Part shown: positions 1 through 64,000 of the stretch, piece by piece
Layout of the letters: every line of letters begins with the position of its first letter
Numbering within the stretch: the first letter of the stretch is position 1
NCBI GenBank assembly: GCA_020633325.1
Contig: JACKDX010000002.1
Location: 150,040 to 214,039 of the forward strand
DNA: 64,000 nucleotides
Source: Myxococcales bacterium
Lineage (GTDB): Bacteria; Myxococcota_A; Polyangia; Polyangiales; GCA-016699535
Direction: 5' to 3'
The notes under the pieces: generated by a model
What the model was told of the DNA's origin: nothing
The model's database searches: none
Seen by the model: the letters and a program-made list of their open reading frames with translations, nothing else
Position numbers and translations under genes: made by a program

Positions 1-141
1 CCCGAATGCAACCTCGAGCGCATCGATAATCGCGAAATCCTTGATGCGCAGGAGACTAAGCACAATACCAACCTCACATACCAAAATCCACGCGGAAATG
101 CCACGGGTACGATTCGATATGCGCCGGCACTTGAGTTCTGA
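1..141 (+). CDS. 3' end of an upstream CDS (partial, unknown product)
   Basis: Frame 1 is open from base 1 (PECNLERIDNREILD...YAPALEF) to TGA at 139-141, 12 nt before the next gene. Confidence 0.5.
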   Translation, partial: PECNLERIDNREILDAQETKHNTNLTYQNPRGNATGTIRYAPALEF

Positions 142-153
142 TAAGAAAGATAT

Positions 154-1716
154 GTGAAGCCGCCAGACATATCGCCAAGAGTTGGACGGTCGGCGAGCTT
201 ACCGCTGAGCGTCATCTTCTGTGCCTGTGCGATGTTCTCCCATTCCCGATCCGCGCTAGCCCAGGACAGCGGACGAATCGCGCTGATGACATTCTCTGGA
301 CAAGATGCTGGGGTTCTCCGGCAGGCACTGCGTGAGAATCTGGTCGAACAGCCCGGTCTCATGGTCATTGATGCAGACGAAATCAAACGTGCCTCAAACA
401 CGCTCGGCGGGCGATTCGATAATTCTGAGTACCCGCGCCTAGCCTCACTATTAAAGGCACGAGCCTTTGTGCATGGCACGATCAGTCGGCAACATAGGGG
501 GTGGATGCTCACGATACGGGTACGCCGAGGGGCGGACGGCGTTGTGTTGGGGCAGGCGGTATGGCAGGGAAGAACCCTTCGCGCGCTTAAAAATGTGCGG
601 CGCAACGGATATGCCAAACTCGCAGGCTTCCTTACTCGTGCGTTTCAAACAGCTCCTACGCCTCAGATGCCGGCTCATTCTCTGGGCAGTGATGCATCCG
701 TGGGGGGGGCCTGGTGGCAAACGCCGCCGGCTACCAAGGCCAACTGGTGGCAGAGCGAAAACGACACGCGGGCTAAAAGAGGTGGCCAAGACTATCACGC
801 GCTGAGGCTGACAGTCCTTGGAGGGATTCAGTACCGCTCGATGAATGCCACAATATTATCGACGTTCACAGATAATCGCCCGCTTCAGCAGCGCTCCTAC
901 GACAGCAACCTACCCGGCCACACTGAGTTTGGCGTTGAGGCTGAGTTCTATCCTTTCGCCATTCCGCATCTGCCGTACTTCCCTTACGTCGGGTTAGTTG
1001 GAAGCTTTCGCCATTCCTTGTTTCTGAACGGAGAGGCGTGCACCGTACTTTCAGTACCGGGCGGACCGTGTTCTCCCGCGCAGACTCGAAAAATGGACGT
1101 AGAGGAATGGGAACTTTATGGTGCGCTTCGCGGACGAGTTCGGCCGTTTGGTCACACCCAATACGATCCCGAGTTTCAAGCGGAAGTGGGGCTTGGATCC
1201 CTCAATTTTCTGTTCGATCTTCAACAGCTCGTATCGCTCTCCGCTATCAATCCTGCGGCGGTGATTCCGCCGTTTCGCTACAAATACGTGCATCTCGGGC
1301 TGGGCGGGAGTTACGGCCTCATTCCAGAGTGGCTCACTGTCGCCTTGCGCACGGGCTATCGAATCGGACTTGGGGTGGGGACGGATGCCTTAAACATTTG
1401 GGGCACAGGCGGGCCTCAAGGGCCGGATAAACCAAGTGGCTTCATTGTCGAGCTTGAAGGCCGTTCGGAAGCACCATACATTCTTCCAGGGCTCTATTTC
1501 GGGTTGCGGCTCTCGTATTTCTATTTCCGGACCCGGTTTTCCGGACAGCCATCCTGTGCGGATGCCACTGATGGATGCACTGCGGGAGAGCCGTGGCCGC
1601 CGTGGCCGGAGGAAGACGGACGCAAGGGCGGGCTGCTGAAGCCGGTGATGGATCACTATTTCCGAGCCGCGCTCATGATCGGATACACGTGGCCTTCTGC
1701 AATCGTGATAAACTAG
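154..1716 (+). CDS. Exported hypothetical protein, probable C-terminal outer-membrane beta-barrel
   Basis: 520-aa ORF with a signal-peptide-like N-terminus (..ALA-QD), an alpha/beta N-domain, a Pro/Ala linker and alternating hydrophobic beta-strands ending ALMIGYTW. Confidence 0.7.
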   Translation: MKPPDISPRVGRSASLPLSVIFCACAMFSHSRSALAQDSGRIALMTFSGQDAGVLRQALRENLVEQPGLMVIDADEIKRASNTLGGRFDNSEYPRLASLLKARAFVHGTISRQHRGWMLTIRVRRGADGVVLGQAVWQGRTLRALKNVRRNGYAKLAGFLTRAFQTAPTPQMPAHSLGSDASVGGAWWQTPPATKANWWQSENDTRAKRGGQDYHALRLTVLGGIQYRSMNATILSTFTDNRPLQQRSYDSNLPGHTEFGVEAEFYPFAIPHLPYFPYVGLVGSFRHSLFLNGEACTVLSVPGGPCSPAQTRKMDVEEWELYGALRGRVRPFGHTQYDPEFQAEVGLGSLNFLFDLQQLVSLSAINPAAVIPPFRYKYVHLGLGGSYGLIPEWLTVALRTGYRIGLGVGTDALNIWGTGGPQGPDKPSGFIVELEGRSEAPYILPGLYFGLRLSYFYFRTRFSGQPSCADATDGCTAGEPWPPWPEEDGRKGGLLKPVMDHYFRAALMIGYTWPSAIVIN

Positions 1717-1720
1717 TTGC

Positions 1721-4396
1721 ATGTCCCTATCCACGTCCCACGAGCTCCGTCGAGCCTTTCTGGATTACTTCCAGGCCGAGAACCATGAGGTCGTGCACTC
1801 TTCTGCCTTGGTTCCGGACAACGATCCGACCCTCATGTTCACCAATGCCGGTATGGTCCCGTTCAAGGATGTTTTCACTGGCAACGAACATCGTCCTTAC
1901 GTGCGTGCGACCAGCTCCCAGCGATGCATTCGCATCAGCGGGAAGCACAATGATTTGGAAAACGTGGGCGTCACCGCCCGGCATCACACTTTCTTTGAGA
2001 TGCTCGGCAATTTTTCCTTTGGCGATTATTTCAAGGAACAGGCAATTTTCTATGCCTGGGATTTTGTCACCCGCATATTGGACCTAGATCCCAGTCGTTT
2101 GGCCGTGACGGTATTTGGAGGCGAGCGAAATCTTGCTGCGGATACCGACGCCGAAGATCTGTGGAAGAAAATCACTGGGTTGCCCGATGCACGTATCCAA
2201 CGCTTTGGGGCAGACGATAACTTCTGGCAGATGGGAGATGTTGGACCATGCGGCCCGTGCTCAGAAATGCATGTGTATTTGGGGGACGGGGAGCCAGACC
2301 CTCGTTTGGTGAATCAAGAACCCGGCGCGAACGGTCGCGGTTGGATGGAGATTTGGAATCTCGTTTTCATGCAGTTTGACCGAGACGAAGGGGGCGTGAT
2401 GCGTCCCTTACCCGCGCCATCGATCGACACTGGCGCCGGGTTGGAACGGTTGAGCGCGGTAGTGCAAGGGCGTTTGAGCAATTACGATACAGATCTTTTT
2501 CGGCCGCTCATTCAGTTGGCGGCGGAGCTGGCTCAAAAGACATACCACGGCTCTCAAAGTGCAGATGATGTGTCGCTACGCGTGATTGCCGATCATGCTC
2601 GTATGACGGCATTTCTGATTGCCGAGGGTGTGTTTCCCGATCGCGATGGGCGCTCCTATGTTTTGCGCCGGGTCATGCGCCGCGCCATTCGCCACGGTCA
2701 TCGTTTGGGCCTTGAGTCCTTGTTTTTTCACCGCTGCGCCAGCAAGGTCATCGACATCATGAAGGATGCTTATCCCGAGCTGGCCGAACGGCGGCCGGTG
2801 ATTGAGGAGATCACCCAGCAAGAGGAGATGCGTTTCCGCCGGACATTGGATCGAGGTCTTGAGCTCATCGCAGTCAACAAAAATTGGACGGAGACAAGGG
2901 ACGGCAAAGTCCTTCCTGCAGCCATTGCTTTTGAGTTATACGACACGTTTGGGTTTCCGCTTGATCTTCAGCAAACCATTGGCGCTGAACAGGGTTTTTC
3001 GGTCGATGAAGCTGGGTTCAACGAGCACATGCAGCAGGCACGGGAACGCAGTGCCGGTTCCAAGGTTGGTGATCTCAAAGTAGATGCGCTCTACCAATCG
3101 CTGGCGCGGGAACTTGGACGCGTGGACTTTGTTGGCTACGAAGACGAGACCGCAGACTCGCAAGTGCTCGCTTTGCTGTCCTCCGGAGTGCGTGTGGAGA
3201 TATGCGAAAAAGGGCAGCCCACCGAGGTCGTCACCCGAGTTACGCCCTTTTACGCGCAAGCCGGCGGGCAGGTGGGGGATCGCGGCCTCATCCGTACCGA
3301 GCAGGGCGCCGAGTTCGAAGTGACGCACACAGAGCGGCCGGTCGAGGGCCTCATCGTGCATCACGGCGTGCTCAAATCGGGCACGTTGAAACAGGGCGAT
3401 AGGGTGCGCCTCGAAGTCGACCACGCATTGCGACACGCGACCCGATGCAATCACAGCGCGACGCACTTGTTGCATTATGCGCTGCGTAAGGTCCTTGGCC
3501 CTCAGGCCGTGCAAAAAGGATCGCTGGTGGCGCCCGACCGATTGCGTTTCGACTATGCCGCAACGAGGCCCCTAAGCAGCGACGAGATTCGTCTCATCGA
3601 AACGTTGGTCAACGCCAAAATTCTTGAAAACGCCCCTGTGACGACCGAGGTGTTGCCCTACCAGGGCGCCAAAGATCGCGGCGCCATTGGCATCTTTGAA
3701 GAGAAGTATGGCGAGATGGTTCGAATGCTGAGCATGACCGACGAGTCCATTGAGCTTTGCGGTGGAACCCACGCTTCTCGCACAGGAGATATTGGCTTGT
3801 TTAAGGTTCTCTCGGATAGCGGCCTTGCAGCCGGGGTACGACGTCTCGAAGCGGCGACCGGCGAACGCGCTTTGGCATATGTGCACGCCCTTGAGGAAGA
3901 GCTGAGTCAAGCAGCGACGCTGCTTAGGGCTACGCCTCAGACACTTAGCGACAAGCTTGCGCGGCATGTCGAGCAACACAAACAACTTGCCAAAGACGTC
4001 GAGACGCTCAGGCGCAAACTGTTGACCGGGCCGCAGACAGATCTCAGTGCTCAGGCGAAAGACCTCAACGGCGTGCGTGTCCTTGGAGCAGTTGTCGAGA
4101 TTGCAGACCTTGATTCGGTGCGCGAGCTTGCGGACCAATGGCGAGACAAGCTTGCTCCAGCCATTGTGTTATTGGGGACCACCACAGCGGACGGCAAAGC
4201 GCTGCTCGTTTGCACGGTATCTAAGGAACTGACGACGCGTTTTCGGGCCGGGACACTGATCAAGCACGCAGCCGCGGTGGTTGGAGGCAAGGGCGGCGGA
4301 CGTCCAGACTTCGCGCAGGCGGGAGGTCCGGAGCCCTCTCGCCTCGCTGAGGCCGTAGCGCAAATTTATGCCCTGGCGGACAAGACTGCGGATTGA
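1721..4396 (+). CDS. alaS: Alanine--tRNA ligase
   Basis: FTNAGMVPFK, RHHTFFEMLGNFSFGDYFK, IDTGAGLER, editing motifs HSATH and ELCGGTH, C-terminal GGKGGG..FAQAGG. Confidence 0.99.
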   Translation: MSLSTSHELRRAFLDYFQAENHEVVHSSALVPDNDPTLMFTNAGMVPFKDVFTGNEHRPYVRATSSQRCIRISGKHNDLENVGVTARHHTFFEMLGNFSFGDYFKEQAIFYAWDFVTRILDLDPSRLAVTVFGGERNLAADTDAEDLWKKITGLPDARIQRFGADDNFWQMGDVGPCGPCSEMHVYLGDGEPDPRLVNQEPGANGRGWMEIWNLVFMQFDRDEGGVMRPLPAPSIDTGAGLERLSAVVQGRLSNYDTDLFRPLIQLAAELAQKTYHGSQSADDVSLRVIADHARMTAFLIAEGVFPDRDGRSYVLRRVMRRAIRHGHRLGLESLFFHRCASKVIDIMKDAYPELAERRPVIEEITQQEEMRFRRTLDRGLELIAVNKNWTETRDGKVLPAAIAFELYDTFGFPLDLQQTIGAEQGFSVDEAGFNEHMQQARERSAGSKVGDLKVDALYQSLARELGRVDFVGYEDETADSQVLALLSSGVRVEICEKGQPTEVVTRVTPFYAQAGGQVGDRGLIRTEQGAEFEVTHTERPVEGLIVHHGVLKSGTLKQGDRVRLEVDHALRHATRCNHSATHLLHYALRKVLGPQAVQKGSLVAPDRLRFDYAATRPLSSDEIRLIETLVNAKILENAPVTTEVLPYQGAKDRGAIGIFEEKYGEMVRMLSMTDESIELCGGTHASRTGDIGLFKVLSDSGLAAGVRRLEAATGERALAYVHALEEELSQAATLLRATPQTLSDKLARHVEQHKQLAKDVETLRRKLLTGPQTDLSAQAKDLNGVRVLGAVVEIADLDSVRELADQWRDKLAPAIVLLGTTTADGKALLVCTVSKELTTRFRAGTLIKHAAAVVGGKGGGRPDFAQAGGPEPSRLAEAVAQIYALADKTAD

Positions 4397-4416
4397 TTCG
4401 GGTCCGAGGCATTACG

Positions 4417-4425
4417 TGCTATAGT
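4417..4425 (+). promoter_or_regulatory. Extended -10 box (TGcTATAGT), probable leaderless promoter
   Basis: TATAGT at 4420-4425 lies 7 nt before ATG 4433; no Shine-Dalgarno sequence. Confidence 0.5.
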
Positions 4426-4432
4426 TTCACGC

Positions 4433-5308
4433 ATGGACGGCGTAGAGCGTGCGGCCGCGGCATGGGACGATGCGTTAGAGGCACTCGGGCACAGTGACGA
4501 TTGGGAGCAGCGGTTCGAGCGGCTCGCTCACGAAGGGCGAGCCTCCATGGATGAGTTTGACGCGCTCCTCGAGGAAGTAGAGCTCAATGGCGTTCGCGCG
4601 AGCCAAACCGAGCGTCCGTTAGTAGATACTGAGACCCAGGACCTTGCAGACATGCTGGAGCCAGACCCGGTCGAGGAGGGATTTTTTCAATTCGAGGCGC
4701 TTTTGACCGATGCACTCGATTCGCAGCGAACGACGCTTCTAGAACGGGGCCCAAGTGAGCCGCCTCGCATGCCCCCAAGCGGCGCGCCCTCTGAACCCCA
4801 CGTGGCCTTCCCGCCGAGTGAAGCGCCAGAGCCAGCGGTTTTTGAAGTGCCTCCCCTATCGGAAGCGCCGCTTCTACCCAAGCCTACGGTCCAGCTTGTC
4901 ATGGATCCCGATGAGACTCGGTACGATGCGGGAGATTTCGACTTTGATGATCCCGCAAGCGACGACTTTCATACAAAAGTCGCAACGTCCGAGAGCATCA
5001 TGGAGGCTTTGAAAAAAGTGGCCATGGAGTATGGCGCAAGCCAGGATAGTCCTTTAGGCCAAAGTCTGAGGCCTGTTGAGCCAGAAGCTCGCGATTCAGA
5101 GGAAATTATCATGACCCTTGACGACGAGGTGGAAATCGAAAATCTCACCGACGTGGACGTGGATACCCAGGCGGCCTCTTGGAGCACGGAGCATACGGAG
5201 GCTGATGCGCTATCGCCGGATCAGGGTGAAGTACCGAGTGCGGACGATGAGCCAGAAAGCGACGGCAAGCCCGGTTTTTTCAAACGCCTCTTTAAGAGCA
5301 ATTCCTAA
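4433..5308 (+). CDS. Acidic, largely disordered hypothetical protein with C-terminal amphipathic helix
   Basis: 291 aa, very D/E/P-rich, ends KPGFFKRLFKSNS. Confidence 0.8.
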   Translation: MDGVERAAAAWDDALEALGHSDDWEQRFERLAHEGRASMDEFDALLEEVELNGVRASQTERPLVDTETQDLADMLEPDPVEEGFFQFEALLTDALDSQRTTLLERGPSEPPRMPPSGAPSEPHVAFPPSEAPEPAVFEVPPLSEAPLLPKPTVQLVMDPDETRYDAGDFDFDDPASDDFHTKVATSESIMEALKKVAMEYGASQDSPLGQSLRPVEPEARDSEEIIMTLDDEVEIENLTDVDVDTQAASWSTEHTEADALSPDQGEVPSADDEPESDGKPGFFKRLFKSNS

Positions 5309-5379
5309 CATCCCCCTGCTTTAGCCTCCGAGCACGTTCCGCGACGCTGCCTCTCACGTGTACGCAATATCTTAATCAT

Positions 5380-5395
5380 TGGCATTGGTAACGCG
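5380..5395 (+). promoter_or_regulatory. Possible sigma54 promoter of the TonB-dependent receptor
   Basis: TGGCATT-GGTA-ACGCG has GG-N10-GC spacing 24 nt before ATG 5420, but the TT before GC is missing. Confidence 0.35.
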
Positions 5396-5419
5396 AAAGG
5401 TTACACGCAACCTGAGGGC

Positions 5420-7996
5420 ATGTTTTACAGGTCAACATGGACTTGGGTGTTTTTGGAGGCGCTAGCGGTCATGGCCATTGCCACCACGGGATTGGCCCAG
5501 GCCCCGACAGAAGCGACGGGGGCTTCGTCTGGGACGCCGCCCCTTGCTGTGACACCACCCCGGCTGGTTCATGCCCCACCACCTCAGTATCCGGATGGAG
5601 AGTCCCAGCAGGGCGCGCACCCCACGGTCATGCTCGAGGTGGTTCTAGATGCCGACGGCCAACTGCGCTCTGCCAGCGTTGAACACTCTGCGGGTCGCGA
5701 ATTCGATCGTGCGGCGCAGAAGGCCGTCCAAGGCTGGAAATTTCTTCCAGCCACGCGTGATGGTGCACCCATCGCAAGCCGCGTTCATGTCGCGGTACAC
5801 TTTGAGTTGCCGGCGTTTGATTTAGCCACCAGCGAGGCAGGGGCATCGGCGATGTCGAGGAGATCCCATCCCCCCGTGCACATGGTGCAAGATCCAGCAC
5901 ACCTCAAGCACACATCCCCCAAGGGAGGGCAGTACCGGACTACAGCCGAGGTCGAACCCACGCCACTTCGTCACACGCGACGAAGCAGTGGCGACCTTCA
6001 GTTGAGCACGGATGTCTTACACGCGGCCCCACGCAGCGACGCTGGGGATATGCTGAGGTTGGCACCCGGTTTATTTGCAGCAAAACCCGAAGGAGATGCT
6101 GTGGCTCACGGCCTCATGTGGCGAGGATTCGACGCGGAACACGGTCAGGACGTGGAAATAGTCGCAGGCGGAGTTCCCGTGAACCTGCCTTCCCACATTC
6201 ATGGGCAGGGCTATGCGGACTTAGGCTTTCTCATACCAGAAGTAGTTCACGGCATGCGGGTGACAGAGGGAGTGCACGATCCCAGTCAAGGGGACTTCGC
6301 CGTCGCGGGTTCCATCGACGTCACGCTAGGGGTAGAAGAACGTGGCATTTACCTTAAGAGTGGCTACGGATCTTACGATACATTCCGTCAACTCGCGTTA
6401 TGGGCGCCCATCAATGAGGCGCGTGACACATTTGGTGCCGTGCAATACCGCCGCACCGATGGCTTTGGCCAAAATCGCGCGGGTCAAAGCGGCAGTGGCA
6501 TCGTGCAGGGCGCATTCGGTCATGGCCGATGGCGATATCGTGCGCTGGGCATCGCGCACGGCGCGCATGCCAAGATGGCCGGCGTGTTGCGTGACGACGA
6601 CATCGCGGCTGATAACGTGGGCTTTTACGATGTGTACCCGTTCCCTACTGCGCAAGCACAACAGGCCCTTGCTGGGCGCATGATAGCCGCCATCAATGCA
6701 GAATACCGGGGCAGCGAGGGCGATAACGCAGAGACGGGCGCATGGGTGAGCATGGATCAGTTTCGGCTCCGAGAAAATTTCTCGGGGTTTCTCGAGCGGT
6801 TTTCATTACGCCCCGATGACTCCCCGCCGGGCGATCTAATCGAACAGCAGAACCAGGTCATGTCCATGGGACTAAAAGGGCGTTACCGGACGGCGCCATA
6901 TCGTCCGGTCAGTTGGGCCAAGGGCACCATGGAACTCGGTATCGCATCCCGCCTTGACGTCATTGACCAATCTCAGACGCTTCTGGATGCGGCGCACGGA
7001 AATCAGGCGTGGGAAACGCGCAACGATGCGGATATGCGGATACTAGATTTGGGAGCGTGGGGAGACGTGGACTGGCAGCTTGGACGTTTCTTGAGTGTAC
7101 GGGGAGGTTTGCGCGCTGATGCGCTCTACTACGATATCCACGATCATCTCGGCGTGCCCGCGACTTTCGGCGAGCCATACCTTTCGGGTGCGCGTCGGAG
7201 TGCTGTGGGAATCGCGCTCGGTCCGAGGGCGAGCATCGAGGCGGCGCTGATGCCTTGGCTTACGGTGCTCGGTGCGTACGGTCAAGGTTATCGGTCAGCG
7301 CAAGCGCTGACGCTCACGGATGGTGAGCATGCGCCCTTTACGAAGGTACACTCGGCCGACCTCGGTGCACGCTTTCACTGGCGCAAAGCATTGGAAGTTG
7401 TGGTCTCAGGATTTTACACACATCTCTCGGACGACCTGGCCTTTGATGCGCACGAGGGGCGCCTAGAGCGCATCGGGCCAAGCCGGCGCGTGGGCGGCAT
7501 GGCGTATGGGCTCGTCCGTCCCGCGACGTGGCTTTTGTTTGCCGCCTCTCTCACTTATGTCGATGCCAAATTGCTGAGCGCCGCAACAAACGCTGAAGAT
7601 CCCTCTACGCCGCCCACCACCCGAGATGTGCCGTACGTACCGCCTCTCGTCGTGCGCATCGATGCCGCAGCGGAAGGAAAACTGCCCTATCGCTTGCTGG
7701 GCGACGTACTTTTTGGCCATGCGGGACTCGGCATTTCCGGGCTGTCCTCCAGGCCATTGCCCTATGCTGGTTCTAGCGCGCCATTTACGCTGATCGATGC
7801 GAAGGGCTCTTTACGCTGGCGCAATCTGGAAGCGGGTATTGAGCTGCTCAACGTTTTAAATAGTCGCTATGCTGCGTTTGCTTACAACTTCAGCTCGCAA
7901 TGGGATCCCTCCGGGCCCCAAGAGACGCCGCCGGCACGACACATCACCGCCGGAGCGCCACGCACGGTGATGGTCACCCTAGGCGTACACCTTTAG
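5420..7996 (+). CDS. TonB-dependent receptor with fused N-terminal TonB C-terminal domain
   Basis: Signal peptide; PPPQYP..V.LEVVLDADG..A.KAV.GWKFLPA (TonB_C); plug region MLRLAPGL..RGFDAEHGQD; barrel ending GAPRTVMVTLGVHL. Confidence 0.9.
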   Translation: MFYRSTWTWVFLEALAVMAIATTGLAQAPTEATGASSGTPPLAVTPPRLVHAPPPQYPDGESQQGAHPTVMLEVVLDADGQLRSASVEHSAGREFDRAAQKAVQGWKFLPATRDGAPIASRVHVAVHFELPAFDLATSEAGASAMSRRSHPPVHMVQDPAHLKHTSPKGGQYRTTAEVEPTPLRHTRRSSGDLQLSTDVLHAAPRSDAGDMLRLAPGLFAAKPEGDAVAHGLMWRGFDAEHGQDVEIVAGGVPVNLPSHIHGQGYADLGFLIPEVVHGMRVTEGVHDPSQGDFAVAGSIDVTLGVEERGIYLKSGYGSYDTFRQLALWAPINEARDTFGAVQYRRTDGFGQNRAGQSGSGIVQGAFGHGRWRYRALGIAHGAHAKMAGVLRDDDIAADNVGFYDVYPFPTAQAQQALAGRMIAAINAEYRGSEGDNAETGAWVSMDQFRLRENFSGFLERFSLRPDDSPPGDLIEQQNQVMSMGLKGRYRTAPYRPVSWAKGTMELGIASRLDVIDQSQTLLDAAHGNQAWETRNDADMRILDLGAWGDVDWQLGRFLSVRGGLRADALYYDIHDHLGVPATFGEPYLSGARRSAVGIALGPRASIEAALMPWLTVLGAYGQGYRSAQALTLTDGEHAPFTKVHSADLGARFHWRKALEVVVSGFYTHLSDDLAFDAHEGRLERIGPSRRVGGMAYGLVRPATWLLFAASLTYVDAKLLSAATNAEDPSTPPTTRDVPYVPPLVVRIDAAAEGKLPYRLLGDVLFGHAGLGISGLSSRPLPYAGSSAPFTLIDAKGSLRWRNLEAGIELLNVLNSRYAAFAYNFSSQWDPSGPQETPPARHITAGAPRTVMVTLGVHL

Positions 7997-7997
7997 G

Positions 7998-9497
7998 CTA
8001 ATCTCGTGAAAAAGCCCGGCTCGGAATGACTTGCCACTTTTCCTTGTCATTCTTGGCATCCTTGCGCCAACGCAGCACCAGCGCGATATAATATCGGGGC
8101 CCTTGGAAGTACTCGACGACGATATCGTGTTGCCCCTTGGTGAGATTCACGCTGGCTTCCGTATCTTTTGGCGGATGAACGCCATCTTCGACGAGCACCT
8201 GCTTGCCATCGATGTAAAGTTTGACGCCGTCGTCGCTAGTGGTCTGAAACCCCCATTCCCCATCGTTGGGGATCTCCAGCTTGCCGCTGAATCGAATGGC
8301 AAACCACTCCAGCAATGGCTCCTGATTTGGGGTGGCGCCCGGAAAACCTTCTTCGAATCGCCGGGGTGCCACATTCAATTTGGGCACGGTGATGGTGGCG
8401 AATGGCGTCCCAAGCGTGCTGAAATCAGGCAAGTTCTTTGTGGTGTCAGGCAGCTTCCAGATCTCGCCGCGTAAGCCACGCTCGCCCGGGGTGGGCTGAG
8501 CTATTGAAGACTCTTGGGTGACTCGAAACGTCCCTTCCCAAATCGTTTCCCTTTTGTACATGACGGAAATGGGGCCGGTCACTGTGCTCTTTGGCACCAC
8601 CGTGCTTACTTTCTTTTGGGTGGCCTTCTTAGCCGCGAAGAGCGCCTTTGGCCCGTTGAACGCAAACATGAAATCGGCTGGTTTGGCCTTGTTGGGAAAC
8701 TTCCCGTACAACGTGACCGTAGTCCCCACCGGACCGACCGTGGGTTCAAGACGCTCCACAGTGATATTGGCGGCGACATCGGTTGTTTTGCGGGGGAGCA
8801 CTTTGAAACTGCCCTTCCACATCGCCTTGCCATTTTCGCGTACGATGAGCTCGCCCGTCGTCGCTTTCTTTGGCACCTTGACTGTCAAGGCACGTTTGCT
8901 GACCGATTCGGGCTTTACGGCATTCGTAGCGCCTTCAAACTTGAACCGATAGTCCTTTGCCGAGACAGATTCAGCAAAACTTCCGTGCAAGGTCACGATA
9001 TCTCCCACGGCCCCTTCCTGAGGTTCGAGGCGGTAGCTGACGGGCGCGGGCGCGGGTTTCGGCTTCTGAGCCTCGGGCATCACGATGATGCGAATCATCC
9101 AAACGACCGTGCCGCGAATGGCAAGCTCGACGTTGCCCGTGCGGGCGCCTTTTGGAACCTCACAGCGCACTTCGGTGCGGGTGACATGGCTGGCATTGAG
9201 CCACTGAGAGACGCCAGCAAAACGGAACCCAACATCCTGCCCACGCAAGTTCGTATCAAATCTCCCAAAGACTCGAAAGCTCTGACCGACATGAATAGTG
9301 GTGGAATGCGCCCGGTATGTCTTTGGTTGCGGCGCCGGGGCAGGTTTTTCCACCTGGACAACTTTTGGGGGAGGCGGATTGCGGTGTACTTCCCTGGTAC
9401 GTATTTCGCGTGTGTGGGGCCCTGGCCGCGTACTGACGTAGCAGCCAAAAAGCATAAGAGCCAAAATCCCAATAAGGAGGAGACGGTAAGTTTTCAT
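7998..9497 (-). CDS. Lipoprotein with IPT/TIG-like repeats and C-terminal PA14 domain
   Basis: Lipobox LFGC; three repeats of the form P..G..G..VT..G.F...VP..A.TG; PA14 motif F.G.L.IP.DGEWGF.TTSDDGVKLYIDG; start set at MKTYRLL. Confidence 0.85.
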   Translation of the reverse strand: MKTYRLLLIGILALMLFGCYVSTRPGPHTREIRTREVHRNPPPPKVVQVEKPAPAPQPKTYRAHSTTIHVGQSFRVFGRFDTNLRGQDVGFRFAGVSQWLNASHVTRTEVRCEVPKGARTGNVELAIRGTVVWMIRIIVMPEAQKPKPAPAPVSYRLEPQEGAVGDIVTLHGSFAESVSAKDYRFKFEGATNAVKPESVSKRALTVKVPKKATTGELIVRENGKAMWKGSFKVLPRKTTDVAANITVERLEPTVGPVGTTVTLYGKFPNKAKPADFMFAFNGPKALFAAKKATQKKVSTVVPKSTVTGPISVMYKRETIWEGTFRVTQESSIAQPTPGERGLRGEIWKLPDTTKNLPDFSTLGTPFATITVPKLNVAPRRFEEGFPGATPNQEPLLEWFAIRFSGKLEIPNDGEWGFQTTSDDGVKLYIDGKQVLVEDGVHPPKDTEASVNLTKGQHDIVVEYFQGPRYYIALVLRWRKDAKNDKEKWQVIPSRAFSRD

Positions 9498-9556
9498 GTT
9501 GCCTTGATAAGCCATAAACAAAAAAAATCCAAGGCGTTTTGTAGGGCAGTCGTGGG

Positions 9557-9630
9557 CGCGCCCGGGAGGACTCGAACCTCCGACCTTTGGCTTAGAAGGC
9601 CACTGCTCTATCCAACTGAGCTACGGGCGC
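9557..9630 (-). tRNA. tRNA-Arg (anticodon UCU)
   Basis: GCGCCCGTAGCTCAGTTGGATAGAGCAGTGGCCTTCTAAGCCAAAGGTCGGAGGTTCGAGTCCTCCCGGGCGCG folds as a cloverleaf with loop CTTCTAA; CCA not encoded. Confidence 0.95.
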
Positions 9631-9686
9631 CTGCATCACAAGTGTTTGTTTTTACGCGATTATTAATAATCACGCCTCTTCTTTAG

Positions 9687-10487
9687 TTATTTCTCGGCAT
9701 CGGTGCGCACGATCGCATTCTTCCGCACCCGGGCGACTTCCGGAACGGCCTGAGCGATGCGCAAGGCGGCATGATTGATGGCAGAAAGATGCCAGGGGAG
9801 GCGCCTTCGCACATCCAGCCACATGACGACACGGACCTGATCCGAGCCGTTTTGCGCATCGTGCAAAAAGGTATCATCAAACATGACGCCTTCCCCATCA
9901 TGCCAATAATACTTATCGCCTTTCTCAATCAGCGTCTTATCACGCAGTTCGTTGTCTAAGCGATTGGAGTTAATGCGTAACCAACAGGAGTTGTCTTGGT
10001 TGTTGTTGGGAATCAAGATGCCGAGATGGTAGCGCAAAAATCCCTTCCAATATCCCCAGTGCGGTGTGATGTATTGCTGAGGGTCGAGTACCGAAAAAAA
10101 CGCGGTATACACGTACGGAATCTCGCGTAAGAGTTGCGCCGTCCGCGGCGCAAGCTTGCAGTTCTCTTTCACGAAAACACCACTCTTAAACATGAACGAC
10201 TTCCATTTGATGCCGTGTATGCCGCCAGTGGTGTACTTGCCGCCAAGCGCTTGGATGTCGGTCAAGCGATCTTTCATATCAAGCAAGCGAAGGCATTCCT
10301 CGCGAATGATGGGGTAGTTGTCCTCGAGCCGCTTAAGCTCCGGGTAATCGGCATGGTAATTTTGGCTAAATGATGGCGCGCGCCGAAAACTGCCCCGCGC
10401 TTCGGCACGCAAAAACATGTCATTGATGGAGTTCTTGAGCGCCTTTTTTTTATCGACTGACGTTGTGATTTCCTGAATAAAATTCAT
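9687..10487 (-). CDS. Aspartyl/asparaginyl beta-hydroxylase domain protein (2OG-Fe(II) dioxygenase, LpxO-like family)
   Basis: AFFSVLDP..ITPHWG..FLRYHLG and W.DGEGVMFDDTFLHDA.N.SD..RVVMWLDV; GAGGT RBS before ATG 10487. Confidence 0.9.
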   Translation of the reverse strand: MNFIQEITTSVDKKKALKNSINDMFLRAEARGSFRRAPSFSQNYHADYPELKRLEDNYPIIREECLRLLDMKDRLTDIQALGGKYTTGGIHGIKWKSFMFKSGVFVKENCKLAPRTAQLLREIPYVYTAFFSVLDPQQYITPHWGYWKGFLRYHLGILIPNNNQDNSCWLRINSNRLDNELRDKTLIEKGDKYYWHDGEGVMFDDTFLHDAQNGSDQVRVVMWLDVRRRLPWHLSAINHAALRIAQAVPEVARVRKNAIVRTDAEK

Positions 10488-10561
10488 GGGATACCTCGAG
10501 AAGCTGGCTCCAGTATACGGCATCCTCCCATGACGATCCAATCGTGGACGGATGAGCAGGG

Positions 10562-10635
10562 TCGGGGTGGAGGGATTTGAACCCCCGACTTCTAGCTCCC
10601 AAAGCTAGCGCACTACCAGGCTGTGCTACACCCCG
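10562..10635 (-). tRNA. tRNA-Pro (anticodon UGG)
   Basis: CGGGGTGTAGCACAGCCTGGTAGTGCGCTAGCTTTGGGAGCTAGAAGTCGGGGGTTCAAATCCCTCCACCCCGA cloverleaf; CCA not encoded. Confidence 0.96.
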
Positions 10636-10745
10636 TGACGGCCGAAAGCGGCAATCCGGCCGACATGTGGCGCGCACCATAACCGAGCGTGCCACCGTCC
10701 TCAAGCTATATGCATGAGACGATTGTTCAAAGAGTGAGGCGCACA

Positions 10746-11357
10746 TCAATGGGCCTGCGCGCCTGGCAGAAATGCTAGCAGTTTACGTAGTGCCTGACCC
10801 CGATGGCTCAGCTGGTCTTTTTCGGCTCGGCTGAGCTCAGCCAAGGTCCTATCGCTGCCCGTGGGAACGAACACCGGATCATAACCAAATCCTTGCTTGC
10901 CCCGGGGTTCGGCGCTGATGTAGCCCAAAAGACAGCCTTCGGTAAAAATCGGTGCCCCGGAATTTTGTTGGGGATCAACCAAACATAGTGCGCAGCGAAA
11001 GCATGCGCCCCGTCGCGCGATGGGCACGTCTTTGAGCAATGCAAGTAGGCTAGGAAGTTTGATGTCAAACCCGGCATGCTCCCCGCCAAAGCGCGCAGAC
11101 TTGATTCCGGGTGCCCCATCGAGCGCATCGACCTCGAGTCCGCTATCGTCCGCCAAAGCGGGTAGGCCAGTGTGCGCGGCAATGGCCTGTGCCTTCAGCA
11201 GCGCATTGCCGTGATAGCTGTCGGCATCTTCAACCATCTTGGGGGCTTTAGGAAAGCCTCGCAGATCGTCCAGCGTGATCGGCACATGTCTTAGAATCCG
11301 TTGAAACTCTGCCAATTTTCCGGGGTTGTGGGTGGCAATCACGATGCGATCCATCAT
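10746..11357 (-). CDS. rdgB: Non-canonical purine NTP pyrophosphatase (RdgB/HAM1)
   Basis: ATHNPGK, NALLKA, ADDSGLEVDALDGAPGIKSARF, GFGYDPVF, SHRGQAL. Confidence 0.97.
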   Translation of the reverse strand: MMDRIVIATHNPGKLAEFQRILRHVPITLDDLRGFPKAPKMVEDADSYHGNALLKAQAIAAHTGLPALADDSGLEVDALDGAPGIKSARFGGEHAGFDIKLPSLLALLKDVPIARRGACFRCALCLVDPQQNSGAPIFTEGCLLGYISAEPRGKQGFGYDPVFVPTGSDRTLAELSRAEKDQLSHRGQALRKLLAFLPGAQAH

Positions 11358-12103
11358 GAGGCCAATAGTCGCGTGAGATTCACATTAGCGTCTTTGAGCG
11401 TCGCCATTTGAACGTCAATGAGCTGCGGAATGCCGAGGAGCGCCACATCGAGCAGCGCGTTAAACTGCGCCCGGGGAATGGGTGCATCTTCTGAGGTACC
11501 TTGCACTTCAACGATGCCCTGCGTGCAGGTGCCGACCACATTGAGATCCACCTCAGCACTGCTGTCCTCGCGATAACATAAATCAAGAAGAACCTCGTCA
11601 TTCACCAAGCCTACACTAATGGCCGCAATGGCCTCCCTGAGGACGCCTGTGCCTACGGTGCCGTCCTTACATAGAGGATCCAAGGCCAGTGCCATCGCAA
11701 TGAACCCGCCAGTCACGCACGCTGTCCGCGTTCCGCCGTCCGCATCGAGGACGTCGCAGTCAACAACGATGGTGCGTTCGCCAAGCTGTTTGGGGACCAC
11801 TGCCGCGCGCAACGCCCTGCCGATCAGACGCTGGATCTCCTGGACACGGCCATCGATTTTTCCTCGCCGGCTGTCGCGCGCTTGCCGCTCCTTATTGGCT
11901 CTCGGGTGCATGGCGTACTCCGCTGTGACCCAACCCAGTCCGCTGCCCCTCAGAAAATCTCGCACGCCGTCCTCGACAGAAACTGCAATGAGGATTTGGG
12001 TTCCTCCTGCCCGGAACAGAAGCGAGCCTTCCGGATAGCGCTGCACATTGAGTGAGATTTCAACCGGTCGCAGTTGGTGGTTCTGCCTGCCATCGATGCG
12101 CAT
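11354..12103 (-). CDS. rph: Ribonuclease PH
   Basis: GWVTAEYAM, EIQRLIGRALRA, DCDVLDADGGTRTA, VDLNVV, EVQGTSE. Confidence 0.98.
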   Translation of the reverse strand: MRIDGRQNHQLRPVEISLNVQRYPEGSLLFRAGGTQILIAVSVEDGVRDFLRGSGLGWVTAEYAMHPRANKERQARDSRRGKIDGRVQEIQRLIGRALRAAVVPKQLGERTIVVDCDVLDADGGTRTACVTGGFIAMALALDPLCKDGTVGTGVLREAIAAISVGLVNDEVLLDLCYREDSSAEVDLNVVGTCTQGIVEVQGTSEDAPIPRAQFNALLDVALLGIPQLIDVQMATLKDANVNLTRLLAS

Positions 12104-13634
12104 GGGATATGTGACTTTCTCGCGTGAGGGGGAAACTCAGAATGAAGGATGTGCCTTGGCCGGTACGGCTTTCGCAGCGGATCTGACCGCCATGCGCTAG
12201 CACGATCTGTTGGGTCAAAGGAAGCCCCAAACCGGTCCCCGCCGGCTTGGTGGTAAAAAACGGACTGAAGATCTTAGAAAGGTCCTCTCGGCTGATACCC
12301 GTTCCCTCATCCCTGATAGTGATGTGTACATGGTCTTCCGCTTGCCGCACGCTCAGCCAGATGCGGCCACCCCGAGGCATGGCTTCTTTACAATTGCGGA
12401 CGAGATTGAGCAGCGCCTGACGAAGCTGCCCCTCATCGATCAAAATCCGCGGCGCTGGGTCGAGATCAATCGATAATGTGAGATTCGCGGCGTCAAGCTC
12501 AGGTTCTAGAAACGCGACAACTGCGCGGACCACCTCACCCACATCTTCCAACTCTAGGCGCGGGTCTGGCAAGCGTTTGAGACTTAAATACTTTTCCGTA
12601 ATCTGTGCGAGGCGATCGATTTCCTTGCGAATTGCCGCCAAAAGCGCATGGGTTTCCGTGGTTTTGTTGATTTGAGAAAGCTCTTCCTCCAAGAGCTCCA
12701 CGTTGAGCCCGATGCTGGAAAGAGGGTTACGCACTTCATGCGTCACTTGGGCTGAGATACGCCCGATGGCTGCGAGCTGCTCGTTTTGAATGAGTTTTTC
12801 GGTCGCCACTTTTAGACTGGCGCTTCTTTTAGCGAGCGTGTCCACCATTTGCTCGAAGTTCGCCGCAAGTCGGCCGAGCTCGTCGTCGCGGCTCGGTTGG
12901 GCATGGCGTTTGAGATCGCCTTGGGTCACGGCTTCCACCCGTTGCTGCAAGCTTGGCAAAGGCGCAAGCAAACGGTTCGACCACATGGTCACCGAAACGC
13001 CCACGGTAAGAGCTAGCAGTGCCAAGATGGCGAGTATAATCACCGATCGTTGCTCCTGAGCATCCGCCTGTTGACTGGCGTGCGCGATATGTTGTTGCAG
13101 GCGCGCCCATACCGCCCGCAACTGACGCTGCCCCATTTGTTCGTTGGCGCGAATTTCGGCTAAAATGGCTTCAGAGCGCTCCTTTTGGCCGCCTCGAATG
13201 GCGTCGAAAAGCGCGGTATACCGGGGGTCGCTCTGAACGTAGAGCGCCTGCACGCTCCTCAGCCCGCGTTTGAGACCCTCGAGCATCATTTGCTCAGTTG
13301 CCGGCGGGTTGAGACGTGAAAGTTGCTCAGCGCCGTCAATTGCCCGAGCGATCTGCCGTGGACGGACCCGAAGGGCGACCCCCAGCCAGTTGCGGCTGGC
13401 CGCCGGATCCGCTTCCTCGAGTAAGCGATCGACAAGGGTGCCTAAAACCGCTTGCGAAGCGCGCACTTCCCCCACCGTGAGCGCCAAGGGTAGATAGCCG
13501 GCGTGCAAAAGACGCAATGTAGAGGCGGTGCGTTGATGTTGGAACAAACTAAACCCCGCCACCAGCGCAAACGTGCCCAGCACGACGATAAAGCCTAGAA
13601 AAATTCGTGAAGGTATGGACAAATAGCTGCGCAT
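12060..13634 (-). CDS. Membrane sensor histidine kinase (2 TM, HAMP, HisKA, HATPase)
   Basis: DELGRLAANFEQM (HAMP), HEVRNPL (H box), QALLNLVRN, DEGTGI, FFTTK, GTGLGL. Confidence 0.95.
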   Translation of the reverse strand: MRSYLSIPSRIFLGFIVVLGTFALVAGFSLFQHQRTASTLRLLHAGYLPLALTVGEVRASQAVLGTLVDRLLEEADPAASRNWLGVALRVRPRQIARAIDGAEQLSRLNPPATEQMMLEGLKRGLRSVQALYVQSDPRYTALFDAIRGGQKERSEAILAEIRANEQMGQRQLRAVWARLQQHIAHASQQADAQEQRSVIILAILALLALTVGVSVTMWSNRLLAPLPSLQQRVEAVTQGDLKRHAQPSRDDELGRLAANFEQMVDTLAKRSASLKVATEKLIQNEQLAAIGRISAQVTHEVRNPLSSIGLNVELLEEELSQINKTTETHALLAAIRKEIDRLAQITEKYLSLKRLPDPRLELEDVGEVVRAVVAFLEPELDAANLTLSIDLDPAPRILIDEGQLRQALLNLVRNCKEAMPRGGRIWLSVRQAEDHVHITIRDEGTGISREDLSKIFSPFFTTKPAGTGLGLPLTQQIVLAHGGQIRCESRTGQGTSFILSFPLTRESHISHAHRWQAEPPTATG

Positions 13635-13665
13635 CCAGCCACTGCTCTATCCTGATTGCTCCTTT

Positions 13666-14370
13666 ATGACAAAGCGCGTTCTCATCATTACGCCCACCTA
13701 TAACGAACAGGATAATCTGCGTTCGTTTGCGCAAAGTCTCAACCGAGCCATGCCGAGCGCCGACATTCTGGTGGTTGATGACAACTCTCCTGATGGCACT
13801 GGCGCTCTTGCAGACGGGCTGGCGGAGGCAGATACGCGGATCCATGTCATGCATCGCGCCGGGAAACTCGGAATAGGAAGTGCCTATCTCGAAGGGTTTG
13901 GATGGGCGCTCGATCGCGATTACGACGTGGTCTGCCAAATGGACACCGACCTGTCCCACAATCCCGTCCACTTGCCCGCGTTTCTGTCCGCCATCGACGC
14001 TGGTGCAGACGTTGTCCTCGGCTCTCGCAATATGAAAGGAGGTCACGTCGAAGGGTGGGGGGTTGGGCGGCACCTGCTCTCGAAAGGCGGCAGCCTCTAC
14101 AGCCGCAGTGTTTTGGGATTGCCGATCCGAGATCTGACCAGCGGGTTCAAAGCATTCCGCCGCCGCGCGCTTGAGGCTCTGCCGCTTGAGGCGATACAAT
14201 CGGAAGGGTATGCGTTTCAGATCGAAATCACGTACCGAGCCATGCAAAACGGCATGACGGTCGTCGAGGTGCCCATCGTGTTTGTCGATCGCCGAGCCGG
14301 AAAGAGCAAAATGTCGCGACGCATTTTCTGGGAAGCCGTGTGCGTCGTCTGGAAGTTGCGTTTTGCCTGA
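13666..14370 (+). CDS. Polyprenol monophosphomannose synthase (GT2)
   Basis: PTYNE, VVDDNSPDGTG, QMDTDLSH, DLTSGFK, GYAFQIE, EVPIVFVDR. Confidence 0.93.
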   Translation: MTKRVLIITPTYNEQDNLRSFAQSLNRAMPSADILVVDDNSPDGTGALADGLAEADTRIHVMHRAGKLGIGSAYLEGFGWALDRDYDVVCQMDTDLSHNPVHLPAFLSAIDAGADVVLGSRNMKGGHVEGWGVGRHLLSKGGSLYSRSVLGLPIRDLTSGFKAFRRRALEALPLEAIQSEGYAFQIEITYRAMQNGMTVVEVPIVFVDRRAGKSKMSRRIFWEAVCVVWKLRFA

Positions 14371-14404
14371 GCGCCCCATGCGTTGCCCCTGTTCGGTGTG
14401 CAAC

Positions 14405-14424
14405 GCTGCTTCTAAAGAAGCAGC
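14405..14424. terminator. Perfect 8-bp hairpin downstream of the GT2 gene
   Basis: GCTGCTTC-TAAA-GAAGCAGC; only a weak U-tract. Confidence 0.35.
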
Positions 14425-14640
14425 ACATTTGAGCGCATGTCATGACGCTATTAAGGAACACCATTGGCGCCACGGTTGAGGACTGTTGGCCCAATCATTA
14501 GCAACTAATTGAGCGGTGGTGAGGTGAGCGATGGGCGGCTGTGTGCTCAGACTGGAGCAACATGCCCACATGCGATCTTCCTGAGTATATAGCGGCGCAT
14601 ACGCGAATATCTCTAGGATGCGGCGCCCATTGGCAGTGAT

Positions 14641-14656
14641 TGGCACGGACGTTGCT
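14641..14656 (+). promoter_or_regulatory. sigma54 (RpoN) promoter
   Basis: TGGCACG-GACG-TTGCT, full match to the TGGCACG-N4-TTGCW consensus. Confidence 0.8.
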
Positions 14657-14669
14657 CGAGCAACGCCAA

Positions 14670-16232
14670 ATGAAGCAGTTAGCTTATGGTTGTGTGCTTA
14701 GAGTAATGCTCGGTGTGCTCACCGGATGCGCGGCAGAGAGTGCGCAGAATCCGATTGACCAGGATAAGGGCGCCGTTAGTCAGGAACTGCTGGATCGCGC
14801 CTGCGACGCGCTAGACGTCGTATATCCTCATGGCATAGACAAGCGCTTTGCCGGAGATGTGCTTCATCCAGCATTCTTCATCGGGGCCAATGCCGGCGTC
14901 TCGGGAAGCCTGGGGTATTATCATCAGACCGGGTTTGCTGGCATGGACGTGGTGTTCGATCTGTCCCGTCAGGAGATGATGGTGGCGGATTACGCCGGCT
15001 CCGGCTCGGGAACGGGAGACCTCCTCGGTTTTGGCGTTTCCGCGAGCGCATATGCGGGTATGGGCTTTGGTCTCGATCATGGCGTGCAAGATTGGTTGGG
15101 TTGGTTTGTAGGTCGCAGCACCTCATTTAATCCCATTCCCGTCCTCAGTCAGTTCGTTGACTTCGAATATGGCAGCTTTGGTTACGCGGCGGATCTAAAC
15201 GACGACGGCATCATCGCACGTTCGGGCTCGGCAGAAGAAGTCATCGAGCCACCAAGTGGCGTTTACGGACGCTCGATCGGCGCCAAAATAGGAATCGACA
15301 TCTTATCGCTTTTGAGCGGAGCGGTGAACACGGTGCTAACCGCGGGATTGGCCAGCCCTCCCGTTCAGGTCACCAACACCTCTGCGTACTGGCGCTCCTT
15401 CAACTTCGGCACCGCGATTCTGTATGCGACTTTGCTGCGCGCTGGCTTTGAGGTGTCCTTCGTGGACGAAGACGGTAGCGCCTGCGACTGCTTTGTGGCA
15501 AATCGTTCGTTTCCCGAGCGGTTCTTCGACGGGCCCTGTGCACGGTTGCCGTGGCTGGGCCGAGATGAAACCGAAGAAGAGCGCGTTTGCCGGGTGCGTT
15601 TTGACAACGATCGAGACGGCAAAGCGATGTCATCAGCGATGAGCTGCATCGGCGAAGATGCACTCCTCAGCGGAGGATGTATTATGCAGTCCGATCGCTC
15701 AGCGCTTTACAATGCGATGGCCCGCATGCGACTCGTCAACCGCGGAATCGGTGGCGCTGCGGCAGCTGGCATGATCGATCTAGGGTCTATTCTCTCACAA
15801 GTCACAGCTGATCTGAGGAATTCAGGGTTCAGCAGTGCGCTCGAGGCGTGCCCCGATCTATTTGTAGAAAAGGAGGCATGTGAAGATGGGATAGATAACG
15901 ATGGCAACAATCTTGTCGACTGTGCCGATCCAGCGTGTGCCTCAGATGGATTTTGTAGCTGCACCGTCGATCCAGCACAGCCGTATTTGCGCCTCAATCG
16001 CGACTATTGTGCACGGGATTGCGAGAAGTGGGATAGCACCCAAGCTGGCATCGCGGCGTGTCCCGACAACTATGCCTGCCAAGATGAGGGGTGGTGTCGA
16101 TCTGCTCAGAGTTGCACCGCCAATAGCGACTGCCCGACGGTGAGTGTCGATGCCGAACTATACCCCGTGGTGTGCGTCGAAGGGCAATGCGTGAGCGGGA
16201 TCATTCACCAACCCTATAACGCAGTGCACTGA
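14670..16232 (+). CDS. Hypothetical lipoprotein with Gly-rich N-domain and Cys-rich C-terminus
   Basis: Lipobox LTGC; CEDGIDNDGNNLVDCADPAC myxobacterial Cys-rich motif; start moved to MKQLAY because the annotated 14640 start overlaps the promoter. Confidence 0.8.
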   Translation: MKQLAYGCVLRVMLGVLTGCAAESAQNPIDQDKGAVSQELLDRACDALDVVYPHGIDKRFAGDVLHPAFFIGANAGVSGSLGYYHQTGFAGMDVVFDLSRQEMMVADYAGSGSGTGDLLGFGVSASAYAGMGFGLDHGVQDWLGWFVGRSTSFNPIPVLSQFVDFEYGSFGYAADLNDDGIIARSGSAEEVIEPPSGVYGRSIGAKIGIDILSLLSGAVNTVLTAGLASPPVQVTNTSAYWRSFNFGTAILYATLLRAGFEVSFVDEDGSACDCFVANRSFPERFFDGPCARLPWLGRDETEEERVCRVRFDNDRDGKAMSSAMSCIGEDALLSGGCIMQSDRSALYNAMARMRLVNRGIGGAAAAGMIDLGSILSQVTADLRNSGFSSALEACPDLFVEKEACEDGIDNDGNNLVDCADPACASDGFCSCTVDPAQPYLRLNRDYCARDCEKWDSTQAGIAACPDNYACQDEGWCRSAQSCTANSDCPTVSVDAELYPVVCVEGQCVSGIIHQPYNAVH

Positions 16233-16245
16233 GTGAGGCGTTTCG

Positions 16246-17580
16246 TTACGGTGGGGCTATCAAAAGACCACGCAAAGAAGTATTCGCGAGCCAGTCCTGT
16301 ATCTCCCCGGAGGTGTCGTCATAGTAATCGAGAGGCTCCTGGCCCGCGGCATAGAACATGTCGAGAAAGCCGCGTTGAGGGTCCGACATGAGCTGCACCC
16401 AGATGGCGTTTTCAACCCCCGGCTCGAGCGGAAAGATTGTCAGAAAGTCGCTCTGGTCACTTTCGTCAGTCAGTTCGTCCTCTTCATCCGAATTGTCTAA
16501 GTATTCTTCGTCGTGATCGAAGAGATCTTCGCCAAACGCGGAATAGGCTGAACTACTCCACGCTTGTGCGCCAAATCCAACGGAATCGTTGGGACTAAGG
16601 TTAAATACCAGTAAGTCAATCGAAGCCAACGTTCCGGGCCATATGGACGAAGTAGGAAGGGTGAGAATCGAAGGACGCATATGATAAACATAACGGTCCT
16701 CTCCCTGGACGTACTCCGCACATACGTATATCGGGACTGCAAAATACGGCTCCCCATCGTTACCATCTTCATCGCGTTCGACGTTGACAAGTAAGGGGGC
16801 GCTCTGTGGAAGCCCATCCAAAATGTCATAGCAGGATTCGCCGGCCCTACGTTTGGTTTCGCGATCGGACAAGCGCAAATTCCACGCGACGCCAAAGTCT
16901 GAAGCAAGCTGGCGAACAAACGGTGACTCCTCTGTGCCCAGGTACAATGTGGAAATGTCGTCATATGCAGAATAGATCCACGGCGTTAGGTGACTGATGC
17001 AGCGCCGCGACACCCACCATGTGGGGTGAAGATCCCGCCAATCATTTTCCAAAACAATATTTACAAAGGGCTGTTCGTGATCTGTGAAAAGGAATACGCG
17101 CTCGCCGTGAGAGATGCGCTGACTGGATATCAAACGTTGACTGCTTTGCCGATCGAGAGAAAACAGAGGGCAGTCACCTGTAGCTACTGACACGAAATCT
17201 GGAGATATTGGCTCATCAATGACAATCGAGCTCGCTTCGGATACCAAGATGTACGCTGGTTCCGGAGCGAGTTCGACTTGAATGCGCATCACGAGGTCGC
17301 CTTTCCAGAAGACGGCCTCGACCCCAAAGGCGCGAAACTCCTTCCCGGCAGTCAGCTTGAGGCTGCGCTCAGTAGGCGCTAGCACACCCCGAAGGTGGTT
17401 GAGGGTATACACAGGCAAGCTGCTGCTTTGGGACGGCGTGACCCTTACAGGAATCAGGGCGGGCGCATGTTGAGGCGACTGGTCCTGTCGAACGCCATTC
17501 CCATTTAACTTACACCCAAAAAGGGGCAGGCCAAACGTGCAAATCAACAGTAATAACAGTAGGTTAAGCAAGGATCGCAC
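16246..17580 (-). CDS. Hypothetical lipoprotein, acidic C-terminal domain
   Basis: Hydrophobic signal with LFGC lipobox; 444-aa uninterrupted ORF; acidic tract DHDEEYLDNSDEEDELTDESD. Confidence 0.75.
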   Translation of the reverse strand: MRSLLNLLLLLLICTFGLPLFGCKLNGNGVRQDQSPQHAPALIPVRVTPSQSSSLPVYTLNHLRGVLAPTERSLKLTAGKEFRAFGVEAVFWKGDLVMRIQVELAPEPAYILVSEASSIVIDEPISPDFVSVATGDCPLFSLDRQSSQRLISSQRISHGERVFLFTDHEQPFVNIVLENDWRDLHPTWWVSRRCISHLTPWIYSAYDDISTLYLGTEESPFVRQLASDFGVAWNLRLSDRETKRRAGESCYDILDGLPQSAPLLVNVERDEDGNDGEPYFAVPIYVCAEYVQGEDRYVYHMRPSILTLPTSSIWPGTLASIDLLVFNLSPNDSVGFGAQAWSSSAYSAFGEDLFDHDEEYLDNSDEEDELTDESDQSDFLTIFPLEPGVENAIWVQLMSDPQRGFLDMFYAAGQEPLDYYDDTSGEIQDWLANTSLRGLLIAPP

Positions 17581-17797
17581 GTTGCACTATGTCATATGCT
17601 CGGAGGCGCGCAAGGCGGTTTGCGAAGGAATCTTCGATTCGTCCCGACGCGGCTACTGTTTGCATTTGCATACCAACGATGCGTTTCACCCGTGGACCGT
17701 CGATCGACCAGTTGCAAGTGTCCGGTCCGTACCGCTACCGTGTTTGCGCCGATGGGCCCGGGACTCTAAGGTGAGGCATTCTTTCTAAGCGGTACCC

Positions 17798-18733
17798 ATG
17801 AGATACAAACCACAAATAGCTCGGGCGCGCATCATCGCCCACGGACCCAAGGCATCGAACGACGTCCAGCTTAGAGCGGCTGTGGAACACGCACGTGAAC
17901 AAGGCTTTGAACTTGATGTGCGCACGACCTGGGAAGAAGGCGATGAGCACGCCTTGGTCGCCGAGGCCTCCGGCTTGGGCATCTCGCAGCTCATCGCTGC
18001 CGGGGGCGACGGGACGTTGCATCACGTGTCAGCAGGCATCATGGCATTGCCCGACGGAACCCCGAAGCCAAGCCTCGGTGTGCTTCGCATGGGTACCGCC
18101 AACGATTTTGCGAAAAGCGCGGGCATAGTATTGGATATAAAGGACGAGCTCATGGCAGCCCTCACCTCTTCGGCGGTCATGGTGGACGTGCCGCTCCTCA
18201 ATGGCAGGCCATGGATCAATATGGCGACGGGGGGATTCGGGGCGCAGGTGACGACTGAGACACCCGATAATCTTAAGAGCGCGCTGGGCAAAGCGGCGTA
18301 CGTGCTCACGGGGCTGTTTAAGGCGTTCAACCTGGAAACCCAACATGTTCGTATCACCGGTCCAGATATGGACTGGAAGGGCGAAGTCTATGCTTTAGTC
18401 GTCGGCAACGGCCGGCAGGCCGGCGGCGGTATCGAGTTATGTCCCGAGGCGTATATTAATGATGGCCTGCTCGATATCGTGGTGCTGCCGAGTGACGGCA
18501 CGACCACATGGTCAGAGTTGCTTGAGAGCTACGTCGCCTCCGGATGGGCAGGGCTTTCCGCGCATACGCTGAGCCGTAGACTGCCACATGTCACGCTGAG
18601 CACTGACGCAGCACTGGCGTTCAATCTCGATGGTGAACCCATAGAAGCAAGCACCTTCGAATTCACTGTGCAGCCTCAAGCACTTGCCATGCATTTGCCC
18701 AAAGACTGTCCCCTATTAACTCAGCAAACCTAA
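17798..18733 (+). CDS. yegS: YegS/BmrU family lipid (diacylglycerol) kinase
   Basis: AAGGDGTLH, GTANDFA, NMATGGFG, VGNGRQAGGG, INDGLLD, NLDGEP. Confidence 0.93.
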   Translation: MRYKPQIARARIIAHGPKASNDVQLRAAVEHAREQGFELDVRTTWEEGDEHALVAEASGLGISQLIAAGGDGTLHHVSAGIMALPDGTPKPSLGVLRMGTANDFAKSAGIVLDIKDELMAALTSSAVMVDVPLLNGRPWINMATGGFGAQVTTETPDNLKSALGKAAYVLTGLFKAFNLETQHVRITGPDMDWKGEVYALVVGNGRQAGGGIELCPEAYINDGLLDIVVLPSDGTTTWSELLESYVASGWAGLSAHTLSRRLPHVTLSTDAALAFNLDGEPIEASTFEFTVQPQALAMHLPKDCPLLTQQT

Positions 18734-18804
18734 TCCGCCACCCCCAATCTCTAGACAGACCCCGCGCAGCTCGAACTACCTGCCGGCCTCTGGTGGTATT
18801 GTCG

Positions 18805-19269
18805 TTAATTAGCGAGATTATACTTACTGACGATCGTAAACTTCGCAATGAGACGTTCGAGAAACGTCGGATCGTCGAAGCTGGCGCCGGGTCTGGGAAC
18901 GATTCTTACATGCGCGGCGTTGTTCACGGTCGGCGCTGGCAAAACCTCAAATCCTGCATCCCGTATGTCGCCAACAAATGCTCCATAAATGACATCCGCT
19001 GGCTCAGCGGTGCGCGCGGGCCCGAAGAACTTACGCAGCAACTCATCAAGACTGAATGAATTGAGAATGGACGCAGATTTACCCGGTGTCGTCACTTCTC
19101 CTATCGGGAGATGATCTTGAGGGCGCAGCTGGAGTTTCAGAGTGGGACGGCCTGCCATGCCGACGATGGTGTCGTCTGGCAAGGTAGCCAAAGAAGTAAC
19201 GCCGGGGACAATGGTGGCCAGGGGGATCGCGACGCCGATCTCGGAGGATATCGAAGGCACGGTACGCAC
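18805..19269 (-). CDS. Small protein or gene fragment resembling an ADP-ribosyltransferase-fold (Tse2-like) toxin tip
   Basis: L.LRP.D...GKS and VGDIRDAGFEVLPAPTVNNAAHVRI; frame stays open upstream to 19428 with no good start or RBS. Confidence 0.5.
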   Translation of the reverse strand: MRTVPSISSEIGVAIPLATIVPGVTSLATLPDDTIVGMAGRPTLKLQLRPQDHLPIGEVTTPGKSASILNSFSLDELLRKFFGPARTAEPADVIYGAFVGDIRDAGFEVLPAPTVNNAAHVRIVPRPGASFDDPTFLERLIAKFTIVSKYNLAN

Positions 19270-27757: not shown

Positions 27758-28177
27758 TCAGCGTTCGCGGATGCCCACATCGTCGGCAAAGCTCCCAATC
27801 GCACGCTCGGAAATAATATGTTTGGCGGTGGCCGCATTGGTGGCCAGAGGGATGTTGTGCACGTTGCAGATTCGCATAAGGCTTTGAATATCTGGCTCAT
27901 GTGAATGCTTGCCCAGCGGATCGACAAAAAAGAAAACGGCCCGGATCTGGCCTTCTGCGACAAGCGCCGCGATTTGTGCATCACCCCCTTGAGGTCCCGA
28001 GAGCACTTGGCGCAGGGACAAACCACAGTTCTCCTTAAGCACTTGCCCTGTGGTATTAGTGGCCACCAAGTCATACGAGCGAAGAATCTCGAAATGTTGC
28101 AAGGCAAACGCCACCATGTCGGCTTTTTTGTTGTCGTGGGCAATGAGGGCAAGGGTCTTGCGATTCTCGGCGGGCAT
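27758..28177 (-). CDS. mgsA: Methylglyoxal synthase
   Basis: ALIAHDNKK, ATNTTG, SGPQGGDAQI, FF.DPL..HSHEPDI, CNVHNIPLATN. Confidence 0.96.
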   Translation of the reverse strand: MPAENRKTLALIAHDNKKADMVAFALQHFEILRSYDLVATNTTGQVLKENCGLSLRQVLSGPQGGDAQIAALVAEGQIRAVFFFVDPLGKHSHEPDIQSLMRICNVHNIPLATNAATAKHIISERAIGSFADDVGIRER

Positions 28178-28487
28178 TAGGTGTCTTCTAATCGACGGCC
28201 TGAGAAGTGGCAAGGTACTCACGGCGCGCGGGTTGAAGCGCCGCCGGCGTGTGCTAGCTCAAAAACCATGCCTCTCCGATGCCAGTACATTTCTTGGTTG
28301 CTCGTTGCCTTATCTACGGCAGGCTACACGGTCAACACCAATTCCTAGCGCCTTGCGCCGACGGGTATACAAACTACAACTCTGGGTTCCTGTGCGCATT
28401 TTCTCAAGAGGATACCCTCTTCGCGGCAGCCAGGTTGAAATTACATTGATCGGCTGGACAGGGGTCGATTCGGTGCTAGTGCTTCAT

Positions 28488-29741
28488 ATGAACTACACCA
28501 TATCAGTACCCATTGTCTCGGGGCTTGCCCTTGCGTGTGCCGCAGCCTCCGGATGTGCCAGCCGAGTGGAAATGCAAGGCGACACAGACCAGTCTGGCCA
28601 GGCGCCGCCAATCACAACGACGTGTGGCAACTTGGGGGACAGCAAAGGGTACAATCAGGACCAACTCTTTTGCTATCGGGCCCTCGATCCATTGCCCACT
28701 GGCTGCGACAAGTCGTGGACCGATGGGGACGAAGACGTCACCTCGGATGACAATCAATGGGTCTGCGATACCTTTCTTGAGCATGCTGCGCCTAGTCCCG
28801 AGTGGAAGATTCTCAATCAAGCGGACAATGGAGATCTTGCACCGACGGTGCTTGGGGATGACATCGAGTGTGATCTTTGTATGGGTTATGCGCCGGGGGG
28901 CCAGCATCCCTCTGCGCGAGAAACCGTGCTTCCAGAGTATATGCTGGACGGCTACTGGCGCTTGACTACGCTGTTTGGCGACGGAATACCGATGTTTAGG
29001 CTGAAGACCCATCAAGGAAAGGTTGAGATTTTCCAATGTGTGGTTTGGGGGGGCAACTATCAAGGCAGTGTTGAAGTGGGAAACCTGTGGCCGACTAAGA
29101 TTCAATGTAACGATCTGCCTGCCGTGACCGGCGCCGTCGCTCAGCGCGCCGGGATACCCGAGGTAAACATCACTGTCGAAGACAAGGATGATATCTCTCG
29201 TCCGACGGCTGAGCTGTGGAATGGCGTCGCATACGACCCCGATACAGGTGCGCTGAACTTTCGCCAAGACGCAACCGTTCTCAAGGTGAAATTTGCAGAT
29301 CATATATCCGATTCAGTCATCAACCACCCTGTAGAACCATCAGGCGATTGGGATGTAATTGCCGTAGTGGCCAATGAAATTATTGCCCGCCGCAGTTATC
29401 ATCTGGCGCTCGAAGGCGATAGCGCGCGGGGCGACCTCGTAGCCTGTGAAGACAAGGAATGTTCCCCAACTATCACGGTCATTCAAAGTGAAGACCCGTC
29501 AGGCGGCTATCACATGGACGTCGATCTTGGAGAGTTTCCGCTCTCGTGGATATTTATAAACGAGAGTGGCACGACTTTAATTTCGGGGGAAACGCGAACT
29601 ATCAACGGCAGCACGATGATCACGCCCGGGGGCATGCTGGCCTTTTGCGAGGATTTCAGCGTGGGGAATGGTCTTTTATGGGTAAGGGCCTGTCTCACTC
29701 CGAGCGCAAAAGTGAAGCCGGCCGCTTTGGACGCGATTTAG
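28488..29741 (+). CDS. Hypothetical lipoprotein
   Basis: MNYTISVPIVSGLALACAAASGC signal/lipobox; Cys- and beta-rich body; the ORF extension to 28050 overlaps mgsA. Confidence 0.75.
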   Translation: MNYTISVPIVSGLALACAAASGCASRVEMQGDTDQSGQAPPITTTCGNLGDSKGYNQDQLFCYRALDPLPTGCDKSWTDGDEDVTSDDNQWVCDTFLEHAAPSPEWKILNQADNGDLAPTVLGDDIECDLCMGYAPGGQHPSARETVLPEYMLDGYWRLTTLFGDGIPMFRLKTHQGKVEIFQCVVWGGNYQGSVEVGNLWPTKIQCNDLPAVTGAVAQRAGIPEVNITVEDKDDISRPTAELWNGVAYDPDTGALNFRQDATVLKVKFADHISDSVINHPVEPSGDWDVIAVVANEIIARRSYHLALEGDSARGDLVACEDKECSPTITVIQSEDPSGGYHMDVDLGEFPLSWIFINESGTTLISGETRTINGSTMITPGGMLAFCEDFSVGNGLLWVRACLTPSAKVKPAALDAI

Positions 29742-29748
29742 GAGTGCC

Positions 29749-29777
29749 TTGACGTTTGCGCGTTTCGCTGCTAAAGT
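29749..29777 (+). promoter_or_regulatory. sigma70-type promoter of the his operon
   Basis: TTGACG-N17-TAAAGT; the predicted start falls at or near the leader ATG 29785. Confidence 0.75.
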
Positions 29778-29784
29778 GTCGTCC

Positions 29785-29856
29785 ATGATTTTTCGCGCTT
29801 TCATCGGCATGGTTCGCCATCATTCCGGCCATCCAGTAGGCCGGGTCTGGGCGTGA
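29785..29856 (+). CDS. hisL: His operon leader peptide (MIFRAFIGMVRHHSGHPVGRVWA)
   Basis: 23-codon ORF with CAT CAT TCC GGC CAT, between the promoter and a terminator upstream of hisG. Confidence 0.75.
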   Translation: MIFRAFIGMVRHHSGHPVGRVWA

Positions 29857-29879
29857 TGTTAGTGAAATGCCCGTAAGTG

Positions 29880-29905
29880 ACGCCGGCCCCAGGGTCGGCG
29901 TTTTT
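29880..29905 (+). terminator. Attenuator terminator (3:4 hairpin)
   Basis: ACGCCGGCC-CCAG-GGTCGGCGT followed by TTTT. Confidence 0.85.
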
Positions 29906-29954
29906 CGTTAAGCGCGCACGCGTCGGCCTTAGGGATGGCTCAGAAACAAGAGAG

Positions 29955-30839
29955 ATGACCATGAATGTCCCAAATAAGACCGAATCAGGTTTAAGGCTCG
30001 CCCTTCCCAAGGGCCGAATGGCGGACGGCGTGTTTGCGCTATTAGGCGATGCCGGCATTCGCGTGCGAACGGGAGAACGCGGCTATCGGCCGACTGTGTC
30101 TGTGCCGGGCTTTGAAGTGAAAATACTTAAACCGCAAAACATCATTGAGATGCTTCATGCAGGCTCGCGGGATATTGGGTTCGCAGGGGCGGACTGGGTG
30201 GCCGAGCTCGATGCTGAGCTGGTGGAGCTGCTAGATACGGGCATGGACCCTGTGGCGCTGGTTGCGGCCGCGCCCCGGGCACTGCTTGAGGGTGGCAAAC
30301 TGCCCGAGCGGCCCCTTGTGGTGGCTTCGGAATATCCCCGGCTGACCGAGCGCTGGATGAAGAAGCAAACGAGTCCCATGAAGTTCGTGCGTTCGTACGG
30401 TGCAACGGAGGTGTTTCCCCCTGAAGACGCGGACTGCATCATTGATATCACCCAGACAGGCTCGACACTGCGTGCCAACGGGCTTGGCATTGTGGATGAG
30501 CTGTTATCATCTTCAACCCGGCTTTACGCCAATGGGGCTGCCCTCCGCGATTCAAACAAACGCAAACTGATTGATGATTTCGTCTTGCTGTTGCGTTCGG
30601 TGCTGGAGGCCCGGGACCGCGTTATGCTAGAGGTAAATGTTCCGTTGGGACAGTTCGAGCAGCTGATTGCCGTGCTTCCATGCATGCGCAAGCCCACGGT
30701 GGCACGGCTTCATGGTGAAGAAGGATACGCCGTCAAAGCGGCCGTACCCAAGAATGCTCTTCCCGCTCTGATTCCCGCGCTCAAGCAGTGCGGCGGCACT
30801 GACGTGGTGGTGACTAGGCTTAGCCAAATAGTCCCCTAG
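29955..30839 (+). CDS. hisG: ATP phosphoribosyltransferase, long form
   Basis: [47 protein letters not shown]-terminal regulatory domain PTVARL. Confidence 0.98.
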
Positions 30840-30847
30840 GGGTTTCT

Positions 30848-32581
30848 ATGACCAACAAACTTCCTCTTCTTCCTTTGCCGTCCGTTGCGAACTTGGACAT
30901 TTACCGTCCGGGGTTCCCCAAGGATCCCGATCTCCTCCGACTTGACGCGAACGAGGGCATGGCTCCGCCTCATACGCTGCTTGAACGTCTGCTGAACGCA
31001 AGCACGGAGGTATTGCGCCGTTATCCAAGCGCGGCAGATCTAGAGCAGGCGTTGTCTAAACGCTTTGGGTTGGAGGCGGAGCAGGTATTGGTCACCGCAG
31101 GGGGAGACGATGCGCTCTATCGTGCCTTTCGCGCGATGCTCGATCCCAGCCGGGAAGTGATTCTCACGTTGCCAAGCTACGAAATGCTTGACAGGTACGC
31201 CATGTTAACGGGAGCCACAACGCATGTGATGGGTTGGCTCAAAGGAGAGTATCCCGTTAACGATGCCCTTTCGCACATCAACGAGCGCACCAGACTGATC
31301 GTCGTGGTAAGTCCCAATAATCCTACCGGCGGTGTTATCACCATCAAGGGCCTTGAGAGGCTCGCGCTTGCTGCGCCGCATGCGTTGATCCTCGTAGATT
31401 TGGCATATACGGAGTTTGCGGACATTGATCTCAGCGCCGCATGTTTACGGTTTCCCAATGTGCTTTCAGTGCGAACTTTTTCCAAAGCTTGGGGATTGGC
31501 GGGGCTGCGTGTCGGCTATGCCGTGGGCGCCCCTAGCGTGATCAATTGGCTGCGTGCCGTGGGCGGACCGTACGCTGTTTCGCGTTTATCGTTGCAGCTG
31601 ATGATGTGGCGATTGGAACAGCCTGAGGATGAGGTGTACGCATATATCAATCGCGTACGGCAGGAACGTGAGGCACTGTTTACGTTATTGGCTGAGCTTG
31701 GGACCGAGCCTGTGCCTTCTCAAGCCAATTTCGTGTTGACGCGTGTAAAGGATGCTCAGGGGCTACACCAGGCGCTCCTTGAGCAGGGCATCAGCGTGCG
31801 TTACTTCAAGACGCGGCCCGCGCTTAAGGACTACATTCGAATCACTTGTCCCGGTGTGCCCGAAGATTTTGAGCGTGTCCTACATGCGCTTAGACATGCG
31901 CTCGGGCACAAGAGCGCGGGCAACAAGGCCCTTCCCAAGAAAAGAAGTTCGACTTCCCTGCCCAGTCGAGAAGGGAACATCGTAAGTTGTAACAAAACGG
32001 CGCGCGGATCAGAGCTGACCCGCGTCACAAAGGAAACGCAGATTACGGTCAAGCTTATGCTCGACGGTGAGGGGAAACACGAGGTGCAGACGGGCATCGG
32101 GTTTCTCGATCACATGTTGAGCGCACTTTCCAAACACAGCCGGATGGATCTTCAGCTACGCTGCCAGGGCGACCTGGAGATAGACGATCATCACACATCG
32201 GAAGATTGCGCGCTAGCGTTGGGTGCGGCGCTCAACGAGGCGTTGGCCGATCGCAAGGGCATCGCGCGGTTTGGCTATGCGTATGCGCCGCTTGATGAAG
32301 CATTGGCTCGGGCGGTGATTGATTTTTCGGGGCGGCCCTACGCCACGGTCAGTCTTGGTTTGACACGGGAAAGCATTGGCGGCTGGGCCACGGAAAACAT
32401 GACGCATTTTCTTTCGTCGCTGGCGCATGCAGCGCGCGCTACCCTCCAAGTGGAAGTGCTGCGGGGGCTTAACGATCACCATCGCATCGAGGCGGCGTTT
32501 AAAGCCACCGCGTTGGCTCTTCGCCAGGCGATTGCCATCGATGGCAGTAACCAGATCCCAAGCACCAAAGGCATACTGTGA
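30848..32581 (+). CDS. hisC-hisB: Fused histidinol-phosphate aminotransferase / imidazoleglycerol-phosphate dehydratase
   Basis: [35 protein letters not shown], then [36 protein letters not shown] in one frame. Confidence 0.96.
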
Positions 32582-33186
32582 GTGTTTATGTGGTGGATAC
32601 CGAGTGCGCCAATATCGCCTCGATGCTGAGTGCGCTCCATCGACTGGGTGCCGAGGCCTCGCTCGGTGTGGACGGAGCCCGTATCGCCCGTGCCTCTCAA
32701 GTCGTTGTGCCGGGCGTGGGCACGTTTGCCGCGGCCATGAACAGGTTGCGCGAGTTGGGTTTGGTCGAACCGCTTAAGTCCCGCCTTGCGGAAGGGAGAT
32801 CGACATTGTGCGTATGCGTAGGATTTCAGCTTTTGTTTGAGACAAGCGAAGAAAGTCCTAACACCTTTGGGTTGGGTTGGTTGCAAGGTCAAGTCAGGCG
32901 GTTTCCTGAGACCGTCCGCGTGCCGCAGTTTGGGTGGAACATCATCGAGCCGAGCGACGGCGCAATGCTTTTCGAAAAAGGATACATGTATTTTGCGAAC
33001 TCCTATTATGCGGCGGAGGTGCCGAACTCTATGCCCCATGTGCAGGCCCATCATGGCGTGCGATTTGTGGCGGGGATCGAAAAAGGTGCGGTGTTGGGTT
33101 GCCAGTTTCATCCGGAACTCTCAAGCAAGAACGGTCTGAGCCTGCTCAAGCGTTGGCTTGGGCGCAGCATGGGGGCGCCATGTTGA
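32578..33186 (+). CDS. hisH: Imidazole glycerol phosphate synthase glutaminase subunit
   Basis: VPGVGTF, CVGFQLL, VPQFGWN, YFANSY, CQFHPE. Confidence 0.95.
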
Positions 33187-33941
33187 CGGTTCGAGTGATT
33201 CCTTGCCTCGATGTCCGAAACGGACGGGTGGTGAAGGGTGTAAAGTTCGGGCAGTTGCGTGATGCGGGTTCTCCGGCGGAGTTAGCAGCGCTATACGAAG
33301 AGCAAGGCGCCGATGAGTTGGTGATGCTGGATATCTCAGCGACGCCTGAGGGCCGAGAGACTCAAACGGACACCATACAAGCGATTCGCTCAGGGATCGC
33401 GCTGCCATTAACCGTAGGCGGCGGGGTGCGGACGCAAGCGGATGCAGGCAGGTTGCTTGGGGCCGGAGCCGATAAGGTGGCCATCAACACTGCTGCGGTG
33501 ACGAATCCTTCTTTGCTGGAAGCGATTGCCCAAAAGTTTGGCACGCAGTGCACGGTGATTGCAATCGATGCCGCCCTCTGCGAGGGCAATGAAGCAGATT
33601 GGGAAGTGGTGGTGCGGTCAGGCAAAGAGCGAACGGGGCTTGATGCGGTGGCATGGGCCGAGCGCGCTGAGGCAATGGGTGTGGGCGAGATATTGCTGAC
33701 CAGTTGGGATCGGGATGGCACGCGATCAGGGTATGACCAGGACCTCATCCGCGCGATCTCCATGGCTGTGCATATTCCGGTGATAGCCTCTGGGGGCGCC
33801 GCTCACGCCGAGCACATGGTAGAGGCGCTTCAGGCGGGGGCGGACGCAGTGCTCGCCGCATCGGTTTTTCATGATGGCGAGTACACTGTCGGCGAAATCA
33901 AGCAGGCGCTCAGCAACGCAGGTTTACAGGTGCGTCGATGA
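33180..33941 (+). CDS. hisF: Imidazole glycerol phosphate synthase cyclase subunit
   Basis: RVIPCLDV, GADELVMLDISA, LTVGGGVR, EILLTSWDRDGT, PVIASGG, LAASVFH. Confidence 0.97.
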   Translation: MLTVRVIPCLDVRNGRVVKGVKFGQLRDAGSPAELAALYEEQGADELVMLDISATPEGRETQTDTIQAIRSGIALPLTVGGGVRTQADAGRLLGAGADKVAINTAAVTNPSLLEAIAQKFGTQCTVIAIDAALCEGNEADWEVVVRSGKERTGLDAVAWAERAEAMGVGEILLTSWDRDGTRSGYDQDLIRAISMAVHIPVIASGGAAHAEHMVEALQAGADAVLAASVFHDGEYTVGEIKQALSNAGLQVRR

Positions 33942-35212
33942 TCATTCCTTCGATTGATTTGATGGGCGGACATGCGGTCCAGCTGGTTGGCGGGAAAAAA
34001 CTGCAAATCGATGCCGGTGATCCGTTGCCGATTGCCGAGCGGTTTAAGCTGGCGGGGGAGATAGCTGTCGTGGATCTCGATGCGGCCTTAGGCAAGGGCT
34101 CCAACCGGGAGGTGATCACGCACTTGTTGAACATTGCGCGCTGCCGGGTGGGCGGCGGCATTCGCGACATCGAGGCCGCGATACGCTGGCTTGATTTGGG
34201 CGCCCACAAGATCGTATTGGGAACGTCTGCTGTGCCCGAAGTCCTTAGCAAGTTGCCTCGAGAGAGGTTAGTGGCCGCGCTTGACGCCGTCGATGGCGAA
34301 GTCGTGGTGGAGGGCTGGCAAACCAAAACGGGTAGGGGCATCGAGGAGCGAATGCAGGAGCTTCGCCCGTGGGTGGGTGAGTTTTTGGTGACCATGGTCG
34401 AACGCGAGGGCCGACAAAAGGGCGCAGACATGCCGAGGGCCCATGCAATAATTCAGGCGGCCGGAGAGGATTGTCACGTCACCATCGCCGGAGGTGTAAC
34501 CACCGCGCAAGAAGTCGCGGAGCTGGATCGGTTGGGCGCTGATGCCCAAGTGGGAATGGCCCTCTATACGAATCGATTGCCGTTGGCTGATGCGATTGTT
34601 GCGCCGCTCAGTAGCGATCGGCCAGACGGGCTTTGGCCTACGATCGTCGCCTCGGAGCATGGCGAGGCGCTCGGCTTGGCGTATTCAAATCTTGCAAGCG
34701 TGAGTGCTGCCATAGACACGCAAACGGGCGTGTACCACTCACGCACCCGCGGACTTTGGCAAAAGGGCAAGACTTCGGGTGCTACGCAGGAGTTACTCAA
34801 GATCAGCGTAGACTGCGACAGGGACGCCTTGAGATTTACGGTGAGACAACGCGGGGAAGGCTTCTGTCACCGGGGAACCCACAGTTGTTTCGGCGATGCG
34901 ACGGGCCTGGCATTGTTAGAAAAGCGTCTGAGGACTCGCGTGTCTGACCCTCCGGCAGAATCCTACACAAAACGTCTGCTCGAAGATAATGCGCTTCTTT
35001 CCGCGAAACTGTTGGAGGAGGCGCAAGAGCTTGTGGAGGCCTCAAGCAGGGGCGAAATTATACATGAAGCCGCCGATCTTGTCTATTTCATGCTCGCAAA
35101 AATGGCCAAACACGCTGTGACATTGGCGGACGTGGAGACCGAGCTCGACCGCCGTCGCTTGCGTGTCACCCGGCGGCCGGGACATGCCAAGCCCTGGAGA
35201 AAATCACTGTGA
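33938..35212 (+). CDS. hisA-hisIE: Trifunctional fusion HisA (isomerase) - HisI (cyclohydrolase) - HisE (pyrophosphatase)
   Basis: IIPSIDL..VVDLDAA..VGGGIR (HisA); LWQKGKTSG..DCDRDAL..FCHRGTHSCF (HisI); SYTKRL..EEAQE..HEAADLVY (HisE). Confidence 0.95.
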   Translation: MIIPSIDLMGGHAVQLVGGKKLQIDAGDPLPIAERFKLAGEIAVVDLDAALGKGSNREVITHLLNIARCRVGGGIRDIEAAIRWLDLGAHKIVLGTSAVPEVLSKLPRERLVAALDAVDGEVVVEGWQTKTGRGIEERMQELRPWVGEFLVTMVEREGRQKGADMPRAHAIIQAAGEDCHVTIAGGVTTAQEVAELDRLGADAQVGMALYTNRLPLADAIVAPLSSDRPDGLWPTIVASEHGEALGLAYSNLASVSAAIDTQTGVYHSRTRGLWQKGKTSGATQELLKISVDCDRDALRFTVRQRGEGFCHRGTHSCFGDATGLALLEKRLRTRVSDPPAESYTKRLLEDNALLSAKLLEEAQELVEASSRGEIIHEAADLVYFMLAKMAKHAVTLADVETELDRRRLRVTRRPGHAKPWRKSL

Positions 35213-36471
35213 CGGAGATGTTGCGGAAGGTCGGCGCACAAGACATCGCGAGACTGAGTCGCGACCCTGTGGATCCGCAGACGTTCGCAGAGGCCTCCTT
35301 CGTCGTAGAGGATGTTCGCAAGCGTGGCGAAGTCGCATTACGCGAGCACTGCGAAAGATTCGGCGATCTGAAGCCGGATGAACGCTATAGCTATGGGCCC
35401 GCGGATCTGGCGTTGGCGCTCGAATCGATCACCGATGTTGAACGAGGACTCCTGCAACGGACCGCGGCGCGGATTCAAGTCTTCGCAGAACTCCAGCGAA
35501 GCGCGATTCAGGAAGTGCAGATGCGCGTTCCAGGCGGCACGGCAGGGCAGAGCATTGCGCCTGTTGAGCGGGCAGGGTGTTATGCGCCGTCTGGCCGTTT
35601 TCCGTTACCGTCGTCTGTCCTGATGACAGCGATCACCGCTAGGGCGGCGGGGGTCAAAGAAGTATGGGTGACTTCGCCCAAGGCCAATACATTCACTTTG
35701 GCTGCCGCGTCGGTCGCCGGCGCTGACGGTTTGTTCGCACTCGGGGGCGCGCAAGCCATTGCGGCATTGGCATATGGTGCCGGGCAGGTTCCAGCGTGTG
35801 ACGTCATTGTGGGGCCGGGCAACCGATGGGTGACTGCGGCGAAAAAAGCCGTCCAAGGCCACGTGGCAATCGATATGCTTGCAGGGCCTTCTGAGCTCGT
35901 GGTGGTGGCGGATCATGCGAGTAACCCGAGTTGCGTGGCTGCGGATCTGTTGGCGCAAGCGGAGCATGACGTCGATGCGCGCGTGGTGTTAGTCAGCTTG
36001 GATGAGAGCCTAGTGGATCAGGTTGTTGTGCACATCACAAGGCAACTCGAAGACCTGCCTACTGCGGACGTCGCGCGAGCCTCTCTGCGACACAGCATTG
36101 CAGTGGTCGTCGATGGTGTCGAACAGGCCGTCGAGGTGTGTGATGGGTTGGCACCAGAGCATTTGCAGCTATCGGTGGAGGATCCTGAACCCTTTCGCCA
36201 AAGGCTAGCGCACTTTGGCGCCTTGTTTAGCGGAGCCGCTGGCGCCGAGGTGTTCGGAGACTACGGCGCAGGACCTAACCATGTCCTGCCTACAGGAGGC
36301 ACCGCGCGCTTCACCGGTGGTCTATCGGTGCTTAACTTCTTGAGGGTCCGGACCTGGTTGCATCTCGACGACATGCATGGCGCTGCCACATTGGCACGGG
36401 ACGCGGCGGAGCTTGCGAGACTCGAAGGCCTGGAGGCCCACGCGCGCGCTGCGATGTTGCGCTATCACTGA
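35209..36471 (+). CDS. hisD: Histidinol dehydrogenase
   Basis: GCYAPSG, GGAQAIAALAYG, IVGPGN.WV, IDMLAGPSE, DLLAQAEHD, APEHL, GPNHVLPT, GLEAHA. Confidence 0.98.
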   Translation: MTEMLRKVGAQDIARLSRDPVDPQTFAEASFVVEDVRKRGEVALREHCERFGDLKPDERYSYGPADLALALESITDVERGLLQRTAARIQVFAELQRSAIQEVQMRVPGGTAGQSIAPVERAGCYAPSGRFPLPSSVLMTAITARAAGVKEVWVTSPKANTFTLAAASVAGADGLFALGGAQAIAALAYGAGQVPACDVIVGPGNRWVTAAKKAVQGHVAIDMLAGPSELVVVADHASNPSCVAADLLAQAEHDVDARVVLVSLDESLVDQVVVHITRQLEDLPTADVARASLRHSIAVVVDGVEQAVEVCDGLAPEHLQLSVEDPEPFRQRLAHFGALFSGAAGAEVFGDYGAGPNHVLPTGGTARFTGGLSVLNFLRVRTWLHLDDMHGAATLARDAAELARLEGLEAHARAAMLRYH

Positions 36472-36517
36472 TGCATGATGTGCGCTTCGAGGGCAATATA
36501 CATAGGGAAAGATGCTG

Positions 36518-36546
36518 ATTGATTTCTTCAATGAACACGCTATAAC
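36518..36546 (+). promoter_or_regulatory. Putative promoter and palindromic operator of the RND operon
   Basis: TTGATT-N16-TATAAC; ATTGA-N5-TCAAT overlaps the -35. Confidence 0.4.
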
Positions 36547-36567
36547 CTCGCGTTCTTCGGGGGTGTC

Positions 36568-37704
36568 ATGGCCAGGAAAATCGCGATCACGGTGCTTGGT
36601 CTACTCGTACTCGTTGCCGTGTTGGGCGGTATCAAAGCGCTTCAAATTTCTGCCCTCATCGCGCAGGGAAAGTCATTCGAACCGCCCCCAGAAGCGGTGA
36701 GCGTCGAGAAAGTTGCCAAAGAGGAGTGGGAGCCCACCCTGACCGCCATTGGATCTCTTGTAGCCGCGCAAGGTGTGACCATCAGCGCAGAGACCTCGGG
36801 CGCGGTCCGAAAGATAGCGTTTGAGTCGGGAGCAGTGGTCCGGCAAGGCGCGCTGCTCGTGAAGTTGGATACGGCTCAAGAGCAAGCCGAGCTAGCTTCG
36901 GCAGAAGCCTTGGCAAAACTTAAGACGCTTACACTGGAGCGCAACAAACAACTTCTGGCCTCGGGCGCGATTTCCAAAGCTGCGATGGATACCGCTAGCG
37001 CGGAGGCGCAGCAAAGCGAAGCGCAGGTCAATAATATTCGCGCCGTAATCGCGAAAAAAACCATTCGCGCCCCCTTCTCGGGTCGTCTCGGTATTCGTCA
37101 AATCAATCTGGGGGAATTTCTTAATCCAGGCACACCTATTGTCTCGTTGCAGTCGTTCGATCCCATTTTGATCGATTTTGCCCTGCCTCAACAATATGTG
37201 GGCACCGTTAAATCGGGACAAACTGTGCGGGTGACCAGTGATGCATTTCCTGGTGAGGAGTTCACGGCGACCTTAACCGCCATCAACCCTTTTGTGGATG
37301 CCGCCACACGCAATGTGCGCTTGCAGGCCACGTTGAGCAATCCAGAAGGGCGTTTGAGTCCTGGCATGTTCGTGGATGTGGCGATTGTGTTTGAAAGTAA
37401 CCATGAAGCACTGACGATACCCGTCACCGCCGTCCTCTTTGCGCCCTATGGTGACTCCGTATTTCTCGTCGAACGTCCGCAAGAATCTGAGAAGAAGCAT
37501 AAGAAGAAAGCACACATCATTGTTCATCAGCAGTTTGTCCGACTGGGTGAGACGCGAGGCGACCGGGTGGTTGTGCTGTCCGGCTTGAAGGAAGGCCAAG
37601 AGATCGTGTCTAGAGGCGCGTTTAAACTTCGTCCAAATGCGACAATTACGATTGGCAAGCCGCCCAAGGACGCATCGGAGCCCACTATTTCCGCGGATTC
37701 ATAA
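36568..37704 (+). CDS. RND efflux periplasmic adaptor subunit
   Basis: N-terminal TM, lipoyl-hairpin pattern V.QG.LLVKLD, IRAPFSGRLG, L.PGMFV. Confidence 0.95.
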   Translation: MARKIAITVLGLLVLVAVLGGIKALQISALIAQGKSFEPPPEAVSVEKVAKEEWEPTLTAIGSLVAAQGVTISAETSGAVRKIAFESGAVVRQGALLVKLDTAQEQAELASAEALAKLKTLTLERNKQLLASGAISKAAMDTASAEAQQSEAQVNNIRAVIAKKTIRAPFSGRLGIRQINLGEFLNPGTPIVSLQSFDPILIDFALPQQYVGTVKSGQTVRVTSDAFPGEEFTATLTAINPFVDAATRNVRLQATLSNPEGRLSPGMFVDVAIVFESNHEALTIPVTAVLFAPYGDSVFLVERPQESEKKHKKKAHIIVHQQFVRLGETRGDRVVVLSGLKEGQEIVSRGAFKLRPNATITIGKPPKDASEPTISADS

Positions 37705-37718
37705 TCGGACCTCTGACC

Positions 37719-40700
37719 ATGAACCTGACCGAGCCTTTCATTCGCCGACCGGTACTCTCAGCTGTAGTAAGCCTGGTCATTGTGGTTGCGGGTTTGCAAG
37801 CTGTGCGATCGCTAACCGTTCGGCAATATCCAAGGAGCGACAATGCGGCCGTTACCGTAACCACGATTTATGTGGGTGCAAGTGCGGCCCTGGTGCGCGG
37901 ATTCATTACGACTCCCCTTGAGCGTGCGATTGCCGCCGCAGACGGCATTGATTATGTCGAATCGCAAAGCACACAGGGCATTTCCACCATCAAGGCCCAA
38001 CTCAAGCTCAACTACGATCCCACCAAAGCCCTATCGGAAATCAGTTCCAAGGTGGATCAGGTGCGTGGGGATCTTCCGCCGGAAGCCGAAGTTCCCACGA
38101 TCAACATTGAGTCTTCCGATAACCAGTTTGCTTCAGCTTACCTTAGCTTTTCTTCGAAGGTGCTTGAGCAGAACGAAATCACTGACTATCTCACTCGACT
38201 GATACAGCCGCGTCTGACAGCTGTGGATGGTGTTCAGAACGCGGAGCTCTTAGGCGCGCGGAAGTTTGCCATGCGCATCTGGCTAAAACCCGCACGCATG
38301 GCGGCGCTTAGCATCACGCCTGAACAAGTGCGGAACGCCCTTGCTGCGAACAACTATCTTGCGGCAGTGGGACAGACTAAGGGCGCTCTCATCCAGATCA
38401 ATCTGACGGCAAATACGGATCTCCAGTCGACCCGGGAATTCGAGCAGCTTATCGTGCGAGAGAAGGACGGCGTAGTGGTGCGGCTAAAGGACATCGCCGA
38501 TGTCGCCCTCGGGGCGGAGGATTACGACACAGAGGTGCGGTTCACCGGTGAAACCGCAGTTTTTTTAGGCATTTGGACACTTCCGACGGCGAACTCGCTC
38601 GATGTCATGAAGCGCATTCGCCGAGAGATGGATGACATAAAAACGCAGTTACCCACGCAAATCGAAGCCCGCATTGCATATGATGCAACCAAGTATATAG
38701 AGAGCGCAATCGACGATGTCGTGCGAACGCTCGTAGAGACGTTGGCCATAGTGGTAATCGTCATCTTTTTGTTTTTGGGATCAGTGCGCTCCGTGTTGAT
38801 TCCAGTGGTGGCGATTCCCGTTTCGCTTATTGGCGCGATCTTCTTGATGGATGTTTTTGGTTTTACCATCAATCTGCTTACACTGCTCGCGATTGTGCTT
38901 TCTGTCGGGCTGGTGGTGGACGACGCCATTGTGGTTGTCGAAAATGTTGAGCGCCACCTTGGGGAGGGAAAGTCGCCCCGCGACGCCGCTCTATTGGGGG
39001 CGAAGGAGCTGGTGGGGCCCATTATCGCGATGACCCTGACGCTGGCGGCGGTTTATGCCCCGATTGGGTTACAGGGAGGACTCACCGGGTCGCTATTTCG
39101 AGAGTTTGCCTTCACGTTGGCCGGCGCTGTCACCATTTCGGGTGTGGTTGCCCTGACTTTGTCGCCGGTGATGTCGGCGAAACTTCTGCGTCCCGAGCAC
39201 AGCCAGCGCAGTTTGGCGGTGCGCATCAACCGGGGATTTGAGAGGCTCTCTCGGATTTATGCGCGTTTGCTAAGCTTTACTCTGGGCGTCCGACCGTTGG
39301 TGTACGCTGTTTGGATTGTACTTGCGATACTCGCCGTGGTGTTCTTCATTCAGTCACCAAAGGAGTTGGCTCCCACAGAAGATCAAGGTGTGCTTTTTGG
39401 GATTGTGGAGACGCCAGCCAGCGCCACACTGGATCAGGTGGTGCCGTATACCGAGGCGGTCAATGACGCATTTATGAGCCTCAAAGAGGCGCAGTTCACA
39501 TTTCAGGTCACACTGCCGACGGGCGGGTTCGGAGGGGTGGCCCTCAAGCCCTGGGACGAACGTGAGCGAAGCGTGTTTCAGATCCAGCCCGAGCTTGCCC
39601 AAAAGTTGCAGGCCATTCCAGGGATTCGCATATTTCCAGTGACGCCACCGGCCCTTCCCGGTGGAGGACAGTTTCCCGTAGAGTTTGTGATCTCTTCAAC
39701 CGCAGAAACCGCGGAGATCCTAAAGTTTGCTGAGAAGCTTCAGGAGAAAGCCACGACAAGTGGCATATTTGCGTTTCCGCCGCTGATCGACGTCAAAATG
39801 GATCAGCCGCAGAGCGAATTGGTTTTTGATCGAGATAAGGTGGCAGCGCTTGGCTTGGATCTCAGAACGGTGGGAGGCGATGTCGCGGCTGCCATCGGTG
39901 GAAATTATATCAACCGCTTCAGCATTGCGGGCCGGAGCTACAAGGTTATCCCACAGGTAAGACGTTCCGAGAGGCTCACCCCGGAGCAAATCAAAGACTT
40001 ATATGTCACTGGGCCAAATGGGCAGCTCATCTCGTTGGGTACCATCGCATCGCTTAAGCGTACGGTGGAGCCCCGATCGCTAAACCGCTTCCAGCAGCTT
40101 AACGCGGTCAAGCTGAGCGGCGTGGCGATTCGCCCCCTTGATGATGCGCTTAGCTATCTCGAGACTCAAGCGTCTCGCATACTTCCCAAGGGCTATGTCG
40201 TCGATTACACAGGAGAGTCTCGGCAGCTTCGGACAGAAGGCGATGCCTTCATACCGGCGTTTACGTTGGCGGTGATATTTATTTTTCTCGTTCTTGCCGC
40301 ACAATTCAATAGCTTTCGCGATCCGTTTATTATCTTGGCTGGTTCGGTCCCATTGGCGATGTTTGGCGCGCTTATGGTGACATTCCTAAAAATGCCAAAT
40401 CCCAATCTTCCATTTTGGACAGATGGTTGGACAACGACACTCAACGTTTACTCGCAAGTAGGCCTAGTGACCCTGGTAGGGCTCGTCGCGAAAAACGGCA
40501 TCCTGATCGTAGAGTTCGCGAACAAGCTACAGGAGGCGGGCCGTACGAAACTCGAGGCAGTCAAGGACGCCGCCTTGACGCGACTCAGGCCGATTCTGAT
40601 GACTACCGCGGCGACGATCTGCGGGCATTTCCCTTTGACTCTAGTGTCCGGACCCGGGGCCATGGCACGTAACAGCATTGGCTTGGTCCTGGTGACAGGG

Positions 40701-40793
40701 ATGGCAGTCGGGACATTGTTTACGCTTTTTATCGTTCCGTCTCTGTATATGCTAATTGCTCGCAATCATACGCAGGATGGCGCGAAGCTATAG
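37719..40793 (+). CDS. RND efflux permease (AcrB/MexI-MexW-like)
   Basis: FIRRPV, GLVVDDAIVVVENV, AKNGILIVEFA, RLRPILMTT; 1024 aa. Confidence 0.97.
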   Translation: MNLTEPFIRRPVLSAVVSLVIVVAGLQAVRSLTVRQYPRSDNAAVTVTTIYVGASAALVRGFITTPLERAIAAADGIDYVESQSTQGISTIKAQLKLNYDPTKALSEISSKVDQVRGDLPPEAEVPTINIESSDNQFASAYLSFSSKVLEQNEITDYLTRLIQPRLTAVDGVQNAELLGARKFAMRIWLKPARMAALSITPEQVRNALAANNYLAAVGQTKGALIQINLTANTDLQSTREFEQLIVREKDGVVVRLKDIADVALGAEDYDTEVRFTGETAVFLGIWTLPTANSLDVMKRIRREMDDIKTQLPTQIEARIAYDATKYIESAIDDVVRTLVETLAIVVIVIFLFLGSVRSVLIPVVAIPVSLIGAIFLMDVFGFTINLLTLLAIVLSVGLVVDDAIVVVENVERHLGEGKSPRDAALLGAKELVGPIIAMTLTLAAVYAPIGLQGGLTGSLFREFAFTLAGAVTISGVVALTLSPVMSAKLLRPEHSQRSLAVRINRGFERLSRIYARLLSFTLGVRPLVYAVWIVLAILAVVFFIQSPKELAPTEDQGVLFGIVETPASATLDQVVPYTEAVNDAFMSLKEAQFTFQVTLPTGGFGGVALKPWDERERSVFQIQPELAQKLQAIPGIRIFPVTPPALPGGGQFPVEFVISSTAETAEILKFAEKLQEKATTSGIFAFPPLIDVKMDQPQSELVFDRDKVAALGLDLRTVGGDVAAAIGGNYINRFSIAGRSYKVIPQVRRSERLTPEQIKDLYVTGPNGQLISLGTIASLKRTVEPRSLNRFQQLNAVKLSGVAIRPLDDALSYLETQASRILPKGYVVDYTGESRQLRTEGDAFIPAFTLAVIFIFLVLAAQFNSFRDPFIILAGSVPLAMFGALMVTFLKMPNPNLPFWTDGWTTTLNVYSQVGLVTLVGLVAKNGILIVEFANKLQEAGRTKLEAVKDAALTRLRPILMTTAATICGHFPLTLVSGPGAMARNSIGLVLVTGMAVGTLFTLFIVPSLYMLIARNHTQDGAKL

Positions 40794-42830
40794 CTATCGC
40801 TCGCGAGTCATGCGTTCGAGATCGATAATGTGAGCCGCCGGAAGGTCTAAGTTCTGATAGCGGCTCCAATGGCATGTAAGAAGCAATACCTGGAGCCTGC
40901 CGCATACCCTCCCGAGCACGTCTGCCATCGACGCCAAGCGGGTCTCGTCCGTGGCGATGAGGGCGTCATCCAAGATCACTGGGATGCTTTCCTCACGGGC
41001 AAGCGCCAAAGCAGTGCCAAGTCGCGCGGCAATCCCGATTTGCTCTCGTGTGCCCATGCTCAGGGCCCCAAACGAATCACGACCCTGTTCGATGCGATGC
41101 AGTGCGCCGATGCTTAAATCGCGCTCGAGCGAGAGCGTGCTTTTGGGAAATAGCAAATGAAGAAGTTCAGTAATTTCTCTCTCAACAGGCTCGATGAGTT
41201 GGTGCTCCGCTTCTTTTCGGCATGCCTCAATCGTTTCGTATAAAAGGCGTATCGCGTTGGCGTGGCCTGATAGCCTTTGAGCACGCGAAGTCCAACTGGC
41301 TAGGGTTGACTCTGCCTCGGCAATTCGTTCGTTGAACCCGAGCATGTCCATGCCCGCCAAGCGTCCCCGCGTTTCGTGCACTTGCTCGCTGATGCGGGCG
41401 CGTCTCAAGCGAATGCCTTCTAGTTTTTGGGTGGCGTCGTGTTGTTTTGAACGAAGTTGAGCGATGCGCAGCTTGAGAGGCTTGGCTTGTTCTTCCGCTG
41501 CCTTCGCCGCTTTCAGCTGCAGCATCGCCTGCGCATGAGCTTCGATCAGCGAGTCATCCTCCCCGTGGGCGGATACATGCGCTGTAAGCTGATGTTTCGA
41601 CTGCTGAACCTCGTTGCGGGCGCGCTCTATAGCGCTGGCTCGTTGTTTTCGATCTTCGAGCAAACGCTGCGGAGGATCGATCCTCAGCTCTACGAGGTCC
41701 CCTATTCTTATGTTGGCGGTCTGCGTAAAAGGTGCCGATATCGTGTCGCGTGCGTTCAGGCGATGTTTCTCGCCATTGATTTTGAGCACGACGTCGTCGA
41801 TGGCCTGGAGTGTCACAGACGCAAAAGATGGCGTGAGTGTGGCTTCAGTCCGCCATGCGCGCTCGCGCGTGGCGAGGTCAGCTTCAAGGCGAGCAAGATG
41901 CGTCCGAAGGTAATGACGGGTTTCCCGCAGCTCCTGCGTACGTTTCATGCGCAGCTGCTCCGCATCCAAGCGCGCCTTGACACCATGAAGCTGCTCTTGC
42001 ATGGGTTGTAACGTCAGTAGCTCGGCATCCACATCTTTCTGCCGCTGCTCCCATACGGGCAGTTCCTTGTCCACTTCGCGTAGCTCTTGCTGTAACATGT
42101 CCATGCGCTCCCGCGCTGCCTCATAAACTTCTCTTTGATTCGCTAAATTGGCATATTGGCTCTTGCTGATGTCGACGTTTCGCAGAGCTTCATAAAGCGG
42201 TGCATCAGTCTTTTTCTTCGTTTGACCAGTGGGTGTGAAGAAGATTTGGTACTCGTTTTCTACAGCCTTGCGAACTCGTCCTGTTTGATCGCCAGCGAGC
42301 AGATCACGATGAGCAGCGCGGATTCGCGTCATGAGGGATTGCGCACCCTCCTTGTTGAGGTCTTCGTTGGGCGACATGTTGCTGTGGCCTTGGCGCACCC
42401 AAAACAGTGGCCAAATGCCTAGCGTCGTTTGGGTACCGCTGCCTGCACGCCGAGTGAGGCCCAAGACCTGTCGCACCCGAACCTCGGCATCTTCGCCATT
42501 GAGATCCTCAATATGCCCATCGGGCATATGAGCCGTCAGACGACTCAGCCCTCGTGGACCCGAAAAGCGCTTGTGTATCCGATAGTGTACCCCTTGGTGC
42601 AAGAAGGTCACGGCGACTTCGGGGATTGCGCCGTTCTTCGGTTGGATGGCCAAGAGCGCTTGACCGGTGAGGCGAGCGTACGATGTGAGACCCATCCAAA
42701 GTGCGCGCATGAGCGTAGACTTACCCGATTCGTTTGGTCCAAATACCACATTGAGACCCGGAGAAAGATCGAGTTTGAGGGGGCCGCTTAGTACACCAAA
42801 GTTATTAACCTCTAAGGATTCGATCAGCAT
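40794..42830 (-). CDS. YhaN/Rad50-like ABC-ATPase with coiled coil
   Basis: Walker A GPNESGKST, signature LSMGTREQ, Walker B ILDD, H-loop LTCH. Confidence 0.9.
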   Translation of the reverse strand: MLIESLEVNNFGVLSGPLKLDLSPGLNVVFGPNESGKSTLMRALWMGLTSYARLTGQALLAIQPKNGAIPEVAVTFLHQGVHYRIHKRFSGPRGLSRLTAHMPDGHIEDLNGEDAEVRVRQVLGLTRRAGSGTQTTLGIWPLFWVRQGHSNMSPNEDLNKEGAQSLMTRIRAAHRDLLAGDQTGRVRKAVENEYQIFFTPTGQTKKKTDAPLYEALRNVDISKSQYANLANQREVYEAARERMDMLQQELREVDKELPVWEQRQKDVDAELLTLQPMQEQLHGVKARLDAEQLRMKRTQELRETRHYLRTHLARLEADLATRERAWRTEATLTPSFASVTLQAIDDVVLKINGEKHRLNARDTISAPFTQTANIRIGDLVELRIDPPQRLLEDRKQRASAIERARNEVQQSKHQLTAHVSAHGEDDSLIEAHAQAMLQLKAAKAAEEQAKPLKLRIAQLRSKQHDATQKLEGIRLRRARISEQVHETRGRLAGMDMLGFNERIAEAESTLASWTSRAQRLSGHANAIRLLYETIEACRKEAEHQLIEPVEREITELLHLLFPKSTLSLERDLSIGALHRIEQGRDSFGALSMGTREQIGIAARLGTALALAREESIPVILDDALIATDETRLASMADVLGRVCGRLQVLLLTCHWSRYQNLDLPAAHIIDLERMTRER

Positions 42831-43942
42831 GAAGTATGATGCAATTGGTACAGTATCTGAAGTGCGTAGGCTGCGGTTTGATCCCCTGATTTCTCCCGGT
42901 GGATAAGTCGTTCGATGGCGGCGCGTAAATATCCATCCGAGGCAATGCTGTCGAGGTCGCTCGCGGATGCACGCGATAAGAGATGTTCGGAATCGTCCTG
43001 ATAGTGCAGCAGTCGTGAGGGCGCCGCTTCTGTGAAGGCCCGCACCTTCGACAGGCCGGACATGGAAAGACTACCTTTGATCGTAACACTAGCCAGGGTA
43101 AGCCGCGGTTGCTCTAACGCGTCTAACCACTGATAAAGCGCATTGATGTCTTCGTCTTGATATATATCGAATGACTTCTTAATCCAACGGGCTTGCCCGA
43201 CTTTCAGTGGCTCCACGTGGGGAACAGTGCCTCGGCCGTCCATTGTAACTAACAGAACATGGCCAGGTTGGTTATCCTTAAAAGATGTGGCTTCGGGCGT
43301 GCCGCTATACCATGTGTTGGGATTCACTTGGACAAGGCCGTGCCAATCGCCCAATGCGAGATAATCGAGTTTGCCAAGCTCCGCTCGTCGCGGGTCGATC
43401 AGATTGGGCACGGTGCCCTCGCCGCTTTTGTCAAAGCGCCTTATCGTTCCATGCGCAATGCCGATCCGTGGGGCATCATGACCGCCGAACGACTCAGTGA
43501 TGTGCGCCGTAGGATCGGCTGCTTCATGCCGGTGCAGCAGCGGGGCCGGCAAGAGCCAAGCGGCATCATCCACGGTGCGCGTGGCCTTTCGTTCACCAAG
43601 CACGATAAGGTTGGCCGGTTTACTTTCCAGGAAAAGGGATTGTGAATAAATCGAAGCGGGGCCTCCGTAATCGTGATTGCCCGGAATGACATACACCGGG
43701 CAGCCAATGCGCCCAATGCATTCGTTGGCTTCGAGGATGATGCTCTTGCTGACGGTATTGTCATCGAACAAGTCCCCGGCCACAAGCACAAAACTCGCGC
43801 CACGTTTCTTACTCATCGCGGCCAACTGGTCTATAGCAAGCATCCGCAGTTCACGTAGCTTGGCGCCGCCGTCACCCTGTAACCAGCGGAACGGCATTCC
43901 GAGCTGCCAATCTGAGCTGTGAATGAAACGTAACGTAGTCAT
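42824..43942 (-). CDS. Mre11/SbcD-like metallophosphoesterase (YhaO-like)
   Basis: HSSDWQLG, AGDLFD, PGNHD, AHG, YLALGDWH, YSGTPE. Confidence 0.93.
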   Translation of the reverse strand: MTTLRFIHSSDWQLGMPFRWLQGDGGAKLRELRMLAIDQLAAMSKKRGASFVLVAGDLFDDNTVSKSIILEANECIGRIGCPVYVIPGNHDYGGPASIYSQSLFLESKPANLIVLGERKATRTVDDAAWLLPAPLLHRHEAADPTAHITESFGGHDAPRIGIAHGTIRRFDKSGEGTVPNLIDPRRAELGKLDYLALGDWHGLVQVNPNTWYSGTPEATSFKDNQPGHVLLVTMDGRGTVPHVEPLKVGQARWIKKSFDIYQDEDINALYQWLDALEQPRLTLASVTIKGSLSMSGLSKVRAFTEAAPSRLLHYQDDSEHLLSRASASDLDSIASDGYLRAAIERLIHREKSGDQTAAYALQILYQLHHTSC

Positions 43943-44003
43943 GACTATGGATTCATAGCCTAATGCGGGCGCACATTAAAGTCCGAACCCAGATGGGAGC
44001 TGA

Positions 44004-45083
44004 TCAGTGGGGCTGACCCATCTGCTGTTGCAGCTGCTGCATGACTTCCGGCGGCAGCTGATTCATGTCCGGTGCGCCACCCGGAGACGGAGAGGCACTG
44101 GGAGCCTCCTCAGCAGGCTTCTTTTCGGGCTCCTGAAAGTCAACGACCTTTGGAGTGAGCCGTTCTTTCACATACTTCCCTACCAGATAGATAATATCGC
44201 CATCGGCCTTGAGATAAAATTGGTTCTCATCTTTGGGATTGGCGTGACCGATTCGGATCGTTATCTTCTCGGGACCTTTGCCGGACCGATTGATGGAAAG
44301 CGAGACGGTCGCCACGGGCTTCTTGGCTAAACCCGCCTGTTCCTCGGTGATAGAGGGATCGGCGAAATCGGAGGCGTTCAAGCTGGCCACGCTTGAAATC
44401 ATCGAACTCGCTTGACTGCTGCTAAAGCGCTTGACGGCCTTCGACGGCGGCTCGAGCGTCCAAGAACCACTTTTTTGTGCCAAATGGAAGGTTCCGTTCG
44501 CGCTCTGGTACGTGACTCCTGAAATTTCTTCTGGCTTGATTTCCAGGATCTTACGGTTGCGCCAGTCCTTGAGGTCTTTATTGAAGCTCCATTTCATGCT
44601 GCCCGAGACTGCCATCACCACAGCCTTACCGCTCTCACGCACCATGGTGTTCCCACCTCGTGAGGCCCCGATCAGCAGGTTGGCGAGGACTTTCCCCTTG
44701 TTCTTAGCCACCACTCGAATGGCCTGCTTGTCATCAACTTCCAGGATCTGATGGCTGCTGCTCTTGGTGGCCGCGATAGCCGTCACCGAAAGGTCCGTCA
44801 GTTTCTCTACAGCCATTTCCACGGCTTTGGTGTCAGCCTCGGCAGCGATGGGTGCGGTGATCAACCAGTTACCATTTATTTTCTTCAGATGTATGACGGA
44901 GGATGCGCCGGGACGCTCTATCTCAAGCTCATCCAAGTTATCAGCAGAGATATGTGGCAATGAGCCTTCTGGCTTGGCGTCCTGATCGAGCTCGCCCTTG
45001 CGCATGGTGAGGGCCCATACCGTTAGGCCGACAAGCACAGCGAGCACCACAGCAGCAATAGTGAGGCGGCTATCTTTCCGCAT
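44004..45083 (-). CDS. DUF4340 domain protein (Gld-type ABC accessory)
   Basis: N-terminal TM, W.ITAPI.AEAD, WRNRKI repeats; last gene of the operon. Confidence 0.85.
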   Translation of the reverse strand: MRKDSRLTIAAVVLAVLVGLTVWALTMRKGELDQDAKPEGSLPHISADNLDELEIERPGASSVIHLKKINGNWLITAPIAAEADTKAVEMAVEKLTDLSVTAIAATKSSSHQILEVDDKQAIRVVAKNKGKVLANLLIGASRGGNTMVRESGKAVVMAVSGSMKWSFNKDLKDWRNRKILEIKPEEISGVTYQSANGTFHLAQKSGSWTLEPPSKAVKRFSSSQASSMISSVASLNASDFADPSITEEQAGLAKKPVATVSLSINRSGKGPEKITIRIGHANPKDENQFYLKADGDIIYLVGKYVKERLTPKVVDFQEPEKKPAEEAPSASPSPGGAPDMNQLPPEVMQQLQQQMGQPH

Positions 45084-45108
45084 AGTATGAATCCTCGTTT
45101 GGCGTTGG

Positions 45109-46839
45109 CTAAAGTTTTAGGTTTGCGTTGTGATTTTTTCGGCGCCGCCAGTAAAGAAGTCCCAAAAGCGCAAAGGCAATGGGCAATCCCAATGTATGCA
45201 TCCAGCGATACAAGGACTTCGTCGTGTTCCATCTGGCGCGGGCATCCGCGAGTTTTTCCTTGGAGAGATCGAGTGCGGCCTCGGCCTTTTTGGCATCGCC
45301 CTCTTTGCGCGCCTGTTCCACATCTTGCTTTGCGTCTTCGAGTACTTCTAGCGCGGGATCTTTGAGCGGAGGCTCCTCTACGTCTTTTGCGCGAATGGCC
45401 ACCATAGCGGCATCTTGCGCCAACCAGTCAATGGCATTGAGCGCAAAGGCCATGGTGCTGGTCATTTGCCGCTCGCCGGTGCGCGGATTGGGCGGCGGCA
45501 ACGCGCGATCATCCAATACGAATCCGGATCCCGCGACCAGGATACGCGCGCTTGCCGGTGTTTCGCTTGGCGGCTCTTTGTCGCCCGTTTCCGCGGTACT
45601 CATCGGGCCGTTCGACCCAGACTTTGAACCTTCGATGGCCACGATCAGCGGAAACGGGCCCATGGGGTTCGACGGAGCCCACTGTTGGCGTGGGGTGAGC
45701 TGAGCTTCGGCATCGGTGAGAAGCCACGAGTTTTCGGAACTCTTCGCAAGGACAGCTCGTTTGATGCCAGCCGGAACCTTGCCAAGTTTTAGACGCGTGG
45801 TGAACGGCATTTGAAGCTGCCCCAGCTTAAAGAGTACCGGGTGCTCGGCCTGTTTATCGTCGATGCGGACTTCGGGTAAAAGCGGGTATCTGACGGGAAT
45901 AGCAAGCCCCGGGATGTTTGTTGGAGCGTTAACGCTGCCGCACTCAGCATCGGCCACCAGATCGGGGAGCATCGTTACGCCCCAGTCTGAAAGCAACTTG
46001 TTGAAACCGGAATCTACGATGCTTGCGGTCCCTTCGAGTAGGGAATCGGGCAATTTGCGTGTGCCGCCAAACACACCCAGCGAACCTCCGCGCTGCAAGA
46101 ACCCGGCGATGTTGGCGGTTTCAGCCTGACTCAGCGAGGTTTGCGGATTCACTACAATCAACGCTTTCAAGTTCTTCGGCAAATCTTGGTTCGCATCGAC
46201 CTCTTCCACATCATAGGAGCTGCGGGTCAAATCTCTCAAGCCTGTCAGGCCCTTCTCTAAGCTTGGACCATCATGTCCCTTCAAAATACCAATACGCAAT
46301 TTCTCGCCTATCAGTTCTTTGATGATCTGAGTGATTTGATACTCAAGGCCCTCGGTGTTCTCGAGGAAAGGTATCGCCTTGCTCTCGCCCAAATAATGAA
46401 ATGAAAGCCCACGAAAAGCCTGAACTTGCTCAATGCGGTCTTCGGTTAAATCCAAGGTAGGAACTTGTTGGACGCCGTCGGCCTGTGCGGCTTCCTTCTC
46501 CGCGTCGTCGCTCGGGTTGATGTAACGCACCTGGATCTTGCCGTTCGAGGATGCTTCGTATTCCTCAAGCATGTCTCGCGTGTAGCGCTCGAGCCCGTTA
46601 TAGGGGTAGGGAAGATCGGGGGTGAAGTACGAGCGAATCTCAAGCGTGTCTTTAAGGCGCTTGGACATGTCTTTTGAGCCCTGTGACAACGAGAACATGC
46701 GGCTCTCGGTCAAATCGACCCGCGCATGAGCAAAGGTTCCGAGCACATTTAGCAGCACCAGGCTCGCGGCAACGACGACCAGAAAGAGTGTGGCCTCGCG
46801 GCGCGCCTTTTTGTGTTTCTTTTGGGTATCTTGAGTCAT
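45109..46839 (-). CDS. GldG-family ABC transporter auxiliary component
   Basis: DLTESRMFSLS.GS, LEYQIT..I, IGILKGHDG, FALNAIDWLAQD, C-terminal TM. Confidence 0.9.
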   Translation of the reverse strand: MTQDTQKKHKKARREATLFLVVVAASLVLLNVLGTFAHARVDLTESRMFSLSQGSKDMSKRLKDTLEIRSYFTPDLPYPYNGLERYTRDMLEEYEASSNGKIQVRYINPSDDAEKEAAQADGVQQVPTLDLTEDRIEQVQAFRGLSFHYLGESKAIPFLENTEGLEYQITQIIKELIGEKLRIGILKGHDGPSLEKGLTGLRDLTRSSYDVEEVDANQDLPKNLKALIVVNPQTSLSQAETANIAGFLQRGGSLGVFGGTRKLPDSLLEGTASIVDSGFNKLLSDWGVTMLPDLVADAECGSVNAPTNIPGLAIPVRYPLLPEVRIDDKQAEHPVLFKLGQLQMPFTTRLKLGKVPAGIKRAVLAKSSENSWLLTDAEAQLTPRQQWAPSNPMGPFPLIVAIEGSKSGSNGPMSTAETGDKEPPSETPASARILVAGSGFVLDDRALPPPNPRTGERQMTSTMAFALNAIDWLAQDAAMVAIRAKDVEEPPLKDPALEVLEDAKQDVEQARKEGDAKKAEAALDLSKEKLADARARWNTTKSLYRWMHTLGLPIAFALLGLLYWRRRKNHNANLKL

Positions 46840-47553
46840 CTAAGCACTCCACCGGCGGCGCTCGAGTGAATGAAATGCTAGCGCCAGCGCCAGTCCGATG
46901 AGGGAGAGGAAATACAAGACATTTCGTGTATCGATCACGCCGCGGATCATACTGCGGAAATGATAGTTGATCGACAACCACTCGAAGACGGAAGCTGCGC
47001 CCCGAGGGAGAAACGGTACAAAGCGATCGATAAACCAAAATGCAAAACACAAGGCAATGCCAATGAAGAATGCAATGAGCTGATTCTCAGTCCAACTTGA
47101 GGCCAAAAGCCCAATACTCAACATGGCAGCGCCTTGAAGGGCCAGTGCCAAGTATCCGGTAAACACTGGGCCCCAGTCTAAGTTGCCGAGAGTGGAGACG
47201 CTAAGAGGGTATACAAATGTCACGGCCAACATGATTGCAAACAGGCTAAACGCAGCGAAAAACTTGCCCACAATTACCTGCCAATCCCGAATCGGCATGG
47301 TGATTAGGAGCTCCAGCGTCCCCCGACCCCGTTCTTCGGCCAGCGAACCCATGGTCATTGCAGGAGCAGCGAATACCGTTAGGAGAGAGACGACTTGGAA
47401 CAAGTCTCTGACGGTGGCACGCTTAACCAAAAAGAAGTCGGGCCAAAAAAAGACCCCAATCAAAAGCAAGAAAAGGCAGGTGACGATGTAGGCGACGGGA
47501 CCGCTGAAGTAACTGCGGAGCTGTCTTTTGGCGATGATGAGAGTTGCTTGCAT
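46840..47553 (-). CDS. ABC-2 type permease (GldF-like)
   Basis: AEERGRGTLELLITMP, GKFFA, SSWTENQL, GVIDTRNVLYF. Confidence 0.93.
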   Translation of the reverse strand: MQATLIIAKRQLRSYFSGPVAYIVTCLFLLLIGVFFWPDFFLVKRATVRDLFQVVSLLTVFAAPAMTMGSLAEERGRGTLELLITMPIRDWQVIVGKFFAAFSLFAIMLAVTFVYPLSVSTLGNLDWGPVFTGYLALALQGAAMLSIGLLASSWTENQLIAFFIGIALCFAFWFIDRFVPFLPRGAASVFEWLSINYHFRSMIRGVIDTRNVLYFLSLIGLALALAFHSLERRRWSA

Positions 47554-47566
47554 ATGGGCTCTAACT

Positions 47567-48565
47567 TTAGGCTGCTTTGGTTGCCGTGACGCTGTTGTTG
47601 GTCAGGGGCTCCTGATGGAGCGTCAATTGCCGAAATACTTCTTCGAGATCTTGGCCCTGTCGACTGAGCTCGGTGAGAACGATATTGCCTGACACCGCGG
47701 CCCGAAAGAGAGCTGCGCTCAGGTCATGAGCGCCGGTGGGTATGACCTCGAACCGTGTGCGGCCCTCGTGCTCGGGATGGGCGATCACGCGACTGACATG
47801 TTCAACATTATCCAAAATGGCTCGGGCTTGCTGGCGTGTGCTATCCGCGCCCTCGGTAAGTACGGTCACCGAAAAACGCGCGTGCCCTGCGCGGTTTTTT
47901 AGGTCTTCCGTACTGTCATCGGCCACGATTTTGCCTCGGGCGATGATGAGGACGCGCTCGCAGGTGAGTTGCACCTCTGCGAGATTGTGTGTGGAAAGAA
48001 CGACAGTCCGTTCCTTTCCAATTTCCTTAATTAACTCCCTGATTTCCGAGGCCTGGTTGGGATCAAGGCCGCTCAAGGGTTCATCCAGGATAAGGACGGC
48101 GGGCTCGTGTATCATCGCCTGCGCTAGACCGACGCGCTGCCGATATCCGCGAGACAGAACGCGGATGGGACGACCGACAACTTCTCCTAGGCCGGTTTGT
48201 TCGACCACACGTTTGATGGCTTTGGCGGCGGCCTCATTGCTCAACGCGCGCATCTGAGCAACGAAGCTCAAATACTCATAAACCATCATGTCTGAATAGA
48301 GCGGCGTATGCTCTGGCAAGTAACCAATCGCACGCCGAACACCAATCGAGTCATCAAACACGTCAAGACCATTAACCTTTGCTGTCCCGCTGCTTGGAGC
48401 GATGAAGCAGGTGAGTATTTTCATGGTCGTTGTTTTCCCAGCGCCATTGGGACCTAAAAATCCCAGCACTTCCCCCTTCCGAACTTGGAAGCTCACGTGG
48501 TCCACTGCGCGCACAGTGCCATAGTGTTTGCTGAGATTTATTGCCTCGATCATCACCTCGCTCAT
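47567..48565 (-). CDS. ABC transporter ATP-binding protein (GldA-like)
   Basis: GPNGAGKTT, LSRGYRQR, ILDEP.SGLDP, STH; GGAGG RBS before ATG 48565. Confidence 0.95.
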   Translation of the reverse strand: MSEVMIEAINLSKHYGTVRAVDHVSFQVRKGEVLGFLGPNGAGKTTTMKILTCFIAPSSGTAKVNGLDVFDDSIGVRRAIGYLPEHTPLYSDMMVYEYLSFVAQMRALSNEAAAKAIKRVVEQTGLGEVVGRPIRVLSRGYRQRVGLAQAMIHEPAVLILDEPLSGLDPNQASEIRELIKEIGKERTVVLSTHNLAEVQLTCERVLIIARGKIVADDSTEDLKNRAGHARFSVTVLTEGADSTRQQARAILDNVEHVSRVIAHPEHEGRTRFEVIPTGAHDLSAALFRAAVSGNIVLTELSRQGQDLEEVFRQLTLHQEPLTNNSVTATKAA

Positions 48566-48623
48566 GGCTTCACTTTGCCTCCCAGGCGCATTTCCTTGCG
48601 GAACCTGACGGAACCTCGGGCGG

Positions 48624-48651
48624 ATGTTAGCCCGAGGCCTGGCTCTGTCAA
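48624..48651 (-). promoter_or_regulatory. sigma70-type promoter of the Gld-type ABC operon
   Basis: Minus strand TTGACA-N16-TAACAT; the -10 is bracketed by an 8-bp inverted repeat. Confidence 0.55.
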
Positions 48652-48757
48652 GGCAGTTATTATGAATAGTGACTGCCCCTTGGCGCGTGTGCTGAACCAC
48701 GCTTAAGGGTTAACGGAGCCGACGGTGGCTATGAGTGAGCTTCTGACGCCCTCCGCT

Positions 48758-49129
48758 CTAAGAGCGGGTGCGGAACGACCAGGTGTACGTGGCAATCCCT
48801 TTTTGCTCGTCGGGGGGACTCAGTTGCAAATCCACCAACGCATTGAGTACGCATTCCTGAAGCACCTGGGGCGCGGTGGTTTCCTCCTCAAGGATGGTGG
48901 CGTTCGTGAACGTGCCGGTGTCCTCGGCCACATCGAACTTGACGACTACATCCCCACGTAATCCCTGATCGCGGCTGAGCGCGCTGTTGTAGCAGGACTG
49001 GATTTGGGAATCGCGCGTCGCGAGGACCTCTCGGGTGTCTTGCTGATAACGATCCTGGCTGCGCATGGCAAACCCTGCGCTGCACGCACTCAAACCGAGT
49101 GCCATGAGTAGTGATGCCGCGGTTTTCAT
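48758..49129 (-). CDS. Small lipoprotein with AgmX/PglI (TonB-C-like) domain
   Basis: LSAC lipobox; IQSCYNSAL..G.VVVKF.V..G......ECVL..L....YTWSF. Confidence 0.85.
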   Translation of the reverse strand: MKTAASLLMALGLSACSAGFAMRSQDRYQQDTREVLATRDSQIQSCYNSALSRDQGLRGDVVVKFDVAEDTGTFTNATILEEETTAPQVLQECVLNALVDLQLSPPDEQKGIATYTWSFRTRS

Positions 49130-49131
49130 AG

Positions 49132-49884
49132 TTATTCCTCCCCTTTTTGGGTCTCTGGCTCAGGGTTTTCTGCCGGGTCAGCGTTCTCTTTCTTTGGCAT
49201 GGCTGTCTCGGCTTGTTTTTTTTCGGGAGACTTCGTTTCCTTGTCCTCAGCAGGTTCCGTTTGCGGGGCGGGAGGAGTCTTGAGCTCGGAGTTGCTCACA
49301 TCCTTTGTATCCTTGGCGAGCACTTTTTGTTTGCCGGTTTTCGGATCTACGGCCACCTTCGTGGTGGTGACCTCTTGGCGGGTGATAATAAACTCCACGC
49401 GACGATTGGCTTCTCTACCCGCGTCGGTGGCATTGTCTGCGATAGGCTGCTCTTCGCCAAATCCCTGAGCGACCAGGCGTTCCGCTGCGATGCCGCCTTT
49501 ATCGACGAGGTGATTGAGCACAGCCTGGGCGCGTGCTTGAGAAAGTTTGAGATTGTACTCATCACTGCCTTCGGAGCTGGCGTGGCCCTCGATACGGATC
49601 TTCTTGATGTGAGGGTTCTTGGCGATGGTTTCGGCGATCTCGCGGAGCAGATCAAAAGATTCTTCCTTGATGACTGCCTTGTCGAATTCAAACTGAATCT
49701 TTTCATGGATGACAATACGGTTGTCTTTGACCTCGACCCGTGGGGGAGGTGCGGAGGCTTGGGGCGTCTGCCCTTCGATGGTGACGGGCGTGGTCCCGCG
49801 GAACACCTGGGGATCACTTGAGCAGCCGGCGGTGAGCAGACCAGAGACACCCAACACCACGAGACCAAAAGATACGTGTTTCAT
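49132..49884 (-). CDS. OmpA-family (peptidoglycan-binding) lipoprotein
   Basis: TAGC lipobox; IQFEFDKA, IEGHAS, N.KLSQARA, GFGEEQP, NRRVEF. Confidence 0.93.
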   Translation of the reverse strand: MKHVSFGLVVLGVSGLLTAGCSSDPQVFRGTTPVTIEGQTPQASAPPPRVEVKDNRIVIHEKIQFEFDKAVIKEESFDLLREIAETIAKNPHIKKIRIEGHASSEGSDEYNLKLSQARAQAVLNHLVDKGGIAAERLVAQGFGEEQPIADNATDAGREANRRVEFIITRQEVTTTKVAVDPKTGKQKVLAKDTKDVSNSELKTPPAPQTEPAEDKETKSPEKKQAETAMPKKENADPAENPEPETQKGEE

Positions 49885-50019
49885 GCGCCGAGGACTACCA
49901 CAGAGCTCGGCGGCTGCCAACCGCACAAAAGCCCACAGATGGAGGCGGCGGAAATCATTGAATTGATGTACTATCGCGACATCTCTTGCTTTCTTTGACT
50001 CCCGGCGCTAGCGAGCGGC

Positions 50020-50739
50020 ATGCGTGTTCTTGGAATAGATACCTCATCGGCCTTAGCTTCGGTGGCGGTGCTCGAGGACGGGCAGCTTGTCACTGAAATC
50101 AGTGCGTCTGTCCAGGCCAGGTGCGGCGAAACGCTGCTTCCTTACGTATCACAGGCGCTTGCGATGTCTAAAGTGGCGGTCAAGGAGTTAGATCTTGTGG
50201 CGGTGGGTATAGGGCCTGGTTCGTTCACCGGGACGCGTATCGGCGTGGCAACGGCCAAGGGTCTTGCTTTGGGCGCGGAGCTTCCCCTCGTGGGTGTCGT
50301 GTCGCTGAGAGCCTTGGCCGGTGGGCTCATGGGCCAGCCAGGAATCGCGGCAACGGTTATCGATGCCTATAAAGACGAGGTCTATTATGCCGCCTACCGC
50401 CGGAACGTTGAAGGAACCCTGCTGGAGCTTCTCTCGCCCCATCATGCGACGCCAGAAAAAGCGGCGCGGGATCTTCGGACTTTCATCCCCGCCGAGCACG
50501 CATTCGGCATATGCGGGAGCGGATTTCGCCGCTATCAGCGTACGTTCGTCGAGGGTCTGGCCCAACCCTATACAGTGGCGCCCGTGGGTTACGATACCGT
50601 TCGGGCATTTATCATTGCTCACGAAGGCGCGCTGTCATATCAACAGCATGGCGCGGACGACCTCAGCGAGCTTGAGCCATGCTATGTGCGATCCAGTGAC
50701 GCCAAGTTGCCCGCGTTAAATCAGGCTCGCGTCACCTGA
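50020..50739 (+). CDS. tsaB: t6A37 biosynthesis protein TsaB
   Basis: LGIDTS, GIGPGSFTGTRIG, IDA..DEVY, LEPCYVR. Confidence 0.95.
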   Translation: MRVLGIDTSSALASVAVLEDGQLVTEISASVQARCGETLLPYVSQALAMSKVAVKELDLVAVGIGPGSFTGTRIGVATAKGLALGAELPLVGVVSLRALAGGLMGQPGIAATVIDAYKDEVYYAAYRRNVEGTLLELLSPHHATPEKAARDLRTFIPAEHAFGICGSGFRRYQRTFVEGLAQPYTVAPVGYDTVRAFIIAHEGALSYQQHGADDLSELEPCYVRSSDAKLPALNQARVT

Positions 50740-50752
50740 AAGGAGTGGTTAC

Positions 50753-51238
50753 ATGCCCACGTTTGATATCGTTTCGGAGCTGAATGTTCATGAGGTGGAC
50801 AATGCGGTCCAGCAGGCAGCGAAAGAGGTCGCTCAGCGCTTCGATTTTCGTGGCACTGACACCGAGATCGAAAAAGTGGAAAATGCCATCGTCTTGCGCT
50901 CAAACAGCGAGGGTCGACTCGAGGCGGCGCTTGAGGTTTTGAAGGATAAGTTCGTCAAGCGTAAAGTATCTTTGCGTGCAATGGATCCTCAGCTTCCTGA
51001 ACCGGGAGCCAAGGGAACGTTGAAACAAACAATTAAGCTAAAAGAGGGCATTGCGCAGGAGACGGCCAAGAAGATTGTGCAGGCGATCAAAAGCCAGAAG
51101 TTAAAAGTCCAGGCAAGTATGCAAGGAGAGCAGATACGAGTAACCGGCAAGAAGCGCGATGATTTGCAGGATGTCATTGCACTGATGAAGAACCAGGATT
51201 TTGGCCTCGATCTGCAATACATCAATTTTCGTGATTAG
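50753..51238 (+). CDS. yajQ: YajQ family nucleotide/c-di-GMP-binding protein
   Basis: MPTFDIVSE, RFDFRG, KVQASMQGEQIRVTGKKRDDLQ, NFRD. Confidence 0.97.
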   Translation: MPTFDIVSELNVHEVDNAVQQAAKEVAQRFDFRGTDTEIEKVENAIVLRSNSEGRLEAALEVLKDKFVKRKVSLRAMDPQLPEPGAKGTLKQTIKLKEGIAQETAKKIVQAIKSQKLKVQASMQGEQIRVTGKKRDDLQDVIALMKNQDFGLDLQYINFRD

Positions 51239-51249
51239 CGCGCGTCCGA

Positions 51250-52665
51250 TCAGTCATGGGGAAGGGCACCCCCCGGTGCTCTTAAATACACAAAGGGCGT
51301 CTGAGCGACGAGGTTAGAGAGCCGAGACGTATAAATGTCGGCATAGCGCTCAATCTGGCGCGCGAGATAGCTCTTGTCATTCCCTGCGCGCATCAAGGGA
51401 CCCCAAACGGGGCTGGTCAATTGCGACGCCTCCCTGGCTAACGGCGCGATGCGCCCATCAAGCGCCAGCAGTTTCGCACGCAATCCTTGGATGGATCTTC
51501 GGATCTCCCGCCCCTTGCGCTTGGGTTGCGGGCCATAGCCATAAGACTGCCGCTGAAGGTCAAGTCGTAAAAGAGAATACTCATGCTCAAGCAGCTCTTT
51601 TTGCAGCATGAGTTTGCGCAGGGTCTGGTGCTTGGCCTGAAATGCCTTATTGCTTTCGAGATCTTGCTCGAGCTCTCGAACAATCAGCGCGGTGCGCCAG
51701 CGAAGGATATTCTTAGATACCAACACGTCCGCATACAGGTGGTCGCCAATATAAAGTATTTCCTCGCCCGATAAGCCCAGGCCTTCTTCAACCAAAGAGG
51801 CGCTACCGCCGAGGTAGACGCCTTGGTCCCGAAGGCGTCCGACAAAGGGGCGAAGCAAACCGTGCTCCTCATCGACCACTTCAAAAATAGATTTATCGAT
51901 GTTGAAGAAATCCGGCTTGCGGGCCTCGACGATGACGAGATCAAACAAATCGCGCCATGTCATACCGCCGGGCAAAAAGCGATCAAACGCATAGCGCATC
52001 ATGGCTTGGGTGTAGTTCCATTCGGAATTGGTGATCAGCAACAGCTTTTTCCCCGAATATTTGATGTCCAGCAAGGCCAAGGGCACTTCAGCGTTAAGCT
52101 CCACGAAAAGCTCTGGACGGTTGATGATCTCGGCCTTCAGCGAACCCTCCATATGGGCTTCATCGATTCTCGATCGCACTATTTTGTATAATCCGCTGTA
52201 GCCGAGCTGTGAGCTCAACTTGCCTTTGTCGAGTAGATCAACCATTTGCGAGTAAAGACAGGCTTCCGAGAGCGCGAACAATGTATTCATGAACTGCCAT
52301 CGGGGATCCGCAAGGTCTATCCGGATGCGACTGTAGACCGCTCGCTGCTCATCAAAGTTTAGCGGTGTCGTGCCGTGACATGCGCGCTTGATATATCCGA
52401 AACGATCGGCTTTCACGACGTTTCCAAGTTCGGTGTCGATGATGAGTCCAAGCTTGATCAACCGGGGGTCGAACTGGAGCCTTTTGACGGGGAACCCGTC
52501 CTCAGCTAAACGCTTGCGGACGGCCAGATAGGCGCGACGCTCCCACTCTTCCGTATGGTAGTGAATGAGCGTGTAATCCATGTCGAAGCCCACGGCTTTG
52601 ATGGAACGGAAATTAAGAGTGCGATTACAGAAAATACGCTGTTGCGGTGGCGGGAGCTCGATCAT
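51250..52665 (-). CDS. HAD-IG family 5'-nucleotidase
   Basis: GFDMDYTL, LITNS, KPDFF, YIGDHLYADV, RYADIYTS. Confidence 0.93.
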   Translation of the reverse strand: MIELPPPQQRIFCNRTLNFRSIKAVGFDMDYTLIHYHTEEWERRAYLAVRKRLAEDGFPVKRLQFDPRLIKLGLIIDTELGNVVKADRFGYIKRACHGTTPLNFDEQRAVYSRIRIDLADPRWQFMNTLFALSEACLYSQMVDLLDKGKLSSQLGYSGLYKIVRSRIDEAHMEGSLKAEIINRPELFVELNAEVPLALLDIKYSGKKLLLITNSEWNYTQAMMRYAFDRFLPGGMTWRDLFDLVIVEARKPDFFNIDKSIFEVVDEEHGLLRPFVGRLRDQGVYLGGSASLVEEGLGLSGEEILYIGDHLYADVLVSKNILRWRTALIVRELEQDLESNKAFQAKHQTLRKLMLQKELLEHEYSLLRLDLQRQSYGYGPQPKRKGREIRRSIQGLRAKLLALDGRIAPLAREASQLTSPVWGPLMRAGNDKSYLARQIERYADIYTSRLSNLVAQTPFVYLRAPGGALPHD

Positions 52666-53432
52666 CGTGATGGCAGCTTTCCAAAATCGGGTTTGCGCTT
52701 TTCAAAAAACGCCAGCAAGGCTTCGGCGGCCTCGGCCGATTTTAAGCGTTCGAGAAATATGCGTGTCTCGCGTTCCATTTGCTTCCGTACTTGGGGCAAT
52801 TGAGCCGACTTCAGCAGATACTTGCTTTGTTGCACGGAGGCCGAGGGCAGCCTCACCAATGCATCTAACTTCGCTTCGACATAGGCATTTAGGAGATCAG
52901 GCGCAACCACCTTATTGATCATTCCCATGCTTAGTGCAGCTTCGGCGTCAAACGGCTCAGACAGCAAGAGCAGTTCTGCCGCACGGGGGTATCCGACCAG
53001 CTGGGGCAAAAGGTAGCTAGATGCCGCTTCGGGTACGAGTCCGAGTTGGGTAAACGGAAACTGAAATCGCGCGCGCGGGGTGGCATACACGAGATCGCAA
53101 TGCAAGAGCATCGAGGTGCCAATGCCCATGGCGTAGCCGTCCACCATAGCCACCAGCGGTTTCGGAAAAAGCATCAACTGCTCCAAAAATTGCAATAGCG
53201 GTGAAGCGCTGCGTTTCGGCGGGTCTCTTTGCAGTTCCTCAAGGTCGTTACCGCTGGTAAAAACCTGACCGCTTCCCGTAATAAGCACCGCCCGCACTGT
53301 CTCGTCGTGTTGCGCGCGCTTTAATGACACGGTCAGCTCGGTATACATGGCCAACGTGAGTGCGTTCTTCTTCTCCGGTCGATGGAGGCGAAGCGTCAGA
53401 CAGTGATTGTGGTGTTGACTAAGAATGGACAT
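52662..53432 (-). CDS. Enoyl-CoA hydratase/isomerase family protein
   Basis: RPEKKNAL, FTSGNDL, GYAMGIG, LGLVPEAASS. Confidence 0.93.
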   Translation of the reverse strand: MSILSQHHNHCLTLRLHRPEKKNALTLAMYTELTVSLKRAQHDETVRAVLITGSGQVFTSGNDLEELQRDPPKRSASPLLQFLEQLMLFPKPLVAMVDGYAMGIGTSMLLHCDLVYATPRARFQFPFTQLGLVPEAASSYLLPQLVGYPRAAELLLLSEPFDAEAALSMGMINKVVAPDLLNAYVEAKLDALVRLPSASVQQSKYLLKSAQLPQVRKQMERETRIFLERLKSAEAAEALLAFFEKRKPDFGKLPSR

Positions 53433-53436
53433 AGGT

Positions 53437-54861
53437 CTAACTAGGGGTGGTTGTCACCTCTTGGGCAATTTGATCGTAGTAACGGGCCACGCGATTCCAG
53501 GAATAATCACTCTTCATGAGACGCGCTTGGAGGTGTCGAAACCCCACGGGATCGGCAAATGCTCCTAGCGCACGCTGGCAGGTCGCAAGCAACGCGGCTG
53601 CCGCAGTCTCGTCATAAACAAAACCTGTCCCCGTTTCCATACGAACATCACAATCGACGATATCCCCGCCTAGCGGCAAGGTGCTTGGCGCAATCGGGGC
53701 GGCGCCATACCGCATCGCGGCTAAGGTAAGTGCGGGATCCTCCATGTCTGGCGGCACGAGGAATAAATCGCCCCCCGCGAGTATCTGGTGCACTTTTTGC
53801 TCTGTATCCATCGGCGCTTGCGCAAAACGATCGGGAAATTTGTCGCGCAGTGAATCAACGTACGGCGCTTGCACCTCTAAAGACTGCATGAGCAGGATTT
53901 GCACGTCGTTACGCAGTAACGCAATCAGCACTTCCACAAAGGAAGGCTTTGAGGCTTCTAGAGATGGCATCAAAGCCACAAGAAGCGGCACTTCTGTCCG
54001 TAACGGTAGGGCGTAAAGCGATTGAATTGCGGTTTTACAGCGAACCTTCCCGCTAAGATCGCTGACGTCGTAGGGAAAGGCGATCAGACGGTCCTTGGAC
54101 GGGTCCCACACTCCCCCGTCGATGCCGTAAGGAATGCCTAAAGGCGGCGACAGGCGCTCTTTGAAGATTCGAGATAGACCATGCGCGAAAGGCTCAGAGA
54201 GCAAAGAAGTCGCCTGCGATGCGCCCATAGTCAACACCCGGTCCGAGCTCCGCACCGCTGCCGCGACAAGGTTCAACGAGCCACCGTAAATGAGATCTCC
54301 TGAATACCCCTGCTGAGACAGTCCCAAAGCGCTCAGCATGATCTCCGGAAGCCGTCCCTGATGTTGCAGATCATAGACGCTATAGAGAGTTGGTAAACTC
54401 GCTGTTCGGTGCTTAGAAATTACGGCCCCGAGCGCCATGGGCCAATCGTGCCAATGCACCAAGTCAAAATGCTCCTTTCGCTCATTGAGCCACTGCGCGG
54501 CTGCAGACGCAAAGACCAGCATGCGCAGAATACAATCTTCATTGCTGTCATCTTTTGGGTCGTAGGGCCGCTCAAACAACGAGCGATTGTCCAGAAAGAC
54601 CGTGGTGACTCCGCTAGCGCTGCGGCCATCGTAGATGTGAAACTCTCGAATGTGCTGACCCAGTGTCACATGAATGGAGTCAAGACGCCGGGCAAGTGAA
54701 AGCGCTTTCGCATTGATGGAAGGGTACAAAGGAGACAGAAGCGTCACATCGTGATTGAGATGCCTAAGCGCGTGGCTCAACCCGGAGCTGACTTTGGCCG
54801 CCGGGCTTGCGCCATAGGGAGCGATGTCTGGACTCACGCAAAGAATGTGCATAGGGTCCAC
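53437..54861 (-). CDS. Glycogen synthase-like GT5 protein, degenerate motifs
   Basis: DLVHWHDW, VYDLQHQG, GIPYGIDGGVWDP, AGGDLFLVP, AMRYG, GTGF, DYSW; KxGGL motif absent. Confidence 0.85.
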   Translation of the reverse strand: MDPMHILCVSPDIAPYGASPAAKVSSGLSHALRHLNHDVTLLSPLYPSINAKALSLARRLDSIHVTLGQHIREFHIYDGRSASGVTTVFLDNRSLFERPYDPKDDSNEDCILRMLVFASAAAQWLNERKEHFDLVHWHDWPMALGAVISKHRTASLPTLYSVYDLQHQGRLPEIMLSALGLSQQGYSGDLIYGGSLNLVAAAVRSSDRVLTMGASQATSLLSEPFAHGLSRIFKERLSPPLGIPYGIDGGVWDPSKDRLIAFPYDVSDLSGKVRCKTAIQSLYALPLRTEVPLLVALMPSLEASKPSFVEVLIALLRNDVQILLMQSLEVQAPYVDSLRDKFPDRFAQAPMDTEQKVHQILAGGDLFLVPPDMEDPALTLAAMRYGAAPIAPSTLPLGGDIVDCDVRMETGTGFVYDETAAAALLATCQRALGAFADPVGFRHLQARLMKSDYSWNRVARYYDQIAQEVTTTPS

Positions 54862-54910
54862 TCTATACCGTTCTCTTGTCGAGAAACCAAACCTGGTTTG
54901 TTAATCGCCC

Positions 54911-55288
54911 ATGGCAACAAGTCCCACCAAAGTTGCGATCTTACTGGTCGATCATGGAAGCACCCGTGAAGAAGCTAACCGGTGTTTGCCGCAGATCGCC
55001 GAACTTCTGCAGGCGCGAATTGGCGCCGACATTCTGGTGACCTATGCGCACATGGAACTCGCCTCGCCAAACATTGCCCAGGCTATTGCAAGGTGCCGAA
55101 AGTCAGGCATCACCGACATGGTGGTGCATCCGTACATGCTCGCACCCGGAAGGCACGCGAGCACCGACATCCCCAATCTCGTGGCCGATGCAGCCTATCC
55201 GGGCCTCAAGGTCCGCATCACTGACGCATTGGGGGTGCACCCCGCTCTTGTGGACGCCATAATGGACCGATGTGGTGTGGTGCCATGA
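54911..55288 (+). CDS. cbiX: Sirohydrochlorin chelatase (CbiX/SirB short form)
   Basis: LLVDHGS, AHMELASP, HPYMLAPGRH...DIP, LGVHP. Confidence 0.9.
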   Translation: MATSPTKVAILLVDHGSTREEANRCLPQIAELLQARIGADILVTYAHMELASPNIAQAIARCRKSGITDMVVHPYMLAPGRHASTDIPNLVADAAYPGLKVRITDALGVHPALVDAIMDRCGVVP

Positions 55289-56286
55289 CTGCCCCGGATG
55301 CGGTGTTGCTCTTATCGTTTGGAGGCCCGGAAGGCCCCGATGAGGTCATGCCTTTTTTGAGGCACGTCGTAAAAGGACGCAATGTGCCCGACTCAAGGCT
55401 CGCTAAAGTTGCTGAGGGCTATGCGGAAATGGGCGGGATAAGCCCCATCAATGAACAAAACCGCCGCTTACGAACTGCCTTGGAGCGCGCGCTTAGAACG
55501 AGTGGGTCCAATCTTCCAGTGTATTTTGGCAATCGTCATTGGCATCCGTTCCTAAGCGATACCCTTGCGAAAATGACTGCAGATGGGATCGAACAAGCGG
55601 TGGTGTTTGTGACCTCACCGTATAGCTCGTATTCGTCCTGCCGGCAGTATCTAGAGGCGATGGCGGACGCGCAGCGCGCTCAGGGGACTCGAGCCCCCGA
55701 GCTGTTTAAGCTGCGTCCTTTCTACAATCATCCGGAGTTTATTAGAGCGTGGGTCGACCGCGCGCGCGAACCTCTTGCTGCCTTGCAACACAAAGCTGGA
55801 CCCAAAGGGGTTTCGCTACTGTTCAGCGCGCACAGTATTCCTCTTAGCATCGCAAGAAACTGTGACTATGTGATGCAGCTAGGCGAAGTCGCGCGCCTTG
55901 TGGCTGGGGAGCTTGGTCCAACACGTTTTTCACTGGCGTTTCAAAGCCGTAGCGGCTCGCCCCAAATTCCCTGGCTTGAGCCCGACATCAACGATGCACT
56001 CGCGAAAGCGCAGACAGCGGGGGAAACGCATGTGCTGATGATCCCGATTGGTTTTGTTTCAGATCACATGGAGGTGGTTTACGATCTCGATCGCGGTTCG
56101 CTGCCCCTAGCGCGGCGTAATGGGCTAGAAGTGGAGCGGGCTCAGACGGTGGGTGACCATCCTGCTATGGTGCAGATGATTGAGGAGCTTATTCGTGAGC
56201 ACACCCACGGGCTAACGCCGCGTGCGGTCGGTCGTTTTGGAGCCAGGGGGGCGCCCTGTGCCCCAGATTGCTGCCCCCTCGCGTAG
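55285..56286 (+). CDS. hemH: Ferrochelatase
   Basis: LLSFGGPE, GG.SPIN, GNRHW.P, FSAHSIP, FQSRSG..WLEPD, GFVSDHME; ATGA overlap with cbiX. Confidence 0.95.
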   Translation: MTAPDAVLLLSFGGPEGPDEVMPFLRHVVKGRNVPDSRLAKVAEGYAEMGGISPINEQNRRLRTALERALRTSGSNLPVYFGNRHWHPFLSDTLAKMTADGIEQAVVFVTSPYSSYSSCRQYLEAMADAQRAQGTRAPELFKLRPFYNHPEFIRAWVDRAREPLAALQHKAGPKGVSLLFSAHSIPLSIARNCDYVMQLGEVARLVAGELGPTRFSLAFQSRSGSPQIPWLEPDINDALAKAQTAGETHVLMIPIGFVSDHMEVVYDLDRGSLPLARRNGLEVERAQTVGDHPAMVQMIEELIREHTHGLTPRAVGRFGARGAPCAPDCCPLA

Positions 56287-56390
56287 CCAAAGCAGCGCCG
56301 TACAAGCGAGAGGCCCTTTTCATTGAGCGTGCTAGGGGCGCAAGCGCATCTCGGCGCCACTGCGTGGTATCCGGCGCTTGACAGGCCTTC

Positions 56391-56927
56391 TTATCGAAGC
56401 AGGAGCCACAAAAGCACCGCGGTCAGAACAATCCACGCGAGCAGCACGAAAGGGTGTCGGCGTTGCCGTATACGTGGTTCAAAGAAAACCACTTCATGCA
56501 CGGTTTTGCGGGGCACATTAACCAGCAGCGCCCCATCCGCTTGGTAGGCCACGAGGTATTCCAGTAACTGCCTACGGGTTGCAGCGGTTTCGAGTTGCGT
56601 GGCCATCTCTCCGGTCTTGATCTCCGCCACAAACTGCCTCCCGTGACGCTCCACAATGGCGTCCGCCCGAAGCGCGATGGCCCTTTGGGCACCATCTACC
56701 TCGATGTGCCACGTCTTCGAACATTGAGTAGCAACAATGGAATAACCGTAGGCCTCGAGTAGCGCGATAGCCGCTTGCTCGCCTTCAATGGCAACCCGGC
56801 TTCTGCGGCGGGCTTTCCAACGCCGACGGGATGCGCCGAGCCACGAGGCGAGCATCCCATACAACAATGCGCCGCTTGCCATCGCAATCACGACCCACAA
56901 CAGCGTGATCCGCGCCTCCGAGTACAT
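56391..56927 (-). CDS. Membrane-anchored PD-(D/E)XK nuclease-like protein
   Basis: N- and C-terminal TM helices around GEQAA..GY, RADAIV, AEIKTG, RRQLLEY. Confidence 0.75.
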   Translation of the reverse strand: MYSEARITLLWVVIAMASGALLYGMLASWLGASRRRWKARRRSRVAIEGEQAAIALLEAYGYSIVATQCSKTWHIEVDGAQRAIALRADAIVERHGRQFVAEIKTGEMATQLETAATRRQLLEYLVAYQADGALLVNVPRKTVHEVVFFEPRIRQRRHPFVLLAWIVLTAVLLWLLLR

Positions 56928-56972
56928 CAGCTGACGCAACCACGGTTCAAACCGACCCGACAAGCTTTCGGC

Positions 56973-57905
56973 ATGCCTCCGCCCACTACCGATTCTTCTC
57001 CATTGGCGCCCGATCACCCCCTCACGAGGAAAATTCACGGCAGACTGAAGGAAAGGGCGCCCCAGCAACTTTTTGCCAAGGGCGGTTTCGAGGCTCTCCC
57101 TCCCATGATCGCCATCGTGGGGACGAGATATGCCGATGAGGATTCCCTCACCTTTACCTCCAAGCTTGCATCGGAACTGGCACGCGCCGGATGGTGCATT
57201 ATTTCGGGCGGCGCCAGCGGAATCGATACCGCCGCCCACGAGGGCGCGCTCAAGGCGCCGGGCCGCACGGTGGTTGTGTGTGGGACGCCGCTCGACCGGG
57301 TCTACCCCAGCTCGAATCGCCAGTTGTTTCGCCGCATCGTGGATGAGGGGGGTGCGCTCTTTTCTGAGCACTCCGAGGGTACGGGCGTCTACCCGGGCAT
57401 GTTTGTTGCGCGCAATCGACTCATCGCTGCGTTGGCAGAGGCGGTCATCGTGGTCCGAGCGCCCGCCAAGAGCGGAGCGCTGAGCACGGCGGCATACGCA
57501 AAATCGATGGATATTCCAGTCTTTTTCGTGCCGGCAGCGCCTTGGGACCCCCGCGGGATGGGCTGTTTGATGCTAGCCCGGCGGGGGGCCAAGATTTGCA
57601 CTTCCCCTCAAGATGTCCTATCCGATGCGGCCTTGGGAGCCCTCACACGGATGGCCCCCCCTCAAACCGCACCGAAGGTGGCACGGAATTTGATGAATAA
57701 TATCAGCGAATTAGACGAAGACAGCCGCGCAATTGTCGATCTCTTGGCCAGAGGAGGTCGGCAAAGTGAGGAGTTGGTTCGGATTTTGGGCTTTTCGGCG
57801 AAAAGAGTACAACGCGCGCTGGTCATGCTTTGCTTGGCCCAGCACATCGTAGAGAAAGCCCCCGGGGAGTACGATCTATGGCCCCATTATGGGCATAACG
57901 GATAA
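56973..57905 (+). CDS. dprA: DNA processing protein DprA/Smf
   Basis: AIVGTR, IISGGASGID..AH, RNRLIAALA, SGALSTA, C-terminal winged helix. Confidence 0.95.
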   Translation: MPPPTTDSSPLAPDHPLTRKIHGRLKERAPQQLFAKGGFEALPPMIAIVGTRYADEDSLTFTSKLASELARAGWCIISGGASGIDTAAHEGALKAPGRTVVVCGTPLDRVYPSSNRQLFRRIVDEGGALFSEHSEGTGVYPGMFVARNRLIAALAEAVIVVRAPAKSGALSTAAYAKSMDIPVFFVPAAPWDPRGMGCLMLARRGAKICTSPQDVLSDAALGALTRMAPPQTAPKVARNLMNNISELDEDSRAIVDLLARGGRQSEELVRILGFSAKRVQRALVMLCLAQHIVEKAPGEYDLWPHYGHNG

Positions 57906-57916
57906 GGAATCGGGAT

Positions 57917-60289
57917 ATGAGCAAATCCTTAGTCATCGTGGAGTCGCCAGCCAAAGCCAAGACCATCCAGAAATACTTGGGTAAGGGTTACACGGTCATG
58001 GCCTCCAAGGGGCATCTTAAAGATCTCCCCAAACGCGGTGGCGTGGATTTCGACAACGATTTTCAAGAAACCTACGAGTTGATTGAGGAAAAAGGCAAGG
58101 CGGAGGTCCTCAAAACGATCAAGCAGACTGCCAAGAATGTCGATGAGGTGCTGTTGGCAACAGACCCTGATCGCGAAGGCGAGGCGATCGCGTGGCACAT
58201 CAAAGAGGAACTCGAAAAGTCCAAGATCAAGGCAAGCATCTCGCGGGTACTCTTTATAGAGATCACCAAGAAAGGGGTACAGGCCGGCATCGCGCATCCC
58301 CGAGAGCTTGACACCGACCTCTACGAAGCGCAGCGCACCCGCCGCGTCCTCGACAGAATCGGAGGTTATCCGCTTTCCAATCTGCTGTGGCGAAAGCTTG
58401 CCTTTGGGTTATCGGCCGGCCGCGTACAAACGCCCGCGCTTCGGATCATTGTGGACCGCCAGCGTGAGATAGACGCGTTTGTCCCTGTTAAGTATTGGCT
58501 GGTGGATGCGGCATTGGTGGGCACCCAAAGGCCGAGTTTTACCGCGTGGTTAGAATCGGTGGACGGTCAGAAGCTCGAGAGGGTCAGCTCCAAGCCTTCG
58601 GTGGATAGCGGCGAGCTTGCAGATACGTATGTCGCGGAGCTAAAGCAGGCGCCCTATACCGTAAGCAAGATCACGAAGCGGGCGCAAAAGCGCAGCGCTC
58701 CTGCACCCTACACCACCTCCAAACTACAGCAGGACGCATCCACACGTCTGGGCATGCAGCCTAAGAGCACCATGCGGGTGGCTCAACGGCTATACGAAGG
58801 CGTGGAGGTAGGGCGCGGCAGTGAGGCCGAGGTCGTCGGTCTCATCACGTACATGCGCACCGACAGCGTTCGTGTCTCTGATGATGCGGTGACTGAGTGC
58901 CGTGATTACATCAAAACCACTTACGGCAAAGACAGCTTACCCGACAAGCCCAATTTTTTTAAAACCAAAAAGCAAAATGTTCAAGATGCACACGAAGCAA
59001 TTCGGCCTACGCGGATGGATCTGCCCCCGGAGAAGGTGCAACACGATCTGAAATCCGAGCAGTTTAGGCTCTACAAGCTGGTGTGGGATCGCTTCGTGGC
59101 ATCTCAAATGATGCCTGCAGTCTATGATCAGACGGCCGTAGAGATTCATGCCAAGGGAAAGTCCCACCTCTATGGTTTGCGTGTCAGTGGCAGCGTGCTC
59201 AAAGTGCCTGGATGGAAACGCGTCTACGGGGCCTTGAGCACAGAGCTCGCGGGCGAGGAAGCATCCGCAGAGGAGATGGAGGAAGGGCTTCTTCCCGAGC
59301 TCACGGAAGGGGAAGCTTTGACCTTGGTGGTGCCCCCGAGCGTTCAGTCCCATGCAAAACAAACAGAACCCCCGCCCTATTTCAATGAAGCCAGCCTGAT
59401 TAAGAAACTCGAGGAAGAGGGCATCGGGAGGCCGAGCACGTATGCGGAAATCATCAGCAAGGTTGAGGCGCGCGACTATGTGAGAAAAGTCGAAAACAAG
59501 CTTAAGCCCACACCCTTAGGCATGTTGGTCATCGATCGGCTCGTAGGCGATGGCTTCATGTTGGCGGATATCGGGTTTACGCGAAAACTGGAAGACGACC
59601 TGGACGCGGTCGCAGAGGCTCGTGCGAAGCGGATCGAGGTGCTGGCGCCCTTTCACGAGACCCTACAGGCCAAAATTGCTAAGGTGCTTGAGCAGAGTGG
59701 CAAGTGGTGGCCGGAGCCCGAAACGCTGGACGAGAAGTGCCCCGAGTGCGGCAAAGCGTTGATGAAACGCTGGGGGCGCAACGGGCCGTTCATCGGTTGT
59801 CCGGGATATCCCGAGTGCAAGTACACGCGAAACATTCCTGGGGCTGATGATGAGGAGGGCAACGGGAGCCGTGAGCCGGAAGTGACGGCATATACCTGCG
59901 ATGACTGCCAGTCGCCCATGCTGAAGCGGTGGGGACGAAACGGATACTTCCTCGGTTGCTCGCGCTATCCGGCCTGCAAACACACGCGCAACCTTCCCTT
60001 GGGTGTCCACTGCCCCAAGTGCGGCGGTGAAATCGTGCAAGTGAAAGGTAAAGCTCGCGGTCGACCGTTCTATGGTTGTGCCAACTACAACTCGCCCGCG
60101 AAGTGCGATTTCCGTGTGTGGCAAAGACCCGTGGCACATCCTTGTCCCAAATGTGGAACGGACTTCCTCGTGCCTTCGGGTGGCAAACGCAATCCCGGGC
60201 TCAAGTGTGTCAAGGAAGGTTGCGACTATCATGGCCCGATGCCGGATGCCAATGAGGCCAAGAGCGATGATATGGCCGCCACCGGGTAG
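57917..60289 (+). CDS. topA: Type I DNA topoisomerase
   Basis: VIVESPAKAK, ATDPDREGEAIA, SAGRVQ, ITYMRTD, AHEAIRP, GIGRPSTYA, four C-terminal Zn ribbons. Confidence 0.99.
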   Translation: MSKSLVIVESPAKAKTIQKYLGKGYTVMASKGHLKDLPKRGGVDFDNDFQETYELIEEKGKAEVLKTIKQTAKNVDEVLLATDPDREGEAIAWHIKEELEKSKIKASISRVLFIEITKKGVQAGIAHPRELDTDLYEAQRTRRVLDRIGGYPLSNLLWRKLAFGLSAGRVQTPALRIIVDRQREIDAFVPVKYWLVDAALVGTQRPSFTAWLESVDGQKLERVSSKPSVDSGELADTYVAELKQAPYTVSKITKRAQKRSAPAPYTTSKLQQDASTRLGMQPKSTMRVAQRLYEGVEVGRGSEAEVVGLITYMRTDSVRVSDDAVTECRDYIKTTYGKDSLPDKPNFFKTKKQNVQDAHEAIRPTRMDLPPEKVQHDLKSEQFRLYKLVWDRFVASQMMPAVYDQTAVEIHAKGKSHLYGLRVSGSVLKVPGWKRVYGALSTELAGEEASAEEMEEGLLPELTEGEALTLVVPPSVQSHAKQTEPPPYFNEASLIKKLEEEGIGRPSTYAEIISKVEARDYVRKVENKLKPTPLGMLVIDRLVGDGFMLADIGFTRKLEDDLDAVAEARAKRIEVLAPFHETLQAKIAKVLEQSGKWWPEPETLDEKCPECGKALMKRWGRNGPFIGCPGYPECKYTRNIPGADDEEGNGSREPEVTAYTCDDCQSPMLKRWGRNGYFLGCSRYPACKHTRNLPLGVHCPKCGGEIVQVKGKARGRPFYGCANYNSPAKCDFRVWQRPVAHPCPKCGTDFLVPSGGKRNPGLKCVKEGCDYHGPMPDANEAKSDDMAATG

Positions 60290-60320
60290 AGCCGGGCCCG
60301 CGCGAAGACCGCGATCATGC

Positions 60321-61013
60321 TTGCAGCACAGAATAGGATGGTTGGTTGCCGCCTGGGCGCTCGTTTTACCCGTCACGACGCGTGCGGATGATGCACAGCT
60401 GTGGCTCGCCACCATCGCCACCACGTCGCTCGATGAGGATGCGCCTCGGTGGCGGGGATACTTGGAACTACAATCCCGAATGGGTGAATACGGCACGCAG
60501 TTCATTGTCAGGCCCGCGCTAGGTTTTCAGGTGTTTGAAGGCGGGGCGGTATGGCTGGGGTATGCATGGTTACCCACGGTGGCAAACGGCGTCGCGCCCG
60601 ATGTTTACGAGCAACGCATCTGGCAGCAGTGGTCGCTCGCCCATCAGAGCGAGGTGGCGACATTTGGATCTCGCAGTCGCCTGGAAGAGCGCTTTATGGC
60701 CCACGACAGCGATGTGGGGTTCCGCTTTCGGCAACAGTTTCGCGCGAACTGGACTTTCATGCCCAAAGCGACGTTCTACTTGCCGACGACACTCGAGCTG
60801 TTGTTCGATCTAAACACGCCAGCCTGGCGCCCCCAAGGCGGCTTCGACCATTACCGTCTCTTTGGCGGCCTGGGCATCAATTTGGGCAATGGTGTCTCCT
60901 TGGAGGGAGGCTACGTATTGGCGCACTATCTGAGAGAGCCGGGCGCGGACAGAAAAAGTCACGTCGTCGCGATCAGTCTAAGTTGGAATCACAACTCTAA
61001 CCCCCAGAAATGA
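60321..61013 (+). CDS. DUF2490 family outer-membrane beta-barrel protein
   Basis: Signal peptide ..TTRA-DD; EQRIWQQ, RSRLEERF, RFRQQFR, GFDHYRLFGG; start uncertain (TTG 60321). Confidence 0.8.
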   Translation: MQHRIGWLVAAWALVLPVTTRADDAQLWLATIATTSLDEDAPRWRGYLELQSRMGEYGTQFIVRPALGFQVFEGGAVWLGYAWLPTVANGVAPDVYEQRIWQQWSLAHQSEVATFGSRSRLEERFMAHDSDVGFRFRQQFRANWTFMPKATFYLPTTLELLFDLNTPAWRPQGGFDHYRLFGGLGINLGNGVSLEGGYVLAHYLREPGADRKSHVVAISLSWNHNSNPQK

Positions 61014-62139
61014 TGCTTTCCGCAGCCGCTTCGGGCGGCACCGCGTCATCGAGCGATTCCAAATAGCCTGCGGGAAGCGCCACTTTTTGGGTCCCGGAAC
61101 GCTTCCCGCGTTTGAGGCGCCGAGCGGATTCGGGGAATTCTTGGCCGGGATCGATAGCGTCAAGCGCCCGGCCAAGTTGCTCAAATGTAGAGACATGCAT
61201 CAGTCTAGCGCGCAGGGCGGCTCCGCTCGGGACTCCCTTGGTGTACCAAGCGCTGTGCTTGCGGAAGCTGCGCATGGCCGCAGTTTCGCCCAACCACTCG
61301 CATAGCATCCTGGCGTGCGTAAGCATGATCTCACGGACCTCACCAAACGTGGGCGCAGACGCGGGTTTCTGGCCGCGAAACTCATGGGCCAGATCGCGAA
61401 AGAGCCACGGTCTCCCTAAACATCCCCTGCCGACAATCACGCCGTCGCACCCCGTTTGCTCCATCATGGCAATGGCATCATGAGACTCCCAAATGTCACC
61501 GTTGCCCAAGACGGGAATATGGCGCACATGCGCTTTGAGACGGGCGATCTCCTCCCAGCGCGCCTCCCCATCGTACAGCTCGGCTGCCGTTCGCGCGTGC
61601 AAGCCCACCGCCTTGCAACCTTCTTCCTGAGCGATGTAACCCGACGATAAATGCGTATGATGCTGTTCATCGATTCCGATACGAAACTTGATGGTGATCG
61701 GGACATCTCCTGCGTGCGTAACGGCGGCCCGAATGATATTGCTAAGGAGCTTGGGCTTCAGCGGGATGGCTGCCCCGCCCCCTTTGCGCGTGACCTTGGG
61801 AACTGGGCATCCAAAATTGAGGTCGATATGATCGACTTTGCCCTCGCTCACCAAGCGTTGGACCGCAAGCCCCACATACATGGGGTCTACCCCATAAAGC
61901 TGAAGGCTTCGTATGGATTCTTCGGGTCCAAAATCGGTCAGTTTCAATGTCTTTTCCCGCCCATCGACCAAAGGTCGGGCCGTGATCATTTCACTCACAT
62001 ACAGGCCCGCGCCAAATCGTTTGCACAGCGTGCGAAACGGATAATTGGTGACGCCGGCCATGGGAGCTAACACCACTGGAGGCCAAATCGTGAGGGCACC
62101 GAGTTTGAGTGGAGCCCACTGATGGGACGAGGCCGTCAT
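60997..62139 (-). CDS. dusB: tRNA-dihydrouridine synthase DusB
   Basis: [41 protein letters not shown]. Confidence 0.95.
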
Positions 62140-62157
62140 ATGTTATACCGAAGTCCA

Positions 62158-63513
62158 ATGCATGTGACAGTCGTAGGAGCGGGCTTGGCGGGGTGTGAAT
62201 GCGCGTGGCAACTGGCCAGGCGGCATATCGATGTGACCATCGTAGAACAAAAGCCCAGCAAGCGCACCCCGGCCCAGCAAAGCGACCGTTTCGCGGAACT
62301 CGTTTGCTCGAACTCCTTCCGAGGCGAAGCGCTCAGCAATGCGGTGGGTCTGCTCAAAGAAGAGATGCGCCGCATGGGCTCGCTGATCATGATGTGCGCG
62401 GATCAAACGCGCGTACCTGCCGGCGGCGCATTGGCGGTGGACCGCGAACGGTTTTCATCCGAAGTGACACGGCGCATCGAAAGCCACCCTCGTATCTCGG
62501 TCATGCATACAGAGGCGGCTTTCATACCCGAAGATCGCCCAGCCGTGATTGCGACGGGTCCCTTGACCGCAGATGCGCTCGCTCAGGATCTCGAGCGACG
62601 GCTGGGGAGCGCCAGACTGGCATACTACGACGCGATTGCGCCCGTGGTCTTGGCTGACTCGATAGACTGGGACAAAGTTTTTCGGGCCTCCCGGTATGAT
62701 AAGGGAGGCGATGACGCGTATGTGAACTGCCCCATGGACCGCGATCAATATACGGCCTTCATAAAGGGTGTTGAGGCATCCGCCAAGGTTTCTGCGCACG
62801 CATTTGAGGATGCAAAATACTTTGAGGGGTGTCTGCCCATTGAAGTGATGGTCGCTCGCGGCGAGTTGACGCTGGCGTATGGACCGATGAAGCCCGTGGG
62901 TCTCATCGATCCCCATACGGGGCGCCGTCCCTACGCCGTGGTTCAGCTGCGCCAAGAGGATCATGCCGCCACCGCCTATAATCTCGTAGGGTTTCAAACA
63001 CGTTTAACCTATGCCGAGCAAAAGCAGGTCTTTCGCATGATTCCTGGTCTTGAACAGGCCGAGTTTGAGCGTCTCGGCAGTGTGCACAGAAACACCTTTG
63101 TCGATGCGCCTGAGGTGCTTGATGCCGACCTGAGTGTGCGAGCGATGCCCGACGTCTACTTGGCGGGGCAGATCACCGGCGTTGAGGGGTACGTGGAAAG
63201 CGCCGCTTGCGGTTTGATCATTGGCACCGTATTGGCGCTGAAGCACCATCATCGTGCACCCGTCTTGCCGCCAAAGACGACGGCACTTGGCGCGCTTGTG
63301 ACGCACTTACAATCGTCGCGTTCACCTTATCAGCCTTCGAACGTCGTCTGGAGCCTGTTTCCGCCACTTGATGATGCACCGCGGCTGAAAAAGCGGGCGC
63401 GGCATGAGGCCTTGGCGGCGCGCGCCCTAAAGACGCTCACGCCCTACGTCACCGAGGTTTCGGTGGATGGCGCCGGGGTGGGCGGCATGCCAAAAATGGC
63501 AGTTTATTCATGA
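62158..63513 (+). CDS. trmFO: FAD-dependent tRNA U54 methyltransferase TrmFO
   Basis: [60 protein letters not shown]. Confidence 0.97.
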
Positions 63514-63558
63514 AAAAATGACAAAGATGTCGGGTTTTTGACATTTGTATGCCAACCG

Positions 63559-64000
63559 ATGAAAATAATAGGCGTGCCATCTCGTTCGCAGGCCACACCA
63601 TGGGCGGAGCAGCTCGCGCTTTATCGGCACTACCTTCATAGTGAGCGGCGCGCAGCCTCAGGCACGGTGCGGGCGTATATGGCGGAACTTCACGCGCTCG
63701 GGACGTTTTTGTCTCAAGAGGGCATGCCGCAAGATGCCTCTCTGCTCGACACGCTCATGTTGCGGACATACCTGGCATCGCTCTATGGGCACAATGCGCC
63801 ACGGACGTTGGCTCGCAAGCTCGCGACGATTCGCTCCTTTTACCGTTTTCTGTGCCGTCGCGGCATTGTACGGCACAACCCTGCGGCCATTCTTCGTAGC
63901 CCTAGACTGCCTGCATCACTTCCCGACTTTCTCAGTGTGGAAGATGCCTTGAGGCTCGTCACGGCGCCGGGCGATGACACGACACCCAAAGTGCTTCGCG
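63559..64000 (+). CDS. xerC: Tyrosine recombinase XerC (5' part, runs off the window)
   Basis: YLHSERRAASGTVRAY, TLARKLATIRSFYRFL, NPAAILRSPRLP..LP.FLS; follows topA and trmFO. Confidence 0.9.
   Translation, partial: MKIIGVPSRSQATPWAEQLALYRHYLHSERRAASGTVRAYMAELHALGTFLSQEGMPQDASLLDTLMLRTYLASLYGHNAPRTLARKLATIRSFYRFLCRRGIVRHNPAAILRSPRLPASLPDFLSVEDALRLVTAPGDDTTPKVLR

Follow-up and report, generated by a model that had tools for sequence, protein, structure and literature searches.

A probable histidine attenuator with a predicted leaderless or near-leaderless start lies 5' of hisG in a myxobacterium and has relatives in other phyla

Introduction

How transcription of a histidine operon might be matched to histidine supply by an RNA that offers the ribosome no evident binding site is the question raised by the DNA immediately 5' of a myxobacterial hisG gene. 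The window, as we call the whole 64-kb stretch of DNA analysed here, comes from a genome of 2.74 Mb in 4 contigs and holds a complete his operon, which extends to position 36471 and comprises hisG, a hisC-hisB fusion, hisH, hisF, a hisA-hisIE fusion and hisD (Pfam). A first-pass annotation, made from the sequence alone, had proposed that this operon is preceded by a leaderless histidine leader peptide and a classical attenuator, and had named RNA folding of the alternative structures and a comparative search 5' of hisG as ways to check the proposal. Here, we describe the sequence features, the folding energetics and the cross-phylum conservation of this his leader. We conclude that the element 5' of hisG is, with high likelihood, a ribosome-mediated attenuator that senses histidine and controls transcription of the his operon, and that it belongs to a conserved, apparently unannotated cross-phylum family whose members would have a leaderless or near-leaderless start.

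Results

The leader ORF and its surroundings

The features of the leader are collected in Table 1. The 23-residue frame and its histidine codons 12, 13 and 16, all of them CAT, read as the first-pass annotation had given them. The probability of finding at least three histidines within five codons of a random 22-codon ORF is about 2e-3; the decisive support for the leader is its conservation. The three histidines are not all consecutive, giving the motif RHHSGH where the copy from the same genus has SHHHHGH, and relatives carry four to seven. The window leader is the most His-poor member seen and is structurally intact, which agrees with its earlier description as a compact three-His variant. 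With three non-consecutive codons, its sensitivity to histidine may be lower than that of its relatives.

Table 1. Coordinates of the his leader, its predicted promoter and RNA segments, and hisG
Feature	Position	Strand	Basis or remark
-35 hexamer TTGACG	29749..29754	+	promoter scan: 9/12 match, spacer 17
Extended -10 TGcTAAAGT (hexamer TAAAGT 29772-77)	29769..29777	+	promoter scan, TG flagged
Leader peptide ORF, 23 codons + TGA: MIFRAFIGMVRHHSGHPVGRVWA, stop	29785..29856	+	ORF reading; homologous His-rich ORFs
Putative regulatory His codons CAT CAT (29818-23), CAT (29830-32)	29818..29832	+	codons 12, 13, 16
Segment 1, UCCGGCC	29824..29830	+	pairs with 29839-45 in untranslated RNA (MFE of free RNA)
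Segment 2, antiterminator 5' strand: GGCCGGGUC + UGGGCGU	29839..29854	+	ribosome-mask folding
Inner-hairpin 3' strand AUGCCCG, stacks under antiterminator	29867..29873	+	ribosome-mask folding
Segment 3, terminator 5' arm GACGCCGGCC, common to antiterminator and terminator	29879..29888	+	
Segment 4, terminator 3' arm GGUCGGCGUU (29893-29902), then U-rich tail UUUUUCGUU	29893..29909	+	
hisG, long form (HisG + HisG_C domains), first gene of operon	29961..30839	+	Pfam

Downstream of hisG, a single 577-aa product at 30848-32581 joins the HisC aminotransferase to the HisB IGP dehydratase, and a 424-aa HisA-HisIE fusion is encoded at 33938-35212. One frame across the HisC and HisB domains occurs in only a few loci among the relatives (same genus, L034, L071). 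The idea that the leader travels together with the HisC-HisB fusion was rejected, the hisG-hisC-hisB order being general and the true fusion restricted to those few loci. Upstream, a 563-aa ORF at 28050-29741 (+) ends 8 nt 5' of the -35 hexamer of the his leader; it contains no Pfam domain and has no terminator of its own before the promoter. The attenuator terminator may also end the transcript of this ORF, and some transcripts may enter the leader from it with a long 5' leader. Beyond it, a 613-aa protein is encoded on the opposite strand (26311-28152, -), with a full serpin domain in its C-terminal 370 aa (E 1.7e-109) and about 240 preceding residues that match no domain.

A promoter adjoining the leader ATG

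The first-pass annotation had placed a TTGACG-N17-TAAAGT promoter so that transcription would begin at or near ATG 29785, and a promoter scan locates the same elements, with an extended -10 in addition. The -10 is separated from the ATG by 7 nt (gtcgtcc), which leaves no room for a Shine-Dalgarno sequence, and nothing resembling one lies within 14 nt 5' of this ATG. A consensus scan found two promoter-like sites in 29000-31000, the his-leader promoter being one of them, and only four ATG or GTG starts in the whole window have an adjoining promoter of such quality. Elsewhere in the window, GTG 63574 (+) lies 7 nt past a TTGACA-N17-GAAAAT promoter (10/12) and starts a reading frame of 142 aa or more that begins VPSRSQATPWAEQLALYRHYLHSER; it is possibly a second leaderless gene.

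The arrangement recurs among homologous leaders, in which TTGACN is conserved at the same place. When a sigma70-like promoter with at least 8/12 matches was required, the -10 ended 5-10 nt 5' of the leader ATG in 35 of 44 homologs, as against 0.9% of 6,993 other ATGs from the same loci, and the most frequent gap between -10 and ATG was 7 nt. In Corynebacterium glutamicum, in which leaderless his transcripts have been mapped, the -10 precedes the start by 7 +/- 1 nt (PMC3896937). The predicted +1 of the window leader is A29785 or the nucleotide before it, and across the family, in which gaps of 7-9 nt are the most frequent, transcription may begin 1-3 nt 5' of the AUG and not on it; a transcript beginning at any of these positions would have no Shine-Dalgarno sequence. 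Comparative support for regarding the his leader as leaderless, as the first-pass annotation had termed it, or near-leaderless is strong.

The switch could instead be real and not leaderless, transcription starting further upstream or reading in from the 563-aa ORF, and the leadered RNA being translated independently of a Shine-Dalgarno sequence. The stretch between the stop of the upstream ORF (29741) and the promoter does contain no terminator, and initiation at the in-frame TTG 29749 would lengthen the ORF to 35 aa. That TTG, however, is the -35 box itself, the upstream genes are not conserved, and a leadered RNA would account neither for the absence of any Shine-Dalgarno-like sequence in the 14 nt before the ATG nor for the adjacency of -35/-10 and ATG, which far exceeds that at control ATGs and extends over several phyla. 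We consider a leadered transcript unlikely, and take the leaderless or near-leaderless start as our working prediction.

Alternative structures of the leader RNA

A terminator scan places a 10-bp stem with 7 G-C pairs and the loop CCAG at 29879-29902, followed by a run of five T residues at 29901-29905; its energy is -18.9 kcal/mol, and 58 nt separate it from the hisG start. The first-pass annotation had given its limits as 29880-29905. When the whole leader was folded at equilibrium with ribosome masks, the terminator won whatever was masked and the result was uninformative. Such an outcome is expected of a kinetic switch, and attenuation at this leader would accordingly have to depend on kinetics; we hence folded the truncated transcript instead, extending it to 29889-93, before the terminator 3' arm, and masking everything as far as 12-15 nt past the A-site codon for each ribosome position.

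Three states were obtained in this way. In the free RNA, UCCGGCC of segment 1 pairs with GGCCGGG at 29839-45 (1:2; -13.2 kcal/mol for the 6-bp core alone), and the terminator 5' arm is single-stranded. With His12 or His13 in the A site, segment 1 is covered and an antiterminator of -25.3 kcal/mol forms, in which GGCCGGGUC (29839-47) pairs with GAC(g)CCGGCC (29879-88), stacked on UGGGCGU (29848-54) paired with AUGCCCG; it occupies 9 of the 10 bases of the terminator arm, and the last base of segment 2 is the U of the stop codon UGA (29854-56). With the ribosome on that stop codon, segment 2 is covered and a structure of only -4.1 kcal/mol is left. Both the pairing of CCGGCC (29825-30) with GGCCGG (29839-44) and the alternative pairing of the latter with CCGGCC (29883-88), which had been read from the sequence, thus appear in minimum-free-energy folds, and the ribosome positions give the expected 1:2, 2:3 and 3:4 states. 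A further pairing proposed earlier, GGCGT (29850-54) with ACGCC (29880-84), cannot form together with GGCCGG:CCGGCC and does not occur in the folds; its place is taken by GUC 29845-47 with GAC 29879-81, G29882 being bulged, and by the UGGGCGU:AUGCCCG inner hairpin. Between the window and the same-genus leader (L002), base pairs of this inner hairpin have changed in a compensatory manner, from C:G to U:A and from U:G to A:U. The window has a z of -2.4 for the energy of the stalled state, relative to dinucleotide-shuffled versions of segment 2.

These energies bear on the suggestion that the window holds a decaying copy, in which HH-S-G-H no longer usefully senses histidine and the terminator is left either as a constant, partial brake or as the terminator of the upstream gene. 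The richer HHHHGH of the same genus, the family norm of four to seven histidines and the small genome would fit such decay. On the other hand, the pairings are intact and strong in all three states, the promoter and the frame are intact, and a Gemmatimonadota relative (L135, 402-535) has a likewise His-poor leader, HHSHGH. The E. coli trpL leader works with two Trp codons. We regard decay as very unlikely, and a working attenuator with few histidine codons as the better description of the locus.

Conservation across hisG loci

HisG is mostly of the short form in the order to which the window genome belongs, only 4 of 41 relatives having the long form, and in all four of these hisG is preceded by a His-rich mini-ORF and by the same terminator. 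The leader of the same genus reads MFFGVSSCKSHHHHGHIKGRGRV and that of the same family MLLVVTFAAAHHHHRVFGRVMG. More widely, among 84 loci that encode a HisG at least 50% identical, 56 have a His-rich mini-ORF 5' of hisG; the carriers are found in Myxococcota, Planctomycetota/Phycisphaerae, Acidobacteriota, Gemmatimonadota, Spirochaetota and others. The comparative search thus found leaders in Myxococcota and in other phyla. The genes 5' of the leader vary among relatives and the leader always adjoins hisG, so the hairpin is not merely the terminator of a preceding gene.

The histidine frame, the terminator and the stalled-state pairing are all kept in the homologs. CAC and CAT interchange and the peptide varies in length, while the frame from ATG to stop is maintained, a pattern that reads as the signature of a translated frame in which the sequence outside the histidine codons is unimportant. 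The terminator core CGCCGG/CCGGCG is invariant across phyla (42-44 homologs), and the stem is 91.7% paired in 42 sequences, with covariation at its base, a value matched by 0 of 500 shuffles. Imposing a single antiterminator register on a MAFFT alignment leaves just 62% of it paired, since the register is shifted between lineages. When each homolog was folded in the stalled state, 40-41 of 44 had at least 60% of the terminator arm sequestered, with energies from -15 to -44 kcal/mol, whereas the stop-codon state gave mostly -0.1 to -9 and at most -15.6 kcal/mol. Since much of the arm is also paired in GC-rich shuffles (0.61 vs 0.79), it is the energy and not the count of pairs that carries the evidence: against dinucleotide shuffles of segment 2, the mean z of the stalled-state energy is -2.46, with z below -2 in 30 of 42. 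Segment 1, which the window has, is not universal: the antiterminator is already present in the free RNA of 24 of the 44 members.

The window shares the core CGCCGG...YCGGCG and a GGCCGG antiterminator strand that includes or adjoins the stop codon. In its lineage the peptide runs 3-4 codons past the conserved GGCCGGG, and the window stop codon lies 12 nt 3' of the usual position in the family, inside the inner hairpin and still within the antiterminator strand. The leader stop in the family is nearly always UGA followed by UG (UGAUG; 29854-29858 in the window), so that an AUG overlaps the stop; this overlap is probably a by-product of the UGAUGG:CCAUCG pairing.

Other hisG loci look different. 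In L035-L043, which are Myxococcota MAGs with long-form hisG and no His leader, a shared TGCTAGCCT or TGCTAGGGT motif resembling an extended -10 lies a few bases before the hisG start, which suggests that hisG itself may be leaderless there and without an attenuator.

Family models and their distribution

In the interval 28000-32000, a search of 4,227 Rfam families at E up to 10 returned neither the His_leader family RF00514 nor a T-box; the only match was a chance miRNA match on the terminator, which we discarded. Pfam and NCBIfam searches with three leader peptides, also at E up to 10, gave no match. By sequence, the window element is thus not a member of RF00514; in mechanism, we consider it very probably a classical attenuator.

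These searches also speak to the notion that the RNA senses something else directly, as a riboswitch, a T-box-like RNA or a protein-binding element would, the His-rich ORF being incidental or untranslated. Its one attraction is the invariance of CGCCGG/CCGGCG from phylum to phylum, which terminators do not usually show and which is explained by the three-way pairing constraint on segment 3. With no Rfam family, the T-box included, at E up to 10, and with a His-rich ATG-to-stop frame, synonymous in its CAC/CAT usage and variable in length, as the sole feature common to the 5' parts, direct sensing appears most improbable. Sensing through a translated histidine frame remains our reading of the family.

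A covariance model built from the His run through the terminator (R1) matched 36 of 401 Myxococcota genomes (32 of 255 genera), 23 of 301 from Planctomycetota and 32 of 201 from Gemmatimonadota, and the matches inspected lie directly 5' of hisG in all cases but one. The match in L123 is a plain terminator and was set aside as a false positive. Some genomes have several matches, four in G242 and two each in G431, G050, G277, G302, G569 and G621. In certain cases the second match is the palindromic terminator seen from the other strand; in others it falls on a different contig, where additional His-related genes may be under its control. To avoid circularity, a second model (R2) was built from 39 sequences, none of them from the order of the window. 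R2 matches the window at 29802-29909 with 33.0 bits (E 1.4e-6), its sole full-length match in the 64 kb, and scores 34-41 bits on three relatives of the window. The attenuator, which the first-pass annotation had placed in a myxobacterial his operon, is thus not specific to Myxococcota and belongs to a patchy cross-phylum family.

RNA and metagenome data

The sequence of the window was matched in DNA metagenomes only, from activated sludge and wastewater, and none of the RNA runs contained it. For L135, the sponge-associated Gemmatimonadota genome whose leader reads MSIFVRTATHHSHGHPREAAA, the one metatranscriptome found, from a sponge (X18), yielded short contigs with gaps at a depth of 3-5. 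These begin at position 462, 60 nt downstream of the predicted start, and reach patchily across the terminator and into hisG; the same metatranscriptome gave no contigs over the 461 nt upstream. Such coverage would fit both read-through and a start close to the leader, but is too thin to locate a 5' end.

Discussion

From the arrangement of the leader we infer its transcription start, the translation of its ORF and its response to histidine, in the following sequence of events. RNA polymerase would start from TTGACG/TGcTAAAGT at A29785 or 1 nt before it, and ribosomes would enter the ORF at this leaderless or near-leaderless end, with no Shine-Dalgarno sequence to guide them. With plentiful His-tRNA the ribosome would reach UGA 29854-56 and cover segment 2, whereupon the terminator would fold and transcription would stop before hisG. 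With scarce His-tRNA it would stall with CAU 12 or 13 in the A site, covering segment 1 and leaving segment 2 free to pair with the terminator 5' arm (GGCCGGGUC:GACgCCGGCC on UGGGCGU:AUGCCCG), and polymerase would read through into hisG. In RNA that is not translated, the 1:2 pairing would form and lead to termination.

Several observations place the locus in the attenuator class: histidine codons are clustered in a short ORF, an intrinsic terminator lies between that ORF and hisG, and in silico an exclusive antiterminator forms at -25.3 kcal/mol upon stalling, against -4.1 kcal/mol with the ribosome at the stop. The ribosome-mediated 1:2/2:3/3:4 logic put forward in the first-pass annotation draws support both from this folding and from the same architecture in the genus, the family, the order and other phyla. 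The R2 match, the terminator core, the -10 adjoining the ATG and the position directly 5' of a long-form hisG connect the locus to the cross-phylum family.

A more far-reaching proposal, which we offer tentatively and with some doubt, is that this is an old, undescribed RNA family that accompanies long-form hisG in five or more phyla and is built on a principle other than that of the enterobacterial attenuator. If that were true, the act of initiating at an AUG on the very 5' end would, without any Shine-Dalgarno sequence, link the first ribosome to polymerase, and the stop codon would be built into the antiterminator strand (family consensus GGCCGG-G-UGA-UGG). Since 24 of 44 members lack segment 1, the terminating ribosome would then be the main block to antitermination and, for roughly half the family, the only one.

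Nearly all documented cases of leader-peptide attenuation come from Proteobacteria, a few Firmicutes and Actinobacteria, and the family would add five phyla, Myxococcota, Planctomycetota, Gemmatimonadota, Acidobacteriota and Spirochaetota. It would fill an annotation gap, the model matching some 8-16% of the genomes in a phylum, and would offer a clean natural case for the coupling of leaderless translation to transcription as well as a compact histidine-responsive part for organisms without genetic tools. As for the organism itself, a sludge myxobacterium with a small genome would make its own histidine and, if the predicted response holds, regulate the pathway by tRNA charging.

His leader-peptide attenuators have been described from Gammaproteobacteria and three Firmicutes lineages (PMC9413887, PMC2965389, PMC4833913). 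The searchable literature, which did not include subscription papers such as Vitreschak et al. 2004, yielded no description of the present family, nor one from Myxococcota, Planctomycetota or Gemmatimonadota; the first-pass annotation likewise knew of none in Myxococcota. The reference system is the enterobacterial his attenuator (hisL; Rfam RF00514 His_leader), for which the model of Johnston et al. 1980 is summarised in PMC3896937 and PMC9413887. Like hisL, the window has a short ORF with clustered His codons before hisG and alternative 1:2, 2:3 and 3:4 hairpins with an intrinsic terminator, and the position of the ribosome is predicted to decide between termination and read-through. It differs in having no sequence or structure similarity to hisL and no RF00514 or peptide-HMM match, three histidines (HH-S-G-H) where hisL has seven in a row, and a promoter that adjoins the ATG, with no 5' UTR predicted, in place of a Shine-Dalgarno sequence in a 5' UTR. 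Additionally, its stop codon lies inside the antiterminator strand, its terminator core is conserved on its own terms, and its relatives belong to other phyla.

The His leaders of Firmicutes (B. cereus group, Peptostreptococcaceae, Erysipelotrichales) are lineage-specific (PMC9413887, PMC2965389). They resemble the present family in combining 3-5 His codons with an antiterminator and a terminator, in having been found by comparative genomics and in being absent from Rfam; they differ in phylum and sequence, and in that operons of the hisZ/hisS type are also regulated there. To our knowledge, PMC9413887 and PMC2965389 do not term them leaderless. Leaderless transcripts are known from Corynebacterium glutamicum (PMC3890552, PMC3896937), and the polycysteine uORFs of mycobacteria are leaderless short-ORF attenuators (bioRxiv 10.1101/834739). 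In those Actinobacteria, as is predicted for the window, a mini-ORF begins at the first base of the transcript and its amino-acid-specific codons control the operon, leaderless initiation being mapped there and deduced for the window family. The amino acid, the phylum and the RNA are different, and here a canonical terminator and antiterminator are conserved across phyla.
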